Part shown: positions 1 through 64,000 of the stretch, one piece after another
Numbering within the stretch: the first letter of the stretch is position 1
Layout of the letters: every line of letters starts with the position of its first letter
Source of the DNA: Alphaproteobacteria bacterium
GTDB taxonomy: Bacteria > Pseudomonadota > Alphaproteobacteria > JACZXZ01
Direction: 5' to 3'
Length of the DNA stretch: 64,000 nucleotides
Assembly (NCBI GenBank): GCA_035625915.1
Contig: DASPOR010000117.1
Location: 3,700-67,699, forward strand
Notes under the pieces: model-generated
Told to the model about the DNA's origin: nothing
Databases searched by the model: none
What the model saw: only the letters and a program-made list of their open reading frames with translations
Program-made: the position numbers and the translations under genes

Positions 1-435
1 TTGCCCCCCGAGGGCTGCTCGTATCGCATTGCCGTGGTCGCGATCAGGAAGGCGTATCCAGGGCATGCGAAGCGGGTCATGATGGGCGTGTGGTCTTATC
101 TGCGCCAGTTCATGTATACAAAGTGGGTCATCGTCGTGGACGACGACATCGACGCGCGGAACTGGAAAGACGTAATGTGGGCGGTGTCGACGCGAATGGA
201 CCCCGCGCGCGATATCACCCTCGTCGAAAACACGCCGATCGATTATCTCGATTTCGCTTCGCCGGAGTCTGGGCTCGGCTCCAAGATTGGCCTAGATGCC
301 ACGAATAAATGGTCGCCGGAGACGACGCGCACTTGGGGTGACAAGATTCGCATGTCGGACGACATCGTGGAGACCGTGACCCGCAAATGGCCCTCCCTCG
401 GCCTGCCGGGCAGCGGCAAGCCGATTTGGAGGTGA
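1..435 (+). CDS. ubiD: UbiD-family (4-hydroxy-3-polyprenylbenzoate) decarboxylase, C-terminal fragment truncated by the window edge
   Basis: Translation [28 protein letters not shown]... is typical of the UbiD C-terminus. The ORF runs in from the window start. Confidence 0.6.
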
Positions 436-441
436 CCGCCG

Positions 442-744
442 GTGGAAGCGGTTCTTGAGTACCGCAACGTCATCGGTTACGTGCTTCTCGTGGCGTTGGC
501 GGCTTTGATCGTCCTCCGCCTCCGGGCGGGGCGCGGTCGGCGAATGAATACCGGCCTGAGGCGACGTGTGGCGGCGGAGCGCTTGGCGGAACGCCGCAGT
601 GCTCAGGAGACGGACCGTGGCGCGGCATTGCCCGAATTACCCGGCAAACGGATGAGCTTCGGCGAAGCACGGCTTCAGTTCTATGTCATGGTCATGGCCG
701 CCCTCGCCATGATGATCGTATGGCTGGTCCACCAAATGGCTTGA
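442..744 (+). CDS. small hypothetical membrane protein (two predicted TM helices)
   Basis: 100-aa ORF directly after ubiD with hydrophobic N- and C-terminal stretches. No family recognised. Confidence 0.3.
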   Translation: MEAVLEYRNVIGYVLLVALAALIVLRLRAGRGRRMNTGLRRRVAAERLAERRSAQETDRGAALPELPGKRMSFGEARLQFYVMVMAALAMMIVWLVHQMA

Positions 745-824
745 AGGTCCGACTGGCCTTATACGCCCCCTATTCAGTATAAACGGCCGCGTTCCCGTGA
801 CCTCTTATTCCGGCGGAGTATTCC

Positions 825-2168
825 ATGGTGCACGACGACGAAGCCCTCGATCTACTCAGTGCGCTGCTCGCCCAGGCAAAGAAATCGGGTGCCGACGCGG
901 CGGACGGCCTCCTTGTTCGAAGCGCGTCATTGAGTCACACCCAACGGCTCGGCAAGGTCGAGAAGCTCGAACGGTCGGAAAGCCGGGACCTTGGCCTGCG
1001 CGTTTTCATCGGCGCGCGCCAGGCCGTGGTTTCGACGACCGATCACGACGCCAAGTCGCTCGACGCGCTCGTGGAACGCGCCATCGCGATGGCCCGCGTG
1101 GTCCCGGAGGACCCCTTCTGCGGATTGGCGCCCGAAGCGATGATTGCGCGGAACATCCCCGTCCTCGACATCTGCGACGTAGTCGAGCCGTCGCCCGAAA
1201 CGCTCATCGAGCGCGCACGCGAATGCGAGGCGGCGGCACGGGCCGTCCCGGGTGTTACCAATTCCGAAGGGGCCGACGCGGGATGGTCTACCGTGAGCGT
1301 GGCCCTCGCCGCCTCGAACGGCTTTGCCGGCCACTATCGCACATCCGAGCATTCGGTCGGCGCCGCCGTGCTCGCGGGCCAGGGCACTGGAATGGAACGC
1401 GATTACGATGCGTCTTCCTCCGTTTATGGGAGCGACCTCGAAGCGGCGGCGGCCGTCGGCACGCGTGCCGGGGAGAAAGCCGTGCGGCGATTAAATCCGC
1501 GCAAGATAAAGACGACGAAGGCGCCGGTCGTCTTCGATCCGCGCGTTTCCAACAGGATCCTCGGCCACCTCGCGGCCGCGATAGATGGTAGTGCCATCGC
1601 CCGCGGCACCAGCTTCCTCTTGGACAAGATGGGCAAGCGCATCCTGCCTTCCGGCATGAACGTGATCGACGATCCGCTACGCCCGCGCGGATTCCGCTCG
1701 AAGCCGTTCGATGGCGAGGGCATTGCGACGAAGCGCCGTGCCGTCGTCGAAGACGGTGTGTTGACGACATGGTTTCTCGACCTGCGTTCTGCACGCCAGC
1801 TCGGCCTGACCACGACCGGCCATGCCGCTCGCGGCACCTCTTCGCCGCCGGTGCCGGCACCGACCAATCTTTATCTCGAGCCGGGAAAAATCTCCGCGAC
1901 GGGGCTCATCAAGGAAACGGGCAGCGGCCTCTACGTGACCGAGCTGATCGGCTTCGGCGTCAACGGAGTCACCGGCGACTACAGTCGAGGGGCTGCAGGC
2001 TATTGGATCGAGAACGGCGCGTTGGGCTATCCGGTGAGCGAGATCACCATTGCCTCGAATCTGAAGGAGATGCTTTTAAACCTCACGGCGGCGAGCGATC
2101 TCGTCTTCCGCTACGGCATGAACGCGCCGACATTGCGTATCTCGGAAATGACGATCGCGGGAGCTTGA
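825..2168 (+). CDS. pmbA: metalloprotease PmbA/TldE (TldD/PmbA family)
   Basis: 447 aa. The N-terminus (DDEALDLLSALLAQAKKSGADAADGLL, SESRDLGLRVF) and the C-terminal Gly-rich region are typical of PmbA. Confidence 0.8.
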   Translation: MVHDDEALDLLSALLAQAKKSGADAADGLLVRSASLSHTQRLGKVEKLERSESRDLGLRVFIGARQAVVSTTDHDAKSLDALVERAIAMARVVPEDPFCGLAPEAMIARNIPVLDICDVVEPSPETLIERARECEAAARAVPGVTNSEGADAGWSTVSVALAASNGFAGHYRTSEHSVGAAVLAGQGTGMERDYDASSSVYGSDLEAAAAVGTRAGEKAVRRLNPRKIKTTKAPVVFDPRVSNRILGHLAAAIDGSAIARGTSFLLDKMGKRILPSGMNVIDDPLRPRGFRSKPFDGEGIATKRRAVVEDGVLTTWFLDLRSARQLGLTTTGHAARGTSSPPVPAPTNLYLEPGKISATGLIKETGSGLYVTELIGFGVNGVTGDYSRGAAGYWIENGALGYPVSEITIASNLKEMLLNLTAASDLVFRYGMNAPTLRISEMTIAGA

Positions 2169-2319
2169 TCGCGTTATCCTTGGCTCGCACTGGCGGCATT
2201 GAACTCCAGCGGCGAAATCCTCACAATCGAAGGCCAAATATCAAGTGCTTTGCGAATGCCGTGCAGGGGGTCGCCGGCAAAAATCGAGTGTCCAATTTCA
2301 ACGGGGGCCAGACATGGAC

Positions 2320-3015
2320 ATGACGCGACGACTTGGCGCTGAGTTCATAGGAACCGCATGGCTCGTTCTTGGAGGTTGTGGGAGTGCCGTGCTGGCAGCG
2401 GCATTTCCGAATGTCGGCATCGGGCTCCTGGGCGTCGCCTTCGCTTTCGGGCTGACGCTTTTAACGATGGCCTTCGCGATCGGCCACATATCCGGCTGCC
2501 ACATCAATCCGGCCGTGACGGTAGGCCTTTGGGCCGGAGGACGTTTTCCGGCCCGGGAGATCATTCCCTATGTAATTGCCCAAGTGCTGGGTGGGATCGC
2601 AGGGGCTGCAATCCTCTACGCGATCGCGAGCGGCAAGACGGGCTTCGACGTATCCGCCGGATTCGCGGCGAACGGTTATGGCGATCATTCGCCGGGACAT
2701 TACGCCTTGCCGGCATGCATCGTCTCGGAAGTCACGATGACCTTCGCATTCATTTTCGTGATCCTGGGTTCGGTCCATAAACGCGTGCCCCAGGGCTTCG
2801 CGCCGATTCCGATCGGCCTCTGTCTCACGCTCATCCATTTGATCAGCATTCCCGTCACCAATACCTCGGTCAATCCCGCACGCAGCACGGGGCCAGCCCT
2901 CTTCGTGGGCGGCTGGGCGCTCGATCAGCTTTGGCTGTTCTGGCTTGCCCCTATTGTGGGCGCGGTGCTTGGAGGACTCGTCTATCGCTGGATCGGCGGC
3001 ATGTCCGGAGACTAA
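2320..3015 (+). CDS. aqpZ: aquaporin Z
   Basis: Two NPA motifs (HINPAVT and VNPARS) and 6-TM MIP-family architecture. The start is taken at [16 protein letters not shown] rather than the first ORF start at 2245. Confidence 0.9.
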
Positions 3016-3039
3016 CTTGGCAGAACCGGATTTGCGAAA

Positions 3040-3930
3040 CTAGGCCGCGGTCACCAGCGCAAGGGGTCGCTCGGCAAGCGCCACCGATAATGGCAGCGAG
3101 GCGATCAGATCCCCGTCGGCGTGCACCCCCTCGCCGTCGGGTCCGTGAACCGTAAGCTTGGTCGCCGGAAGGATGACGACGTCGCGAAGCCGGTCCAGCC
3201 TGTCGGTTATGAGCGCCCAGGCATAGCGTACGAGGTTCCAGCGCCCCGGCCGCTCGAAGATCGCCACATGAAGTTGCGGGTCCTCGAGGCGCGCGCGTGC
3301 TGCGATCACGAAACGCCCACCATAATAATGTCCCTTGGCGACGACGATCGCAGCAGCGCTGAAGCGCTCGTGGCCGATCTCGACTTGGTAACGTTGCGAG
3401 CGATAGGACATGAGCTGGCCGAGTGCAGAAAGCGCATAGGCGGCTTTGCCGATCAGCCGCTTGAGCTTGAGATCGAGTTCCTCGACGACACGGGCGTCGA
3501 ATCCGACGCCGACCATGAGCGCGAAACGCCGCCCGTTCGCGGTCCCCAAGAAGATGGGACGCGGCGGTCGGAACGCTATCGCCTCGGCGATCGCGTATGC
3601 ATCGCCGTCGAGACCCACTTCGGCCGCCAGCACATTTGCCGTGCCGAGGGGTAGAAGTGCGAGCGGCAGGGCACTCTCGGCCAATCCGTTTATGACCTCG
3701 TTGATCGTACCGTCACCCCCCGCCGCCACGACCAAGTCGTAGCGCCCGGGCTCGGCCACGCGAGCAAGTCGCTCGGCATCGCCCCGCTCGCGCGTCCGCA
3801 CCACCGTGACCGCACACCCGAGTTTTTCGAGAAGTGCGATCACCCGAGCAAATTGCCGGCGCCGGCGCCAACCGGCCGCCGGATTGTAAATGACAAGCAG
3901 GCGGCGCGGCCTCAAAGGATCGATCGGCAA
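3040..3930 (-). CDS. YegS/BmrU-family lipid kinase (DAGK catalytic domain)
   Basis: LLVIYNPAAG...VVAAGGDGTINEV...LGTANV motifs. The ORF-track N-terminus (MCKKLYIKLSL...) is coded by AT-rich DNA and is probably non-coding. A TTG at 3930 preceded by GGACGAGG is a better start (in frame, 296 aa). Confidence 0.7.
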   Translation of the reverse strand: MPIDPLRPRRLLVIYNPAAGWRRRRQFARVIALLEKLGCAVTVVRTRERGDAERLARVAEPGRYDLVVAAGGDGTINEVINGLAESALPLALLPLGTANVLAAEVGLDGDAYAIAEAIAFRPPRPIFLGTANGRRFALMVGVGFDARVVEELDLKLKRLIGKAAYALSALGQLMSYRSQRYQVEIGHERFSAAAIVVAKGHYYGGRFVIAARARLEDPQLHVAIFERPGRWNLVRYAWALITDRLDRLRDVVILPATKLTVHGPDGEGVHADGDLIASLPLSVALAERPLALVTAA

Positions 3931-3939
3931 GTTCGGGGA

Positions 3940-4141
3940 ACCTCGTCCGGACGAAAAGGAAAGATCGATGTCGCTTTTATTAAAGATGATCCTTGAAAAT
4001 TCGTGAAGTGACAGTTTTATGTACAATTTTTTACACATATTGTCATATAGTTTGTATGACTATTATTGTCTTGCTCTATATATTGATGTAGTCTTTCAAA
4101 TCGCGAATCGGTTCTTTTCGGGCACGCTTAGGCATGGGCGG
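3940..4141. promoter_or_regulatory. AT-rich divergent intergenic/promoter region between the lipid kinase and the LpxH-like gene, containing an imperfect palindrome GTCATA-N7-TATGAC
   Basis: About 200 bp of strongly A+T-rich DNA (ttttacacatattgtcatatagtttgtatgactattattg) in an otherwise GC-rich genome, placed between divergently oriented genes. Confidence 0.4.
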
Positions 4142-4915
4142 ATGAGTAGAGCACAGCATTTCCGAACCATCTGGATTTCGGATATCCATCTCGGTACGCG
4201 TGGCTGCAAGGCTGAGTTCCTCCTCGACTTCCTCAAGCATACCGAGTGCGACATGCTCTACCTCGTGGGCGATATCGTCGACGGGTGGCGCCTTAGACGC
4301 TCCTGGTACTGGGCGCAGACTCACAACGACGTGATCCAGAAAATCCTGCGCAAGGCACGCAAGGGAACGAAAGTCATTTACATCCCCGGCAATCACGACG
4401 AGGTTTTGCGCGACTATGTCGGCCTCGTGCTTGGCGGCATCCAAGTCCTGGAAGACCATATTCACGAAACCGCGGACGGCAAGCGGCTCTTGATCCTGCA
4501 CGGCGACGAGTTCGACGGCGTGGTCAAGTACGCAAAGTGGCTCGCCCTACTCGGCGACGGTGCGTACGCCGCATGCCTCACGTTGAATCACTGGTTCAAC
4601 CACGTTCGCCGGAAGCTCGGCTATCCCTATTGGTCGCTCTCCGCTTATCTTAAGAACAAGGTCAAGAACGCGGTCGAATATGTTTCGAACTTCGAGACGG
4701 CGGTGGCGCAGGAGGCGCGGCGTCGCGGCGCCGATGGCGTGGTCTGCGGCCATATCCACAAGGCCGAGATGCGCGTCATCGATGGTGTGCTTTACTGCAA
4801 CGATGGCGACTGGGTCGAAAGCTGCACGGCCCTCGTGGAGCATCCTTCGGGCCAACTCGAAATCATCGATTGGACCCGAGCCAAGGAGCTCGTTCTCTAT
4901 CACGCGGCGGAGTAA
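4142..4915 (+). CDS. calcineurin-like metallophosphoesterase, LpxH (UDP-2,3-diacylglucosamine diphosphatase)-like family
   Basis: WISDIHLG, GNHD and GHIH...DGDW motifs. The start is taken at MSRAQHF. The stop TAA overlaps the ATG of the next gene (TAATG). Confidence 0.7.
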   Translation: MSRAQHFRTIWISDIHLGTRGCKAEFLLDFLKHTECDMLYLVGDIVDGWRLRRSWYWAQTHNDVIQKILRKARKGTKVIYIPGNHDEVLRDYVGLVLGGIQVLEDHIHETADGKRLLILHGDEFDGVVKYAKWLALLGDGAYAACLTLNHWFNHVRRKLGYPYWSLSAYLKNKVKNAVEYVSNFETAVAQEARRRGADGVVCGHIHKAEMRVIDGVLYCNDGDWVESCTALVEHPSGQLEIIDWTRAKELVLYHAAE

Positions 4916-5946
4916 TGCGAATATTGTTGGTCACCGACGCCTGGTACCCGCAGGTGAACGGGGTGGTGCGCACACTCGACACCGTTGCAGCCATCCTTCG
5001 CCAGCAAGCCCATGCAGTTCACCTTCTCACGCCCCAAGGTTTTGCCACACTCCCCTGCCCGACCTACCCGGAGATCAGGTTGAGTCTTTTCCCGGGCCGG
5101 CGCGTCGCCCGGGTTCTCGACGAATACGCGACCGGTGCAATACACATTGCAACTGAAGGACCTCTCGGAATCGCCGCACGGCGCATCTGCCTCCGCCGCG
5201 GCCTTCCTTTCACGACCTCGTTCCACACAAGATTTCCCGAATACGTGAATGCGCGAATTCACATTCCGGTCGGGTGGCTCTATGCCTGGTTGCGGCGTTT
5301 CCACAATTCGGGCGCCGCCGTCATGGTGGCGACCCCGACGCTTCATCGCGAACTGGCGGAACGTGGCTTCGAGAATATTCGGAGCTGGAATCGCGGCGTC
5401 GATACGCACCTCTTTCGGCCCCGTGACAAGAGCTTCCTCGATCACCTTCCACGCCCGATCTGGCTCAATGTGGGCCGCGTCGCGGTCGAAAAAAACATCG
5501 AAGCCTTCCTTGCTCTGCCGCTCGATGGCACCAAGCTCGTGGTCGGGGACGGCCCGCAACTCGCCGAACTCAAGAACAAATACCCCTACGTTCGCTTCGC
5601 CGGCGCCAAGCGCGGCGAGGAGTTGGCCCGGTTTTATAGTGCGAGCGACGTCTTCGTCTTCCCGAGCCGTACCGACACCTTCGGCCTTGTGATCCTCGAA
5701 GCACTCGCTTCGGGGCTTCCCGTCGCGGCCTTGCCAGTTGCCGGCCCGGTCGATGTTATCGGCGGCTCGCGAACCGGCATCCTCGACGAGGATCTTGCCA
5801 AGGCATGCCGAGCGGCCCTTGAGATTCCGCCTGAGCGCTGCGTCGCCTACGCGCAACAATTCTCCTGGGAGGCGTGCGCGCGCCAGTTCCTCGAAAATCT
5901 CTACCCTGCCTCCCAGAACGATCTCGCACTTGCCACAGGCGACTAA
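4915..5946 (+). CDS. glycosyltransferase family 4 (GT-B, retaining)
   Basis: MRILLVTDAWYPQVNGVV N-terminus and a C-terminal E..E GT4 signature (VFPSRTDTFGLVILEALASGLPV). Confidence 0.8.
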   Translation: MRILLVTDAWYPQVNGVVRTLDTVAAILRQQAHAVHLLTPQGFATLPCPTYPEIRLSLFPGRRVARVLDEYATGAIHIATEGPLGIAARRICLRRGLPFTTSFHTRFPEYVNARIHIPVGWLYAWLRRFHNSGAAVMVATPTLHRELAERGFENIRSWNRGVDTHLFRPRDKSFLDHLPRPIWLNVGRVAVEKNIEAFLALPLDGTKLVVGDGPQLAELKNKYPYVRFAGAKRGEELARFYSASDVFVFPSRTDTFGLVILEALASGLPVAALPVAGPVDVIGGSRTGILDEDLAKACRAALEIPPERCVAYAQQFSWEACARQFLENLYPASQNDLALATGD

Positions 5947-6162
5947 CGACAAAAAACGGGTCGCAACGCGGCGATTGCCCACGAGCCCGGAAAAATACGT
6001 CGGGAGATGTATATTCGCGGGTGCGCCCTTTCGCCACCGTCAGATCACGCCAAATCGGTAAAACCTGTGGAACAGCTTTTGCTGCGGCCGAAAACACGGC
6101 TCCGGCCGGAGCGACGCGTCTTCGACCAATCGAATAAACGCGTCGGCAGGGCTTGAAAATCC

Positions 6163-8091
6163 GTGCCGATTGAGGCAAATGGCCCTTCCGCGCGGCCCAT
6201 GCTATGGTCGCGCCGTCGGACGCCCCCCGGGGCCGCCGCTGGTTGGTTTTGGGGATACAGATCCTTGGCTAAAAAAGCGAAATTGAAATATCGGCTGGAC
6301 TCGACGACGGTTTCTCTGGTCACGCGTCTTGCGCGCGATCACATCCGGCCACTGGTGCCACGGCTTATCTTCTCGCTCGTCTGCATGGCTATTGCTGCCG
6401 CGATGACGGGTGCTATGGCCAAATTGATGGAGCCGATCCTCGACGAAGTGTTCAAGTCGGCCAACGTCGTCCGGCTCAACCAGATCGCAGTCCTCATTCT
6501 CGTCGTGTTCGCGGTCAAGGGTCTCGCCACGTACGGCCAGGGCGTGACCATGAACTACGTCGGGATGCGCATCATTGCCGACGTACAGCGCAAGATGTTC
6601 GAGCACGTGATCGGCGCCGATCTGGCGTTTTTCCATTCGAATTCGACGGGCACCTTGATTTCGCGCTTCACGAACGACGCGAACATGCTGCGTGGCGCAG
6701 TGTCGAATGCGCTCACCGGCATCGGCAAGGATACGCTTACGCTTGTCTCGCTCATCGGCGTCATGTTCTACCAGGACTGGGTGCTCGCGCTCGTTTCATT
6801 CTTCGCATTCCCGACTGCCATCTGGCCGATCGTCCGGCTGGGTCGACGCATGCGCAAGGTTTCTGCAAACACTCAGGCGGAATACGGCCAATTCACGACG
6901 ATCCTCGAGGAGAGTTTCCAAGGTGCGCGCCACGTAAAAGCATACGGGATGGAGCATTATGAGGCCTCGCGTGCCAATGCACTCGTCGAGCGCCTCTTCC
7001 AACTCGCGCAGAAGGCAGCGCGCACGCGCAATGCCTCCTCGCCGATCATGGAAATGCTGGGCGGCTTTGCGATCGTCGCCGTGATCTTCTACGGCGGCTA
7101 TCAAGTCATCCACAGCGTGCGCACGCCGGGCGCCTTCTTCTCGTTCGTGACGGCACTCCTCCTCGCCTACGAGCCGTTGAAGCGCCTCGCCAACTTGAAC
7201 GCAAGCCTCCAGGAAGGCCTGGCCTCGGCACAGCGTATCTTCACGCTTCTCGACGAGAAGGCCACGATCGTCGATCGTCCGGGTGCTGGCACGCTCAAGG
7301 TCGAAAGGGGGGTCATCCAATTCGAGCGTGTGCGCTTCGGCTATGGGCAAGGCCACACCGCCCTTCACGACCTCACGCTCGAAGTGCCGGCGGGAAAGAC
7401 CGTGGCGCTCGTCGGCCCATCCGGGGCCGGCAAGTCGACCATTCTCAACCTCATTCCGCGCTTCTACGACGTGGGGGCGGGCCGCGTTACCATCGACGGC
7501 GCCGACGTGCGAGATGTGACCCTCACCTCCTTGCGCGCCAATATCGGCCTCGTCTCCCAGGAGATCTCGCTCTTCGACGACACGGTGGTCGCGAACATTG
7601 CCTATGGCAAGCCGGACTCGGGCCAGGCGGAGATCGAGCGGGCGGCGCGCATGGCCGGCGCTCATGACTTCATTGTCCAACTCCCCAAGGGATACGAAAC
7701 ACAGGTCGGCGGACACGGCGCTCGCCTTTCCGGCGGTCAGCGCCAACGCATCGCGATCGCTCGCGCGATGCTCAAGGGAGCGCCCATTCTGCTGCTCGAC
7801 GAGGCGACTTCGGCACTCGATACCGAGACGGAGCGCGCGGTGCAGGCAGCCCTCGCCGAGCTCATGCGGGGGCGCACCACGCTCGTCGTCGCCCATCGCC
7901 TTTCGACCGTGGTCGATGCCGACCTCATTTATGTGATCGACGATGGCCGGGTCATGGAAGCCGGCAATCACGCCGAGCTGCTTGCACGCAAGGGCATCTA
8001 TGCGCGGCTTTATGCCCTCCAGATGGCGGAGGAAGGCACGGTCTCCGAAGTTCCCGCGCCGGATATGCGCGGAGCACGTGCTCGAGCTTGA
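6163..8091 (+). CDS. msbA: ABC transporter permease/ATPase, MsbA-like lipid A flippase
   Basis: Six-TM domain followed by an NBD with Walker A (GPSGAGKST), ABC signature LSGGQRQR and Walker B ILLLDEA. The true start is probably downstream of 6163 (in-frame ATG at 6199 or TTG at 6265). Confidence 0.8.
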   Translation: MPIEANGPSARPMLWSRRRTPPGAAAGWFWGYRSLAKKAKLKYRLDSTTVSLVTRLARDHIRPLVPRLIFSLVCMAIAAAMTGAMAKLMEPILDEVFKSANVVRLNQIAVLILVVFAVKGLATYGQGVTMNYVGMRIIADVQRKMFEHVIGADLAFFHSNSTGTLISRFTNDANMLRGAVSNALTGIGKDTLTLVSLIGVMFYQDWVLALVSFFAFPTAIWPIVRLGRRMRKVSANTQAEYGQFTTILEESFQGARHVKAYGMEHYEASRANALVERLFQLAQKAARTRNASSPIMEMLGGFAIVAVIFYGGYQVIHSVRTPGAFFSFVTALLLAYEPLKRLANLNASLQEGLASAQRIFTLLDEKATIVDRPGAGTLKVERGVIQFERVRFGYGQGHTALHDLTLEVPAGKTVALVGPSGAGKSTILNLIPRFYDVGAGRVTIDGADVRDVTLTSLRANIGLVSQEISLFDDTVVANIAYGKPDSGQAEIERAARMAGAHDFIVQLPKGYETQVGGHGARLSGGQRQRIAIARAMLKGAPILLLDEATSALDTETERAVQAALAELMRGRTTLVVAHRLSTVVDADLIYVIDDGRVMEAGNHAELLARKGIYARLYALQMAEEGTVSEVPAPDMRGARARA

Positions 8092-8094
8092 GCC

Positions 8095-8844
8095 ATGCAC
8101 CCCCTCAAGAAGCTCGCGCGATCGGATGCGGTGCGGCGCGGACTTTGTTGGGCAGTCGCCCGCTATATCCGATTCGTGCATCTGACGAGCCGGTGGGAGG
8201 TACACGGCGGCGCAGCGCCACAAAGGCTGTGGGCCGAAGGCAAGCCTTTCATTCTCGCCTTTTGGCATGGCCGGCTGCTCATGATGCCCTATTGCTGGAA
8301 TCCGCGGGTACGCATCAATATGCTGATTTCCCAGCACGCTGACGGGCAGCTGATCGCGCACACGGTCAAGCATTTCGGCATCCACACGGTAGCTGGCTCC
8401 TCCTCGAAGGGAGGGACAGCAGCCCTGCGGGCGATCCTCAGGGTGCTAAAGGCAGGCGAATGCGCCGGATTCACGCCCGATGGCCCCCGCGGGCCCCGTA
8501 TGCGCGCGAGCGCCGGTGTCGTCAGTGCGGCAAAGCTTTCAGGCGTACCGATACTTCCCTGTGCCTATGCCGTGCGCCGCCGGCGCGTTTTGCGGAGCTG
8601 GGACCGTTTCGTCCTCGCGTTTCCGTTCACGCGAGGTGTGTTCGTATGGGGCGAGCCCATCGACGTATCGCGCCGGGGAGGTGACCGGGCGCTCGAGACA
8701 GCGCGCCGGCTTGTCGAGGACCGTCTCAACGCGCTCACGCGCGAGGCCGATCTTCTGTGCGGCGAGATGCCGATCGAACCCGACCCCACCCAGCCGCGGG
8801 ATAAGGCGGCATCCTATGCGGTTGCCGGCGGGCAGCGAGCGTGA
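8095..8844 (+). CDS. lysophospholipid acyltransferase-family protein (DUF374), commonly found between msbA and waaA
   Basis: 249 aa, FILAFWHGRLLMMPY... Sits 4 bp after the msbA stop and overlaps the waaA start. Confidence 0.65.
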   Translation: MHPLKKLARSDAVRRGLCWAVARYIRFVHLTSRWEVHGGAAPQRLWAEGKPFILAFWHGRLLMMPYCWNPRVRINMLISQHADGQLIAHTVKHFGIHTVAGSSSKGGTAALRAILRVLKAGECAGFTPDGPRGPRMRASAGVVSAAKLSGVPILPCAYAVRRRRVLRSWDRFVLAFPFTRGVFVWGEPIDVSRRGGDRALETARRLVEDRLNALTREADLLCGEMPIEPDPTQPRDKAASYAVAGGQRA

Positions 8845-10157
8845 GCGCGCTCAACCTTTATCGCGCATTTACCGTCTTGGCGGCGCCCGCGATCATTGGA
8901 TACCTCGGGTTTCGCCGCCTGCGTGGCAAAGAGGATCGGGGGCGATTTTCCGAACGCCTGGGAAAGGCGTCCCAATCGCGCCGGCCGGGGCCGCTCGTTT
9001 GGATTCACTGCGCCAGCGTGGGCGAGGCGCAATCGGCCCTCGCCCTCGTCGCGCGTATTCTCTCCCGGGAAGAGGGTGCCACCTCGCTCGTCACCACGGG
9101 TACTGTGACCTCGGCGCGGCTTCTTGCCAGTCGTTTGCCGGGGCGCGCCATTCACCAGTACGTACCTGCGGATCACCCCGCGTGGGTGCGCCGGTTTCTC
9201 GATCATTGGCAACCCGATATCGGGCTTTGGATCGAAAGTGAGCTGTGGCCGAACCTCGTGATCGAGACGGCGGCGCGAAATATACCGATGGTGTTGATCA
9301 ATGCGCGTATGACCGCGCGCTCTTTCGCCAACTGGCGCTTGGTGCAGGGTGCCGCGCACGAGTTGCTTGGATGCTTTCAGCAAGTCCTTGCACAGTCCGA
9401 GGCGGATGGCGAACGCTACCGCGCCCTCGGCGCGCGCCAAGTCGCGGTAACGGGTTCGCTCAAATATGACGCGGACCCGCTGCCGGCCGGTACGGCGGAA
9501 CTCAAGCGTCTTGCGGTCGAAATTGGCGACCGGCCCTCTTGGCTTGCGGCGAGCATCCATCCCGGTGAGGAGAGCGCGGTCGCCGCGACTCATCGCCTGC
9601 TCAAGGTACGGCATCCCGGACTGCTCACCATCCTGGTGCCGCGCCATGCGGGACGCGGCACTGAATTTGCCGCTATCTTGCGCGCCGACGGCCTCGTGGT
9701 GACGCAACGCTCTACCGGCGAACCCTTCGCACCCAACACCGATATCTACCTTGCCGACACGATGGGCGAGCTTGGCATATTCTATCGTCTTACCCAGATC
9801 GTTTTCGTAGGCGGCTCGCTCGTACGCCATGGCGGGCAGAACATGCTCGAACCGGCGCAATTCGGTTGCGCACTACTCTACGGTCCGCACGTGCATAACT
9901 TTCTCGCGATCGCCGCCGATTTGTCGGCCGCAGGTGCTGCGCAGGAGGTGCGCGACGCCAGCGAGCTTGCCGAAGCAATCGGCGCGCTTCTCGTTGACGA
10001 GACTGCCCGCGCCAAGCGTGGTGCCGCGGCAAAGCGCACAGTCGAGGCCGGCCGGGGCGTGCTCAACGACGTGATGGCCGCACTCGCCCCGGAACTCGAG
10101 GTCCTTGCCCGGACGCCGAATTCGGCCGCGAATGTCGTTGGCCGTGCGCGCGCCTGA
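8841..10157 (+). CDS. waaA: 3-deoxy-D-manno-octulosonic acid (Kdo) transferase
   Basis: LVWIHCASVGE...ADTMGEL...VGGSL motifs of KdtA/WaaA. The GTG start overlaps the previous stop. Confidence 0.85.
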   Translation: MSALNLYRAFTVLAAPAIIGYLGFRRLRGKEDRGRFSERLGKASQSRRPGPLVWIHCASVGEAQSALALVARILSREEGATSLVTTGTVTSARLLASRLPGRAIHQYVPADHPAWVRRFLDHWQPDIGLWIESELWPNLVIETAARNIPMVLINARMTARSFANWRLVQGAAHELLGCFQQVLAQSEADGERYRALGARQVAVTGSLKYDADPLPAGTAELKRLAVEIGDRPSWLAASIHPGEESAVAATHRLLKVRHPGLLTILVPRHAGRGTEFAAILRADGLVVTQRSTGEPFAPNTDIYLADTMGELGIFYRLTQIVFVGGSLVRHGGQNMLEPAQFGCALLYGPHVHNFLAIAADLSAAGAAQEVRDASELAEAIGALLVDETARAKRGAAAKRTVEAGRGVLNDVMAALAPELEVLARTPNSAANVVGRARA

Positions 10158-11139
10158 TTTCTGGCACCGTCCGGAGAGTGCGGTCGGCGCCATGCTTGCA
10201 CCGTTTGGCGCGCTCTACGACACGGCTGGGCAGCTCCGTTCCGCTTTGACGAGGGCTCAAAGGCTCCCGCGGAGCGTCATTTGTATAGGCAACCTGACGG
10301 CGGGCGGGGCCGGAAAGACACCAACGGCAATCGCCATTGCGCGTTGGTTTCTCGCGCGCGGCAAAACACCTCACATCCTGACCCGGGGCTATCGCGCGCG
10401 CGCCGCCGGCCCGCTTCGGGTCGATCCCGATCGCCATGGTTTTCGCGACGTTGGCGATGAATCGCTTCTGCTCGCAGCGATCGCTCCGACCTGGATCGGC
10501 GGCAATCGCATTGCAAGCGGGCTCGCGGCATGCGACGCGGGGGCGGATCTTCTCGTCATGGATGACGGTTTGCAGAATCCTACTTTGGCCAAGGACCTTT
10601 CACTGGTCGTCGTCGATGGCGGATACGGTATCGGAAATGGGCGCGTTTTTCCGGCGGGGCCTTTGCGTGAAAGCGTGGCGCACGGCCTGACGCGTGTCGA
10701 CGCCGCCGTGATGATCGGCGCCGACGCAACCGGCCTCTCTCGCGTTTTCGCGAGCCGTCTTCCCATGCTCGAAGCACGACTCGTTCCCAACCCGTCGGCA
10801 AGTGCACTCGCGGGCAAACGCGTGCTGGCCGTCGCCGGAATCGGACGGCCTTCAAAATTCTTCGCAACGCTCGAAGGACTCGGGACCACAGTCGTGAAAC
10901 GCGTCGCCTTCGACGATCATCATGCCTACCATGCCGATGAGATCATGCGGCTCGTCGAGGAGGCACAGGTTTTGGAGGCACAACTCGTAACGACGGAGAA
11001 GGACTTTGTTCGTTTTCCACTGGAAGCGCGACCGATGGCGACGGCGGTGCCGGTCCATATCGAGTGGAGCGATGAGGAGGCGCTCGAGCGCCTCCTTAGC
11101 CCTTTCCTCAGGGCCGATGGCCTGAGGCCCCATGCTTGA
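10132..11139 (+). CDS. lpxK: tetraacyldisaccharide 4'-kinase
   Basis: VICIGNLTAGGAGKTP P-loop and LpxK family layout. The start MSLAVRAPDFW overlaps the waaA 3' end. Confidence 0.85.
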   Translation: MSLAVRAPDFWHRPESAVGAMLAPFGALYDTAGQLRSALTRAQRLPRSVICIGNLTAGGAGKTPTAIAIARWFLARGKTPHILTRGYRARAAGPLRVDPDRHGFRDVGDESLLLAAIAPTWIGGNRIASGLAACDAGADLLVMDDGLQNPTLAKDLSLVVVDGGYGIGNGRVFPAGPLRESVAHGLTRVDAAVMIGADATGLSRVFASRLPMLEARLVPNPSASALAGKRVLAVAGIGRPSKFFATLEGLGTTVVKRVAFDDHHAYHADEIMRLVEEAQVLEAQLVTTEKDFVRFPLEARPMATAVPVHIEWSDEEALERLLSPFLRADGLRPHA

Positions 11140-12037
11140 GTGGCGGACACCTGTCTCGAGAGCGCTCGGTACGGTCGTGCACTGGATCGAGGGCGTCGCC
11201 CTTCTCGCGGCGTTTGCCATGTTCCGCCTCATGCCGCTTGACTGGGCGTCGGCGTTGGGTGGCCATCTTTGCCGAACGTATGGGCGATTTCTGCCAGTAT
11301 CGCGCTATGCCAAAAGGAACCTTCGCGCCGCCTATCCGGAGAAATCGGATGCCGAAATCCGCAAGATCTTCGTCGATATGTGGGAAAACCTCGGCCGCAT
11401 GTTCGGCGAATATCCCCATCTCGGTGGAATACGGCTCTATGAGCCGGGTAGCCGTGTCGAGGTGATCAATCCCGAATATCTCGACCACCTTCGCGATGAC
11501 GGCAAGCCCGGCATCTTTTTCTCGGCACACATTGGCAATTGGGAAATCGCCTCGATGGGGGCTACGCAGCGCGACCTCCCGCTCATACGTATCTACCGTG
11601 CCCCCAACAATCCGCTGGTCGACCGACTCGCTCGCTGGACGCGCCGCAAGATTACAGGTGAACTCTTGCCCAAGGGTGAGGAGGGTGCTCGGCGCACTAT
11701 CGCAATGATGCGCAAGGGCGGGCATCTCGGCATACTCGTCGACCAGAAACTCAATAACGGCATTCCAGTACCCTTCTTCGGCCGGCCGGCGATGACCGCA
11801 CCCTCATTGGCCCAGCTCGCCCTCAAGTTCGATTGCCCCGTCATTCCGGCCCGGGTCGTTCGCTTGAACGGCGCCCATTTTCGCTTGTTCATCTATCCCC
11901 CGCTCGAAATCGTCAAAACCGGCGACCGCGCGCACGACACACTGGCGCTCATGATTCGCGTGAACGCGATCATCGAAGGCTGGGTTCGCGAATACCCCGG
12001 ACAGTGGCTTTGGCTACACCGACGATGGCCGGACTAA
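11132..12037 (+). CDS. lpxL: lipid A biosynthesis lauroyl/late acyltransferase (LpxL/HtrB family)
   Basis: FFSAHIGNWE (HX4D-type acyltransferase motif region) and length of about 300 aa. Overlaps the lpxK stop. Confidence 0.8.
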   Translation: MLEWRTPVSRALGTVVHWIEGVALLAAFAMFRLMPLDWASALGGHLCRTYGRFLPVSRYAKRNLRAAYPEKSDAEIRKIFVDMWENLGRMFGEYPHLGGIRLYEPGSRVEVINPEYLDHLRDDGKPGIFFSAHIGNWEIASMGATQRDLPLIRIYRAPNNPLVDRLARWTRRKITGELLPKGEEGARRTIAMMRKGGHLGILVDQKLNNGIPVPFFGRPAMTAPSLAQLALKFDCPVIPARVVRLNGAHFRLFIYPPLEIVKTGDRAHDTLALMIRVNAIIEGWVREYPGQWLWLHRRWPD

Positions 12038-12218
12038 AAAGGTACCGCCGCCAAGTCGGGTGAACGCTAATGTAAATAAAATTGAAGACGGACTCTGATG
12101 ACCACGCGATCGCATTCCACTATTGTCGAACGAAGGCGGCGCCATTCCGATTATTGCCACCATCGTCACTTCTAGCCAGACTGACAAAGCGGTTGCGCTA
12201 AATACCCCTCACTTTGCT

Positions 12219-12977
12219 TCAAGTCCGCCAGGATTGTATCCGCGCCGCTAACGCCTCGGGGTTCACCCTTGCGCTGATTAGAGCTTCAGAAAATAAGCCG
12301 ACATGACGACTAAAGTCGGATTTCACTTGCTCAAAGAGTGGCGTGGGCTCAGCTCTTTCGCGGCCAAGATAGCTACGACAAAGCCGTACATGGTTCGCTT
12401 CGTCCGCTCGAATTCGACGCAACACGCTGCTAACCACGTCAATCTCGCCGAGCTTCCCTTGCAGGAGGGCGGACAACACGATGCACGTGAGTGAATCTAT
12501 CACCACAATCACGCGGAAACGAGTTGCTGCGTCCGATCCACGATTTTGACGGAAGAATTCTGCGGCATCTGGGGTGCGGTTGGCCAAACGACAATCCGAA
12601 CATACTTCCTCAAGCGCCCGCAGCAGCAACACATGTTGTCGCTCCTCGACGCAAATATCTTCAGCGATACGCCTCGCCGGCAGATCGACGGTTGTATTCT
12701 GCGCGTGCATTCCAAATAAAATAACAGCCGATTCTTCACCGCAAGAGACCATCGGCAGCATCTGTAAGATGAGCGTTTTCTCCTGATGGCTCAGATATGG
12801 ACCGTTAGTTCTAATTTTTTCGATCAACTGATCTACGGTGTCTCGACCCAACGAGGTCATTTGCCGGGACGGCCGAGTCGCCGGCGAACGTTCTTGCATG
12901 TAGCGGGAAAGCAGGCGATCCACGCCGAGGCAGGACTTTCGTGCATTTGGGTCGCGCTCGTCAGCGTCAGACCTCAT
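12219..12977 (-). CDS. ferritin-like diiron-carboxylate protein, function unknown, in a low-GC island
   Basis: Two E...ExxH motifs (GEES...EERQHV; ...GE...DEANHV) typical of four-helix-bundle diiron oxygenases/ferritin-like proteins. The surrounding DNA is visibly less GC-rich than the rest of the window. The N-terminus is uncertain. Confidence 0.45.
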   Translation of the reverse strand: MRSDADERDPNARKSCLGVDRLLSRYMQERSPATRPSRQMTSLGRDTVDQLIEKIRTNGPYLSHQEKTLILQMLPMVSCGEESAVILFGMHAQNTTVDLPARRIAEDICVEERQHVLLLRALEEVCSDCRLANRTPDAAEFFRQNRGSDAATRFRVIVVIDSLTCIVLSALLQGKLGEIDVVSSVLRRIRADEANHVRLCRSYLGRERAEPTPLFEQVKSDFSRHVGLFSEALISARVNPEALAARIQSWRT

Positions 12978-13241
12978 TTTGTGACCGATCCTAACTTACG
13001 AGGGTTGGCCGAACCATCGCACTGAATGTGTTTGCAACGGTACGCCAATTTCGAAATCCCTAGCGACAACATCGTGATTGCCCTCACTGTGACGTTGGGG
13101 GCGCTGTGGATCGCGCGAAGATATGCGGGCAAGTTGGCCTGGGTGGAATCGTCTGATCCATCACATGGGTTCCCTGCGTATACCTAGCAGATCAAGGGTC
13201 TGACCGCAGCACATTCTTACGAATTTGACCCGGAGGGACCA

Positions 13242-13406
13242 GTGTGGCGAATCCGAAATTCGCCACATCTGGGCGCTGGACCGTGAGCGAATTTCGGATT
13301 CAAAGCCACGCTCGTAATATGTCGTATCTAGTGTGGTATTCGGATTTGAAGTTCCCAAGCGCGGATGCCACCAAAATATGAGAAACTTCAAATCCACCAC
13401 ACTAGG
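13242..13406 (+). repeat. MITE-like two-hairpin interspersed repeat, copy 1
   Basis: agtgtggcgaatccgaaattcgccac...gagcgaatttcggattcaaagccac / ctagtgtggtattcggatttgaagttcc...gagaaacttcaaatccaccacactag. Shares its whole length with copies at 27236, 36960 and 42909. Confidence 0.8.
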
Positions 13407-13617
13407 TCGCGCACCAAACGGAAGGTGAGCGAAATTACGCTTCCTCTTGCCTAAGCTACAAGCTCGTCACCCCAGGGACGAAAATCGCGGTAAGGCTGGA
13501 TCTCCACGAATGAGCGCTCGGTTTCTTGCGCTTATTGCGATCCATGAGTCGTCAGCGCGTGTCGTCGGGTGGAGAACCTGGCTTCGCCGGCAACGAATGC
13601 AGACCGGCCACGCGTCG

Positions 13618-14475
13618 TCAGTCGCCCCCTACGGTCGCCGGTTTTGACTCTGCGTCTACCGGCAAGGCCGGCATGGGCGGGACGAGAAGCTGAGGGTCGA
13701 GACGCACCGTCTGCCAATTCATCCCCCAGTGAAGATGCGGGCCCGTAACGCGCCCCGTTCGACCCATGCGCGCGACCTCCTGGCCCTGGCGCACGTGCTC
13801 TCCCACCTTCACCTCGATCGCCGAGAGATGGAGGAAGATCGAACTCAGGCCGAGGCCGTGATCGATGATGAGCGTGCCGCCTGTCAGGTAAAGGTCGGAC
13901 TCGGCCAGGGTGATGACGCCGTCGGCGGGCGCGCTGAGGGGTGTGCCGACCGGCCCTGCGATGTCGACGCCCATATGGGGCGCGCGCGGCTCCCCATTCA
14001 AGATGCGTTGACTGCCGTAGACGCCGCTAATCGGCCCTTGCACCGGCCAGATGAATCCCGTCTCGAAGAGAGGCTCGCGGATATCGGTGGAGCGCGCCTT
14101 GTTGAGGAGCGCTTGGTCGTCCTGAATGCGCTTCAATATCTCGGGCGGCGGCGTCACCATTGCCGGTGGCAGGCCGTTGATGCGCTGGATGTCGTAGCGA
14201 CGTTGTACGACGGCGAGCACGCGCTCCTCGGTCTCGCCATCCGGATGGCGCACTGTGAGGATCGATTCGGGCTTCGCGTCGCGGTCGAATCCGAAGACAA
14301 AATGCCCATCGTCCGCGACCTTGACCGTTTTGCCGTCGAGCGTCACATCCGCCTTGGGTTCGGTGACCCCGAAGACGAGCCCACCCTGCGTCACTTTCCC
14401 TTCGATGCTTAGCGTGCCAGCAATTGCCGGCGATGCCGCGAGCGAACAAGCGATGACGATCACACGTATATTCAC
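13618..14475 (-). CDS. M23 family metallopeptidase with signal peptide
   Basis: N-terminal signal peptide. HMGVDIAGPVGTP and DHG...HLH...GPHLHW M23 motifs. Confidence 0.8.
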   Translation of the reverse strand: MNIRVIVIACSLAASPAIAGTLSIEGKVTQGGLVFGVTEPKADVTLDGKTVKVADDGHFVFGFDRDAKPESILTVRHPDGETEERVLAVVQRRYDIQRINGLPPAMVTPPPEILKRIQDDQALLNKARSTDIREPLFETGFIWPVQGPISGVYGSQRILNGEPRAPHMGVDIAGPVGTPLSAPADGVITLAESDLYLTGGTLIIDHGLGLSSIFLHLSAIEVKVGEHVRQGQEVARMGRTGRVTGPHLHWGMNWQTVRLDPQLLVPPMPALPVDAESKPATVGGD

Positions 14476-16013
14476 AACAACGATCCTTGCTTGGATTTGA
14501 CTTTATCCTTGGCGCCCGAATGGCTTGGATTTGTTTCGCGCCGGGTACCGGTTTCGGATCGCCGAGGTTCCATCTTGCCGATAACGGCGCCCGCGACGCC
14601 ATCGTGAAACTCGATCGAGACCGCCATTCCTGCCGAAGTGGCGGCGGCCGCGGTGACTGAACCACCCGTCGAGTCGCGGACGAGCGCGTAGCCGCGATCC
14701 AGAACACGCCGGTATGAGAGATTGTCGAGACGCTTGCCGAGCCCATCGATGCGCTCTGCGACGCGATCGAGCAACCGCACAGTCGCCGGACGCAAACGTA
14801 GCGCCAGTCGATCCGTCTCCCGTCCCTGACGCTCGATCTCGGCAAGGAGTTGGGCCTTGCGCAGGCGCGCAGCACTTGCCGAGAATTCCTGCTCCTTCGC
14901 CTTGATGAGCTGCTTGAGCGTGCGGGCGAGATCGGGAAGGCTGCCGAGTCGCTCTTGCCGCCGCGCCACGAAGCCGGTGGCGGCATTCATGAACCGCTCC
15001 GACCAGTCATCGAAACGTTGGCTTGCCTGTTCGAGAAGTCGAACAGGATCGGGCAGGCCGCGCGCGAGACCCTCGAGCCGGCTGCGCCGTTCCTCCACCA
15101 TGCGATTCCATGCCCGGACCAGTCGCTGGCCGTTCTCCATCGTTTGGGCGAGCAGCTCGCCTCGCACCGGTACGGCGATCTCGGCCGCAGCCGTCGGCGT
15201 CGGCGCACGGCGATCGGAGGCGAAATCGATGAGCGTGGTGTCGGTCTCGTGGCCGACTGCGGAGATGAGGGGTATCGCACTCGCCGCAGCAGCGCGCACG
15301 ACAATCTCCTCGTTGAAGGCCCAAAGATCCTCCAGGCTGCCCCCACCGCGCGCAACGATCAGAAGGTCGGGACGTGGAATCGTACCGCCGGATTGGAGGC
15401 GGTTGAAACCTTCAATCGCGCCCGCAACCTGTTCGGCGGCCCCGCTCCCTTGCACCGCGACGGGCCAAAGGATGACTCGGCGCGGAAAGCGATCCGCGAG
15501 GCGATGAAGGATGTCGCGGATCACGGCGCCGGTCGGCGAAGTGACGACTCCAATGACCTCAGGAAGATAAGGGAGTGGTTTCTTGCGCGCCGCATCGAAA
15601 AGTCCCTCGGCCGCGAGCTTTCGTTTGCGATCTTCGAGGAGTTTCAGCAGTGCGCCTTCGCCTGCAAGCTCCATCGTTTCGACGACGAGCTGATATTTTG
15701 AGCGTCCCGGATAGGTCGTGATCCGCCCCGCGCAAACGACCTCCATCCCGTCCTCGGGCTTGAGCCCGAGGCGCGCTGCCGTCCCACGCCAGCATACGGC
15801 GTCGAGAACCGCGTTGGCGTCTTTGAGCGAAAGATAAAGATGGCCGGAGGTATGCCGCTTGAATCCCGATATCTCGCCGCGCACGCGCACATGCTCGAAG
15901 CGATCCTCGAGCGCGCGCTTGAGAAGGGAAGATAGCTCGCTCACCGAGAATTCGGGAAGGTTCGGGAGGAGCGAGGACTCGAGCGAATTTTCCGTCATGA
16001 TCGTCGGACTCAT
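14472..16013 (-). CDS. xseA: exodeoxyribonuclease VII large subunit
   Basis: OB-fold N-terminus (VRVRGEISGFKRHTSGHLYLSLKD), GGGSLEDLWAFN catalytic region and a long coiled-coil C-terminus. The start is taken at MSPTIMTEN rather than the ORF-track start at 16076. Confidence 0.85.
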   Translation of the reverse strand: MSPTIMTENSLESSLLPNLPEFSVSELSSLLKRALEDRFEHVRVRGEISGFKRHTSGHLYLSLKDANAVLDAVCWRGTAARLGLKPEDGMEVVCAGRITTYPGRSKYQLVVETMELAGEGALLKLLEDRKRKLAAEGLFDAARKKPLPYLPEVIGVVTSPTGAVIRDILHRLADRFPRRVILWPVAVQGSGAAEQVAGAIEGFNRLQSGGTIPRPDLLIVARGGGSLEDLWAFNEEIVVRAAAASAIPLISAVGHETDTTLIDFASDRRAPTPTAAAEIAVPVRGELLAQTMENGQRLVRAWNRMVEERRSRLEGLARGLPDPVRLLEQASQRFDDWSERFMNAATGFVARRQERLGSLPDLARTLKQLIKAKEQEFSASAARLRKAQLLAEIERQGRETDRLALRLRPATVRLLDRVAERIDGLGKRLDNLSYRRVLDRGYALVRDSTGGSVTAAAATSAGMAVSIEFHDGVAGAVIGKMEPRRSETGTRRETNPSHSGAKDKVKSKQGSLL

Positions 16014-16068
16014 GTTACAAGACGCCCCGGAATCGAACCAGCGCAATAAGTGAAATCGGGACGGAACC

Positions 16069-17364
16069 ATGCGCATTCTGGTGGTGGGCTCGGGCGGGCG
16101 GGAGCATGCGCTCGTCTGGGCGATCGCCGCTTCGCCGATCGTCGATAAAATCTATTGCGCGCCGGGCAACGCCGGCATCGCACAGCACGCCGAGTGCGTG
16201 CCGATCGCCGCCGAAGACCTCGACGGGATCGTTCGGTGGGCAAAGACTGAACGGATCGATTTCGTTGTGATCGGGCCGGAAGCGCCACTTGTTGCGGGGT
16301 TGGTCGACCGGCTCGAGTCGGCTGGCGTCAAGTCATTCGGACCCACGGCTGCCGCGGCAGCTCTCGAAGGCTCGAAGGGCTATATGAAGGACAGGTGCGC
16401 GAAATGGGGCGTGCCGACTGCGGCCTATGGCCGCTTCGACGACGCGACGGCGGCAAAGGCGTTCATTCGGGACCGAGGTGCGCCGATCGTCGTCAAGACC
16501 GACGGGCTTGCGGCCGGCAAGGGCGTTACCGTTGCGCGCAGCATCGAACAAGCGAACGAAGCGGTCGATGCAGCACTCCTCGCGAAGCACTTCGGCGACG
16601 CCGGAAGTTCCCTCGTCATCGAGGAATTCCTCGAAGGCGAGGAGGCGAGCATTCTCGCTTTCGTAGACGGTGAGCACTTCGTGACGCTGCCCTCGGCGCA
16701 AGATCACAAACCCGCCTTTGACGGCGACCGAGGACCAAACACGGGCGGCATGGGCGCCTATTCGCCGGCACCCGTCGTGACGCCGGCACTTCAGAGGGAG
16801 ATCGAGCGCACGATCCTCGCCCCGACAGTCGCCGGCATGAAAGCGGAGGGCCGGCCTTTCAAGGGCGTTCTCTATGCCGGCATCATGGCAACCGGCGTCG
16901 GTCCGAAACTTCTCGAATACAACGTGCGTTTCGGGGACCCCGAGTGCCAGACGCTGCTTATGCGGCTCAAATCGGACATTGTCCCGGCCCTCGTGGCCTC
17001 CCGTGACGGCCAGCTCGAGTTTTTCGACATGCGTTGGCACGAGGAGCCGGCCCTTACGGTTGTGATGGCAAGCAAGGGTTATCCCGGTACTTACGCAAAA
17101 GGCAGTACAATTCGTAATCTCGACGCCGCGGCGAACGTCGAGGGTGTTGCGATCTTTCATGCCGGGACGGCGTTCAAGAACGGCGCACTGATCGCCACGG
17201 GCGGTCGTGTGCTCGGCGTCACGGCGCGGGCCAACACCATCGCCGAAGCACGCGAACGCGCATACAAGGCTGTCGACCTTATCGATTGGCCAGAAGGTTT
17301 CTGCCGCCGCGACATCGGCTGGCGCGCCATCGAACGCTTGCAGAATTTGCCATCGAAAAATTGA
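16069..17364 (+). CDS. purD: phosphoribosylamine--glycine ligase
   Basis: MRILVVGSGGREHALVWA N-terminus and ATP-grasp core. 431 aa. Confidence 0.9.
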   Translation: MRILVVGSGGREHALVWAIAASPIVDKIYCAPGNAGIAQHAECVPIAAEDLDGIVRWAKTERIDFVVIGPEAPLVAGLVDRLESAGVKSFGPTAAAAALEGSKGYMKDRCAKWGVPTAAYGRFDDATAAKAFIRDRGAPIVVKTDGLAAGKGVTVARSIEQANEAVDAALLAKHFGDAGSSLVIEEFLEGEEASILAFVDGEHFVTLPSAQDHKPAFDGDRGPNTGGMGAYSPAPVVTPALQREIERTILAPTVAGMKAEGRPFKGVLYAGIMATGVGPKLLEYNVRFGDPECQTLLMRLKSDIVPALVASRDGQLEFFDMRWHEEPALTVVMASKGYPGTYAKGSTIRNLDAAANVEGVAIFHAGTAFKNGALIATGGRVLGVTARANTIAEARERAYKAVDLIDWPEGFCRRDIGWRAIERLQNLPSKN

Positions 17365-17437
17365 CCTTTGCCGCGGTGCGGCATAGCTTCCGGTCGGGTG
17401 ATGGCGGAGGAGAGCCATTCCCGGATCGGAGATCATA

Positions 17438-18496
17438 ATGAACGGCACGCCTGCGCTCAGGACTGCAACCCGTGAGGCGCTTGAGTTTCCATTCCCGAAC
17501 GTGCCCGCACCAGGTACGACCGTCGAGGTGGCACCCGGCGTGCGCTGGCTGCGGATGCCGCTACCCTTTGCACTCGACCACATCAACCTTTGGATGCTCG
17601 AGGACAATGGCGGGTGGACGATCGTCGACACGGGTTTCGGCCGAGGAGACGAGACGCGAAATCTCTGGGAAAAGGTGTTTGCTTCGACCCTCGCCGGCCG
17701 GCCGGTCAAACGCGTGGTCGTGACCCACTTTCATCCCGACCACATCGGTCTCGCCGGGTGGCTCTGCGAGAAATTCGCGGTCGAATTGTGGACGACCCAG
17801 GCCGAATGGCTCACCGCCCATCTCGTGCGTCAGGGTTGGGCGGGCGGCGACATCGAGAAGCGCATCGTCCATTACAAGCGAAACGGCATGGCGGCGGAAC
17901 AACTCGACGCGTTCCTCAGACGCGGCAATCCTTACGCGCAGAACGTCTCGCCAGTGCCGCCCACCTATCACCGCTTCATGGAAAACGACGACATCGAGAT
18001 CGATGGGCGGCCATGGCGGGTCATCATCGGGCACGGCCATGCGCCAGAGCATGCCTGCCTCTACAGTCGCGATCTCGACGTTTTGATTTCAGGCGATCAG
18101 GTCTTGCCCAAGATCACGACCAACGTGAGCGTATGGCCGGATCAACCCGACAGCAATCCTTTGAAACTCTATCTCGACTCGATCGGGTATTTCCGCCCGC
18201 TCCCGGCAACCGCGTTCGTGCTGCCATCCCACGGCTTGCCGTTTCGCGGCCTGCATTTGCGCCTTGACGACCTTGCCCACCACCACGACGAGCGGCTCGC
18301 GCGAACGGTCGACGCCTGCGCGACACCCCGCAGCGGTGCAGAGATAATTCCGGTTCTTTTCCGCCGTGCGCTCGACATTCACCAGCTTTCCTTCGCGATG
18401 GGCGAGGCGTTGGCGCACCTTCACTATCTTGTGGGTAACGGCCAGCTCATGCGCGAGTTCGATAGCGACGGGGTCTATCGGTTCGTCATGGCCTGA
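17438..18496 (+). CDS. MBL-fold metallo-hydrolase
   Basis: VVVTHFHPDHIGLAGWL (HxHxDH) motif plus downstream His/Asp ligands. Confidence 0.75.
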   Translation: MNGTPALRTATREALEFPFPNVPAPGTTVEVAPGVRWLRMPLPFALDHINLWMLEDNGGWTIVDTGFGRGDETRNLWEKVFASTLAGRPVKRVVVTHFHPDHIGLAGWLCEKFAVELWTTQAEWLTAHLVRQGWAGGDIEKRIVHYKRNGMAAEQLDAFLRRGNPYAQNVSPVPPTYHRFMENDDIEIDGRPWRVIIGHGHAPEHACLYSRDLDVLISGDQVLPKITTNVSVWPDQPDSNPLKLYLDSIGYFRPLPATAFVLPSHGLPFRGLHLRLDDLAHHHDERLARTVDACATPRSGAEIIPVLFRRALDIHQLSFAMGEALAHLHYLVGNGQLMREFDSDGVYRFVMA

Positions 18497-18642
18497 GAGC
18501 CCCTCCCTTGCGGATTCATCGATCTTTTGCGCCGCTGCTCCCACCAGAAGGCCGATTTGGGCGGTCGCTGTCGCGGTCCTCGATTGTGCCTTGAACATTC
18601 ACACCTCCCAACGCTGGGGCAGGGGGTGCCGCTCGCTCCCTG

Positions 18643-20262
18643 CTACTTAATGCGTTCGAGCAAAACCGCAATTCCCCCACTGGTACTTCCAACCCCTAAC
18701 CTGATAACGCCCCGGAACCTGTCTTTGTCAAAGTTGCCCGATACCGGCATCTCTCCAACTTTTCCTGTAAACGAGCCGTCGCTAGCAATGTTCCCCGAAA
18801 ACGACATTTGACCCCTCTGACCTTTGAGTTGCCCGGATACTGTGTTGTTAGCGACCGTTACCATGATGTCCCCATCACAGTAACCTGCGGCTTGGCAGTT
18901 GCCGCGAAGAGAAGACCCCTTCCATGCGCCGTCATATAGTTTGTTGGGAGAAGGCGAGCTCGTGACTATTTTGCTTACATCGGGCGCGACCAATACCTGT
19001 TGCTGAGACGGGGCGATCGAAGCAGCAGGAGAAGTCGGCGCTACAGCGATGGCTTGCTGTTGTGGTGCGGGGACCGGCGCGGTCGAAGTCGAGGCGCCCA
19101 CAGGAACTGGCGCCTCGCGGTCCGGCATCGGAGACGGAACTGTCTTAGTCGCCGCGGCCTGCTGCTTCAGTGCGGGGGTCGGCGTAGTCGAAGTCGAGGC
19201 ACCCGTAGAGGCCGGCGGCACGTGTGTTGGACTTGGGTACGCACTTGTTTTGTTCGCCGCGGCCTGCTGCTGAGGCTTCGATTTCGGGGCGGCCGGGATC
19301 GGCTCGGTCGTACTGACTGGCGGCGGAGATTCCGGCGTGAGCACCCACAGGCGCTGCCGCGCCAGCTCGGCGACAGCACCGGTCGGGAACAGCCGTAGGT
19401 ACGCCTCATAATCCGCTGGATCGGCACTGTTTCGGATTGCCTCCCAAACTTGGGCGTCGAGCGGCGGCAGGTCCTTCGTGGATTCAGGCAGCGAAGATGC
19501 GGCCTGAACGGCGGACTGGGGAGCACTCGGTGTCGAGCCGGTTTCAATGACGGATGCAGCATGCTGCATGTAGAAGGCACCGGCGGCGCCGATCACAATG
19601 AGAAATGCCGCTCCCGCGATCAGTTTGGTTCGCTGCGACTGCCGAGCGGCTGCAATGCGATGACGCTCCAATCGCAGCCGATAGATCCGCACGGGCTCCG
19701 TGATGTTCCTGACCCGCTGCTTGCCGAGGAACTTGCACGGGAGCGTGATCTTGTTTTGGACCTGGTCGAACACTGTGCCGGAGATATTGATCGAGCCTGG
19801 TCGTGCCAGGTTTTCCAGGCGGGCGGCGATGATCACGCCGTCGCCGTAAATATCCTCCTCGTCGACGATAACGTCGCCGAGATTGATGCCGACGCGAAAC
19901 TCCATCCGCTGGTCCTTCGGCGTGCTCGCGTCGCGCTCGACCATGCCGTGTTGCACTTCGATAGCGCAACGCACCGCCTCGACGACGCTCGGGAACTCGA
20001 CGAGTACACCGTCGCCGGTCGACTTGACCGTTCGCCCGTGGTGTTCCCTGATTTTCGGGTCAATCAGCTCGCGGCGGTGGGCTTTCAGACGTGAGTGCGT
20101 CCCCTCCTCGTCCGCCTCCATCAACCGACTGTAGCCGGCGACATCGGCAGCCAAGACGGCGGCAATCCTACGCTCGGCGGGCTGTAATTCCACGGCATCG
20201 TCTCCAAGCCGTGGAAAAAGTTGTAGCACGCACTTTGCTGCCGCCTGCGTGATTGATTTCAC
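18643..20262 (-). CDS. membrane-anchored class III adenylate/guanylate cyclase-domain protein with periplasmic Pro/Thr/Ala-rich repeat region and C-terminal unknown domain
   Basis: N-terminal cyclase homology domain (AAVLAADVAGYS...KSTGDGVLVEF...GINLGDV...GDGVIIAARLE), one TM helix (LIAGAAFLIVIGAAGAF), then low-complexity repeats (STSTTPTPALKQQAAATKT / STSTAPVPAPQQQAIA), then a roughly 100-aa Cys-containing C-terminal domain. Confidence 0.7.
   Translation of the reverse strand: MKSITQAAAKCVLQLFPRLGDDAVELQPAERRIAAVLAADVAGYSRLMEADEEGTHSRLKAHRRELIDPKIREHHGRTVKSTGDGVLVEFPSVVEAVRCAIEVQHGMVERDASTPKDQRMEFRVGINLGDVIVDEEDIYGDGVIIAARLENLARPGSINISGTVFDQVQNKITLPCKFLGKQRVRNITEPVRIYRLRLERHRIAAARQSQRTKLIAGAAFLIVIGAAGAFYMQHAASVIETGSTPSAPQSAVQAASSLPESTKDLPPLDAQVWEAIRNSADPADYEAYLRLFPTGAVAELARQRLWVLTPESPPPVSTTEPIPAAPKSKPQQQAAANKTSAYPSPTHVPPASTGASTSTTPTPALKQQAAATKTVPSPMPDREAPVPVGASTSTAPVPAPQQQAIAVAPTSPAASIAPSQQQVLVAPDVSKIVTSSPSPNKLYDGAWKGSSLRGNCQAAGYCDGDIMVTVANNTVSGQLKGQRGQMSFSGNIASDGSFTGKVGEMPVSGNFDKDRFRGVIRLGVGSTSGGIAVLLERIK
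19044..19285. repeat. approximately 105-bp degenerate tandem DNA repeat (about 2.3 units) inside the cyclase gene
   Basis: ggcttgctgttgtggtgcggggaccggcgcggtcgaagtcgaggcgccc... is repeated as ggcctgctgcttcagtgcgggggtcggcgtagtcgaagtcgaggcaccc..., then a third partial cgccgcggcctgctgctgagg. It encodes the Pro/Thr-rich protein repeats. Confidence 0.6.
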
Positions 20263-20667
20263 ACGCTCCCACTCGCCATTTCTTCGGGCGGAATTTCACG
20301 GTGTTCGTGCGTTTGACCCGCAAGCCATTTGTAAGCATCGCGAGCGAGGAGCAACCACACCGTCACTGAACGCACGTCAGGGACAGCCTGCGGCGGTAAA
20401 CAAGAATTACGCCTGTCGCCAAACGCCCCTGAATTGTCACACGCCCTGTAGCGCGCTTGTATCCTCCGCCGCCAAGCGATCTTTCTCACAAGCCATTGTT
20501 CTGGGCCGATTTTTATTGCCGAACGGTCGCTTTTCGTGGGCAACTTCCTTCAAACCGCCACGACATAACCTAAAATTGAGTTCCCCGCGTTAACCATTCC
20601 TTAATAACCGTGGTTCAGGCTTGATTCGGGCCAATTTTTATTCGCACGCGTCGGGGACGCATCGCCA

Positions 20668-20913
20668 ATGAGCATCTGGCAACGCCAAAAGCGGCCTGAA
20701 ATTTCGGAAGGAGCCGCCTTCCGTCACCCTCAACCCGGTGCGGTCACCGAGACCGCTCGTGTCCTCTCGCTCTGCAGCGACCCGCTCGGCATACCCCACG
20801 TCCGCTTCATGGTGAGCTACGAGAAGAGCGAGCGCACGATCCTCGAGGACGGACCGCGCATCCTCTCCCTGACGGCGTTTGCTTCCCGTTACCGCGAGCC
20901 CTCCGCCGCCTAG
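20668..20913 (+). CDS. small hypothetical protein
   Basis: 81-aa ORF in an otherwise empty intergenic region, co-directional with the following two small genes. No family recognised, weak support. Confidence 0.3.
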   Translation: MSIWQRQKRPEISEGAAFRHPQPGAVTETARVLSLCSDPLGIPHVRFMVSYEKSERTILEDGPRILSLTAFASRYREPSAA

Positions 20914-20945
20914 CACAAAGGCGGAGCCTTGCCGGCCTTGGCCGC

Positions 20946-21149
20946 TTGCGGCAAGCTGGGCCCGTGGCCGAAATCGTCAACCTTCGGAAAATTCGCAAAG
21001 CCAAGTCGCGGGCTGAGTCCGAGCGCCAGGCAGCCCAAAACCGCCTGCGCTTTGGCCGCACGAGGGCCGCCAAAGACCGGGACAGCCTGGAAACAGCACG
21101 GCAGGCCCGCGCCCTCGACCGTAAAAAGCTCGACGATCGGGATTTCTAG
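20946..21149 (+). CDS. DUF4169-family small protein
   Basis: AEIVNLRKIRKAKSRAESERQAAQNRLRFGRTRAAKDRD matches the conserved alphaproteobacterial DUF4169 pattern (EIVNLR..ARK...R.GRTKAE). Confidence 0.5.
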   Translation: MRQAGPVAEIVNLRKIRKAKSRAESERQAAQNRLRFGRTRAAKDRDSLETARQARALDRKKLDDRDF

Positions 21150-21207
21150 ACGAGCCGCGCCGACGGGCTTATGTCACTTAATAGTGCCAATTTCACGTGA
21201 GGCGGGC

Positions 21208-21630
21208 ATGAAGCACGCCATTCCATTCGGCATTCGTGGGCTCGATCACGTGGTTCTGCGCGTGCGCGATTCGGCCCGGGTCGAGCGTTTTTATTGCGAC
21301 GTGCTCGGTTGCACGGTCGAAAAGGTCCAGGCCGATCTCGGTCTCACCCAGCTTCGCGCGGGGAACACCCTCATCGATCTTGTGGACATTGGCGGCAAGA
21401 TCGGGCGGGAAGGCGGGGCCGCACCCGGCAAGGAAGGGCGCAATTTGGACCATTTCTGCCTCAGGATCGATCCCTTCGATCCGAACGCGATCGCGGCACA
21501 TCTGCATGCCCACGGAATTAAGCACGGGGAGCCACAGGCGCGCTTCGGCGCCGACGGCGTAGGCCCCTCGATCTATCTCGACGACCCCGAGGGCAACCGC
21601 GTCGAGCTCAAGGGCCCGCCCTCGCGGTAG
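21208..21630 (+). CDS. VOC (glyoxalase/bleomycin-resistance/dioxygenase) family protein
   Basis: MKHAIPFGIRGLDHVVLRVRD...FYCDVLG...NLDHFCLRI...DPEGNRVEL, a typical paired beta-alpha-beta-beta-beta VOC fold signature. The start is taken at MKHAIPF. Confidence 0.7.
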   Translation: MKHAIPFGIRGLDHVVLRVRDSARVERFYCDVLGCTVEKVQADLGLTQLRAGNTLIDLVDIGGKIGREGGAAPGKEGRNLDHFCLRIDPFDPNAIAAHLHAHGIKHGEPQARFGADGVGPSIYLDDPEGNRVELKGPPSR

Positions 21631-21637
21631 CCCGCGG

Positions 21638-22069
21638 CTACTTCTTTTCGATCAGCCTGAGCGAAGCGGAGTTCATGCAGTAGCGCTCACCCGTCGGCTG
21701 CGGCCCGTCCGGAAACACGTGGCCGAGATGGGCATCGCACTTGCTGCAAAGCACTTCCGTTCGCGTCATAAAGAATTTGCGATCGGTTTTGAGGGTGACG
21801 GCGTCTCCGTCGACCGGCGCCCAGAAGCTTGGCCATCCCGTGCCCGAATCGAACTTCGTGTTCGAATCGAAGAGCGACCGACCGCAGCAAACACAGACAT
21901 AGATGCCAGGCGTCTTCGTGTTCCAGAACTCGCCGGTGAATGCGCGCTCGGTCCCTTGGCGGCGGGTCACCTCGTATTGGAGCGGGGTTAATTTCGCCCG
22001 CCATTCGGCGTCATCCTTTATCACCTTGTCGACCTTCACCTTGTTCGTTTTTTCCTTGACCTCGACCAT
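21638..22069 (-). CDS. msrB: peptide-methionine (R)-S-oxide reductase
   Basis: CxxC...CxxC zinc motifs with GWPSF and the catalytic RYCMNS region. The start is taken at MVEVKEK; the ORF-track N-terminal extension is probably non-coding. Confidence 0.85.
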
Positions 22070-22124
22070 ATTCACGCACTCCAAGAAAGAGCCGTTGGAC
22101 GAAACCTGCCCTTCGAATCCAAGA

Positions 22125-22589
22125 TCATTGCGCTGCTTGCGTCGATTTGGGCATTTCGGGCTGTTGGCGGAAAGAGACCGCGATTCGATTCCAGCCGTTG
22201 ATCGCAACGATTGCCATGGTGAGATCGACGAGTTCCTTCTCGCTGAATTCTTCGCGAGCTTCTTCATAGACCGCGTCCGGCACGTGGTCCCTTGCGATGA
22301 GGGTCACGGCCTCGGTCCAGGCGAGTGCCGCGCGCTCGCGCGCGGTGAAAAAAGGCGCTTCTTCCCAGACAGCGACCGCATAGAGGCGGCGCTCCGTCTC
22401 GCCGGCCTTGCGTGCGTCGCGCGTGTGCAAATCGACGCAATAGGCGCAGCCGTTGATCTGCGAAGCGCGCAGCTTGACAAGTTCCAAGAGCGAATGCTCA
22501 AGGCCGCACCCGTCGACATAGGCTTGTACGCCACGCATCGCTTTGACCGCATCCGGGGCCACGCTGTAATAGCGTATACGCTCTTCCAT
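22125..22589 (-). CDS. carboxymuconolactone decarboxylase (AhpD-like) family protein
   Basis: [11 protein letters not shown] (CxxC-H) AhpD-core motif. 154 aa. Confidence 0.75.
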
Positions 22590-22617
22590 TGCTCACTCCC
22601 TCGCGTTGGTGTGGCGG

Positions 22618-23106
22618 TCACGGTTCGTCGACCGCAACCGATAGCTTCGCCGCACGACGCAATTCGAAAAACCTGCGCAACAGGTCTCCCGCGCGGGTTT
22701 CCTCGATCCCGCCGTAAATCTCGGGGCGATGGTGGCAGGTCGGCTGGGCATAGAAGCGCGCGCCATGCTCGACTCCGCCACCCTTTGAATCATAAGCCGC
22801 AAAATAGAGCCGGCGAAGGCGCGCGAATGAAATGGCAGCCGCGCACATCGCGCAGGGCTCGAGTGTCACGTAAAGATCGCACGCTTCGAGTCGCGATTGG
22901 CCGAGTATGCGGCAGGCGTCCCGGATCGCCAGCATTTCGGCATGCGCCGTAGGATCGACGAGCTCAACCATCCGATTGCCGGATGCGGCCACGACGTTGC
23001 CGCGCGCATCGGAAAGGACGGCGCCGACCGGCACTTCCCCCTGCAAGCCGGCCCGCTCAGCAAAGTCGAGGGCGAGCGACATGAGGCCCTGTGCTGCGGC
23101 GGTCAT
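22618..23106 (-). CDS. tadA: tRNA adenosine(34) deaminase
   Basis: HAEMLAIR...LEPCAMCAAA CDA zinc-binding motifs. The start is uncertain (MTAAAQG or MSLALDF). Confidence 0.8.
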   Translation of the reverse strand: MTAAAQGLMSLALDFAERAGLQGEVPVGAVLSDARGNVVAASGNRMVELVDPTAHAEMLAIRDACRILGQSRLEACDLYVTLEPCAMCAAAISFARLRRLYFAAYDSKGGGVEHGARFYAQPTCHHRPEIYGGIEETRAGDLLRRFFELRRAAKLSVAVDEP

Positions 23107-23230
23107 GGCGAAACCATGGTAGCACCGCACCGCGGCGTCAAGCCACCAGGGCTATCGATTTCGGGCGATTACCCCGGTCGAGCCACCCTCCCGATTGCAC
23201 TCCTGCCCGGCAATCCCTACATTGCGCCCC

Positions 23231-23941
23231 ATGACCCGCCCAGCCATCGGCCTTACCCTCGATTCCGAGCCGCCCGGCGGCTATTCCAAGCTGCCTTGGT
23301 ACGCCTTGCGACAGAACTACTCCGACACCATTGCGGCGGCCGGCGGTCTGCCTATCCTATTGCCCCACGACCCCGATCGCGTGGAAGATTATCTCGATCG
23401 GCTCCGGGGACTTGTGGTGACGGGCGGAGCTTTCGACGTCGATCCGTCACTGTTCGGAGCGACAACGAAACACCCGACCGTGAAAACGAAGGACGGCCGC
23501 ACGGCCTTTGAAAGCGCGATCCTCAAGGGTGCGCTCAAGCGCGATATGCCGGTCCTCGGCATCTGTGGCGGTCAGCAACTCCTCAATGTCGTGCTCGGCG
23601 GAACGCTCATCCAGCATATCCCCGCGGAAGTCGACGATGCTCTCGCCCATGAGCAGCCAAATCCGCGCACTGAGCCAGGCCATGTCGTGCACGTCGTTAA
23701 GGGAACGCTCCTTTATCGAATCACGGGATCGGAGGCGCTCGCCGTCAATTCAGCGCACCACCAGGCTGCCAAGGATGTCGGACGCGATGTGATCGTCAAT
23801 GCGACCGCCGACGACGGCATCATTGAGGGCATTGAGCATCCGCGCTATCGCTTCTGCCTCGGCGTGCAATGGCACCCCGAATACCTCATCAGCCCCGGGG
23901 ACGGCCGGATCCTAGACGCCTTCGTCGCCGCCGCCGCGTAG
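23231..23941 (+). CDS. class I glutamine amidotransferase-like / gamma-glutamyl-GABA hydrolase (peptidase C26) family protein
   Basis: GICGGQQLL catalytic Cys, HH...VQWHPE motif. The start is taken at MTRPAIGL. Confidence 0.7.
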   Translation: MTRPAIGLTLDSEPPGGYSKLPWYALRQNYSDTIAAAGGLPILLPHDPDRVEDYLDRLRGLVVTGGAFDVDPSLFGATTKHPTVKTKDGRTAFESAILKGALKRDMPVLGICGGQQLLNVVLGGTLIQHIPAEVDDALAHEQPNPRTEPGHVVHVVKGTLLYRITGSEALAVNSAHHQAAKDVGRDVIVNATADDGIIEGIEHPRYRFCLGVQWHPEYLISPGDGRILDAFVAAAA

Positions 23942-23953
23942 CGCCGGCTGGGC

Positions 23954-24736
23954 ATGCCTGAGCACGAGCTTGCCAAAGCTGAGCGCATCGCCAAACGGCT
24001 TGCGCGCGCCGGCCTCTGCTCGCGTCGCGATGCCGAACGTTGGATTGACGAGGGACGTGTCGCAGTAGATGGAAAGGTGTTGACGACACCCGCCGTCGTG
24101 GTGACCGACGACAGTATCATCACCGTCGACGGCAATCCTCTCCCCCAAGCGGAACCCCCGCGGCTTTTTCGTTACTACAAGCCAAGGGGCCTCGTGACCA
24201 CAAACCGCGATCCCGAGGGACGTCCAACGATTTTCGAAAGGCTTCCCCCGGGGCTGCCGCGACTTGTCGCCGTTGGCCGGCTCGATATCGCATCCGAGGG
24301 GTTGCTGCTTTTGACCAACGATGGCGAGCTTGCGCGGCATCTTGAGCTGCCGTCCACGGGCTGGCGTCGGCGCTACCGCGCACGCGCCTTTGGCGCCATC
24401 GACGAGAAATCGCTGCGATCGCTCGGGCGCGGCGTCACGGTCGACGGCTTCGAATACGGCCCCATTGAAGCGAGTCTCGACAAGGTTCAAGGGGCGAACG
24501 TATGGCTCACGGTGATCTTGCGGGAAGGCAAGAACCGCGAAGTGCGCAAGGCGCTCGAGCATCTCGGGCTTTCTGTGAACCGGCTCATTCGCACGGCCTA
24601 TGGCCCCTTCGAGTTGGGGAAACTCGAGCGCGGTGGGGTCGAGGAAGTGCCTCGGGGGCATTTGGGAAACCAGCTCGGCCCGATCTACAAGACGCTTCGC
24701 ACCAAGGTCGCAGGCCGTGCGCATCGTCGCGGGTAG
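23954..24736 (+). CDS. rRNA pseudouridine synthase (RsuA/RluB family) with N-terminal S4 domain
   Basis: S4 RNA-binding N-terminus (RLAKRLARAGLCSRRDAERWI) and catalytic GRLDIASEGLLLLTNDG motif. Confidence 0.8.
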   Translation: MPEHELAKAERIAKRLARAGLCSRRDAERWIDEGRVAVDGKVLTTPAVVVTDDSIITVDGNPLPQAEPPRLFRYYKPRGLVTTNRDPEGRPTIFERLPPGLPRLVAVGRLDIASEGLLLLTNDGELARHLELPSTGWRRRYRARAFGAIDEKSLRSLGRGVTVDGFEYGPIEASLDKVQGANVWLTVILREGKNREVRKALEHLGLSVNRLIRTAYGPFELGKLERGGVEEVPRGHLGNQLGPIYKTLRTKVAGRAHRRG

Positions 24737-25325
24737 GCATCGTGGCAGGTCGATTGCAGCACCTGCGGACGATTCGGTTCGCCCGACGTCGGATCGGGTA
24801 CGTGAGAACCTTTTCAATATCCTCGCGCATGGCAAATTCGCGCGTGCCGATGGCACCTCCCCACTCGAGGGTGCGCATGTGCTCGATGCCTTCGCGGGCA
24901 GCGGCGCACTCGGTCTGGAATCCCTGTCCCGCGGAGCGGCCGACGTCGTGTTTCTCGATCGTGACCTGAGTGCGCTTGAATGCATCCGGCGCAACGTCGC
25001 CAGCCTTCGCGAAGAAAAGCGCTCAACGCTCGTGCAAGGGGACGCCTTGAAGCCGCCACTGCCGGCGAAGGTGCGCGGCAACCCGACGCCGCGCGACCTC
25101 GTCTTCGTCGATCCACCCTATCGCACCGCCGCCGCAGCACCCGCTCTTGCCGCCCTAGCCGCCGCAGGGTGGATCGTCGACTCTGCGATTGCGGTTGTCG
25201 AACTCGATCATCGCGAACCGTTTGCCATACCGGAAGGTTTCGTCGCCGAGGACGAGCGAAGCTATGGTGGAACCAAAATCCTCTTCCTGCGGCATGCTGC
25301 GCCGAAAACCGAGTCTTCGCTGTGA
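24717..25325 (+). CDS. rsmD: 16S rRNA (guanine966-N2)-methyltransferase
   Basis: VRIVAGRHRGR N-terminus from a GTG start that overlaps the previous gene. LDAFAGSGALGLESLSRGA SAM motif and DPPY motif (FVDPPY). Confidence 0.8.
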   Translation: MRIVAGRHRGRSIAAPADDSVRPTSDRVRENLFNILAHGKFARADGTSPLEGAHVLDAFAGSGALGLESLSRGAADVVFLDRDLSALECIRRNVASLREEKRSTLVQGDALKPPLPAKVRGNPTPRDLVFVDPPYRTAAAAPALAALAAAGWIVDSAIAVVELDHREPFAIPEGFVAEDERSYGGTKILFLRHAAPKTESSL

Positions 25326-25346
25326 GCGTCGGGGACGTCGAAAGCG

Positions 25347-27221
25347 TTATCGCCGGCCGAAGAGCTTCTCGATATCGGCGAGCTTGAGCTCGACATAGGT
25401 TGGACGACCGTGATTGCATTGCCCGGCGTGCGGTGTGACCTCCATCTCGCGCAAGAGTGCATCCATCTCGGCAATTGACAGATGACGGCCGGCCCGCACG
25501 CTGCCATGGCACGCCATCGTTCCGCACACATCGCCGAGCTTTTCCTTGAGGGACAGGGCCTGGCCGAGTTCCGCGAGCTCGTCCGCGAGGTCGCGCACGA
25601 GACTCTGGACATCGCATGCCCCAAGGAGTGCTGGAACCTCGCGAACGACAACCGCACCCTCGCCAAAAGGCTCAAGCACGAGGCCGAGTTCCGCAAGCTC
25701 CGCGGCGCGGGAGGTGAGTCGCTCGGCGGCAGCGGGATCGAGCTCGATGACGTCCGGGATCAGAAGCGCCTGGCGCGCGACCCCCGTCGTTTCGAGGGCG
25801 CGCTTCATTCGCTCGTAGACTAGTCGCTCATGCGCCGCATGCTGATCGACGATGACGATTCCGTCCGCGGTCTGGGCCACGATGTAGGTTTCGTGGAGTT
25901 GCGCGCGAGGTGCCCCAAGGGGGTACTCAACAGGTTCTTCCCCGGCGGTCGCGCTTGCTTCCCCCGCTTTCGCCGCCGGGGCCGTCGTGACGCCAGGGAG
26001 TTGATTTTTGTGCTCCGGTACTGGAGCGAGGTAACCTGCCGCCGCCTCTGCAAGGCCCTGCTGGAAATAACGCGGCGGAGTCGCCGCTTGCCGGCCGTAG
26101 CTTGTGTGCCCGGTGCCTGTGTGCCCAAATCCGGTCGTCGTCGCACCCGTGTGAGGCGTCACATGTGTCATTGGACGGAACGCGCCGAGAGCGGCAGTCG
26201 CAATCGTGGTCGAAGCACGGTAACCCGCTTCGGCGAGCGCGTGCTTGAGCGCACTCACGATCAGTCCACGCACCAACCCCGCATCGCGAAACCGTACCTC
26301 GGCCTTCGCCGGGTGGACGTTGACATCGACCAATGCCGGCTCGAGCTCGAGAAAGAGGGCGAGCATCGGATGGCGATCCCGCGCGAGAAAGTCCTGATAG
26401 GCGCCACGCACGGCGCCAGCCAGCAGCTTGTCGCGTACGGGGCGGCCGTTGACGAAAAGATATTGGTGTTGGGCCGTGGCGCGGTTGAGGGTCGGCACCG
26501 CCGCGTGTCCGGAGAGCCGAATGCCCTCGCGCAGCGCCTCGATCTTGAGGGCGTTGTCCGCGAACTCGCGCCCCATGATGGCGCCGAGCCGGCCGTGCTG
26601 CGCATCGAGGAGGTCGCCCTGGACTGCCGAGAGGCGCACGACGGCGCGCTCGCCGTCCGAGAGGGTGAATTCGCCGGCGGGATGAGCCATGGCAAGCCGG
26701 TGGACCACGTCGATCGCCGCGTGCAGCTCGGTACGTTCGGCCTTCATGAATTTGAGGCGCGCAGGGGTTGCGAAAAAGAGGTCGCGGACTTCGATGCGCG
26801 TGCCTGGCGGGTGAGCCGCCGGTTGGATCCGGCCTTTGACCCCGGCCTCGACGGCAAGGCTCCACGCCTCGCTCGCACCCTGGACACGACTTGTAAGGGT
26901 CATCCTGCTTACGGCGCCGATGGAGGGCAATGCCTCGCCGCGAAATCCGAAATAGGCAATATGGCTAAGATCGTCGTCGGGAAGCTTTGAGGTGGCATGG
27001 CGCTCGACCGCAAGCGACAAATCTTCGGCGGTCATGCCGCAGCCGTCGTCGGTCACGGTCATAAGTGTGCGCCCGCCCTCGCGCAGCATCGCGTCTACGC
27101 GCCGCGCTCCTGCATCAAGGGAATTTTCGATCAACTCCTTGAGTGCTGCGGCCGGACGTTCGATCACCTCGCCGGCCGCAATCCGGTTAATGAGATCGGT
27201 CGGCAGCACGCGCAATGCCAT
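25347..27221 (-). CDS. mutL: DNA mismatch repair protein MutL
   Basis: N-terminal GHKL ATPase ([30 protein letters not shown]) and C-terminal dimerisation domain. The start is taken at MALRVLP with GGAGG 6 bp upstream. The ORF-track extension reads into the repeat. Confidence 0.9.
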
Positions 27222-27235
27222 AACGATCCTCCGCG

Positions 27236-27401
27236 CTCGTGTGGTGGATTTGAAGTTCCTGTCATTCTGGTGGTACGCGCGTTTAGGAACTTCAAATCCG
27301 AATACCACACTCGATACAACATATTACGGGTGTGGCTTTGAATCCGAAATTCGCTCACGGTCCCGCACCTGATGTGGCGAATTTCGCATTCGTCACACTA
27401 G
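27236..27401 (-). repeat. MITE-like two-hairpin interspersed repeat, copy 2 (inverted orientation)
   Basis: Reverse-complement match to copies 1, 3 and 4 over its full length. Its terminal CTAG contains the pgi stop codon. The other end lies 15 bp from the mutL ATG. Confidence 0.8.
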
Positions 27402-28819
27402 ACGTTTTTTGCCGCGAGGTAACTGCGCGCCCGGCGCTTGCCGTCCTCGACGGCGGGCTGATCGTAAGGATTCACGTCCAACAAGTCGGCAGCGATGATA
27501 ACCTCGAACATATAGTGCATGAGCAGCGCCCCAAGCGATCGTTCATCGATTGTGTCGAGGGCAATGACGCGGGCCGGCCGCCCCGCAGCGACAAGCGTGT
27601 CGTGGGTCGCACGCTGCTCCGCGGAAAGGAGGTCACCCATGGTACGGCCGGCGAGATAGTCGAGGCGCCCGTCCGCCGCCAGGTCGTGCGGAATTCGTCG
27701 ACCCTTGCCCTCCTCCGCCGCGACAATGAGCGTGAACATCTTATCGGCTGGACCGTCAAGATAGAGCTGGAGCTGGCTATGCTGATCGACTGTGCCGAGG
27801 GCACGCGCAGGTGTCATGCCTTTGCCGTTCTTGCCCAGGCTTTCCGACCAGAGCTGGCGGAACCACATGCCGAAGGCCGCCAACCTGTCCACGTAGGGCA
27901 TGATTACGGTCGTCGAAAGTCCGTGATTGTTCTGAAGCGCCACCGTGATCGCGGCACCGACCGCTGGTGCAAAGTGCGCCGGCGTCGATGCGGCGAGCAT
28001 CGATTTGACAATCGGCACCGCTCCCTCTCGCACGGCGGCGATGTCGACGCCAGCGACCCGCGCTGGCAAGAGGCCCACCAGCGAAAGGACCGAAAAACGC
28101 CCGCCAATCTCCCGATCGTGATCCAGCACGGTAATTCCGAAACGCTCGGCCAACCGACGCATAGGGTTGTCGCCGGGCTCGGTGATCACCGTGAAGTGAC
28201 GGCCGGCATCTTTTTCACCCACCGCCTCTCGCAGTCCCGCGAGGCACACGAGGAATTGCGCCACCGTTTCGGGTGTGCCGCCCGATTTCGAGATGGCAAG
28301 AAATCCGGTACGCCGCAGGCCGACCGAACCGAAGAGGCCTTCGAACCGCTCGGGATCGATGTTGTCCAGGAAGTGGAGGCGTGGCGCCCCGGGCGGGGGG
28401 CCGAAGCCTTGATCGACTAGGGCAGCAAGCGAATGTCCGCCGAGGCTCGACCCGCCGGTGCCGAGGACCACAAGCTCGCTGAACGACGCGCGCAGACGCT
28501 GAGCATGCGTTTCGATGAGCGCCAGGTCGTCGCGGGTTTCGGGTAGCCGGAGAATTGGAAAGCCATCGGCATACTGCGCGCGCAAACGCTCAAGTACCGG
28601 AGCGGTCGCTGAGAGGGCGGCGGTGTACTCCGCTTCGGAAAGGCCACGGCGGCCGATTCGAGTCTCGAAGCATGCGTCGGCAATCTGCCGGTAGGCGACT
28701 CCGTGAATACCGCCGGGAAAATCAAGCCGAGGGATTGCGCTCGTCCCCAGCGCCGCAATCGGCGACGCGGCAGGTCGGGGTTTTTTCAGCTCAGTTCTCG
28801 AGCGCCGCCGATGATTCAA
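27398..28819 (-). CDS. pgi: glucose-6-phosphate isomerase (short bacterial form)
   Basis: SIS-domain motifs (LGTGGSSLG; SKSGGTPET; GGRFSVLSLVGLL) of the PGI family. N-terminal start is uncertain. Confidence 0.7.
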   Translation of the reverse strand: MNHRRRSRTELKKPRPAASPIAALGTSAIPRLDFPGGIHGVAYRQIADACFETRIGRRGLSEAEYTAALSATAPVLERLRAQYADGFPILRLPETRDDLALIETHAQRLRASFSELVVLGTGGSSLGGHSLAALVDQGFGPPPGAPRLHFLDNIDPERFEGLFGSVGLRRTGFLAISKSGGTPETVAQFLVCLAGLREAVGEKDAGRHFTVITEPGDNPMRRLAERFGITVLDHDREIGGRFSVLSLVGLLPARVAGVDIAAVREGAVPIVKSMLAASTPAHFAPAVGAAITVALQNNHGLSTTVIMPYVDRLAAFGMWFRQLWSESLGKNGKGMTPARALGTVDQHSQLQLYLDGPADKMFTLIVAAEEGKGRRIPHDLAADGRLDYLAGRTMGDLLSAEQRATHDTLVAAGRPARVIALDTIDERSLGALLMHYMFEVIIAADLLDVNPYDQPAVEDGKRRARSYLAAKNV

Positions 28820-28962
28820 ACCAGACCTCTCAAATTGTGCGGCGGCATTGGCGGGCCGACGCGCTCAGCACCGCGGTGTAGCTCTCACAGAAGCGCATGC
28901 GAAATCGAGACTCGGCCCTTAGCCGCGTCCCGCAACGATTTCTGGCGGCACCCTGCCGCCGC

Positions 28963-29520
28963 TTAGAACACCCCGCCGCTCGTGTCCTGACGCTCCATGG
29001 TCGGCTGGTTGTTATCGTTGAATATGCCGCCGAGGAAGCCGGAGTCCGACTTCTTCGATGGGTCCTGCGCCTGCTCAGGGGCGGGCTTCACGAGGTTGTT
29101 AACGAAGGCATTCTCCTGGTTGGAAAGATTAGTGGTCTCTTTGTCCACCTTTTGCCTTATGGCTGGATCGACCGACGAGGCGCCCGCATGCTGCAGAAGC
29201 GCCGATTCACCGAGCGTGCGGCCGGCCTTGCGTTGCACATTCGCTTCCTTGTCCTGGTTGAGCCCGAACACAGCCTGGCGGCCTTGCTGGGAGGCCGTAA
29301 AATCGCTCGTCCCGCTCGCACTGGACGGCGGACGGAGGCTGTAATCGGGTGGAAGCGTTAAGGGCGGGCGCTTTGTGCTGAACTCGTCTGGCGCGTCGAG
29401 GTTTTGCTGGCGCGCACTCGCGTCGCCGATCCCGACCGCAGACTTGATCGAATCGCACGCACCCAAACCGGCAAGGGCCAGGATTGCAATCAGAGCCCCT
29501 AGACTACTTCCCTTCCTCAT
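28963..29520 (-). CDS. DUF3035-like lipoprotein
   Basis: Lipobox-like LAGLGAC after a signal sequence. Pro/Ser-rich periplasmic protein located immediately downstream of lspA, as is usual in alphaproteobacteria. Confidence 0.5.
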   Translation of the reverse strand: MRKGSSLGALIAILALAGLGACDSIKSAVGIGDASARQQNLDAPDEFSTKRPPLTLPPDYSLRPPSSASGTSDFTASQQGRQAVFGLNQDKEANVQRKAGRTLGESALLQHAGASSVDPAIRQKVDKETTNLSNQENAFVNNLVKPAPEQAQDPSKKSDSGFLGGIFNDNNQPTMERQDTSGGVF

Positions 29521-29582
29521 CGACCTCGAACCCTCTTGCCAAATTGCCCTTTGTGACCTCGCTGGGCACCCCATCGGCGACC

Positions 29583-30104
29583 TTAAGTTTTACGGCTTTC
29601 TCGCCGGCTAAACAAGGCTTCGGCCAACAGGACGGCGACACCCACGTTTATTGCGGAATCGGCCAGATTGAATGCCGGAAAGTGGTATTCGCCCCAGTGA
29701 AAATCGATGAAATCGGTCACTGCCTGCTGGAAAAGCCGATCCACCACGTTGCCGAGGGCGCCGCCCGCGATCAAGCCGACAGCTATGGAAATCCATCGGT
29801 TGGCCGCCCGGCGCTGCCAAATGAAGAGCCAAATGACAACCGCAAGCGCCAGGGCGGAGAGGCCCCAAGGCGCCCACGACTCCTCGCCGCGGAGCATCCC
29901 GAAGCTGATACCTCGGTTGAACACGAGGACGAGATTGAGGAACGGAAGAAGCGGAATGACGCGCGGGGGCTGCATCACGCGCTCGACGATGAACCACTTG
30001 CTAAGCTGATCGAGAAGAATGACGGCGAGCGTAATCGCCACTGTAAGGCCGCTCGTCTGCTGACGGACTTGCGCATCGGTGTCCCGATGCTCTCCTGTTA
30101 TCAT
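29583..30104 (-). CDS. lspA: signal peptidase II (lipoprotein signal peptidase)
   Basis: Four TM segments with conserved NRGISFG and FNLADSAI (catalytic Asp) motifs. Confidence 0.85.
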   Translation of the reverse strand: MITGEHRDTDAQVRQQTSGLTVAITLAVILLDQLSKWFIVERVMQPPRVIPLLPFLNLVLVFNRGISFGMLRGEESWAPWGLSALALAVVIWLFIWQRRAANRWISIAVGLIAGGALGNVVDRLFQQAVTDFIDFHWGEYHFPAFNLADSAINVGVAVLLAEALFSRRESRKT

Positions 30105-30126
30105 GAATTCGAACCTTCCAGTCAGA

Positions 30127-31134
30127 TCATGGCGCCTTTTTCGGTTTTTCCTTGGCAGGCCGGAACGGCGTTGCCGGCCAATTGTGTTCCCACCGCTCGG
30201 ACGCCAAGATGATGCGCGCGCGACGGCTGTCCTCTGTCATTTCGGCGATCAGATCGTCAACGCTGTCGAACTTCATCTCCGGTCTGAGATGATCGACGAG
30301 TGCGACCCGGAGATGCCGACCATAGATTTCATCTGAAAAGTCGAAGAGATGCGTTTCGAGCAGAAGCGTGTTGCCATCGAACATCGGTCGCACGCCCAAG
30401 TTGGCGACACCGGCATGCCACTGGATTTCATGGCCGCGGTCGATGCCCGCGCGCACGGCATACACCCCACGCGCAGGCTCGAGGAAGCCATCGAGTGCGA
30501 GATTGGCCGTCGGATAGCCAAGTACGCGGCCGCGCCGATCGCCGGGTTGAACGCGCCCTTCGATCTCCCAATAGCGGCCGAGAAGAAGGGCTGCGCGCGT
30601 TGGATTGCCGGCCTGGAGGTAATCTCGCACGCGCGTCGACGAGTATATCTCCTCCGCCGGCCCACGCACTCGGGTCAGGCAAGTGACGCCGAAACCGGCG
30701 ATCTCGCCGAGGGACGCAAGGATTTCGGCGTTACCGCCGCGCCTGTGGCCGAACGCGAAATTGTCGCCGACGACCGCGTGGCGGATGCCGAGGCCGGCGA
30801 CCAGCACGTCCGCGACGAAACGCTCCGCGGTGAGCCTCGAGAGCGTTTCGTCAAAGCTAAGGACAAATAGCTCGTCGACGCCTAGCGATTGGATCAGACG
30901 CGCCTTGATCCGAAACGGTGTAAGGCGGAATGGAGGCTGGTCGGGGCGGAAAAAGCTTCTTGGATGGGGCTCGAAGGTCAGGACGGCCAGCGGTGCGGCC
31001 ATACCCCGCGCCATCCTTCCAGCTTCGTCGATGATGGCTTGATGGCCGCGGTGAATGCCGTCGAAATTGCCGATTGCAACGACGGCACCTCGCGCATTTT
31101 CCGGTAGCTCCGAGTAGTGACGAAACACGCGCAT
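30127..31134 (-). CDS. ribF: bifunctional riboflavin kinase/FAD synthetase
   Basis: VVAIGNFDGIHRGHQ nucleotidyltransferase motif and C-terminal riboflavin kinase (PTANL...GVANLG). Confidence 0.9.
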   Translation of the reverse strand: MRVFRHYSELPENARGAVVAIGNFDGIHRGHQAIIDEAGRMARGMAAPLAVLTFEPHPRSFFRPDQPPFRLTPFRIKARLIQSLGVDELFVLSFDETLSRLTAERFVADVLVAGLGIRHAVVGDNFAFGHRRGGNAEILASLGEIAGFGVTCLTRVRGPAEEIYSSTRVRDYLQAGNPTRAALLLGRYWEIEGRVQPGDRRGRVLGYPTANLALDGFLEPARGVYAVRAGIDRGHEIQWHAGVANLGVRPMFDGNTLLLETHLFDFSDEIYGRHLRVALVDHLRPEMKFDSVDDLIAEMTEDSRRARIILASERWEHNWPATPFRPAKEKPKKAP

Positions 31135-31325
31135 GGCTTCGGAACCCGCTCGATCTCCAGCACCTTGGCAGTGCTTGGCTTATAGCGATGCGGGGGCCGA
31201 GCGTCCATCGCCGCGGCGTGCCGCGACGAAAGGGCGCCTTCGCGAGTCTAAATGCTTTTTACCGGATTGAGCCGCCGCGCCAGAACCGAGCGGGTCGTCA
31301 TGTTTGCCGCACTAAACGTGACGCG

Positions 31326-31799
31326 TCAGGCGCCAGCGCGGGAAGGCACCATGACCTGGGCCTCGCCCTCGAGCACCACGCGGTTGTTCACCGTGCAAAC
31401 CGTCAAAAGCGTCGCCTTACGCTTCGAGATGTCGACTGCGGTAATCGTGACTCTCGCATTGACGGTGTCACCCGAGCGCACGGGCGCTTTGAATTTGAGG
31501 CTTTGATTGAGATAGATGCAGCCCGGACCGGGGAGCTTCGTGCCGAGCACCGTCGAGATGAAGCTTGCGGTCAGCATGCCGTGCGCGATGCGTCCTTCGA
31601 ACATCGTGTTGGCTGCGAATTCATGGTTCAGGTGAACCGGATTGAGATCGCCCGAGATGCCGGCGAATAGCACGATATCCGCGTCGGTCACGGTGCGCGC
31701 GTAAAGCGCGTTCATGCCGGTCTTCAGATCCTCAATGTAATAACCGTGCAGCTCGTCAAGTGCCGCTTGCCGCCGGTCGTCAACCATCTCCAAGGCCAT
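31326..31799 (-). CDS. MaoC-family (R)-specific enoyl-CoA hydratase/dehydratase
   Basis: Hot-dog fold signature (FAGISGDLNPVHLNHEFA...GRIAHGML). Confidence 0.8.
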   Translation of the reverse strand: MALEMVDDRRQAALDELHGYYIEDLKTGMNALYARTVTDADIVLFAGISGDLNPVHLNHEFAANTMFEGRIAHGMLTASFISTVLGTKLPGPGCIYLNQSLKFKAPVRSGDTVNARVTITAVDISKRKATLLTVCTVNNRVVLEGEAQVMVPSRAGA

Positions 31800-31841
31800 T
31801 GGGCTATCCCTTTTCGTTGTGCGTCAGGCGCCCGCACGTGA

Positions 31842-31868
31842 TGCGCCGCAATATTATATTGCGGCGCA
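31842..31868. promoter_or_regulatory. perfect 13+1+13 bp palindrome TGCGCCGCAATAT-T-ATATTGCGGCGCA, 40-70 bp upstream of the MaoC dehydratase start and downstream of the amidase gene
   Basis: Seen directly in the sequence. It sits in an A+T-rich spacer (tgtaaataatttatgaaaaaagg follows). It may be an operator or a bidirectional terminator. Confidence 0.4.
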
Positions 31869-32002
31869 CTGTAAATAATTTATGAAAAAAGGCAAAGAAG
31901 TTTAGGGCGTTCGAGCTATCATGAAAGACAGATTCAAGCTATTCCAATAACTTATCTTTAGCGCCTGTGAAGTATCGCCGATGGAAGCGAGTTTCGCAGA
32001 TG

Positions 32003-33409
32003 CTAAGAATGGCCGATTCGGGGATCGATCGGCAGTTTTTGGGCAAGGCCAGCATCGGCCTCGAAAATTGCCGCCGCCTCGAGTAGGGCGGCCTCCCCGC
32101 GCGGACGGCCAATGATCTGGAGACCAACAGGTCGGCCATCTGCCGTGAAGCCGCAGGGTATTGAAATAGCCGGGCAACCGGCCAGCGTGCCCGGAAACGC
32201 AATTGTCAGCCAGTCCATGTAGTTGTCGAGCTTGTGCCCCTCGATTTCTTCGACGTAGCGCTGCTCCACGGGAAACGGTGGGACGGCTGAAGCAGGGCAG
32301 GCAAGCAAATCGTAATCGGCGAAGAACGCGGCCATGCGGTTGAGAAGGGCGCTCCGCGCCAAGGTGGCGCGCCCGATGTCCTCGGCCGAAAGCTTGAGGC
32401 CTTTTTCGATGTTCCAGATCATCTCAGGTTTCAACCGATTACGATGTTTGAGGAGTTTTTCCGCATGTCCCGTCACGAATTTGGCAGCACGCAATGTTTG
32501 GAAGATGGCGCCCGCGTCGCGCAGGTCGGGGCACGCCTCCTCGACGGAAGCGCCCAACCCTTCAAAGCGTCGCACGGCCTTGGTGCAGATTTCCTTGACC
32601 TCGCGCGCGATCGGGAGGCTGCCGAGGTCGGCGCTGAAAGCTATACGCTTCGCCATCGTGGGTGCGGCGACATGGTCGCTGAAGGAGCGTGCGGGCGGAT
32701 GCACGGCAAGCGGATCGCGGGGGTCGGCGCCGACCATGGCGTCGAGCATGAGGGCGAGATCGCCCACATTGCGCGCCATCGGCCCGTCTACCGCGAGCGT
32801 GTCGAACGCGTCCGCCTTGGGCCCGTGCGCCACGAGGCCCGGGCTTTGTCGCAGGCCGACGACGCCGCAGAAACTGGCTGGCGTGCGCAGGCTACCGCCA
32901 AGATCCGAACCGTTGGCGAGCCAAACCTGCCCGACGGCGAGGGCGACCGCAGCCCCGCCCGACGAACCCCCGGCCGTCAGCACCGTGTTCCAAGGATTGC
33001 GCGTCGGGCCGAACACTTCGTTGAAAGTGTTCCCGCCGGCCCCGAATTCGGGCGTGTTCGATTTTGCGACCACGACCCCGCCATTGCGTTCGAGGGTTTC
33101 GACGACGACATCGGAATGCTGCGAAACATGATCCGCGAAAATTGGCGAGCCCCAAGTCGTCCGCACGCCCGCAACCTCGACGAGATCCTTGATTGCGATG
33201 GGCAGGCCTGCGAGCAGGGAACCGCGCGAAACTCGGGAAGCGTACTTGCGCGCGCGCTCGGGGCAGAGCGTGGGGAGCGCGTTGACCGCTCGATCCGTCG
33301 CCTTGATGCGGGCAAGGGCCGCATCGATGAGTTCGTCCGGCGAGACATCGCCGCGCTTGAGGGACCGAACCGCCTCGCGCGCGGTCATCTTGTAAAGTTC
33401 CGCTGTCAT
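32003..33409 (-). CDS. amidase (amidase-signature family)
   Basis: GGSSGGAAVALA amidase signature and catalytic Ser-cisSer-Lys region. 468 aa. Confidence 0.8.
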   Translation of the reverse strand: MTAELYKMTAREAVRSLKRGDVSPDELIDAALARIKATDRAVNALPTLCPERARKYASRVSRGSLLAGLPIAIKDLVEVAGVRTTWGSPIFADHVSQHSDVVVETLERNGGVVVAKSNTPEFGAGGNTFNEVFGPTRNPWNTVLTAGGSSGGAAVALAVGQVWLANGSDLGGSLRTPASFCGVVGLRQSPGLVAHGPKADAFDTLAVDGPMARNVGDLALMLDAMVGADPRDPLAVHPPARSFSDHVAAPTMAKRIAFSADLGSLPIAREVKEICTKAVRRFEGLGASVEEACPDLRDAGAIFQTLRAAKFVTGHAEKLLKHRNRLKPEMIWNIEKGLKLSAEDIGRATLARSALLNRMAAFFADYDLLACPASAVPPFPVEQRYVEEIEGHKLDNYMDWLTIAFPGTLAGCPAISIPCGFTADGRPVGLQIIGRPRGEAALLEAAAIFEADAGLAQKLPIDPRIGHS

Positions 33410-33707
33410 GGCGCGGGAGTGGACCAGAGCCTTTAAGGCTCGTCAATCGCCGAATGCCGGCTCATGCCCGCGTCCATGCGAACGGCCGGAGGCTTTGTTT
33501 TCTCGACCGTCGGCCAGGGGGCACATTGTGTGGTTTTCTATTGCCGGGCAGGCAGCCTATAATCGGGCCGGGAGCGGCTGCTTTTATTCGCACGATGAGT
33601 CGCCGGTCGTTGTTTTTAGCGCCGTCGGCCACCAGGGCGCATCATTGCCCACTCAAAAAACCCCGCCCGTTCCTCGGCGCCAGCCCGAGGCGCGGCGATC
33701 TCCAATG

Positions 33708-34430
33708 AGGGGGATCAGGATGCCGAAAACCAAAGAAATTGCCCACACGCTCAAGCCGATCGCACTTTTCGATGAAATCCCCGAAAAAGTTCGTGTGGAC
33801 TACGAACATCGGTGCGCTTGGCGGCGCTGCAAACCCGAAGAGCAAATTATCGATCGCTCGAGCGACACCCACGAGGTGTTTTTCGTCGTTGCAGGCAGCG
33901 TAAGGATCGTGAATTTCTCGCTCTCCGGCCGCGAGATCAGCTTCGATGATCTCCACGCCGGGGACTTCTTCGGCGAGCTCGCCGCGATCGATGGCAAACC
34001 GCGCTCCGCGAGTGCCGTGGCCTTGACGGAATCGGTGCTGGCCATAATGCCGCCCGAGACTTTCCGAGCGATGGTGACCGAGCATCCAACGCTCGCCCTC
34101 GCCATCATGCGTCGCCTGGCGAAGATAATCCGCGTCTCCACCGGGCGGATCATGGACCTCTCCACGCTAGCGGCCCACGATCGAGTTTGTGCCGAACTCG
34201 TGCGTCTTGCGCGGCCCAATCTCAAGAGCGACGGCACGGCGCGCATAAGCCCAATTCCTATCCACTCGGATATCGCCAGTCGTGTTTCGACCACGCGCGA
34301 AACCGTCGCCCGTGTCCTCGGCGAGCTTGCAAAGCATCGCCTGCTCAAGCGCGAACACGATGCCCTCGTCGTCCTCGATTTTGAGGGGCTCGAGGCGGCC
34401 GTCGAAGAGATCGCCGACGAAGTCGGGTGA
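33708..34430 (+). CDS. Crp/Fnr-family transcriptional regulator
   Basis: cNMP-binding beta-barrel (GDFFGELAAIDGKPRSASAVA) and C-terminal HTH (RETVARVLGELAKHRLL). The start is taken at MRGIRMPKTKE; the upstream in-frame ORF part overlaps the amidase and looks non-coding. Confidence 0.75.
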   Translation, partial: RGIRMPKTKEIAHTLKPIALFDEIPEKVRVDYEHRCAWRRCKPEEQIIDRSSDTHEVFFVVAGSVRIVNFSLSGREISFDDLHAGDFFGELAAIDGKPRSASAVALTESVLAIMPPETFRAMVTEHPTLALAIMRRLAKIIRVSTGRIMDLSTLAAHDRVCAELVRLARPNLKSDGTARISPIPIHSDIASRVSTTRETVARVLGELAKHRLLKREHDALVVLDFEGLEAAVEEIADEVG

Positions 34431-34667
34431 GGTGATCGATTTCCGACCGCCACAGCGCTTAAGCCGGGTGAAAATTTCCTCCAGGCCTGTGACCCAGGTC
34501 ACTGAGGGCAGGCCGCGGCCCGTTTAGGGTTAAGGTTAGATTGTAGCCCCGATCCTTCCTCCTTCATTCGGGTCCTTCAATCCGGGAACCTCACTCCTCC
34601 TGCAAGACGCCTAGGGCCGGGAATTTTTCCCGGCCCTACTTTATTCGGCTTTCGCCCGAAATGATGG

Positions 34668-36899
34668 CTACTTCGTGAGCGCCACGTAAACCCCGTCCCA
34701 GTCCGCCGGCGGAGGGGCCTTCTCGAAATCCGCAAGGCGTTCCTCATAGACCCCATAGAACGCCTGAAGCATTTCCGGCGCTTCGGCACGGCTCGCTTCG
34801 AGCGCTTGGCGTGCCCGCGCCCAATCCTTGGCGCGATAAGCCGCGATGAGGGCGTCGTGGTCCGCCTTGAGCGCTGAAAAGGTCGGATTGCCCGACATCG
34901 TCTCATCGCCCAGGAGCGCGAATATGCGGACCGGCTGGGTCTTGCCCTTGACACGGATGAGGTCGAGTTCCAATGCCGCGAGTGCGGACGCCGAAGCCGC
35001 GGTCGTCTCGCCGATCACGATGTCGACGCCGTATGTCTTCGACTGACCCTCGAGCCTCGAGGCGAGGTTCACGTCGTCGCCTAGGACCGAATAATCGAAC
35101 CGCTGATCCGATCCCATGTTGCCCACACAGCAGACGCCGGTATTGAGGCCGATGCCGACGCGCACCTCGTGAAAGGCCTTGCCCTCGGCTTGCGCCTGGT
35201 GGCGCCACTCGTCGTTGAGGCGGACGAGGTCGGCACGCATGCTGAGTGCGGCGCGGCAAGCGCTGAGCGCATGTGCCGGATCGTCGAGTGGGGCGTTCCA
35301 GAACGCCATGATCGCGTCGCCCATGTATTTATCGATCGTCCCGCCGGAGGCGAGGATGAGATCGGTCATGGGTGTGAGGAAGCTGTTGATGAAGCGCGTC
35401 AGGCCGTGAGCGTCGAAGCCCTCGGCGATCGTGGTAAAGCCGCGAATATCGCAGAACATGAGCGTCATCTCGCGCATTTCGCCGCCGAGCTTAAGTCTTT
35501 CAGGGTGGTTTGCGAGTTGCGTGACGATGGCAGGCGCCAAATATCGACTGAACGCGGTTCGCACGCGTCGGCGCTCCGCTTCGGTGCGCAGATAGAGAAT
35601 GGCGGACGACGAAAGATAAACGAGAAGCACGACGAGCGAGGGAGTCACGGGATCGAGCAGGAGCTTGTACTGGCTATAGGCGTAGACCGAGACGCCGACC
35701 GCCGCTACCAGCGCCCCCGCACCGACGAGTGCAGCCCATTGTGCGCCGACCTTGGGCAGCCGCGCGGTGAGGAAGAGGCCGAGGCCTAGCATGTAGAGGA
35801 GTTCGAGCCCCGGCGCCCAGTCGGGCCGCTTGAGGTGATCGTCGAGCAGGATCTGTTCGACGAGCTGCGCATGCACTTCGACGCCGGGTGCGACCGGATC
35901 GAGCGGGGTCGAGCGAAGGTCGAGCAGACCGGCAGCACTTGCGCCGATGAAGACGATGCTGTCCTTGATCAGACTGCTGTCGAAGCCTGGCTCGAAGACC
36001 TTCCAAGCCGGCACGAAACGCTGCGCCACGTGGCCGGTATAGTGCACCCAGAGCCGGCCGTTCCCATCGGTTGGCACGATCAGGTCGCCGATCTTGATCG
36101 AATTGATGCCGGTGTGCGCGCCGAACGCCGTTTCCTGATTCGCACCCGAGGATTTGACGATATCCGTCTTAGCCCCTTGCGCCACCCGCAATGCCTCCGC
36201 GGCGAGGGTGGGATAGATCCGGGTCCCCATCGCAAGAAGAAGCGGCACGCGGCGCGTGATGCCGTCCAACTCGACAAGATCGGTGAAGGTACCGTTGCCG
36301 GTTGCGGCTGCCTCGAGGATCGGCAAATTCGTTACCGCACCCGGAAATCGGAACACGAAGGGATGGGGGTCGTCTCCGGCGAAGGCGAAGCTTGCCTTGG
36401 CGGCGGGCACGCGGGTACCGGTGCGCTGGTTGAGGGCAAAGCCCGTGGCAACGCGGGCGCGCTTCATCGCTTCGGCAAGCACTTCGTCGTGGTCGGGTAA
36501 GCTCTTGAGCCGCAATATCGCTGGATCGTCAGCCGGCAAGGCGCTCAGGTCCGCGAGCAGGCGCGTTGGCGAGGTACGGTCCGGCTCGGCGAAGACGATA
36601 TCGAACACGATCGCCGCAGCACCTAACTCATTGAGGCGATCCACGAGCTTGGCGACGAGCGTGCGCGGCCACGGCCATTGGCCGAGGCGCGAGAGGGATT
36701 CGTCGTCGAGGTCGACGATGCGCACGGGTGCTGGCTCATAGGCGCGCGGCTCCATGCGCAAATAGCTGTCGAAGACGAGGAATCGGAGCTGGGTGAGGAT
36801 TGCAGGTTCGCTATACCAGCCGGCTAAAGCGACCGCCATGATCGCGAGCGGCAAGGTCCAGTGAAGCTTCCGCTTGAGGTATCCCCACGCCCAATGCAT
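34668..36899 (-). CDS. CHASE2 sensor domain-containing class III adenylate/guanylate cyclase
   Basis: N-terminal TM + CHASE2 (QWPWPR motif), several TM helices, and a C-terminal cyclase domain (FCDIRGFTTIAEG...GDAIMAFW...GIGLNTG...GDDVNLASRLE). Confidence 0.8.
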   Translation of the reverse strand: MHWAWGYLKRKLHWTLPLAIMAVALAGWYSEPAILTQLRFLVFDSYLRMEPRAYEPAPVRIVDLDDESLSRLGQWPWPRTLVAKLVDRLNELGAAAIVFDIVFAEPDRTSPTRLLADLSALPADDPAILRLKSLPDHDEVLAEAMKRARVATGFALNQRTGTRVPAAKASFAFAGDDPHPFVFRFPGAVTNLPILEAAATGNGTFTDLVELDGITRRVPLLLAMGTRIYPTLAAEALRVAQGAKTDIVKSSGANQETAFGAHTGINSIKIGDLIVPTDGNGRLWVHYTGHVAQRFVPAWKVFEPGFDSSLIKDSIVFIGASAAGLLDLRSTPLDPVAPGVEVHAQLVEQILLDDHLKRPDWAPGLELLYMLGLGLFLTARLPKVGAQWAALVGAGALVAAVGVSVYAYSQYKLLLDPVTPSLVVLLVYLSSSAILYLRTEAERRRVRTAFSRYLAPAIVTQLANHPERLKLGGEMREMTLMFCDIRGFTTIAEGFDAHGLTRFINSFLTPMTDLILASGGTIDKYMGDAIMAFWNAPLDDPAHALSACRAALSMRADLVRLNDEWRHQAQAEGKAFHEVRVGIGLNTGVCCVGNMGSDQRFDYSVLGDDVNLASRLEGQSKTYGVDIVIGETTAASASALAALELDLIRVKGKTQPVRIFALLGDETMSGNPTFSALKADHDALIAAYRAKDWARARQALEASRAEAPEMLQAFYGVYEERLADFEKAPPPADWDGVYVALTK

Positions 36900-36959
36900 T
36901 ACACAATGCTAATATTAAGTGGGGCTTTGCGCCATAGACCGAGTGCGACGGCAGCATGG

Positions 36960-37125
36960 CTAGTGTGGCGAATCCGAAATTCGCCACATCTTGGGTGCGG
37001 GAGTGAGCGAACTTCGGATTCAAAGCCACACTAGCAATATTTTGTATCTAGTGCGGTATTCGGATTTGAAGTTCCTAAACGCGCATACCACCAAAATGAC
37101 AGGAACTTCAAATCCACCACACTAG
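36960..37125 (+). repeat. MITE-like two-hairpin interspersed repeat, copy 3
   Basis: ctagtgtggcgaatccgaaattcgccacatc...gcgaacttcggattcaaagccacactag + ctagtgcggtattcggatttgaagttcc...ggaacttcaaatccaccacactag. The terminal CTAG contains the mutT stop codon. Confidence 0.85.
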
Positions 37126-37577
37126 AGCAGTTCCTGAAGCACGGGGATCAACGGAGCGTCCGCAGGCGGCATGGGGTAATCGCCGAGGCGCTCCGGGCGT
37201 ACCCATTTGAGGTTTTGCCCCTCCTTCCCTCTCGCTGTCCCGTTCCATACCCGGCAGACATAAAGCGGCATGAGAAGGTGAAACCGTTCGTAGCGGTAAG
37301 ACGCGAAGGTGAGCGGGGCAAGGCAGCTTTCGGAGGTATCGATGCCGAGTTCTTCCTCGAGTTCGCGCACGAGGGCGGCCTCCGGGGCCTCGTCGTCCTT
37401 GGGTTTGCCGCCGGGGAATTCCCAGAGCCCGGCCATCGGCTTGCCGGCTGGACGTTGGGCGAGCAAAACCCGCCCGTCGACGTCGACGAGAGCCACCGCC
37501 ACCACAAGGACGACGGGCAACGGATCGCCCGCTTCCTGGCCTCCACGATGCGCCAGTACCTCCTCGCAGCCCTTCAT
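37122..37577 (-). CDS. mutT: 8-oxo-dGTP diphosphatase (NUDIX hydrolase)
   Basis: Nudix box GKPKDDEAPEAALVRELEEELGI. Conserved position downstream of argJ. Confidence 0.8.
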   Translation of the reverse strand: MKGCEEVLAHRGGQEAGDPLPVVLVVAVALVDVDGRVLLAQRPAGKPMAGLWEFPGGKPKDDEAPEAALVRELEEELGIDTSESCLAPLTFASYRYERFHLLMPLYVCRVWNGTARGKEGQNLKWVRPERLGDYPMPPADAPLIPVLQELL

Positions 37578-37604
37578 TGGCGCGCCCCCTTGACCGCGAA
37601 TTGG

Positions 37605-47352: not shown

Positions 47353-48330
47353 CTATTTGCCGCCGATCTGTTTTGCCTTCTCGACCAGGACCTGGGCTTG
47401 GCGGATGGATGCGATGTCGATGAGCCTGCCGTCAAGCGAGACCGCCCCTTTACCTTCCTTCTGGGCCTGGGCCATTGCGTCGATAATGCGCTGGGCTTTC
47501 TTCACGTCGGCTTCGCTCGGGCTGAACACCTCGTTCGCAAGCTCTATTTGGCTCGGGTGAATTGCCCATTTTCCCTCGCAGCCGAGTACCGCCGAGCGGC
47601 GCGCCTGCGCGCGAAATCCGTCGGGGTCCTGGAAATCGCCGAACGGTCCGTCGATCGGGCGCAACCCGTTGGCGCGTGCGGCCACGACGATGCGGGCGAT
47701 TGCATAGTGCCACATGTCGCCCCAATGCACCTGACGCGCGCCACTCGTGTCCTTGTCAGTCAGCACCGCATAATCCGGGTTTGGTCCGCCGATATTGGTG
47801 GTCCGCGCGCGAGTTGACGCCGCATAGTCGGCCACCCCGAAATGCAGGGACTCGAGCCGTGAGCTTGCCGAGGAGATCGCCTCGACATTCTGCATGCCAA
47901 GGGCGGTCTCGATGATCAGTTCGAAACCGATGCGTTTCTTGCGTCGCATGGCAGTCTCGATCTGGGTCACCAGCATGTCGACCGCGTAGACATCCGACGG
48001 CGTCCCCACCTTGGGGATCATGATCATGTCGAGCCGTTCGCCCCCTTGCTCGAGCACGTCCACGATGTCGCGATACATGTAATGGGTATCGAGGCCGTTG
48101 ATGCGAAGCGAAAGTGTTTTCGAGCCCCAATCGATGTCGTTGATCGCTTGGATGACGTTCTTACGCGCTTGCGCCTTCTCGTCGGGGGCGACCGCGTCCT
48201 CGAGATCGAGGAAAACCACATCGGCCTTTGAAGCTGCCGCCTTCTCGAACAGCTTCGTGTTGCTGCCGGGTACCGCGAGCTCGCTGCGATTGAGCCGCGC
48301 CTTGGCTTGCTCGACGATCTTGAAGCTCAT
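47353..48330 (-). CDS. mcl: L-malyl-CoA/beta-methylmalyl-CoA lyase
   Basis: MSFKIVEQAKARLNRSELAVPGSN...HYMYRDIVDV...GKWAIHPSQIELANEVF, a near-colinear match to characterised Mcl (HpcH/HpaI aldolase-citrate lyase fold). The start is taken at MSFKIVE. Confidence 0.85.
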   Translation of the reverse strand: MSFKIVEQAKARLNRSELAVPGSNTKLFEKAAASKADVVFLDLEDAVAPDEKAQARKNVIQAINDIDWGSKTLSLRINGLDTHYMYRDIVDVLEQGGERLDMIMIPKVGTPSDVYAVDMLVTQIETAMRRKKRIGFELIIETALGMQNVEAISSASSRLESLHFGVADYAASTRARTTNIGGPNPDYAVLTDKDTSGARQVHWGDMWHYAIARIVVAARANGLRPIDGPFGDFQDPDGFRAQARRSAVLGCEGKWAIHPSQIELANEVFSPSEADVKKAQRIIDAMAQAQKEGKGAVSLDGRLIDIASIRQAQVLVEKAKQIGGK

Positions 48331-48491
48331 CGCAACCTCTTTTCCAATCCATTTCAACGATTTGTCGCAAGATCACCAACGCAATGGGCGAGGGCGGATG
48401 ATCGTTCTGCAGCGCAAAAACGATATGCCGTCGCAGCCGCCAAAAGTCAATCAGCGCGCAATGTTGCGGGACTAAGGTTTCGCCGAATTCG

Positions 48492-48534
48492 AAAAAAAGG
48501 GGCACCCCATCGCCACTATCGAGCGGCGATGGGG
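48492..48534 (-). terminator. Rho-independent terminator for the MFS-small subunit transcript
   Basis: On the minus strand, a 10-bp perfect stem CCCCATCGCC/GGCGATGGGG with a 10-nt loop is followed by TGCCCC and TTTTTTT. Confidence 0.6.
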
Positions 48535-48568
48535 TGTCATGCATTATCGAAAATGTTTGGTGCGCAGC

Positions 48569-48697
48569 CTACTGGAAGAGCTTGAGCGCGTTCGCAAGCG
48601 TCTGAAGCACACCCCAGACGAGCGGTATCCCGACGAAGCCCCATGCGAGCACAAGCTTCACAACGTTTCCGGATCGTGTGTTTTGCGACGAAATCAT
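48569..48697 (-). CDS. small (42 aa) membrane protein, probable MFS-transporter small subunit; below the ORF-track size cut-off
   Basis: GGGAGG Shine-Dalgarno 7 bp upstream of the ATG, 12 bp downstream of the MFS stop. Translation is MISSQNTRSGNVVKLVLAWGFVGIPLVWGVLQTLANALKLFQ (one TM helix), followed by the terminator. Confidence 0.55.
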   Translation of the reverse strand: MISSQNTRSGNVVKLVLAWGFVGIPLVWGVLQTLANALKLFQ

Positions 48698-48708
48698 ATT
48701 AGCCTCCC

Positions 48709-50109
48709 TCAATCGGCCATTGCCGCGTCGGCGTCCTCGCTCAAGTGGTGCCGTTCGTGCACCGCCTGGACGAAGAGGTTGCAGAAGAAGCCGATCACCA
48801 GCAGAAACGCCATCACGTACATCGTGACGTTATAGGCTTGTGCCTTCGCCACCACATGGGTGACGTTGTATTCACGGATATAGTTGACGAGCGCGGGACC
48901 GAAGATGCCAGCCATCGACCATGCCGTGAGCAAGAGACCGTGGATTGCGCCCACGTAGCGCGTTCCGAACATGTCACGAAGGTAGGCCGGCACCGTCGCA
49001 AAACCGCCGCCATACATGCTGAAGATCACCGCGTAGAATGCGACGAACAGCGTTACGCTGCCGATTGCGCCGGTGGAGGGGACGAGCGCATAAAGCAGCG
49101 TGCCGAGTGCAAAGAACACGAAGTAGGTGTTCTTGCGGCCGAGGTAGTCCGATGTCGAAGCCCAGAAGAATCTTCCACCCATGTTGAAAAGACTCATCAA
49201 GCCGACGAACCCAGCCGCCGCAACCACACCCACGCGGCCCTGGAACACTTCCTGGATCATCGCCGACGCCTGGCCGAGCACGCCGATTCCCGCCGTCACG
49301 TTGAGGCACAATACGCCCCAGATCAGCCAGAATTGGGGCGTCTTGAGGGCGTCGTAGACATAGACGTCTCGCGTCGTCACGAGCTTCTTGGGCTCGGCCG
49401 GCGCCACATAGCCCTCGGGTTTCCAGTCGGCGGCTGGAATGCGGACAATCGCGGCACCCACCATCATGAAGCACATATAGACGATACCCATGACAACGAA
49501 GGTCGTACTGACCCCGACATCGGTCGGTGTCGAGAATTGCTGCATGAGCCACACGGAAAGAGGAGATGCGATGAAGGCGCCACCGCCAAATCCCATGATC
49601 GCCATGCCCGTCGCCATGCCCGGACGATCGGGGAACCACTTGATCAGTGTCGAAACGGGAGAGATATAGCCGATGCCGAGCCCGAACCCGCCCAAAACGC
49701 CGTAGCCGAAATAAATCAGCCAAATATTGTGCAGTTCAGCGCCGATCGCCGAGAGAATGAATCCCCCACCCCAGCAAAGAGCGGCCGTGAACATCGCCCG
49801 CCGCGGGCCGCCAACCTCAACCCACCGGCCGAGGAGTGCCGCCGAGGCGCCGAGGACGAAGATGGCGATACTGAAAATCCACCCGAGCTGCGGCAGGTTC
49901 CAATCGTCGGGCGCCGATTGGCTGACGCCGAGCAGCTTGGTCAGCGGCAGATTGAACACGCTGAAAGCGTAGGCCTGACCAATGCAAAGATGCACGCAGA
50001 GTGCTGCCGGCGGCACCAACCACCGATTGAAGCCCGGCCCTGCAATGGTGTGTTTTCTGTCGAGTACCGACAAAAAGGTCATTTCGTTTCTCCCTAGAAC
50101 GTCAAACAC
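48709..50109 (-). CDS. MFS transporter, oxalate/formate antiporter (OFA) family
   Basis: 12-TM MFS with an OFA-type N-terminus (NRWLVPPAALCVHLCIGQAYAFSVF). The start is either MFDVL (50109) or MTFLSV (50082). Confidence 0.8.
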   Translation of the reverse strand: MFDVLGRNEMTFLSVLDRKHTIAGPGFNRWLVPPAALCVHLCIGQAYAFSVFNLPLTKLLGVSQSAPDDWNLPQLGWIFSIAIFVLGASAALLGRWVEVGGPRRAMFTAALCWGGGFILSAIGAELHNIWLIYFGYGVLGGFGLGIGYISPVSTLIKWFPDRPGMATGMAIMGFGGGAFIASPLSVWLMQQFSTPTDVGVSTTFVVMGIVYMCFMMVGAAIVRIPAADWKPEGYVAPAEPKKLVTTRDVYVYDALKTPQFWLIWGVLCLNVTAGIGVLGQASAMIQEVFQGRVGVVAAAGFVGLMSLFNMGGRFFWASTSDYLGRKNTYFVFFALGTLLYALVPSTGAIGSVTLFVAFYAVIFSMYGGGFATVPAYLRDMFGTRYVGAIHGLLLTAWSMAGIFGPALVNYIREYNVTHVVAKAQAYNVTMYVMAFLLVIGFFCNLFVQAVHERHHLSEDADAAMAD

Positions 50110-50404
50110 AGCCTTCTTCCGTCACCCTGCCCAGCCTCTCGGCCCGCTGTCGTTGCAGCGCACAGGGTCCTCAACGGCAAACCCCTTCGAATGCCGTTCG
50201 CACGTTTCCCCCTCGGGCCCAATGGGGTCCTTGGGAGGCTTTTCCATTTCGCCGATTTGCGCCGAGACGAAGGGCGTTGGCGGCCGATGGCTTAACTGCT
50301 CGTAGCGCCCTCGGCCAAGCCGCGGACGCTGTGGCGTCTGGCATACATTATAACCGGTGCCGCAGCGGCCTTCACGCGAATATCCGGCTTCGTAGCTACC
50401 CGAA

Positions 50405-51388
50405 TCAGGCTCGGTCCTTTCGGCTTTTGGCGAGCGGGTGGTGGTGTTGGACGAGGCTTCTCAGCCGTTCTTCGAGCACATGCGTATAGATTTGCGTCGT
50501 GGCGATATCGGCATGGCCGAGGAGCCGCTGCACGCTGCGCAAATCCGCACCATGGGCGAGGAGGTGGGTGGCGAATGCGTGGCGCAGGACGTGCGGTGAG
50601 ACTTTGGCGCGGTCGAGCCCGGAGCTGAGTGCGAGTTCCTTTAAGAGCTGACCGAAGCGGTGCCGCGTGAGATGTCCGGCCGATCCAAACGAGGGGAAGA
50701 GCCAACGGGATGTTTTGCCACGCCCAAGCGTTGTCTCTCGAACGGGAAGCCATGCTTCGAGCGCTTGGCGCGCCGGCTCGGAGAGCGGCACCAAGCGCTC
50801 TTTGCTGCCTTTGCCACGAACAGTGATAAGCCGTCGGTCTCGAGCAATGGCCGCAAGGGGAAGACCGACGAGTTCGGAAACACGCATGCCGGTTGCATAG
50901 AGGAGTTCGAGGAGGAGGACGAGCCGGACGCCTTCTGGGCCCGGCCTGAGGCGCGCACCGCCCAACAAGGCTTCAACCTCGCCCTCACTCAAGAACTTCG
51001 GCAGCGGCCGACCTAGGCGCGGACTGTCGAGGGCCACAGTCGGATCATGGGCGCACAGCCCTTCGGCGTAACGAAAGCGGTGGTATTGCCGCAGTGCAGA
51101 CAGCCGACGTGCGGCCGTGCGAGGAAGAAATCCTGCATGCCCGAGACTTGCGAAGTAGTCGCGCAGCGATGAGGTGTCCGATTCCTCGATTGCGCGCCCG
51201 CGTTTGCGAAGGAAGCTCTCGAAATCGGCGAGGTCGCGGCGATAGGCGTCGACCGTATTGGCGGAAGCACCGCGCTCAGCGATCAGCATTTCGAGAAACG
51301 CCTCGATTTGAGGCGACCCGGAGGCCGTACGCTTCTTGGCCGGCCGGCCGCGATGCCTGGACGATGCGCTCTTTTCCGCCTCTGACAA
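50405..51388 (-). CDS. xerD: site-specific tyrosine recombinase XerD
   Basis: N-terminal SAM-like core-binding domain (IEAFLEMLIAERGASANTVDAYRRDL) and catalytic R..HxxR..Y (LRHAFATHLL...IYTHV). Confidence 0.85.
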   Translation of the reverse strand: MSEAEKSASSRHRGRPAKKRTASGSPQIEAFLEMLIAERGASANTVDAYRRDLADFESFLRKRGRAIEESDTSSLRDYFASLGHAGFLPRTAARRLSALRQYHRFRYAEGLCAHDPTVALDSPRLGRPLPKFLSEGEVEALLGGARLRPGPEGVRLVLLLELLYATGMRVSELVGLPLAAIARDRRLITVRGKGSKERLVPLSEPARQALEAWLPVRETTLGRGKTSRWLFPSFGSAGHLTRHRFGQLLKELALSSGLDRAKVSPHVLRHAFATHLLAHGADLRSVQRLLGHADIATTQIYTHVLEERLRSLVQHHHPLAKSRKDRA

Positions 51389-51525
51389 AGCTAAGCCGCT
51401 AACGGACAGAGCTCGACCAACGTCGCCTTTCCCGCCCCTCCGGCACGCGATCGCTGGCTGAGATCCGATCGAGCGTGCGAGATCGACGGGCGAGAGGGTG
51501 GCTTTCGATTCGAACCAATCATCAT

Positions 51526-53400
51526 CTATACACCCGCTGCAACGGCGGCCTCTATCGCAAGACGGCGCGCCTCGGGCGCCAATCCAACCTTGCGCAGCGC
51601 CTCAACGCTCGCATCGAGCGCTACGGGATTGGTGCTCCCGGCTCCACCGGCGCCAGCCGCGATAAGTACGAGAAGCACCGTTTCGCCACGCCGGCTATCT
51701 GCTGCGGCGAATTTGAGCGCCTGCCATACGGCAATCGGCGGCATTGCCGCGGGCTCGTCCTCGGTCGAACCCAGGAGGGATTGCCAAGAAGTGCGGGGAA
51801 CCGGATTGCCCAAAGCGGCAAAGAGGCCCAGAAGCTGCGCAGCGCGCTCGTCGGCGAGTTTGGCGGGGGCGTCTTTCCGTGCAACCTGTGCGGCTCTCCA
51901 AGCGCTAAAGCGGTTCTCATCCCACGGCGTTGAGCTTTCCATGGCAAGGCACGTATAGGGCCAAAGCTCGACGGCAGCGTCGAGCAGCGTGCTACCGGCC
52001 CCGACCGCCTTGGGTGCGATCGCAACCCAATTTTGCGCGGCATTGACACGGCCGGCATAGAAGAGTGCGCGTGCGGCCTCCGGTGCGAAAAAGGCGAGTT
52101 CCGGCGCCGGTGCCATCGCTTCGATCAGCGGTAAGTTCACGGCAATCGCCAACGGGTAGACCCCGGCCGAACGGGCGAGCGAAAGTGCGGTACCGATCGC
52201 TTCGGCCTTGGCAGTCGGAACTTGCGCGTCTTTGGCGGCTCGATAGAGGCGTACGCGCGTTTTTGGGCCGTAATCCGTGTCCGCTTTACCAGCCGCCCCC
52301 GCGCCGTCGGCATCGGTTAGATTCGCCTTGTCGTAGATTTGCGCGAGCCTGTCGCCGGACATAGCACCGGCGAGCGTGGCACGCTCGGCTGCGGCCAAGC
52401 GAAGGTCGGGAGGTGTATCCGGGTTCTCGGCGATCGCGCGAAGGACGGCAGGCTCGGCCACGCGCAAGGCGTCCTCCCGCAGCTGTATCTTTGCCGCGCG
52501 CATCATCGCGAAATGCAGCGGCGTGACATTGGGCAAGGCGGTCAGCCGCACCCCCTTTTCGCCCATCACGGCGTTGAGAAGCATGAAGTAGGACGGGTCT
52601 TTGTCTTCACCTTCCTCGTGGAGAAGGCTCACGCCGATATCGACCTGCTGCGTCTTTTTTTCGCTTGCTTCGCAAAAGAGCTGCAGCTTTTGCCAATATA
52701 CCCCGGGGTACTTCCTGAGGAGCGAGCCCGCGTCGCGGCAGACGTCGGCTGGGGCGCCGTCGATCAGGCTCGCGTTGGTGCGCAGGCGCGCGAGCGTTTC
52801 GTCGTCGAAGGACGCGGGGATCACGGCCATCAACGACTTGAGCCCGTCGAGGTCGCCCATCTCCCCGAGCTTCTGGGCGCGAAGCGCAATGAGGCTGGCG
52901 CCCGAGTCGTCGGCTGCACCGGCGCTTGCGCCCTCGCGTTTAACCCCTTCCGGTCGATTGGCGTTCGAGAGCAGTAGCCGGTGCGCGAGATCGCGCAGCA
53001 CGGGCGAGCGGATTGACGAGGGCATCGCCGCAATCAGCGTCGTGACCGTACTATGGGGCGTGCCGCGCCAAAGATCGAGCCCGAGTCCGCCTTGACCCGG
53101 ATCGAGCGTGCCGAGCGCGTCATTGTCGAATCCGCCGAGCTTGTCGACTTCGATCCCTTTCGGCGATGCGACTCCGATCGGTGCGGCCGCCGGCGTGGCG
53201 GTGGGCACTTGGGGGGATAATGGCGCCTGGGAGCCCGCCCCTTCCGTCGCCAAGCCCTGTTCGGGAAGCTGAGACGACGGCTTGAGCGGAAGAAGCTGGA
53301 TCGGCGCACCTTGCGCCACGTTGGTATCGGCCGCGGCGGCGCCACTCGCCCAGAACGCGAGCAACAGCCCCGCCGCAACGCTAGCGGGGAAAGCGGTCAT
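51526..53400 (-). CDS. large conserved periplasmic hypothetical protein with signal peptide
   Basis: The start is taken at MTAFPASVAAGLLLAFWASGAAAA (signal peptide); the ORF-track upstream extension is unlikely. Ala-rich, no recognised domain. Occupies the xerD-[hyp]-aroK-aroB neighbourhood. Confidence 0.5.
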   Translation of the reverse strand: MTAFPASVAAGLLLAFWASGAAAADTNVAQGAPIQLLPLKPSSQLPEQGLATEGAGSQAPLSPQVPTATPAAAPIGVASPKGIEVDKLGGFDNDALGTLDPGQGGLGLDLWRGTPHSTVTTLIAAMPSSIRSPVLRDLAHRLLLSNANRPEGVKREGASAGAADDSGASLIALRAQKLGEMGDLDGLKSLMAVIPASFDDETLARLRTNASLIDGAPADVCRDAGSLLRKYPGVYWQKLQLFCEASEKKTQQVDIGVSLLHEEGEDKDPSYFMLLNAVMGEKGVRLTALPNVTPLHFAMMRAAKIQLREDALRVAEPAVLRAIAENPDTPPDLRLAAAERATLAGAMSGDRLAQIYDKANLTDADGAGAAGKADTDYGPKTRVRLYRAAKDAQVPTAKAEAIGTALSLARSAGVYPLAIAVNLPLIEAMAPAPELAFFAPEAARALFYAGRVNAAQNWVAIAPKAVGAGSTLLDAAVELWPYTCLAMESSTPWDENRFSAWRAAQVARKDAPAKLADERAAQLLGLFAALGNPVPRTSWQSLLGSTEDEPAAMPPIAVWQALKFAAADSRRGETVLLVLIAAGAGGAGSTNPVALDASVEALRKVGLAPEARRLAIEAAVAAGV

Positions 53401-53521
53401 TCGGTATGACCTTTTCGACCTTTGCTGTGGGGGCGGGAATATCCCAACTGGCGAGGAAGGCGACCCCGCCAGCCACGATGACCAGCACGGCGAGGGCGAT
53501 GATACGGGAAAGCTTGAACAT
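53381..53521 (-). CDS. possible small single-TM protein overlapping the start of the large periplasmic protein gene
   Basis: MFKLSRIIALAVLVIVAGGVAFLASWDIPAPTAKVEKVIPNDRFPR has one clear TM helix. Weak support; it could instead be part of an alternative start. Confidence 0.3.
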   Translation of the reverse strand: MFKLSRIIALAVLVIVAGGVAFLASWDIPAPTAKVEKVIPNDRFPR

Positions 53522-53770
53522 GCGCGTCCGTTCTTTATGTGATCGGCCTGCAGCGGGGATGCGCCGGTAGCTACGATCGCAGGCACCCACTGGCCCCTAG
53601 CGCCCGACGAACTCCCTATTAGCCGCTTTGGCGACACGCCGCGAGGCTTTGTGTTAGAGTTCCACTATGGCGATTTTACGGCACCTTTCGTCCCAAGCAA
53701 ACCAGGCAATGGAACTTTTGCCCGGCCTGGCGAGCGCTTGCTTTCGACCGAGACGCCCTGGAGGGGCCTC

Positions 53771-54370
53771 GTGAGCGAGGTCCTGGAAAGGCCCGAGTTA
53801 CCGCCCTCCCCGCCAAGGACGCTTGTCCTGGTCGGATTGATGGGGGCCGGGAAGACCTGCATCGGAAAACGCCTTGCCCAGACATTCGGCCTCGAATTCG
53901 TCGACGCGGACGAGGAGATCGAGATGGCGGCCGGCTGCAGCATCGAGGATATTTTTGCGCGCTATGGCGAAAGCCACTTCCGGGACGGGGAGCGACGGGT
54001 GATTGCCCGGCTGCTCGATTGCCCCGTGCACGTGCTTGCGACGGGCGGTGGCGCTTTTATGGATCCCCGCACGCGAGAGAAGATCCGCGAGCGTGGGATA
54101 TCCGTATGGCTGCGTGCGGATATCGAACTTCTGTTGCGCCGGGTCTCGCGCCGCAACAACCGCCCGCTCCTCAAGCACGGCGACCAGCGGGCCACCCTGG
54201 AGCGGCTCATCGCCCTGCGCTATCCCATATACGCGGAGGCCGACATCGCGGTCGACAGCCTGGATGCGTCGCCCGACGCGACCGCGGAGCGAGTCGTAGC
54301 GGCACTTCGCGCCTACCTAGCCTCGAACGCGAGTGAACAATGCGAGAGGCGACAACAAGCAACGCCATGA
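53771..54370 (+). CDS. aroK: shikimate kinase
   Basis: P-loop [17 protein letters not shown], typical length from the GTG start at 53771. The stop overlaps the aroB ATG (ATGA). Confidence 0.8.
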
Positions 54371-55479
54371 AGGACCATCAGAGCATATCCGTCTCGCTCG
54401 GTGCGCGAGGCTATGAGATCGTTCTCGGCAGCGGCGTGCTTGATCGTGCGGGTGAACTGATGGCGCCGATACTTGCCCGGCCGCGCGTCGCTGTGGTCAC
54501 GGATCGCAACACCGCCGTCCATCTGCCGCGGCTCAAGGCCGCTCTCGATCGCGCCAGAATTGTCCACGACGAGGTCGTCCTTCCTTCCGGAGAAACGACG
54601 AAGGATTTCGCTCACCTCGAAGCGCTGATCGATCGACTTCTTGCCGGCCGGATCGAGCGATCAACGGCGCTTATCGCCCTCGGCGGCGGGGTGATCGGCG
54701 ATTTGACGGGCTTCGCCGCCAGTATCGTCCTGCGCGGAATCGACTTCGTGCAGATTCCCACGACGCTTCTTGCTCAAGTCGATAGCTCGATAGGCGGGAA
54801 GACCGGAATCAATACGGGCCATGGCAAGAACCTCGTGGGAAGTTTCCATCAACCCCGCCTCGTGATCGCCGACCTTTCGACCCTCGACACGCTGCCTCCC
54901 CGCGAGTTCCTCGCGGGCTATGCCGAAATCGTCAAATACGGACTGCTGGGCGATGCGGAATTCTTCGATTGGTTGGAGGCGCACGGCGAAAGCCTGATCG
55001 AGGGAGACGCGAGTGCGCGCTTGCATGCGGTTGCAAAGAGCTGCCGTGCCAAGGCCGCCATCGTCGCGGAGGACGAACGCGAGGCAGGCCAGCGCGCACT
55101 TCTCAATCTCGGTCACACCTTCGCCCACGCGTTCGAGGCTGAGACGGGCTTCGGCGCCGAGCTCCTTCACGGCGAAGCCGTGGCGCTCGGCATGGTGATG
55201 GCATTCGATCTTTCCGTCCGGCTCGGCCATTGCGCGCCCGAGGATGCGACTCGCGTACGCCGCCACTTGACCGCGGTCGGCCTGCCGACCGAACTTACCC
55301 GCGGCGATGGCCGGCGCTGGGATGCCGGCGCACTCCTCGACCACATGGCGCGCGACAAGAAGGTGCGCGATGGCAAGGTCACCTTCGTGCTAGCCCGCGG
55401 CATCGGTCGAGCCTTCGTCGCACACGACGTGGCGCGCGAAGCCGTGCGCGAGCTGCTCGACGACGCCGTCGCGGCGTGA
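54367..55479 (+). CDS. aroB: 3-dehydroquinate synthase
   Basis: NAD-binding [14 protein letters not shown] and metal-binding His motifs (HTFAHAFE). 370 aa. Confidence 0.9.
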
Positions 55480-55505
55480 ATTTTCGAGAGTTGGGCGAAC
55501 CGGCG

Positions 55506-56792
55506 ATGGATATCGACCTTTCGCTTGTCGGCACGATTCTACTGATCGTGGTCCTCCTCGTGGCATCGGCTTTCTTCTCGGCCTCCGAGACGGCGATCAC
55601 GGGGGCATCTCGCCCACGCATGCACGCGCTCGAAAACCGCGGCAATGCCCGCGCGCGGGTGGTCAACCAGCTTCGTGCGGCGACCGAGCGCATGATCGGG
55701 GGCATTCTTTTCGGCAACAGTCTCGCGAACATCCTCGCCTCGTCCCTCGCAACGAGTATCCTGATCGCCTGGTTCGGCAACGCCGGTGTCGCCTACGCAA
55801 CCGTTGTGATGACGTTGCTCATTCTTCTCTTCGGCGAGGTGCTGCCGAAGAGCTATGCCCTTCATCATGCCGACCGCGTAGCCCTTGCGACGGCGCCGAT
55901 CGTCCGCGCGATCGTCTGGCTGCTCACCCCCATCACGAGTGCGGTCGAGGTCGTCGTGCGCACGCTCTTGAAACTGCTGGGCGTGAAGATCGGCGGCGGG
56001 ATCAGCGTCCTGCACCGGGAGGAAGAGCTGCGCGGCGCAATCGATCTCCACCGCGGGCCCGAGCCCGAAACTTTGCAAGAGCGGCGCATGCTGCGAAGTG
56101 TGCTCGACCTCGATGAAGTCACGGTCGGCGAGGTAATGGTTCACCGTAAGAACGTCGTCGCGGTGGATGCCGATATGCCGGCCGACCAAATCCTCGATGT
56201 CGTAGTCGGGAGCCAATATTCGCGCCTGCCGCTCTGGCGCGGAGATGCCGACAATATCGTCGGTGTGCTGCACGTGAAGACGCTTTTGCATGCGCTACGC
56301 ACGCACAAGGGCGCGCTCGGGCCGCTCAAGATCGATTTGGTCATGGCCAAGCCGTGGTTCGTCCCCGATACCACATCGCTCCTCGACCAGCTCCAGGCCT
56401 TCCGCAAGCGCCGGGAGCATTTCGCCTTCGTGGTCGACGAGTACGGCGCCTATATGGGCATCGTGACGCTCGAGGATGTCCTCGAGGAAATCGTCGGCGA
56501 CATCACGGACGAGCTTGACCTTGCCGTCCCCGGTGTGCGCCTTGAACCCGGCGGCACTTACGTGGTCGACGGCAGTGTGACGATCCGCGATCTCAATCGC
56601 GAGTTCGATTGGCGTTTGCCGGATGACGAGGCGACGACGGTTGCCGGCCTCGTCATGCATGAGGCCCGCATGATTCCGGAGCCGGGGCAGATTTTCACCT
56701 TTTTCGGTTTTCGCTTCGAGGTGCTGCGCCGGCAACGCAACCAGATCACGGCGATTCGCATCACGCCGCCCCCGCTCGAGGAAGGGAAGTAG
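55506..56792 (+). CDS. HlyC/CorC-family transporter (DUF21 + CBS pair + CorC_HlyC domains)
   Basis: N-terminal DUF21 TM domain (FFSASETAITG), tandem CBS, and a C-terminal transporter-associated domain. The start is taken at MDIDLSLV. Confidence 0.8.
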   Translation: MDIDLSLVGTILLIVVLLVASAFFSASETAITGASRPRMHALENRGNARARVVNQLRAATERMIGGILFGNSLANILASSLATSILIAWFGNAGVAYATVVMTLLILLFGEVLPKSYALHHADRVALATAPIVRAIVWLLTPITSAVEVVVRTLLKLLGVKIGGGISVLHREEELRGAIDLHRGPEPETLQERRMLRSVLDLDEVTVGEVMVHRKNVVAVDADMPADQILDVVVGSQYSRLPLWRGDADNIVGVLHVKTLLHALRTHKGALGPLKIDLVMAKPWFVPDTTSLLDQLQAFRKRREHFAFVVDEYGAYMGIVTLEDVLEEIVGDITDELDLAVPGVRLEPGGTYVVDGSVTIRDLNREFDWRLPDDEATTVAGLVMHEARMIPEPGQIFTFFGFRFEVLRRQRNQITAIRITPPPLEEGK

Positions 56793-56890
56793 GCAGGCTG
56801 CGACTCGACCCGTGCAATGTTTGCCTGCACCCTGCTTGACCGTCCGCCAGCCTGCCTTATATTGCATTGCACAACGAACGGGCGGTCATC

Positions 56891-57463
56891 ATGCCTCTCA
56901 CACCGGCGAGCGAGCGCGAGCTTATCCACACTCGGCAGGTCTTGTGCCGTGGATACCGACGATCCGACGGCCGATGGGATATCGAGGGTCACCTCATCGA
57001 CACCAAGAGCTACAGCTGGAAAAGCGACTACCGCGGCGACGTGCCGCCCGGTGTCCCGGTCCATGAGATGTGGCTGCGCCTGACGATCGATGACGACTTT
57101 TTGATTCACGCGGCGGAAGCGTCGAGCGACTTCCATCCGTTCCGTGTTTGCCCGGAAGTGACGCCGAACTTCGCGGCACTCAAGGGACTGCGTATCGGTC
57201 CTGGCTGGCGACGGAAGGTCAGGGAGCTCGTGGGCGGCACGAAGGGCTGCACCCATCTCGTCGAGCTTCTGGCCCCGCTTGCGACCGCGGCCTATCAGAC
57301 GATCTACCCCATCCGCGAGAGAAAGCGGCGCGAGGAAAATCAGCTCGATCCCCACAAGAAGCCCGAGCTGATCGATACCTGCCACGCGCTTGCAAGCGAC
57401 AGCGAAGTTGTCGCGCGCTATTGGCCCGATTTCTATACCGGCAAAGCGGCTGCGAAAGGCTGA
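56891..57463 (+). CDS. DUF2889-family protein
   Basis: About 190 aa with Cys/His-containing conserved blocks (GCTHLVELL). Family recalled from memory only, no function known. Confidence 0.5.
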   Translation: MPLTPASERELIHTRQVLCRGYRRSDGRWDIEGHLIDTKSYSWKSDYRGDVPPGVPVHEMWLRLTIDDDFLIHAAEASSDFHPFRVCPEVTPNFAALKGLRIGPGWRRKVRELVGGTKGCTHLVELLAPLATAAYQTIYPIRERKRREENQLDPHKKPELIDTCHALASDSEVVARYWPDFYTGKAAAKG

Positions 57464-57513
57464 ACCGCGTGTCGGTTATAAAATCGGCCGTCGCCACAGG
57501 GTACTCATAAGCA

Positions 57514-57996
57514 ATGCAGCCGTTACGGATCAGACCGGCCCGAGCGGATGAAGCGGACGATTTGACGGCACTCTGCGTCCAATCCAAGGCATACTGGGGT
57601 TATGACGCCAATTTTATGAGGCTGTCGGCGGTTGCCCTGGCGGTGACGCCATCGATGATCGACGAGGGGTGCGTCCTGGTTGCCGAGGATCTGCATTCTC
57701 GGTTGGTCGGGGTAGCGGCCGTCGCGCGCGTAAGCGAAGACGGCAAATTCGATCTTGCACGCCTGTTCGTCCTGCCTTCCGCATTCGGCATTGGAATCGG
57801 GCGGGCACTTTTCGAGGCCGCGGTTGCGCTTGCGGCGCGCCAAGGGGGTGCCTCCTTGCTGATCCTCTCCGATCCGTTCGCGGAAGCCTTCTACGAGCGG
57901 CTCGGTGCCGTGAAGATCGGCGATGCACCTTCGGACGCTATACCGGGACGTCGGCTGCCCCTTCTCGAATACGCGATCCCAAATCGGCGGATATAA
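57514..57996 (+). CDS. GNAT family N-acetyltransferase
   Basis: Acetyl-CoA-binding motif region (FVLPSAFGIGIGRALFEAAV). Confidence 0.75.
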   Translation: MQPLRIRPARADEADDLTALCVQSKAYWGYDANFMRLSAVALAVTPSMIDEGCVLVAEDLHSRLVGVAAVARVSEDGKFDLARLFVLPSAFGIGIGRALFEAAVALAARQGGASLLILSDPFAEAFYERLGAVKIGDAPSDAIPGRRLPLLEYAIPNRRI

Positions 57997-58023
57997 ACGG
58001 CCTTACTGCGCCGCGTCGATTGG

Positions 58024-58329
58024 TTAAATCGGCACCTCGGCAAATCCGCGCCGCCGCTGTCGCGAAGTGCGCTCGCGACGGGGATCCCCGCCATGCCCGG
58101 CATGGGCATGGCCGTCATCGGTCGCGGCGGCACGAAAATAGCTCACAATGAAAACACGGATCGCCGCCGTGAGGCTCGATCCGTGGCGCTGAGCGTCGAT
58201 CAGGGATGCGACCTCACCGATCGACCGGCCCTCGCGCCGCGCAATTTCCTGGAGCGCCTCCCACATTTCGGGCTCGAGGCGAATGCTCGTGCGGCGCCCT
58301 GATATCATGACGTTGCGGCTTTGCAGCAT
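58024..58329 (-). CDS. ribbon-helix-helix domain protein
   Basis: RTSIRLEPEMWEALQEIARREGRSIGEVASLID is a classic RHH/Arc-MetJ-like N-terminus. The start is taken at MLQSRNV. Confidence 0.5.
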   Translation of the reverse strand: MLQSRNVMISGRRTSIRLEPEMWEALQEIARREGRSIGEVASLIDAQRHGSSLTAAIRVFIVSYFRAAATDDGHAHAGHGGDPRRERTSRQRRRGFAEVPI

Positions 58330-58493
58330 CTGCGTCCCATTCACTCCTGCGCGCGGACGTCCTCGTTCGGGTGAGTCAGGGAGGGCTGCCAACCACCCCC
58401 ATTGCCTTGATCGGACCTCAGCGCCCACTCTCGTGGCATCAATATATTGGAAATGTCCGTTTTATTGGGCGATGAGCGATTTCGCCAATCCGC

Positions 58494-58784
58494 TCAACGC
58501 CCTGGGCCGCGCGCCGCCGCCTCCGCGGGCGTGAGTGTCTGAAGCGATAGCGCGTGAATGTCACTCTTGAGATCGTCGGCAAGTATCTCGTAAATGAGGC
58601 GTTGGCGGGCAACACGGGGACGACCCTCGAACGCGGTGGACACGATCTCCAGCCGGAAATGCGTCTCACCCTCGGGCCGCGCGCCTGCGTGGCCCGCGTG
58701 ACGATGGGACTCGTCGAGGATCTCGAGGCGCTCCGGACGGAGCGCTTCATTGAGCTTCGCCTTGATTCGCGCCGCCACGCGCAT
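58494..58784 (-). CDS. bolA: BolA family protein
   Basis: LDESHRHAGHAG...THFRLEIVSTAFEG BolA signature. The start is taken at MRVAARIKAKL. Confidence 0.75.
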   Translation of the reverse strand: MRVAARIKAKLNEALRPERLEILDESHRHAGHAGARPEGETHFRLEIVSTAFEGRPRVARQRLIYEILADDLKSDIHALSLQTLTPAEAAARGPGR

Positions 58785-58899
58785 GGCTGCCTCCTGAAAT
58801 TGAAGCACCTTGTCGCCAAAGGGGAAGTGATACGGTTTGGCCAAACGTCAACTCGCCAGACTATATTCCGGCCGTCCGCACCTTCGAACCCAATCCTCC

Positions 58900-59784
58900 A
58901 TGTCGCGCCGAAACGCCGTACTCGTGTTCATTGCCCTGATCCTGATATGGGGCGTCAATTGGCCGATCATGAAAGTCGGGCTCACGCATATTTCGCCCGG
59001 CTGGTTCACTTCGTTGCGAATGCTCCTCTCGATACCCTGCCTTTTCGCCATTTTGTTCGCGCAGGGCCGCGCGAGGCTCCCCGCGTCCCAGGATGTCCCG
59101 GTTCTTCTCTCCGTGGGGCTCCTGCAGATGGCGCTCTTCATGGGGCTGACCAACTTCGCACTTCAGCGCGTGCCGGCCGGCCGCGGCGCCATACTCGCCT
59201 ATGCCACCCCTCTTTTTGTGACGCCGCTTGCGGCCATCTTCCTCAAGGAGCGCATGACGACACTCAAGCTTCTCGGCGTTGCGTTGGGGATGCTGGGCGT
59301 CGTCGCACTTTTCAATCCGTGGAGCTTCGATTGGAGCGACGGGCGCATCGTGCTCGGCAACGGCTTGTTGATGTTGGCGGCATTCCTTTGGGCGGTTTGT
59401 ATCGTCCACGTGCGGCGCCATCGCTGGTATGGCACAACGCTCGAACTCATGCCGTGGCAAATGGCGGTCGGTGCCGTACCGCTTGTCATTTTCGCCTACT
59501 TTCACGAGGGCCCGCTGCACATCGACTGGTCGACGGCGCTTGGGTTGATTCTTTTCTATAACGGCCCGATCGCCGCCGCATTCGGCTTTTGGGCATCGGT
59601 CACGGTTAACAAGAGCTTACCGGCAACGACGCTCTCGCTCGGCTTCCTCGGCGTGCCGCTTACGGGTGCGATTACCGCGGCCATTGCGCTCGGCGAGCCG
59701 CTGACCGCAACGCTCCTCACCGGGCTCGTTCTCATCCTGGGTGGGGTCGGCATCACCGCACTTGCGGACCGGCGCACCGCATGA
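58900..59784 (+). CDS. DMT-superfamily (EamA-like) transporter
   Basis: Ten TM helices in two EamA repeats. The start is taken at MSRRNAVLVFIALI. Confidence 0.75.
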   Translation: MSRRNAVLVFIALILIWGVNWPIMKVGLTHISPGWFTSLRMLLSIPCLFAILFAQGRARLPASQDVPVLLSVGLLQMALFMGLTNFALQRVPAGRGAILAYATPLFVTPLAAIFLKERMTTLKLLGVALGMLGVVALFNPWSFDWSDGRIVLGNGLLMLAAFLWAVCIVHVRRHRWYGTTLELMPWQMAVGAVPLVIFAYFHEGPLHIDWSTALGLILFYNGPIAAAFGFWASVTVNKSLPATTLSLGFLGVPLTGAITAAIALGEPLTATLLTGLVLILGGVGITALADRRTA

Positions 59785-59900
59785 AGACATGCGTCAATTT
59801 GAAAGACACATTTTTGAAAGATATGGGCGCTTCGCCTGCCTGAGTCGTCTTTTCTTGCCCGAGGCTTGTCTCGCACTGGCCGGCACCCCATACTGAGATC

Positions 59901-60458
59901 ATGGATCGCGCACTACATCTCGATATCGATCCCTGGGCGGCCGAGGCAAGGCCGCATCTGCGCCGTTGCGACCATCCGGAATGCACATCGGCCGGTGAAT
60001 ATCGTGCACCCAAGGATCGCCTTCGGCTGCACGAATATTTCTGGTTCTGCCTCGATCACGTCCGCCAATACAATCTGAGCTGGAACTACTTTCAGGGCAT
60101 GAACGAGCGCGAGATCGAGCTTATCCGCCGTCGCGACACCGTGTGGGACCGGCCGACTTGGCGCCTCGGCGGAACGATGCCCCATAAGGTGCGCGATTAC
60201 TTCGACCTTTTCGACGATGACGGGGCCGAGGAAAGGCGAGCGAACGAGCGCAAATCCTATCCTTTGACGGCGGAAGGTCAGGCCCTCGCCGTCCTGGAAT
60301 TGACCGGCCCCGTGACGTTGCACGAGGTCAAGGCACGCTACAAGGAGCTGGTGAAACGCCACCATCCCGACACGAACGGCGGCGACAAAGAGGCCGAGGA
60401 GCGCCTGAAATTGATCAATCAGGCGTACACCACCTTGAAAAACACCATGCTCGCGTGA
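59901..60458 (+). CDS. J-domain protein with N-terminal Cys-rich region (C-terminal J domain, HPD motif)
   Basis: C-terminal J domain [14 protein letters not shown]...[12 protein letters not shown]-terminal CDHPEC...FCLDH. Located immediately upstream of cobS/cobT. Confidence 0.7.
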
Positions 60459-60495
60459 TAGCGATTGCACCCCCCTCAACCGCTGGAATGGTTCG

Positions 60496-61500
60496 ATGAT
60501 TGCGAAAAGCCCAACGGGGGCACTCGAGTCCCCGCCTATCGGCAACCCGGATATCAGGGTCTCCGTGCGGCAGACCTTCGGGATCGACTTCGATATGGAC
60601 GTCCCCGCGTTCAGCCAGCCGACCGAGCTCGTGCCCGACCTCGACGAGGTCTACGTTTTCGACCGCGACACCACGCTCTCGATTCTCGCGGGCTTTGCCT
60701 ATAACCGCCGCGTCATCATCCAGGGCTATCACGGTACCGGCAAATCGACTCATATCGAGCAAGTCGCGGCACGGCTCAACTGGCCGTGCATCCGTGTCAA
60801 TCTCGACAGCCATATCAGCCGCATCGACCTCGTGGGCAAGGATGCGATCGTAATCCGCGACGGCAAGCAGGTGACCGAGTTTCGAGAGGGCCTGCTGCCG
60901 TGGGCGCTTCAGCATCCGACGGCCCTCGTGTTCGACGAGTACGACGCCGGGCGCCCGGACGTCATGTTCGTGATCCAGCGCGTGCTCGAGGTTGAGGGCA
61001 AGCTCACGCTCCTCGACCAGAACCGCGTGATCCGCCCCCATCCCGCCTTTCGCCTGTTCGCGACGGCGAACACGATCGGCCTCGGCGACACGACCGGCCT
61101 CTATCACGGCACCCAGCAGATCAATCAGGGCCAGATGGACCGCTGGAACATCGTGGCAACCCTCAACTATCTGCCCCACGACGAGGAGGTGAAGATCATC
61201 ATCGCCAAGGCGCCTTCCTATGACACCGAAGGGGGTAAAAAGACGATTTCGGCGATGGTAGCGCTTGCCGACCTCACGCGGAGCGGCTTCATCGCCGGCG
61301 ACATCTCGACCGTCATGTCGCCGCGCACCGTGATCACCTGGGCCGAGAACGCCGAGATCTTCCACGACATAGCCTTCGGCTTCCGCGTCACGTTCCTCAA
61401 CAAGTGCGACGAGGCGGAACGCGCGATCGTGGCCGAATATTATCAGCGTTGTTTCGGCACCGAGCTCGGCGAGTCGTCCGTCAAGGTGGGCTCGGCCTGA
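60496..61500 (+). CDS. cobS: cobaltochelatase subunit CobS-like AAA+ (MoxR-type) ATPase
   Basis: Walker [10 protein letters not shown], Walker B LVFDEYDA, and the CobS-specific N-terminus ([20 protein letters not shown]). Confidence 0.85.
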
Positions 61501-61516
61501 TCGGCCGGGAGCACCG

Positions 61517-63397
61517 ATGTCGGGAGATCGCAGCCAAGACAACCCCCTCGAGGAGTTCCGCCAGATAACGGCGGCGACGATGCGGGCGATCAGCCGCGAG
61601 CCCGAGGTGAGCGTCACCTTCTCCCCGGATCGCCCCTCGCTCGCCGGAACGGCCGCCCGCCTGCCCATGCCCTCGCGCGAGCTGCCACCCGGCGAAGTCG
61701 CGGTCGTGCGCGGCGAAGCCGACAGCTTCGCACTCCGCCTGCGTTACCACGACGCGGCCCTTCACGCAAAGCGCCAGCCCGCCGGCCCTACGGCGCGCGC
61801 GGTCTTCGACACAATCGAGCAGGTGCGCGTCGAGGCGTTGGGTGCTCGCACCATGGCGGGCGTTCAATCGAACCTTGCCGCCGCTCTCGTCGATCAGTGC
61901 CGCCAGCGCGGCTACGCCCGCGTTCACGCCAAGGAAGATGCCCCGATTCCCGACGTGATCGGCCTCCTCGCGCGCGAGGTCCTGATGGGGAACGCGACCC
62001 CACCCGCAGCACGGCGGATGGTCGATTTTTGGCGTTCCTCCCTCGAAAGCAAAGTGAGCCGGGACATCGCCGAGCTCGGCCGCTGCCTCGCCGACCAGGC
62101 GCACTACGCCGACGTGGCGCGCCAGCTCATCCGCGATCTCGAACTCGACGACGAGGACGCCTCCGATAGCGAGCTTGACGACGAAAACGCCGAAGGCGAG
62201 GACGCCTCGGCCGATGCCGACTCGGAAGCGGGCGACAGCGAGGGATCGAGTGCCGCCTCGGGCATGACCCAGGAGGCCCAGGAGGGTGCTTCGCGCGACG
62301 GCAGCGACGCCGACGCCGGAGAGGCCGAGGGCGAGATGATGCCCGGCTCGGGCGACGACGACTCGAGTCGGCCCGGACGCGCCGTCCGGCCGCTCGGCGA
62401 TTTGCGCAACGATCGCAACGAGCCTTATTACCGCGCCTTCACGGCCCAGTTCGACGAGACGGTCGAAGCCGACAAGCTGTGCGACCCACAGGAGTTGGCG
62501 CGGCTCAGGATGCATCTCGACCAGCAGCTTTCCAACCTGCAAGGGGTCATCACGCGGCTCGCCAACCGCCTGCAGCGCAAGTTGCTCGCGAAACAGACGC
62601 GCGCATGGGACTTCAACGTCGAGGAGGGCATTCTCGACACGGCGCGCCTTCACCGCGTTGTCGTCAATCCGGTCTTTCCGCTCTCCTATAAGATCGAGCG
62701 CGAGACCGAGTTCCGCGACACGGTGGTCACACTTCTCATCGACAATTCGGGCTCGATGCGCGGCCGGCCAATCACCGTCGCCGCGATGAGTGCCGACATC
62801 CTCGCGCGCACGCTCGAGCGCTGTGCCGTCAAAGTCGAGATCCTGGGCTTTACCACGCGCGCCTGGAAGGGCGGGCAGGCGCGCGAAAAATGGCTGGCCG
62901 AAGGCAAGCCACCTGGCCCCGGCCGGCTCAACGATCTGCGCCACATCATCTACAAGGCCGGCGACGCGCCCTGGCGGCGGGCGCGCAAAAACCTCGGCCT
63001 CATGCTCCGCGAAGGCATTCTCAAGGAAAACATCGACGGCGAAGCGCTTCTCTGGGCGCACAACCGGCTCATCGCGCGCACGGAGCAGCGCCGCATCCTC
63101 ATGGTGATTTCCGACGGCGCGCCTGTCGACGACTCGACCCTTTCGGTCAATCCGGGCAATTACCTCGAACGGCACCTTCGCGACGTGATCCAGTGGATCG
63201 AGCGCTATTCGCCGGTCGAGCTGGTCGCGATCGGCATCGGCCACGACGTGACGCGTTATTATAGCCGTGCGGTCACGATCGTGGATGCCGAGCAGCTCGG
63301 CGGCACCATGATGGAAAAACTCACCGAGCTCTTTGACGAGCAACAGGCAAAGCCGACACCCGGCCATCAGGTCCGCAAAATCCGCCGCGGACGCTGA
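61517..63397 (+). CDS. cobT: cobaltochelatase subunit CobT-like (acidic linker + C-terminal vWA domain)
   Basis: Asp/Glu-rich central segment ([25 protein letters not shown]) and C-terminal vWA/MIDAS ([11 protein letters not shown]). Confidence 0.85.
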
Positions 63398-63521
63398 GGG
63401 CTGGACGCCCCTCCGCAGCACGACCCATCCGGCAATGCCGGCGTGTTCCCCGCCTCCTCATCGAGCGCGGTACGATTCGATGCCATGCTATGCAGATCGC
63501 CCCGCCTGAGGGTGGGCGATC

Positions 63522-64000
63522 CTATCCGGCGCTGTTTTGAAGCGCGCGTAGTTCCGCCGCAAGGGCGGCAATCGGCTTCTCCCAGTCCTGGTCGGCCTGC
63601 CGGCGGAGCACAACAGCACTTGGAAACCAGGGTAGTTTCCGTCCGCGCATGAGCCACGGCCATCCGGCCGGCGTGGGCGCAAGCACGAAGACCTTTTTCC
63701 CGAGCGCCCCCGCGAGGGCGGCGATCCGACCGGGCGGTGCGACGACGAGATCGCAGCCATCGATGCGTGCCGCCAGTGCGTCGAGATCGGCAGCACCCGG
63801 CCAATGGCCGAGTCGGTCCTGCGGCACCTGCCCATGCGCCTCGATCACCGCCGACGGCTCGGGCTCGAGGCTCGCGAAATCGAATCCCGGGAGATCGAAA
63901 ACCGGCCCGAGGGCTGCGAGCGGCAGGCGGGCCGGATCGCGTGCGGGCCAGCTCGCCTCGCCTCGCCATGCCAGCCCGAGCTTCAGCCCGGCACCGCGCG
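63522..64000 (-). CDS. glycosyltransferase family 9 (heptosyltransferase-like), C-terminal part; the gene continues beyond the window end
   Basis: C-terminal GT9 motifs (DLVVAPPGRIAALAGALGKKVFVL...WPW). The frame stays open upstream to position 64000 when translated by hand. Confidence 0.5.
   Translation of the reverse strand, partial: RGAGLKLGLAWRGEASWPARDPARLPLAALGPVFDLPGFDFASLEPEPSAVIEAHGQVPQDRLGHWPGAADLDALAARIDGCDLVVAPPGRIAALAGALGKKVFVLAPTPAGWPWLMRGRKLPWFPSAVVLRRQADQDWEKPIAALAAELRALQNSAG

Follow-up and report, generated by a model that had tools for sequence, protein, structure and literature searches.

Ferritin-like dimetal proteins usually carry a glutamate as the metal ligand on helix 3, and ferritin-like oxidases that are paired with acyl-processing enzymes have repeatedly shown unusual chemistry, such as the formation of alkanes by ADO. 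The substrate of ADO is fatty-acyl-derived and is supplied by a partner enzyme, and the Mn/Fe site of R2lox accommodates a long-chain fatty acid. In this study, a 64-kb stretch of DNA (hereafter the window) was analyzed, which encodes a predicted ferritin-like protein of 252 aa beside a row of lipid A genes. None of the characterized families is close to this protein.

ADO (PDB 4rc5/4rc6/4kvq) resembles it as a stand-alone soluble ferritin-like protein of ~220–250 aa with the ligand pattern E / ExxH / acid / ExxH, and had the highest TM-scores in the fold search (0.54–0.55 on the query and 0.61–0.62 on the target, rmsd 4.4–5.2 Å). However, identity is 10–12% with a Foldseek E of 0.27, and the profile match is not significant (E 0.16–1.7). 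Unlike ADO, the family of the window protein has an aspartate (Asp161) instead of a glutamate on helix 3 and two invariant cysteines adjacent to the ligands, and its partner is a KAS-III enzyme, whereas that of ADO is an acyl-ACP reductase. R2lox (PDB 4hr0, 3ee4/4ac8) and class I RNR R2 share the ferritin-like dimetal fold and are among the top Foldseek matches (E 0.087–0.15, probability 0.99–1.0), with a profile match to 6qrz at 9e-4, but they have ~285–340 aa and extra helices, and TM-scores reach only 0.42–0.51 (rmsd 5–12 Å). Symerythrin, rubrerythrin, and the de novo Due Ferri proteins gave the best PDB profile matches and have the same repeated helix-ExxH motif; the match, however, spans one helix pair, and the window family differs in having no rubredoxin domain and a genomic coupling that appears biosynthetic rather than stress-related. 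DUF455 (PF04305) and Ferritin_2 (PF13668) belong to the same clan as the window family and match it only weakly.

Organization and Composition of the Insert

The gene is located between lpxL, which closes the row msbA-DUF374-waaA-lpxK-lpxL, and an M23 peptidase gene. The features of this region are as follows:

11132–12037, plus strand: LpxL/HtrB-family lipid A late acyltransferase gene (Pfam Lip_A_acyltrans on an identical metagenome contig), left flank
12038–12218, no strand: 181-bp spacer separating the stop of lpxL from that of the convergent ferritin-like ORF, GC 0.503
12219–12977, minus strand: ORF with ATG start, predicted ferritin-like dimetal-carboxylate protein of 252 aa
12978–13231, minus strand: region upstream of the ferritin-like ORF, GC 0.531
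13232–13406, no strand: dispersed double-hairpin repeat of ~165–175 nt with terminal inverted repeats CTAGTGTGG...CCACACTAG (from alignment of copies and fold)
13407–13617, no strand: spacer from the repeat to the M23 peptidase stop codon, GC back up to 0.588
13618–14475, minus strand: M23 peptidase gene (Pfam Peptidase_M23), right flank

A preliminary description of this DNA, made from its letters, had reported a low-GC island at 12038–13241 with a single 252-aa ORF containing the motifs EERQHV and DEANHV. Both motifs were recovered in the ORF at 12219–12977, and GC/GC3 profiling revealed that the island is the GC minimum among all 1204-nt sliding intervals of the 64 kb (0.536; window mean 0.622, sd 0.024, z approximately -3.5). 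The ORF itself has a GC content of 0.543, which falls in the bottom 1.7% of 759-nt intervals, and its GC3 (0.56) lies below the range of the remaining plausible genes (0.63–0.80). The low-GC tract is longer than was described, extending past 13241 across the 175-nt repeat (GC 0.50) to approximately 13500, so that the unit is best delimited as the entire 1580-bp spacer between lpxL and the M23 gene (12038–13617, GC 0.538). Over the island, three metagenome copies show no difference (100% identity). The labels that had been given to the neighboring lipid A genes were confirmed by Pfam on the identical contig, which returned ABC_membrane and ABC_tran (MsbA-like), DUF374, Glycos_transf_N (WaaA), LpxK, and Lip_A_acyltrans.

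The ferritin-like gene runs on the opposite strand to lpxL, so that the two form a convergent pair, an arrangement that the preliminary description had not stated. An AGGA Shine–Dalgarno-like motif is present at 12989–12992 (minus-strand reading), 11 nt ahead of the ATG of the ORF. The promoter scan found no sigma-70 consensus site upstream of the ORF, and the terminator scan returned one weak terminator-like site, located within it. Neither a remnant of a KAS-III gene nor an Rfam match was identified in the spacer at 12038–12218. As for signals of mobility, there is no integrase among the ORFs, no tRNA, and no Rfam family in 11800–13800.

The double-hairpin repeat has a folding energy of -75.7 kcal/mol (z -7.2), and further copies were identified in the window at 36952, 42902, 27233 (inverted), and 47258 (partial). 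It is a separate, genome-resident element that shares the insert with the ferritin-like gene by chance.

A Variable Spot Between lpxL and the M23 Peptidase Gene

LpxL orthologues were searched among 185,579 species representatives, and the closest were those of Rhodospirillales MAGs at 50–60% identity. In these relatives the gene order is conserved as msbA-DUF374-waaA-lpxK-lpxL, followed by the convergent M23-xseA and then purD. The gap between lpxL and the M23 gene is 15–57 bp in ten loci (L014, L017, L020, L021, L022, L024, L025, L031, L042, and L087) versus 1580 bp here, and a homologue of the ferritin-like gene was found in none of 80 lpxL loci of relatives.

The same junction carries other genes in several relatives. 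According to labels taken from translated ORFs, two loci (L016 and L023) contain an apparent RES/Xre-type toxin–antitoxin pair, and three Thalassospira loci (L027–L029) contain MarR-like and gamma-glutamyltransferase-like genes. Another locus (L019) has a low-GC orphan gene (GC 0.465 versus 0.637 for the locus), and a 361-aa gene occupies the junction in L030. This pattern of gene order indicates that the lpxL/M23 junction is a recurrent variable spot and that the 1.58-kb content of the window is one acquisition. The comparison is made at the level of gene order, since nearest relatives with 50–60% LpxL identity give neither a DNA-level junction nor an insertion date. Horizontal acquisition of the ferritin-like gene, which had been proposed from composition, is thus supported by composition and, more strongly, by the empty-site synteny and the differing cargo at the same spot.

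Fold and Putative Metal Site

The window protein carries the motifs CGEESAV, EERQHV, and DEANHV, and its putative ligands are E81 (or E82), E112, H115, D161, E193, and H196. They follow the pattern acid / ExxH / acid / ExxH, with 31 residues from E81 to E112 and 32 from D161 to E193. The invariant cysteines C79 and C165 flank the putative metal site, with C79 just before ligand E81 and C165 one helical turn past ligand D161; the conserved N-terminal C16 is also kept. To our knowledge, an aspartate on helix 3 together with two invariant cysteines near the ligands is unusual for the ferritin-like superfamily.

An AlphaFold2 (AF2) model computed from an 83-sequence alignment (pLDDT 84.8, pTM 0.83) contains helices at residues 64–93, 99–125, 150–173, and 180–204, each with its ligand or ligands in mid-helix, and no membrane segment. 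The top 50 PDB matches of this model in Foldseek are all of the ferritin-like fold (10–19% identity), including 3ez0, R2lox, PaaA/PaaC, ADO (TM 0.54/0.62), RNR R2, and acyl-ACP desaturases. Their E values are weak (all at least 0.08), so that the assignment reaches the superfamily and does not divide oxygenase-like from rubrerythrin-like proteins. Because the invariant ligands, the profile-to-PDB matches, the AF2 model, and Foldseek all agree, the predicted membership of the window protein in the ferritin-like dimetal-carboxylate superfamily (Pfam clan Ferritin) is solid. The ferritin-like four-helix-bundle fold that had been read from the motifs is thus supported as a dimetal-carboxylate fold, the preliminary description having presumed iron as the metal.

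Single-sequence searches with the window protein gave little. Ferritin_2 scored 18.3 bits, under its cut-off of 24.7, and the PDB search returned no meaningful match; a hit to a NOS heme domain (E 0.3) was considered spurious. Rubrerythrin (PF02915) gave no match at E ≤ 10, and no Cys4 domain occurs in the sequence. DUF455 (PF04305) was likewise not matched, and neither the defence-system nor the phage libraries contained a match. The encapsulin cargo proteins EncB/EncFtn were rejected as candidates, with scores of 23.1 bits versus a cut-off of 90 (NF058679) and 12.7 versus 125 (TIGR04535), a length of 252 aa versus the ~100–120 aa expected, and no shell gene nearby.

A Family Without a Curated Model

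A word-indexed homologue search of 5.8 billion clusters returned only two relatives, at 34–37% identity. The family was revealed by an exhaustive HMMER search with a three-sequence profile, and 348 representatives belong to it at E ≤ 1e-3, of which 95 also pass E ≤ 1e-30. Neither Pfam nor NCBIfam holds a model for this CGEESA-motif family. Nearly all members found in an indexed search with an 80-sequence profile are annotated as "hypothetical protein" without a Pfam domain, and a few bear a precomputed PF04305 label. Twelve residues are invariant across 83 sequences (C79, G80, E81, E82, A84, F88, E112, H115, D161, C165, E193, and H196).

When searched against the PDB, the family profile matched dimetal four-helix proteins only, namely Due Ferri (1.1e-7), symerythrin (3e-6), R2lox/RNR R2, DesA2, and ADO. 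Individual Pfam matches of 80 members were likewise confined to families of the Ferritin clan. They consist of weak matches to Rubrerythrin (26 of 80, best 1.8e-6), Ferritin_2 (12 of 80), and DUF455 (6 of 80), one member matching Ribonuc_red_sm (1 of 80), and contacts with COQ7, AurF, FA_desaturase_2, and Phenol_Hydrox.

Gene Neighborhood of the Family

A KAS-III/FabH-like gene is located directly downstream of the ferritin-like gene in all 11 contigs with called genes (L004–L012, L174, and L175), and the stop of the former gene pair member, the ferritin-like gene, often overlaps the KAS-III start. A twelfth contig (L176) has fragmentary gene calls only and was left out of this count. The next position is taken by an ABC ATPase and/or an ABC-2 permease in most contigs long enough to show it, and a secreted or lipoprotein YHS-domain protein of ~160 aa is encoded upstream or downstream in about half of the eleven. 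A scan of metagenome contigs added 80 family loci; the YHS gene is present in 57 of them, and KAS-III lies immediately downstream in 48 of the 60 evaluable loci (or 65 of 78 when counted with an HMM).

For the YHS partner, a match to NF041384 ("YHS domain-containing (seleno)protein") was obtained at 5e-44. The KAS-III partner is FabH- and PqsD-like (best 2.7e-24) and contains ACTGF, PHQANG, and GNTGSA, which are apparent motifs of a Cys/His/Asn triad. No published description of a YHS/ferritin-like/KAS-III/ABC-2 cassette was found in the literature. Since about 80% of the members are translationally coupled to a KAS-III/FabH-like enzyme, an acyl- or polyketide-type compound is the probable substrate of the family. 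We infer that its usual job is the O2-dependent modification of a KAS-III product that would later be exported.

Beyond the cassette genes, L011 has CusAB, YtkA, and the bufferin genes BufA1/MbnB as neighbors, L006 has a TonB-dependent receptor, PepSY_TM, and NicO, and L175 has a CDF transporter.

The Window Copy Is Solo and Divergent

Fifteen partner proteins were compared with the 64 kb by tblastn, which identified no KAS-III, ABC-2 permease, or YHS gene and matched MsbA alone, through its generic ABC ATPase domain; this absence covers the 64-kb window, and the partners could lie elsewhere in the genome. The same search found no pseudogene trace of cassette partners next to the ferritin-like ORF. 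Solo copies are a recurrent feature of the family, accounting for 13 of 86 loci.

With a family HMM from whose alignment it had been left out, the window protein scored 106 bits (HMM positions 23–224, residues 53–249, single-sequence E ~1e-34). This full-domain match to a model that had not seen the protein indicates that 12219–12977 is a genuine gene and not a chance ORF. The score is the lowest of the 83 aligned sequences, the other members reaching 209–286 bits on the same HMM, values that are inflated by their presence in the training alignment. The window protein keeps 12 of the 12 invariant residues and 30 of the 48 positions conserved at ≥80%. The 18 highly conserved positions that have changed, including P127 and A69 (each 99% conserved elsewhere) and H153, may reflect loss of the original function. 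In a neighbor-joining tree the window copy forms a long singleton branch, and its identity to the closest homologues, which occur in unrelated contexts, does not exceed 38%.

Origin and Possible Role of the Gene

We consider it probable that the window gene belongs to an uncurated family of ferritin-like dimetal oxidases, was acquired horizontally, and now resides as an orphan in a permissive insertion spot. The 1.58-kb tract would have been inserted into a variable intergenic spot and would consist of one foreign gene and a copy of the genome-resident hairpin repeat. The gene product would be a cytoplasmic four-helix-bundle dimetal-carboxylate protein, ferritin-like and of the R2/ADO type, whose relatives in their usual setting may catalyze O2-dependent hydroxylation, desaturation, or oxidative C–C cleavage of the acyl/beta-ketoacyl product of KAS-III before export. 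The copy in the window, more divergent than any other member seen, would be cut off from all partners. Because all invariant metal-site residues are kept, it is most likely still metal-binding and O2-reactive, albeit as an orphan. The alternative that the gene is a decaying passenger, a functionless relic of a broken cassette that is open only through recent transfer and is heading for loss, is possible but less likely. Such a relic would account for the low family score, the long singleton branch, the changes at conserved positions, the missing partners, a GC3 that has not ameliorated, and the lack of a promoter match in the scan. However, the full-length ORF is not interrupted by a frameshift or stop anywhere along the HMM, all twelve invariant residues (including the six ligands and both cysteines) and Cys16 are retained, the AGGA motif is in place, the AF2 fold is confident, and the gap in score is widened by the training alignment. 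A gene that never moved, with low GC arising from weak expression and an AT-rich intergenic setting, appears extremely improbable. Within the island, neither a mobility gene nor a tRNA was identified, no direct repeats were found to flank it, and low GC is shared by the neighboring hairpin repeat, itself native to the genome; yet lpxL and the M23 gene nearly abut in relatives, which lack the gene, no other plausible gene of the 64 kb has a GC3 as low, and homologues are distant and differently placed.

The position of the gene had also led to the proposal of an acquired lipid- or acyl-modifying oxygenase. In its specific form, this would be an O2-dependent lipid A acyl-chain oxygenase that was recruited beside lpxL and acts either as a desaturase or as the diiron equivalent of an LpxO-type hydroxylase. 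The gene does adjoin that of a late acyltransferase, and the best structural neighbors of its product include the fatty-acyl binders ADO, R2lox, and acyl-ACP desaturase. More general acyl chemistry gains from the frequent link of the family to an acyl-condensing enzyme, but this partner is absent from the window. A convergent gene is not part of the lpxL operon, and the pairing does not recur elsewhere: in addition to the 80 lpxL loci of relatives that lack the gene, none of 80 family loci contains lpxL, lpxK, or waaA ("msbA" matches there involve the generic ABC ATPase domain only), and in ~170 loci of homologues or of lpxL the two genes are never paired. The presence of other, unrelated genes at this spot in relatives, which leaves position without a functional signal, and a model without a membrane segment also argue against this proposal, which we regard as very improbable; a role in lipid A modification is not supported by genomic position, which probably marks instead where DNA inserts harmlessly. 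A rubrerythrin/symerythrin-like protein that detoxifies peroxide or handles iron on its own, and is not an oxygenase, is improbable as well. The Rubrerythrin matches of members, symerythrin as the best natural PDB sequence match, the sub-threshold EncB/encapsulated-ferritin matches, and the recurrence of solo copies point in that direction. These matches, however, are all under curated cut-offs and span a single helix pair, neither a rubredoxin domain nor a nearby encapsulin gene is present, the size and fold are closer to R2/ADO/PaaC-type enzymes of ~220–300 aa, and the tight coupling, by gene overlap, with KAS-III and an exporter in ~80% of loci speaks for biosynthesis.

Significance of the Family

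For the window itself the result is mainly corrective, in that the adjacency to lipid A genes would be an accident of a permissive spot and gives no reason to infer new lipid A chemistry. The gene is of modest interest, and the uncharacterized cassette is the more promising lead. The wider value lies in the family, which comprises several hundred clusters with no curated model, no literature found, an unusual invariant site, and conserved partners; its cassette represents a reasonable target in the search for a new secreted metabolite.

The neighbor genes of some cassettes offer a hint of a metal-related role. A metal-binding product is conceivable because of the periplasmic YHS partner and the recurrent neighbors for copper, nickel, zinc, and TonB-dependent transport. 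A bolder proposal, which we hold to be doubtful, is that a widespread cassette of 4–5 genes, mostly from soil metagenomes, makes and exports an oxidized acyl- or polyketide-like molecule that possibly binds metal, and that solo copies are free-standing oxidases with a new substrate. The orphan copy in the window would then serve as a natural example of an enzyme detached from its pathway. Several other solo copies are also low in GC3 relative to most of their neighbors, and one is located on a Piscinibacter plasmid beside an integrase.

Insertion contexts of the ferritin-like genes

The junction between the convergent lpxL and M23-peptidase genes, which holds the solo ferritin-like gene in the window, is an insertion spot used repeatedly among Rhodospirillales relatives. 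Its cargo, labelled by reading translated ORFs, comprises:

L016, 6890-8061, Rhodospirillales MAG: apparent RES/Xre-type toxin-antitoxin pair
L023, 6893-7369, Rhodospirillales MAG: apparent RES/Xre-type toxin-antitoxin pair
L019, 1110-1736: low-GC orphan gene (0.465 versus 0.637)
L030, 6982-8067: 361-aa gene
L027-L029, Thalassospira: MarR-like and gamma-glutamyltransferase-like genes

A second conserved insertion context is the site following a two-component/HPr-kinase/RapZ/EIIA-Man/HPr row, directly after which two alphaproteobacterial contigs (L009, 3647-10832; L174, 1674-8882) carry a reduced cassette of ferritin-like, KAS-III and ABC-2 permease genes, without the YHS gene and the ABC ATPase. 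Another solo, divergent member (L093, 34507-35286; 131 bits), in which Thr replaces the invariant Cys165, is located on a 201-kb plasmid of Piscinibacter gummiphilus (NZ_CP136337.1), where an integrase/DUF1173 pair borders it on one side and an alpha/beta hydrolase on the other, with helicase genes nearby.

Metal-homeostasis genes often adjoin full cassettes (YHS, ferritin-like, KAS-III and ABC-2), which hints at a metal-related role for the cassette product or for its YHS protein. Such loci were identified at:

L011, 1817-6880 and 11698-15425
L006, 12319-16717
L175, 6292-7281

The neighbours include CusAB-type RND efflux, YtkA, an ECF sigma/NrsF pair and the bufferin BufA1/MbnB, as well as a TonB-dependent receptor with PepSY_TM, NicO and a CDF transporter.

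Other features of the window and of public records

A dispersed intergenic repeat of ~165-175 nt (GC ~0.50) occurs in the window at:

13232-13406, copy
27233-27401, inverted copy
36952-37126, copy
42902-43076, copy
47258-47331, partial copy

It contains two long hairpins (fold -75.7 kcal/mol, z -7.2), ends in terminal inverted repeats (CTAGTGTGG...CCACACTAG) and had no match in Rfam; it looks like a MITE/REP-type element. A second compositional low lies at ~3926-4685, where ORFs 3040-4038 (-) and 4019-4915 (+) meet, and its GC of 0.516 is the minimum among all 759-nt intervals of the window.

Alphaproteobacterial-type DUF374-waaA-lpxK-lpxL rows were also present in contigs recorded as Limosilactobacillus gorillae (L055, CAVCSV010000018.1) and as an Anaerolineae MAG (L044, JANQQD010000355.1); these taxon labels are probably contamination or binning errors.

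Follow-up and report, generated by a model that had tools for sequence, protein, structure and literature searches.

The locus analysed here raises the question of what a class III nucleotidyl cyclase does when an isoleucine stands at the position of its transition-state asparagine and when its catalytic domain is joined, through a membrane helix, to a C-terminal part of unfamiliar kind. The gene lies in the window, that is, the whole stretch of 64,000 nucleotides taken from an alphaproteobacterial contig (DASPOR010000117.1). An earlier note, made from the sequence alone, had described the product as a cyclase of inverted topology with a probable Asn-to-Ile change, which would suggest reduced or altered catalysis or else a regulatory pseudo-cyclase. 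Here we surveyed the gene, its domains and their relatives by alignment, profile search, structure prediction and comparison with published cyclases.

Gene model and order of domains

The ORF list of the window holds an uninterrupted frame of 539 codons on the minus strand (Table 1), which is free of frameshift, stop or truncation and is a real, conserved gene. The true start is probably the GTG at 20193, which gives a protein of 516 aa; GGAGA stands 7 nt upstream of it and GGGAG merely 3 nt upstream of the GTG at 20262, the gene callers of four sources chose the 516 aa beginning at V24, and the N-termini of relatives fall near this codon in the alignment. Residue numbers in the text follow the 539-codon frame. 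Housekeeping genes surround it, which differ from those around relative P0002, so that no functional clue comes from gene context; synteny with P0002 was checked and is absent, hence it cannot be called a positional orthologue. A second cyclase gene, with a canonical motif, is located 15 kb away.

Table 1. Features of the cyclase gene (positions in the window)
Feature	Position	Strand	Details and basis
Maximal ORF	18643..20262	(-)	539 codons from GTG 20262; stop codon 18643-18645
Class III nucleotidyl cyclase homology domain	19678..20178	(-)	residues 29-195, predicted cytoplasmic; Pfam PF00211, 3mr7
Ile144 codon ATC, position of the transition-state Asn	19831..19833	(-)	sequence; alignment to GDAVNVAARLE
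Transmembrane helix, single	19567..19623	(-)	residues 214-232 LIAGAAFLIVIGAAGAFYM; hydropathy, positive-inside count, kept in relatives
Three-helix TPR-like unit	19339..19467	(-)	residues 266-308 PPLDAQVWEAIRNSADPADYEAYLRLFPTGAVAELARQRLWVL; alignment, AF2
Pro/Ala/Ser/Thr/Gln-rich spacer	18943..19338	(-)	about 130 residues, 21% Pro, predicted periplasmic; composition
Degenerate tandem duplication in the spacer	19051..19271	(-)	two 105 bp (35 aa) copies, 71% identity; dot-plot
C-terminal 8-stranded up-and-down beta-barrel (predicted)	18646..18942	(-)	residues ~441-539; AF2, Foldseek, profile

The order proposed in the earlier note, namely cyclase domain, membrane helix, Pro/Ala/Ser/Thr/Gln-rich region and C-terminal domain, was borne out. 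Only one hydrophobic segment was found by hydropathy (residues 214-232, KD19 maximum 2.16), and the 20 residues before it carry seven Lys/Arg and the 20 after it carry none, from which we infer an N-in/C-out topology, with the C-terminal part predicted outside and not in the cytoplasm.

The view that such an inverted arrangement is unusual has to be given up. Among 118 close homologues that carry the motif, the cyclase domain is N-terminal in 114, and a TM-like segment follows it directly in 71 of the 116 homologues having at least 150 residues past the motif, usually with a TolB-like/TPR region next. C-terminal sensor domains of TPR, HTH or YHS type have already been published for cyclases (PMC9552081, PMC4626032). 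The cyclase-first order is thus ordinary for the subfamily and leaves the understanding of cyclases unchanged. In the window protein no TPR or TolB-like Pfam match was obtained at E up to 1, while relative P0013 carries both types of ectodomain in one protein, having the TM helix, a TolB-like/TPR region and then the three-helix unit, linker and barrel. A search of the literature returned no experimental or biochemical work on members of the cyclase-TM-TPR subfamily.

The catalytic domain and the change at position 144

Pfam Guanylate_cyc (PF00211) matches residues 35-169 with E 4.3e-10 and 39.9 bits against a gathering cut-off of 21.9, and the best solved relative, 3mr7 (E 4e-50), is aligned without gaps over residues 29-195. 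Further structure matches are Ma1120, Rv1264 and Rv1900c, in the last of which His stands in place of the Asn and low activity is retained. Both metal Asp residues, D40 in AADVAGYS and D84 in TGDGVLV, have aligned Asp counterparts in 3mr7 and Ma1120, and the transition-state Arg is R148 in AARLE, so the earlier statement that these three residues are present is upheld by alignment. The Lys/Asp specificity pair K80/D137 corresponds to K101/D157 of Ma1120, and from this pair ATP is predicted as substrate. Apart from the Asn, all catalytic residues are present.

At position 144 the motif GDGVIIAARLE of the window protein lies beneath GDAVNVAARLE of 3mr7, and Ile144 maps exactly onto A164 of Ma1120 by the published K101/D157/A164/R168 spacing (PMC4215837). 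The codon is ATC, one transversion from AAC, and no Asn occurs within three residues of Ile144, so the Asn is not displaced by one position in the alignment. The transition-state Asn is found in 117 of the 120 best homologues and Ile only in the window protein's own cluster, where all 4 members carry it; the Asn stands in all six full-length relatives, and the nearest of them (71% identity) still has it. The Ile proposed earlier at this position is therefore confirmed by codon, alignment and homologue counts together.

The Ile allele is present in at least five independent assemblies and was retrieved in identical form from JGI (two sequences), an NCBI MAG protein (HYB09870.1), ENA (ERZ27251285), SRR7004202 and SRR7004198. 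The genomes sampled with Ile are all 99.93% identical, with 0-1 synonymous differences per 1551 bp, and so give no evolutionary depth for showing that selection kept the protein after the change. These comparisons establish N144I as a derived and population-wide substitution, within a near-clonal population only. The private substitutions of the window protein number 6 in 164 aligned cyclase columns and five of them are conservative, so the cyclase domain is not generally decaying; relative P0006 has 18 private substitutions in its cyclase domain and retains the Asn.

The ectodomain

The region beyond the membrane helix had been read as about 230 low-complexity residues. The Pro-rich stretch is indeed there, but the region is not uniform, as it holds a unit of 43 residues (266-308) predicted to fold as three helices and the true linker measures about 130 residues. 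The unit is near-invariant among seven relatives, and no other part of the ectodomain is so well conserved; AF2 gave three helices with pLDDT 87 from 19 sequences. Neither Pfam nor NCBIfam has a model for it, and among PDB folds Foldseek found none that matched significantly, TPR units coming nearest. The three-helix motif was also located at 80 loci of other phyla, and a word-indexed search with a 55-aa profile of the unit returned 2 matches only. In TIR/FGE-sulfatase proteins it precedes the TM helix, so the unit is not strictly periplasmic.

The spacer varies in length among relatives, which span 468 to 587 aa. Within it a custom dot-plot aligned the copies 19271-19156 and 19166-19051 with 82 of 116 positions identical (71%), and the best 90-nt span gives 63 matches, where codon-shuffled sequences averaged 44 and reached 51 at most, so the duplication is real but degenerate. 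The longest identical run common to both copies is 18 nt, and the 105-bp repeat was not reported by Tandem Repeats Finder or by a second repeat search. Of the 105-bp tandem repeat in the earlier note, what stands is a duplication of two diverged copies. The idea of a length-variable locus does not stand: the length is identical in four cluster members and in three further contigs of the same species, and copy number varies only between relatives at 56-71% identity.

The C-terminal domain, which could not be assigned before, likewise matches no curated family in Pfam or NCBIfam. It begins with YDGAWKG and AF2 gave 8 strands with pLDDT 87.6 from 52 sequences, so that an 8-stranded up-and-down beta-barrel is predicted. 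A Foldseek search with the predicted structure returned barrels of NHBA, TbpB, lipocalin-like and Cap15 type, with the C-terminal barrel of NHBA on top (TM 0.58, E 7.7e-4). The profile of the barrel family matches hemophilin (E 0.0023) and TbpB (E 0.024) with marginal scores; Pfam TbpB_B_D reached 0.057 at best in 1 of 52 barrel members and DUF4923 (lipocalin-like) 0.0069, with 3 members. Kinship with the TbpB, hemophilin and NHBA barrels is thus marginally indicated. The domain is Cys-containing, as the earlier note says, with a local C-x5-C pair located in its first loop, but relatives do not share its Cys residues. The YDGEWKG start suggested MORN repeats as an identity of the barrel, and DUF4189 was considered as well; Pfam scans of the 52 members showed neither.

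The uncurated barrel family was found to have 143 representative clusters, most of which are secreted proteins of small size or caspase-like proteins with the barrel as their tail. Among 100 small stand-alone members, a hydrophobic leader at the N-terminus is present in 89 and a long-range Cys pair in 94. Both are marks of export and, like the place of the module behind a TM helix in P0013, speak for the N-in/C-out topology. No type 11 secretion partner (Slam/DUF560) was detected among the 30 window ORFs scanned.

The whole module of unit, linker and barrel is present also in caspase-like proteins (P0137, P0157, P0187 and P0200; loci L004 and L006-L008). A profile search of GTDB species representatives gave no close counterpart of the whole ectodomain, the best match being a caspase-like protein at 31% identity; most of what it retrieved were unrelated proteins with the three-helix unit. 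Both the unit and the barrel are widespread yet absent from Pfam and NCBIfam, and are therefore candidates for curation.

Comparison with known systems

Proteins labelled "TolB-like protein/class 3 adenylate cyclase" by JGI, to which the 3mr7 catalytic domain belongs, are of the same catalytic subtype and 62-69% identical. They too have the catalytic domain first, and in most of them a single TM follows directly with the remainder extracytoplasmic; the window protein differs by having the unit, spacer and barrel in place of a TolB-like/TPR domain and Ile in place of Asn144.

The second-best solved relative is Mycobacterium avium Ma1120 (PDB 4wp8 and others, E 8e-14), which has the same K/D pair and Arg and likewise lacks the transition-state Asn. 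It naturally carries Ala (A164) there and is active, and an introduced Asn drastically lowers its activity (PMC4215837). By this analogy activity without the Asn is possible in the window protein. Ma1120 is, however, soluble and single-domain, whereas the window protein is membrane-anchored and multidomain; and the non-Asn state is native and adapted in Ma1120, whereas here it arose recently in a background of Asn type. The bulky Ile may be worse at this position than the Ala of Ma1120.

Mycobacterium phlei AC-YHS, Rv0386 (HTH) and a Roseiflexus cyclase (terminal TPR) also have the catalytic part N-terminal and the regulatory part C-terminal (PMC4626032, PMC9552081), and experiments on AC-YHS showed that its C-terminal domain is regulatory (PMC4626032). 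These proteins are cytoplasmic with short linkers, in contrast to the TM helix and long spacer between the two parts of the window protein.

The barrels of TbpB, hemophilin, NHBA and fHbp (type 11 secretion, or Slam, cargo), whose role is described in PMC12282271, are C-terminal 8-stranded meanders, as is predicted for the window barrel, and the pattern Y-x-G-x-W, f-V-x-f..k-i-x-G-k-l, I..dG-x-F-x-G is common to the window barrel and this group. Unlike the latter, the window protein has no handle domain or lipoprotein signal and has its anchor in the inner membrane. The scores that link the window barrel to the TbpB type are marginal (E 8e-4 to 0.02, TM 0.58), and those of lipocalin-like barrels are about as good.

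Secreted metacaspase-like proteins of bacteria (Peptidase_C14, followed C-terminally by FGE-sulfatase, PG_binding_1, DUF4189 or SH3), whose architectures were surveyed in PMC3501461, have the three-helix unit in common with the window protein, and a subset of them the whole unit-linker-barrel module. In them a caspase-like peptidase stands behind a signal peptide, whereas the window protein has a cytoplasmic cyclase and a TM anchor.

Interpretation

The domain composition, the derived nature of N144I and the spread of the module through other proteins are established by the above comparisons. The explanation which we hold with slightly more confidence than doubt is a single-pass inner-membrane class III adenylate cyclase with cytoplasmic catalysis first, a swapped periplasmic ectodomain controlling output, and an enzyme weakened by Ile144. 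The gene product would belong to a large alphaproteobacterial subfamily made of cytoplasmic catalytic domain, TM helix and putative periplasmic sensor, and in a small clade of it the usual TolB-like/TPR ectodomain would have been replaced by the three-helix unit, the Pro-rich spacer of about 130 residues and the barrel. As is the rule for class III cyclases, two catalytic domains would have to come together before active sites arise, and the ectodomain would therefore control cAMP output through monomer pairing: the barrel or the three-helix unit may bind a periplasmic or envelope ligand, which would change the pairing of the TM-anchored monomers and hence the output. Ile144 would remove a side chain that helps to hold the ribose in the transition state, and the most likely consequence is an enzyme weakened rather than abolished.

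The conservation of the Asn in nearly all homologues, together with the severe impairment of catalysis reported for mutation of the conserved Asn in mammalian adenylyl cyclase (Yan et al. 1997, cited by PMC4215837), where it is held essential, speaks for a catalytically dead protein that might serve as heterodimer partner or decoy for another cyclase, or as an ATP-binding membrane scaffold. Such a pseudo-cyclase is possible from the sequence, as its nucleotide- and metal-binding residues are intact in the manner of a binding-competent pseudoenzyme, the canonical-motif cyclase 15 kb away could be its partner, and Alphaproteobacteria have dozens of cyclases (PMC1183210). We consider it rather unlikely all the same: one position is changed in one near-clonal population, whereas established pseudoenzymes usually have several degraded positions conserved across species, and at least one relative, Ma1120, does without the Asn.

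The change may instead be a loss-of-function allele of recent date, neutral or mildly deleterious, a point mutation in a redundant cyclase that drifted to fixation, with a pseudogene in the making. A single-base step from AAC to ATC, private to a population with so few synonymous differences over 1551 bp and with the Asn still in the nearest relative, fits this account, and redundancy is plausible given the many cyclases of these bacteria (PMC1183210) and the other one nearby. Against it the reading frame is undamaged, the other private changes are conservative and Ile is in every assembly sampled, from several projects; we regard this account as unlikely.

That the adenylate cyclase works fully, tolerating an Ile which perhaps tunes its activity but changes nothing in quality, is very doubtful. 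The wild-type activity of Ma1120 with Ala, its loss on introducing Asn (PMC4215837) and the otherwise canonical active site favour it, but Ma1120 evolved around Ala, whereas the background here is of Asn type (the cyclase domains of the six relatives are ~70-80% identical) and Ile is beta-branched and bulkier than Ala.

Least credible of all, and a long shot, is that the three-helix unit marks an undescribed envelope-surveillance class combining an enzymatic output (caspase-like peptidase, TIR, CHAT or cyclase) with an interchangeable binding domain (FGE-sulfatase/C-type-lectin fold, peptidoglycan-binding, DUF4189, SH3 or 8-stranded barrel), in which the cyclase would give a second-messenger output, the Pro-rich spacer would let the barrel reach or thread the outer membrane, and Ile144 would make a decoy or attenuated copy.

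Meaning for the family

Among the dozens of class III cyclases carried by Alphaproteobacteria the favoured reading, that of a membrane-anchored cyclase with a swapped ectodomain, would make the present clade a compact case in which a small barrel and a three-helix unit serve as ectodomain. The occurrence of the barrel and the three-helix unit on the cyclase and on secreted caspase-like and TIR proteins points to a common envelope ligand or partner. The N144I protein and its Asn-bearing relative at 71% identity form a natural pair for testing the need for the "invariant" Asn in bacterial cyclases.

Architecture and membrane topology of the cyclase protein

The product of the cyclase gene consists of a class III cyclase domain, a TM helix, a three-helix unit, a Pro-rich spacer and a barrel domain, and the best reading is that of a receptor-type adenylate cyclase with one membrane pass and N-in/C-out topology. 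The cytoplasmic cyclase domains would pair, and this pairing may be influenced by whatever binds to the three-helix unit and barrel in the periplasm. The domain make-up, the distribution of the ectodomain module and the substitution at position 144 are shown; the topology, regulation through dimers and dependence on a ligand are inferred. Residue numbers follow the 539-codon ORF, but in the gene calls of four public sources the protein begins 23 codons further in, at GTG 20193 (516 aa). This GTG has GGAGA 7 nt on its 5′ side, as against a purine run just 3 nt 5′ of GTG 20262, and the N-termini of the relatives also lie near it. The only Pfam domain found was Guanylate_cyc (residues 35-169, E 4.3e-10), and the NCBIfam search gave cyclase-domain matches that were partial only. 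The best solved relative, PDB 3mr7 (E 4e-50), is the cyclase domain at the N-terminus of a Silicibacter pomeroyi protein and was aligned without gaps over residues 29-195. By hydropathy, residues 214-232 are the sole strongly hydrophobic stretch beyond the cyclase domain, with 7 Lys/Arg in the preceding 20 residues versus 0 in the following 20.

The earlier note considered this domain order an unusual "inverted topology", which is not borne out by the homologues. The cyclase motif lies within the first 170 residues in 114 of 118 close homologues, a TM-like segment directly follows it in 71 of the 116 having at least 150 residues beyond the motif, and most of the TM-bearing proteins then show TPR and "TolB-like" regions. 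Published cases include cyclase domains extended at the C-terminus by TPR or HTH (PMC9552081), and regulation of a cyclase by a C-terminal YHS copper sensor was established by experiment (PMC4626032). A membrane protein with the cyclase domain first is a common and already known design; the novelty lies in this ectodomain and in the N144I change. Among 143 clusters found by the barrel-profile search, the cyclase fusion occurred in a single representative cluster, that of the full-length relative P0005, and the cyclase-barrel architecture is therefore restricted to a narrow clade, with seven 90% clusters among 5.8 billion proteins. A composite protein, P0013 (850 aa, on a 14.8-kb JGI contig), carries cyclase, TM and TolB-like/TPR regions followed by the same three-helix unit, spacer and barrel; either recombination or a chimeric assembly accounts for it.

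The gene is flanked by xseA, purD and an MBL-fold hydrolase (convergent) on one side, and by the 81-aa ORF, a glyoxalase-fold protein, msrB and a deaminase on the other. It looks monocistronic, the neighbourhood of relative P0002 is different, and the gene context offers no functional clue. Elsewhere in the window, the 646-aa ORF and a 626-aa ORF of the other strand overlap, and probably only one of them is a gene.

Coordinates of features in the window and of related loci
Feature	Position	Strand	Remark
Cyclase ORF, 539 codons, GTG start	18643-20262	-	uninterrupted
Three-helix unit, about 43 aa (residues 266-308)	19339-19467	-	PPLDAQVWEAIRNSADPADYEAYLRLFPTGAVAELARQRLWVL; almost invariant across seven relatives
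Repeat copies	19271-19156 and 19166-19051	-	71% identical (82/116)
81-aa ORF, 5′ of cyclase gene, divergent	20668-20913	+	gene call in same-species contigs; no family match
Second class III cyclase, 743 aa	34668-36899	-	sensor-first (CHASE2, then Guanylate_cyc); canonical GDDVNLASRLE
Long ORFs of 703 aa and 646 aa	51526-53637 and 61481-63421	-	no Pfam match at E ≤1e-5
Hyphomonadaceae TIR proteins	L018:3801-5393, L066:5539-7059, L075:4311-5981, L080:5437-7053		TIR, three-helix unit, TM, FGE-sulfatase

The N144I substitution

The Ile reported earlier at the transition-state Asn position is correctly placed, as two alignments show. GDGVIIAARLE of the query lies under GDAVNVAARLE of 3mr7, and query K80/D137/I144/R148 correspond to K101/D157/A164/R168 of the Mycobacterium avium adenylyl cyclase Ma1120 (published positions, PMC4215837). 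Inspection of the sequence found no Asn within three residues of Ile144, where the earlier note had allowed for one a single position away. From the K80/D137 pair, ATP is the predicted substrate. Asn occupies position 144 in 117/120 best homologues and Ile solely in the query's own cluster, the remaining 2/120 being outside the motif pattern used for this count. All six full-length relatives (P0002-P0007, 56-71% identical) have GDGVN[IV]AARL.

The Ile144 codon is ATC (19831-19833, minus strand), one transversion away from AAC. A sequencing error is ruled out, as the 90% cluster has Ile144 in each of its four sequences (two from JGI, HYB09870.1 from an "Alphaproteobacteria bacterium" MAG at NCBI and one from ENA/Logan), and so do further contigs of ERZ27251285, SRR7004202 and SRR7004198. 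These sequences are nearly clonal, with 0-1 synonymous differences per 1551 bp, 99.93% identity across 7.5 kb and the same order of genes; N144I is thus fixed in one population, which is too shallow to show selection since the change. Over 164 aligned cyclase columns, six substitutions were private to the query relative to the six relatives (I78T, T81S, A108V, I120M, N144I and V193I), and N144I is the only radical one. In the same comparison P0006 has 18 private changes and nevertheless keeps the Asn. The cyclase domain is not in general decay.

By analogy with Ma1120, which is active with Ala at this position and impaired by Asn there (PMC4215837), an enzyme that is weakened rather than dead is favoured. 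Against this, Ile is bulky, and the Asn is reported, in work cited in that paper, to be essential in the mammalian cyclase. One rival reading is a regulatory pseudo-cyclase that is catalytically dead. The change may also be a recent neutral knockout within a redundant cyclase family; Bradyrhizobium japonicum has 37 and Sinorhizobium meliloti 28 cyclase genes (PMC1183210). Full tolerance of the Ile is the last rival.

Spacer and tandem repeat

The region after the TM helix was earlier described as low-complexity, which holds for the spacer (about 130 residues, 21% Pro, rich in Ala/Ser/Thr/Gln) and fails for the near-invariant three-helix unit. The claimed 105-bp tandem repeat was blank in TRF and in a general repeat search, yet the dot-plot gave a clear signal at offset 105 (63/90 matches versus 48 at the next-best offset; codon shuffles, mean 44 and maximum 51). 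Two copies are thus present, diverged as listed in the table and with a longest identical run of 18 nt. Copy number varies among relatives (468-587 aa; extra units in P0006), and the suggested length-variable locus found no support, as the within-species comparison of repeat number gave no difference. The repeat is an old duplication, not a contingency locus, and lies in a spacer that evolves fast.

The C-terminal barrel and the three-helix unit

The C-terminal domain, unassigned earlier, was modelled by AlphaFold2 (52 sequences) with mean pLDDT 87.6 and eight consecutive strands. The best Foldseek match was the NHBA C-terminal barrel 5o1r (E 7.7e-4, TM 0.58), followed by TbpB, the Cap15 barrel, nitrobindin, lipocalins and FABPs, and from the model the domain was concluded to be an eight-stranded up-and-down barrel of an uncurated family. 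The family profile against PDB sequences reached hemophilin (E 0.0023) and TbpB (E 0.024), in alignments covering the patterns Y-x-G-x-W, f-V-x-f..k-i-x-G-k-l and I..dG-x-F-x-G, and the Pfam scan of 52/52 members gave scattered sub-threshold matches only (DUF4923 lipocalin-like, TbpB_B_D, HpuA). The barrel may be distantly related to that of TbpB and hemophilin, a barrel through which cargo proteins of type 11 secretion are targeted (PMC12282271).

The seven-relative profile, searched exhaustively against 1.84 billion representatives, matched 143 clusters at E ≤0.001. Most members are 115-130 aa long; tandem pairs, giant repeat proteins and C-terminal tails of caspase-like proteins also occur, the last with the three-helix unit in P0137, P0157, P0187 and P0200 and at loci L004 and L006-L008. 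Very long proteins (P0127, 3576 aa; P0138, P0151, P0158, P0184, P0242) have 7-17 barrel-profile stretches each, so the barrel also serves as a tandem repeat unit. In 100 small members a hydrophobic leader was present in 89 and two Cys more than 50 residues apart in 94, features that both point to export. In the cyclase branch the C-terminal Cys is gone, and its members mostly have a local C-x4-8-C pair or are Cys-free; the Cys noted earlier is hence not a conserved feature.

For the three-helix unit, AlphaFold2 (19 sequences) predicted three helices (mean pLDDT 87, core at least 93). Foldseek gave nothing significant, the closest shapes being TPR units of BcsC, BamD, LbcA and YbgF, and no model of the unit exists in Pfam or NCBIfam. 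Its motif, FWxSIxxSxxPADFEAYLxxFPxGxFxxLAxNRL, was found in 80 loci of Alphaproteobacteria, Vicinamibacterales, Chloroflexota, Binatia and others. Pfam families in 75 carrier proteins were Peptidase_C14 (33), FGE-sulfatase (27), PG_binding_1 (22), DUF4189 (20), SH3_3 (9) and TIR_2 (7). A hydrophobic leader at the N-terminus is present in most carriers. Their domains are caspase, TIR or CHAT on the N-terminal side and FGE-sulfatase, PG_binding_1, DUF4189 or SH3 on the C-terminal side. One caspase-like protein (L004:5020-6744) has two units and a barrel, with an in-frame stop within the second unit; either the gene is a pseudogene or the stop is an error of sequencing. The Hyphomonadaceae carriers show that the unit can also precede the TM helix; as in the barrel-bearing cyclase, the enzyme lies in the cytoplasm and is paired with a binding domain outside, whereas their three-helix unit would lie on the opposite side of the membrane. 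These two uncurated modules, the three-helix unit and the barrel, are the most useful by-product of the analysis.
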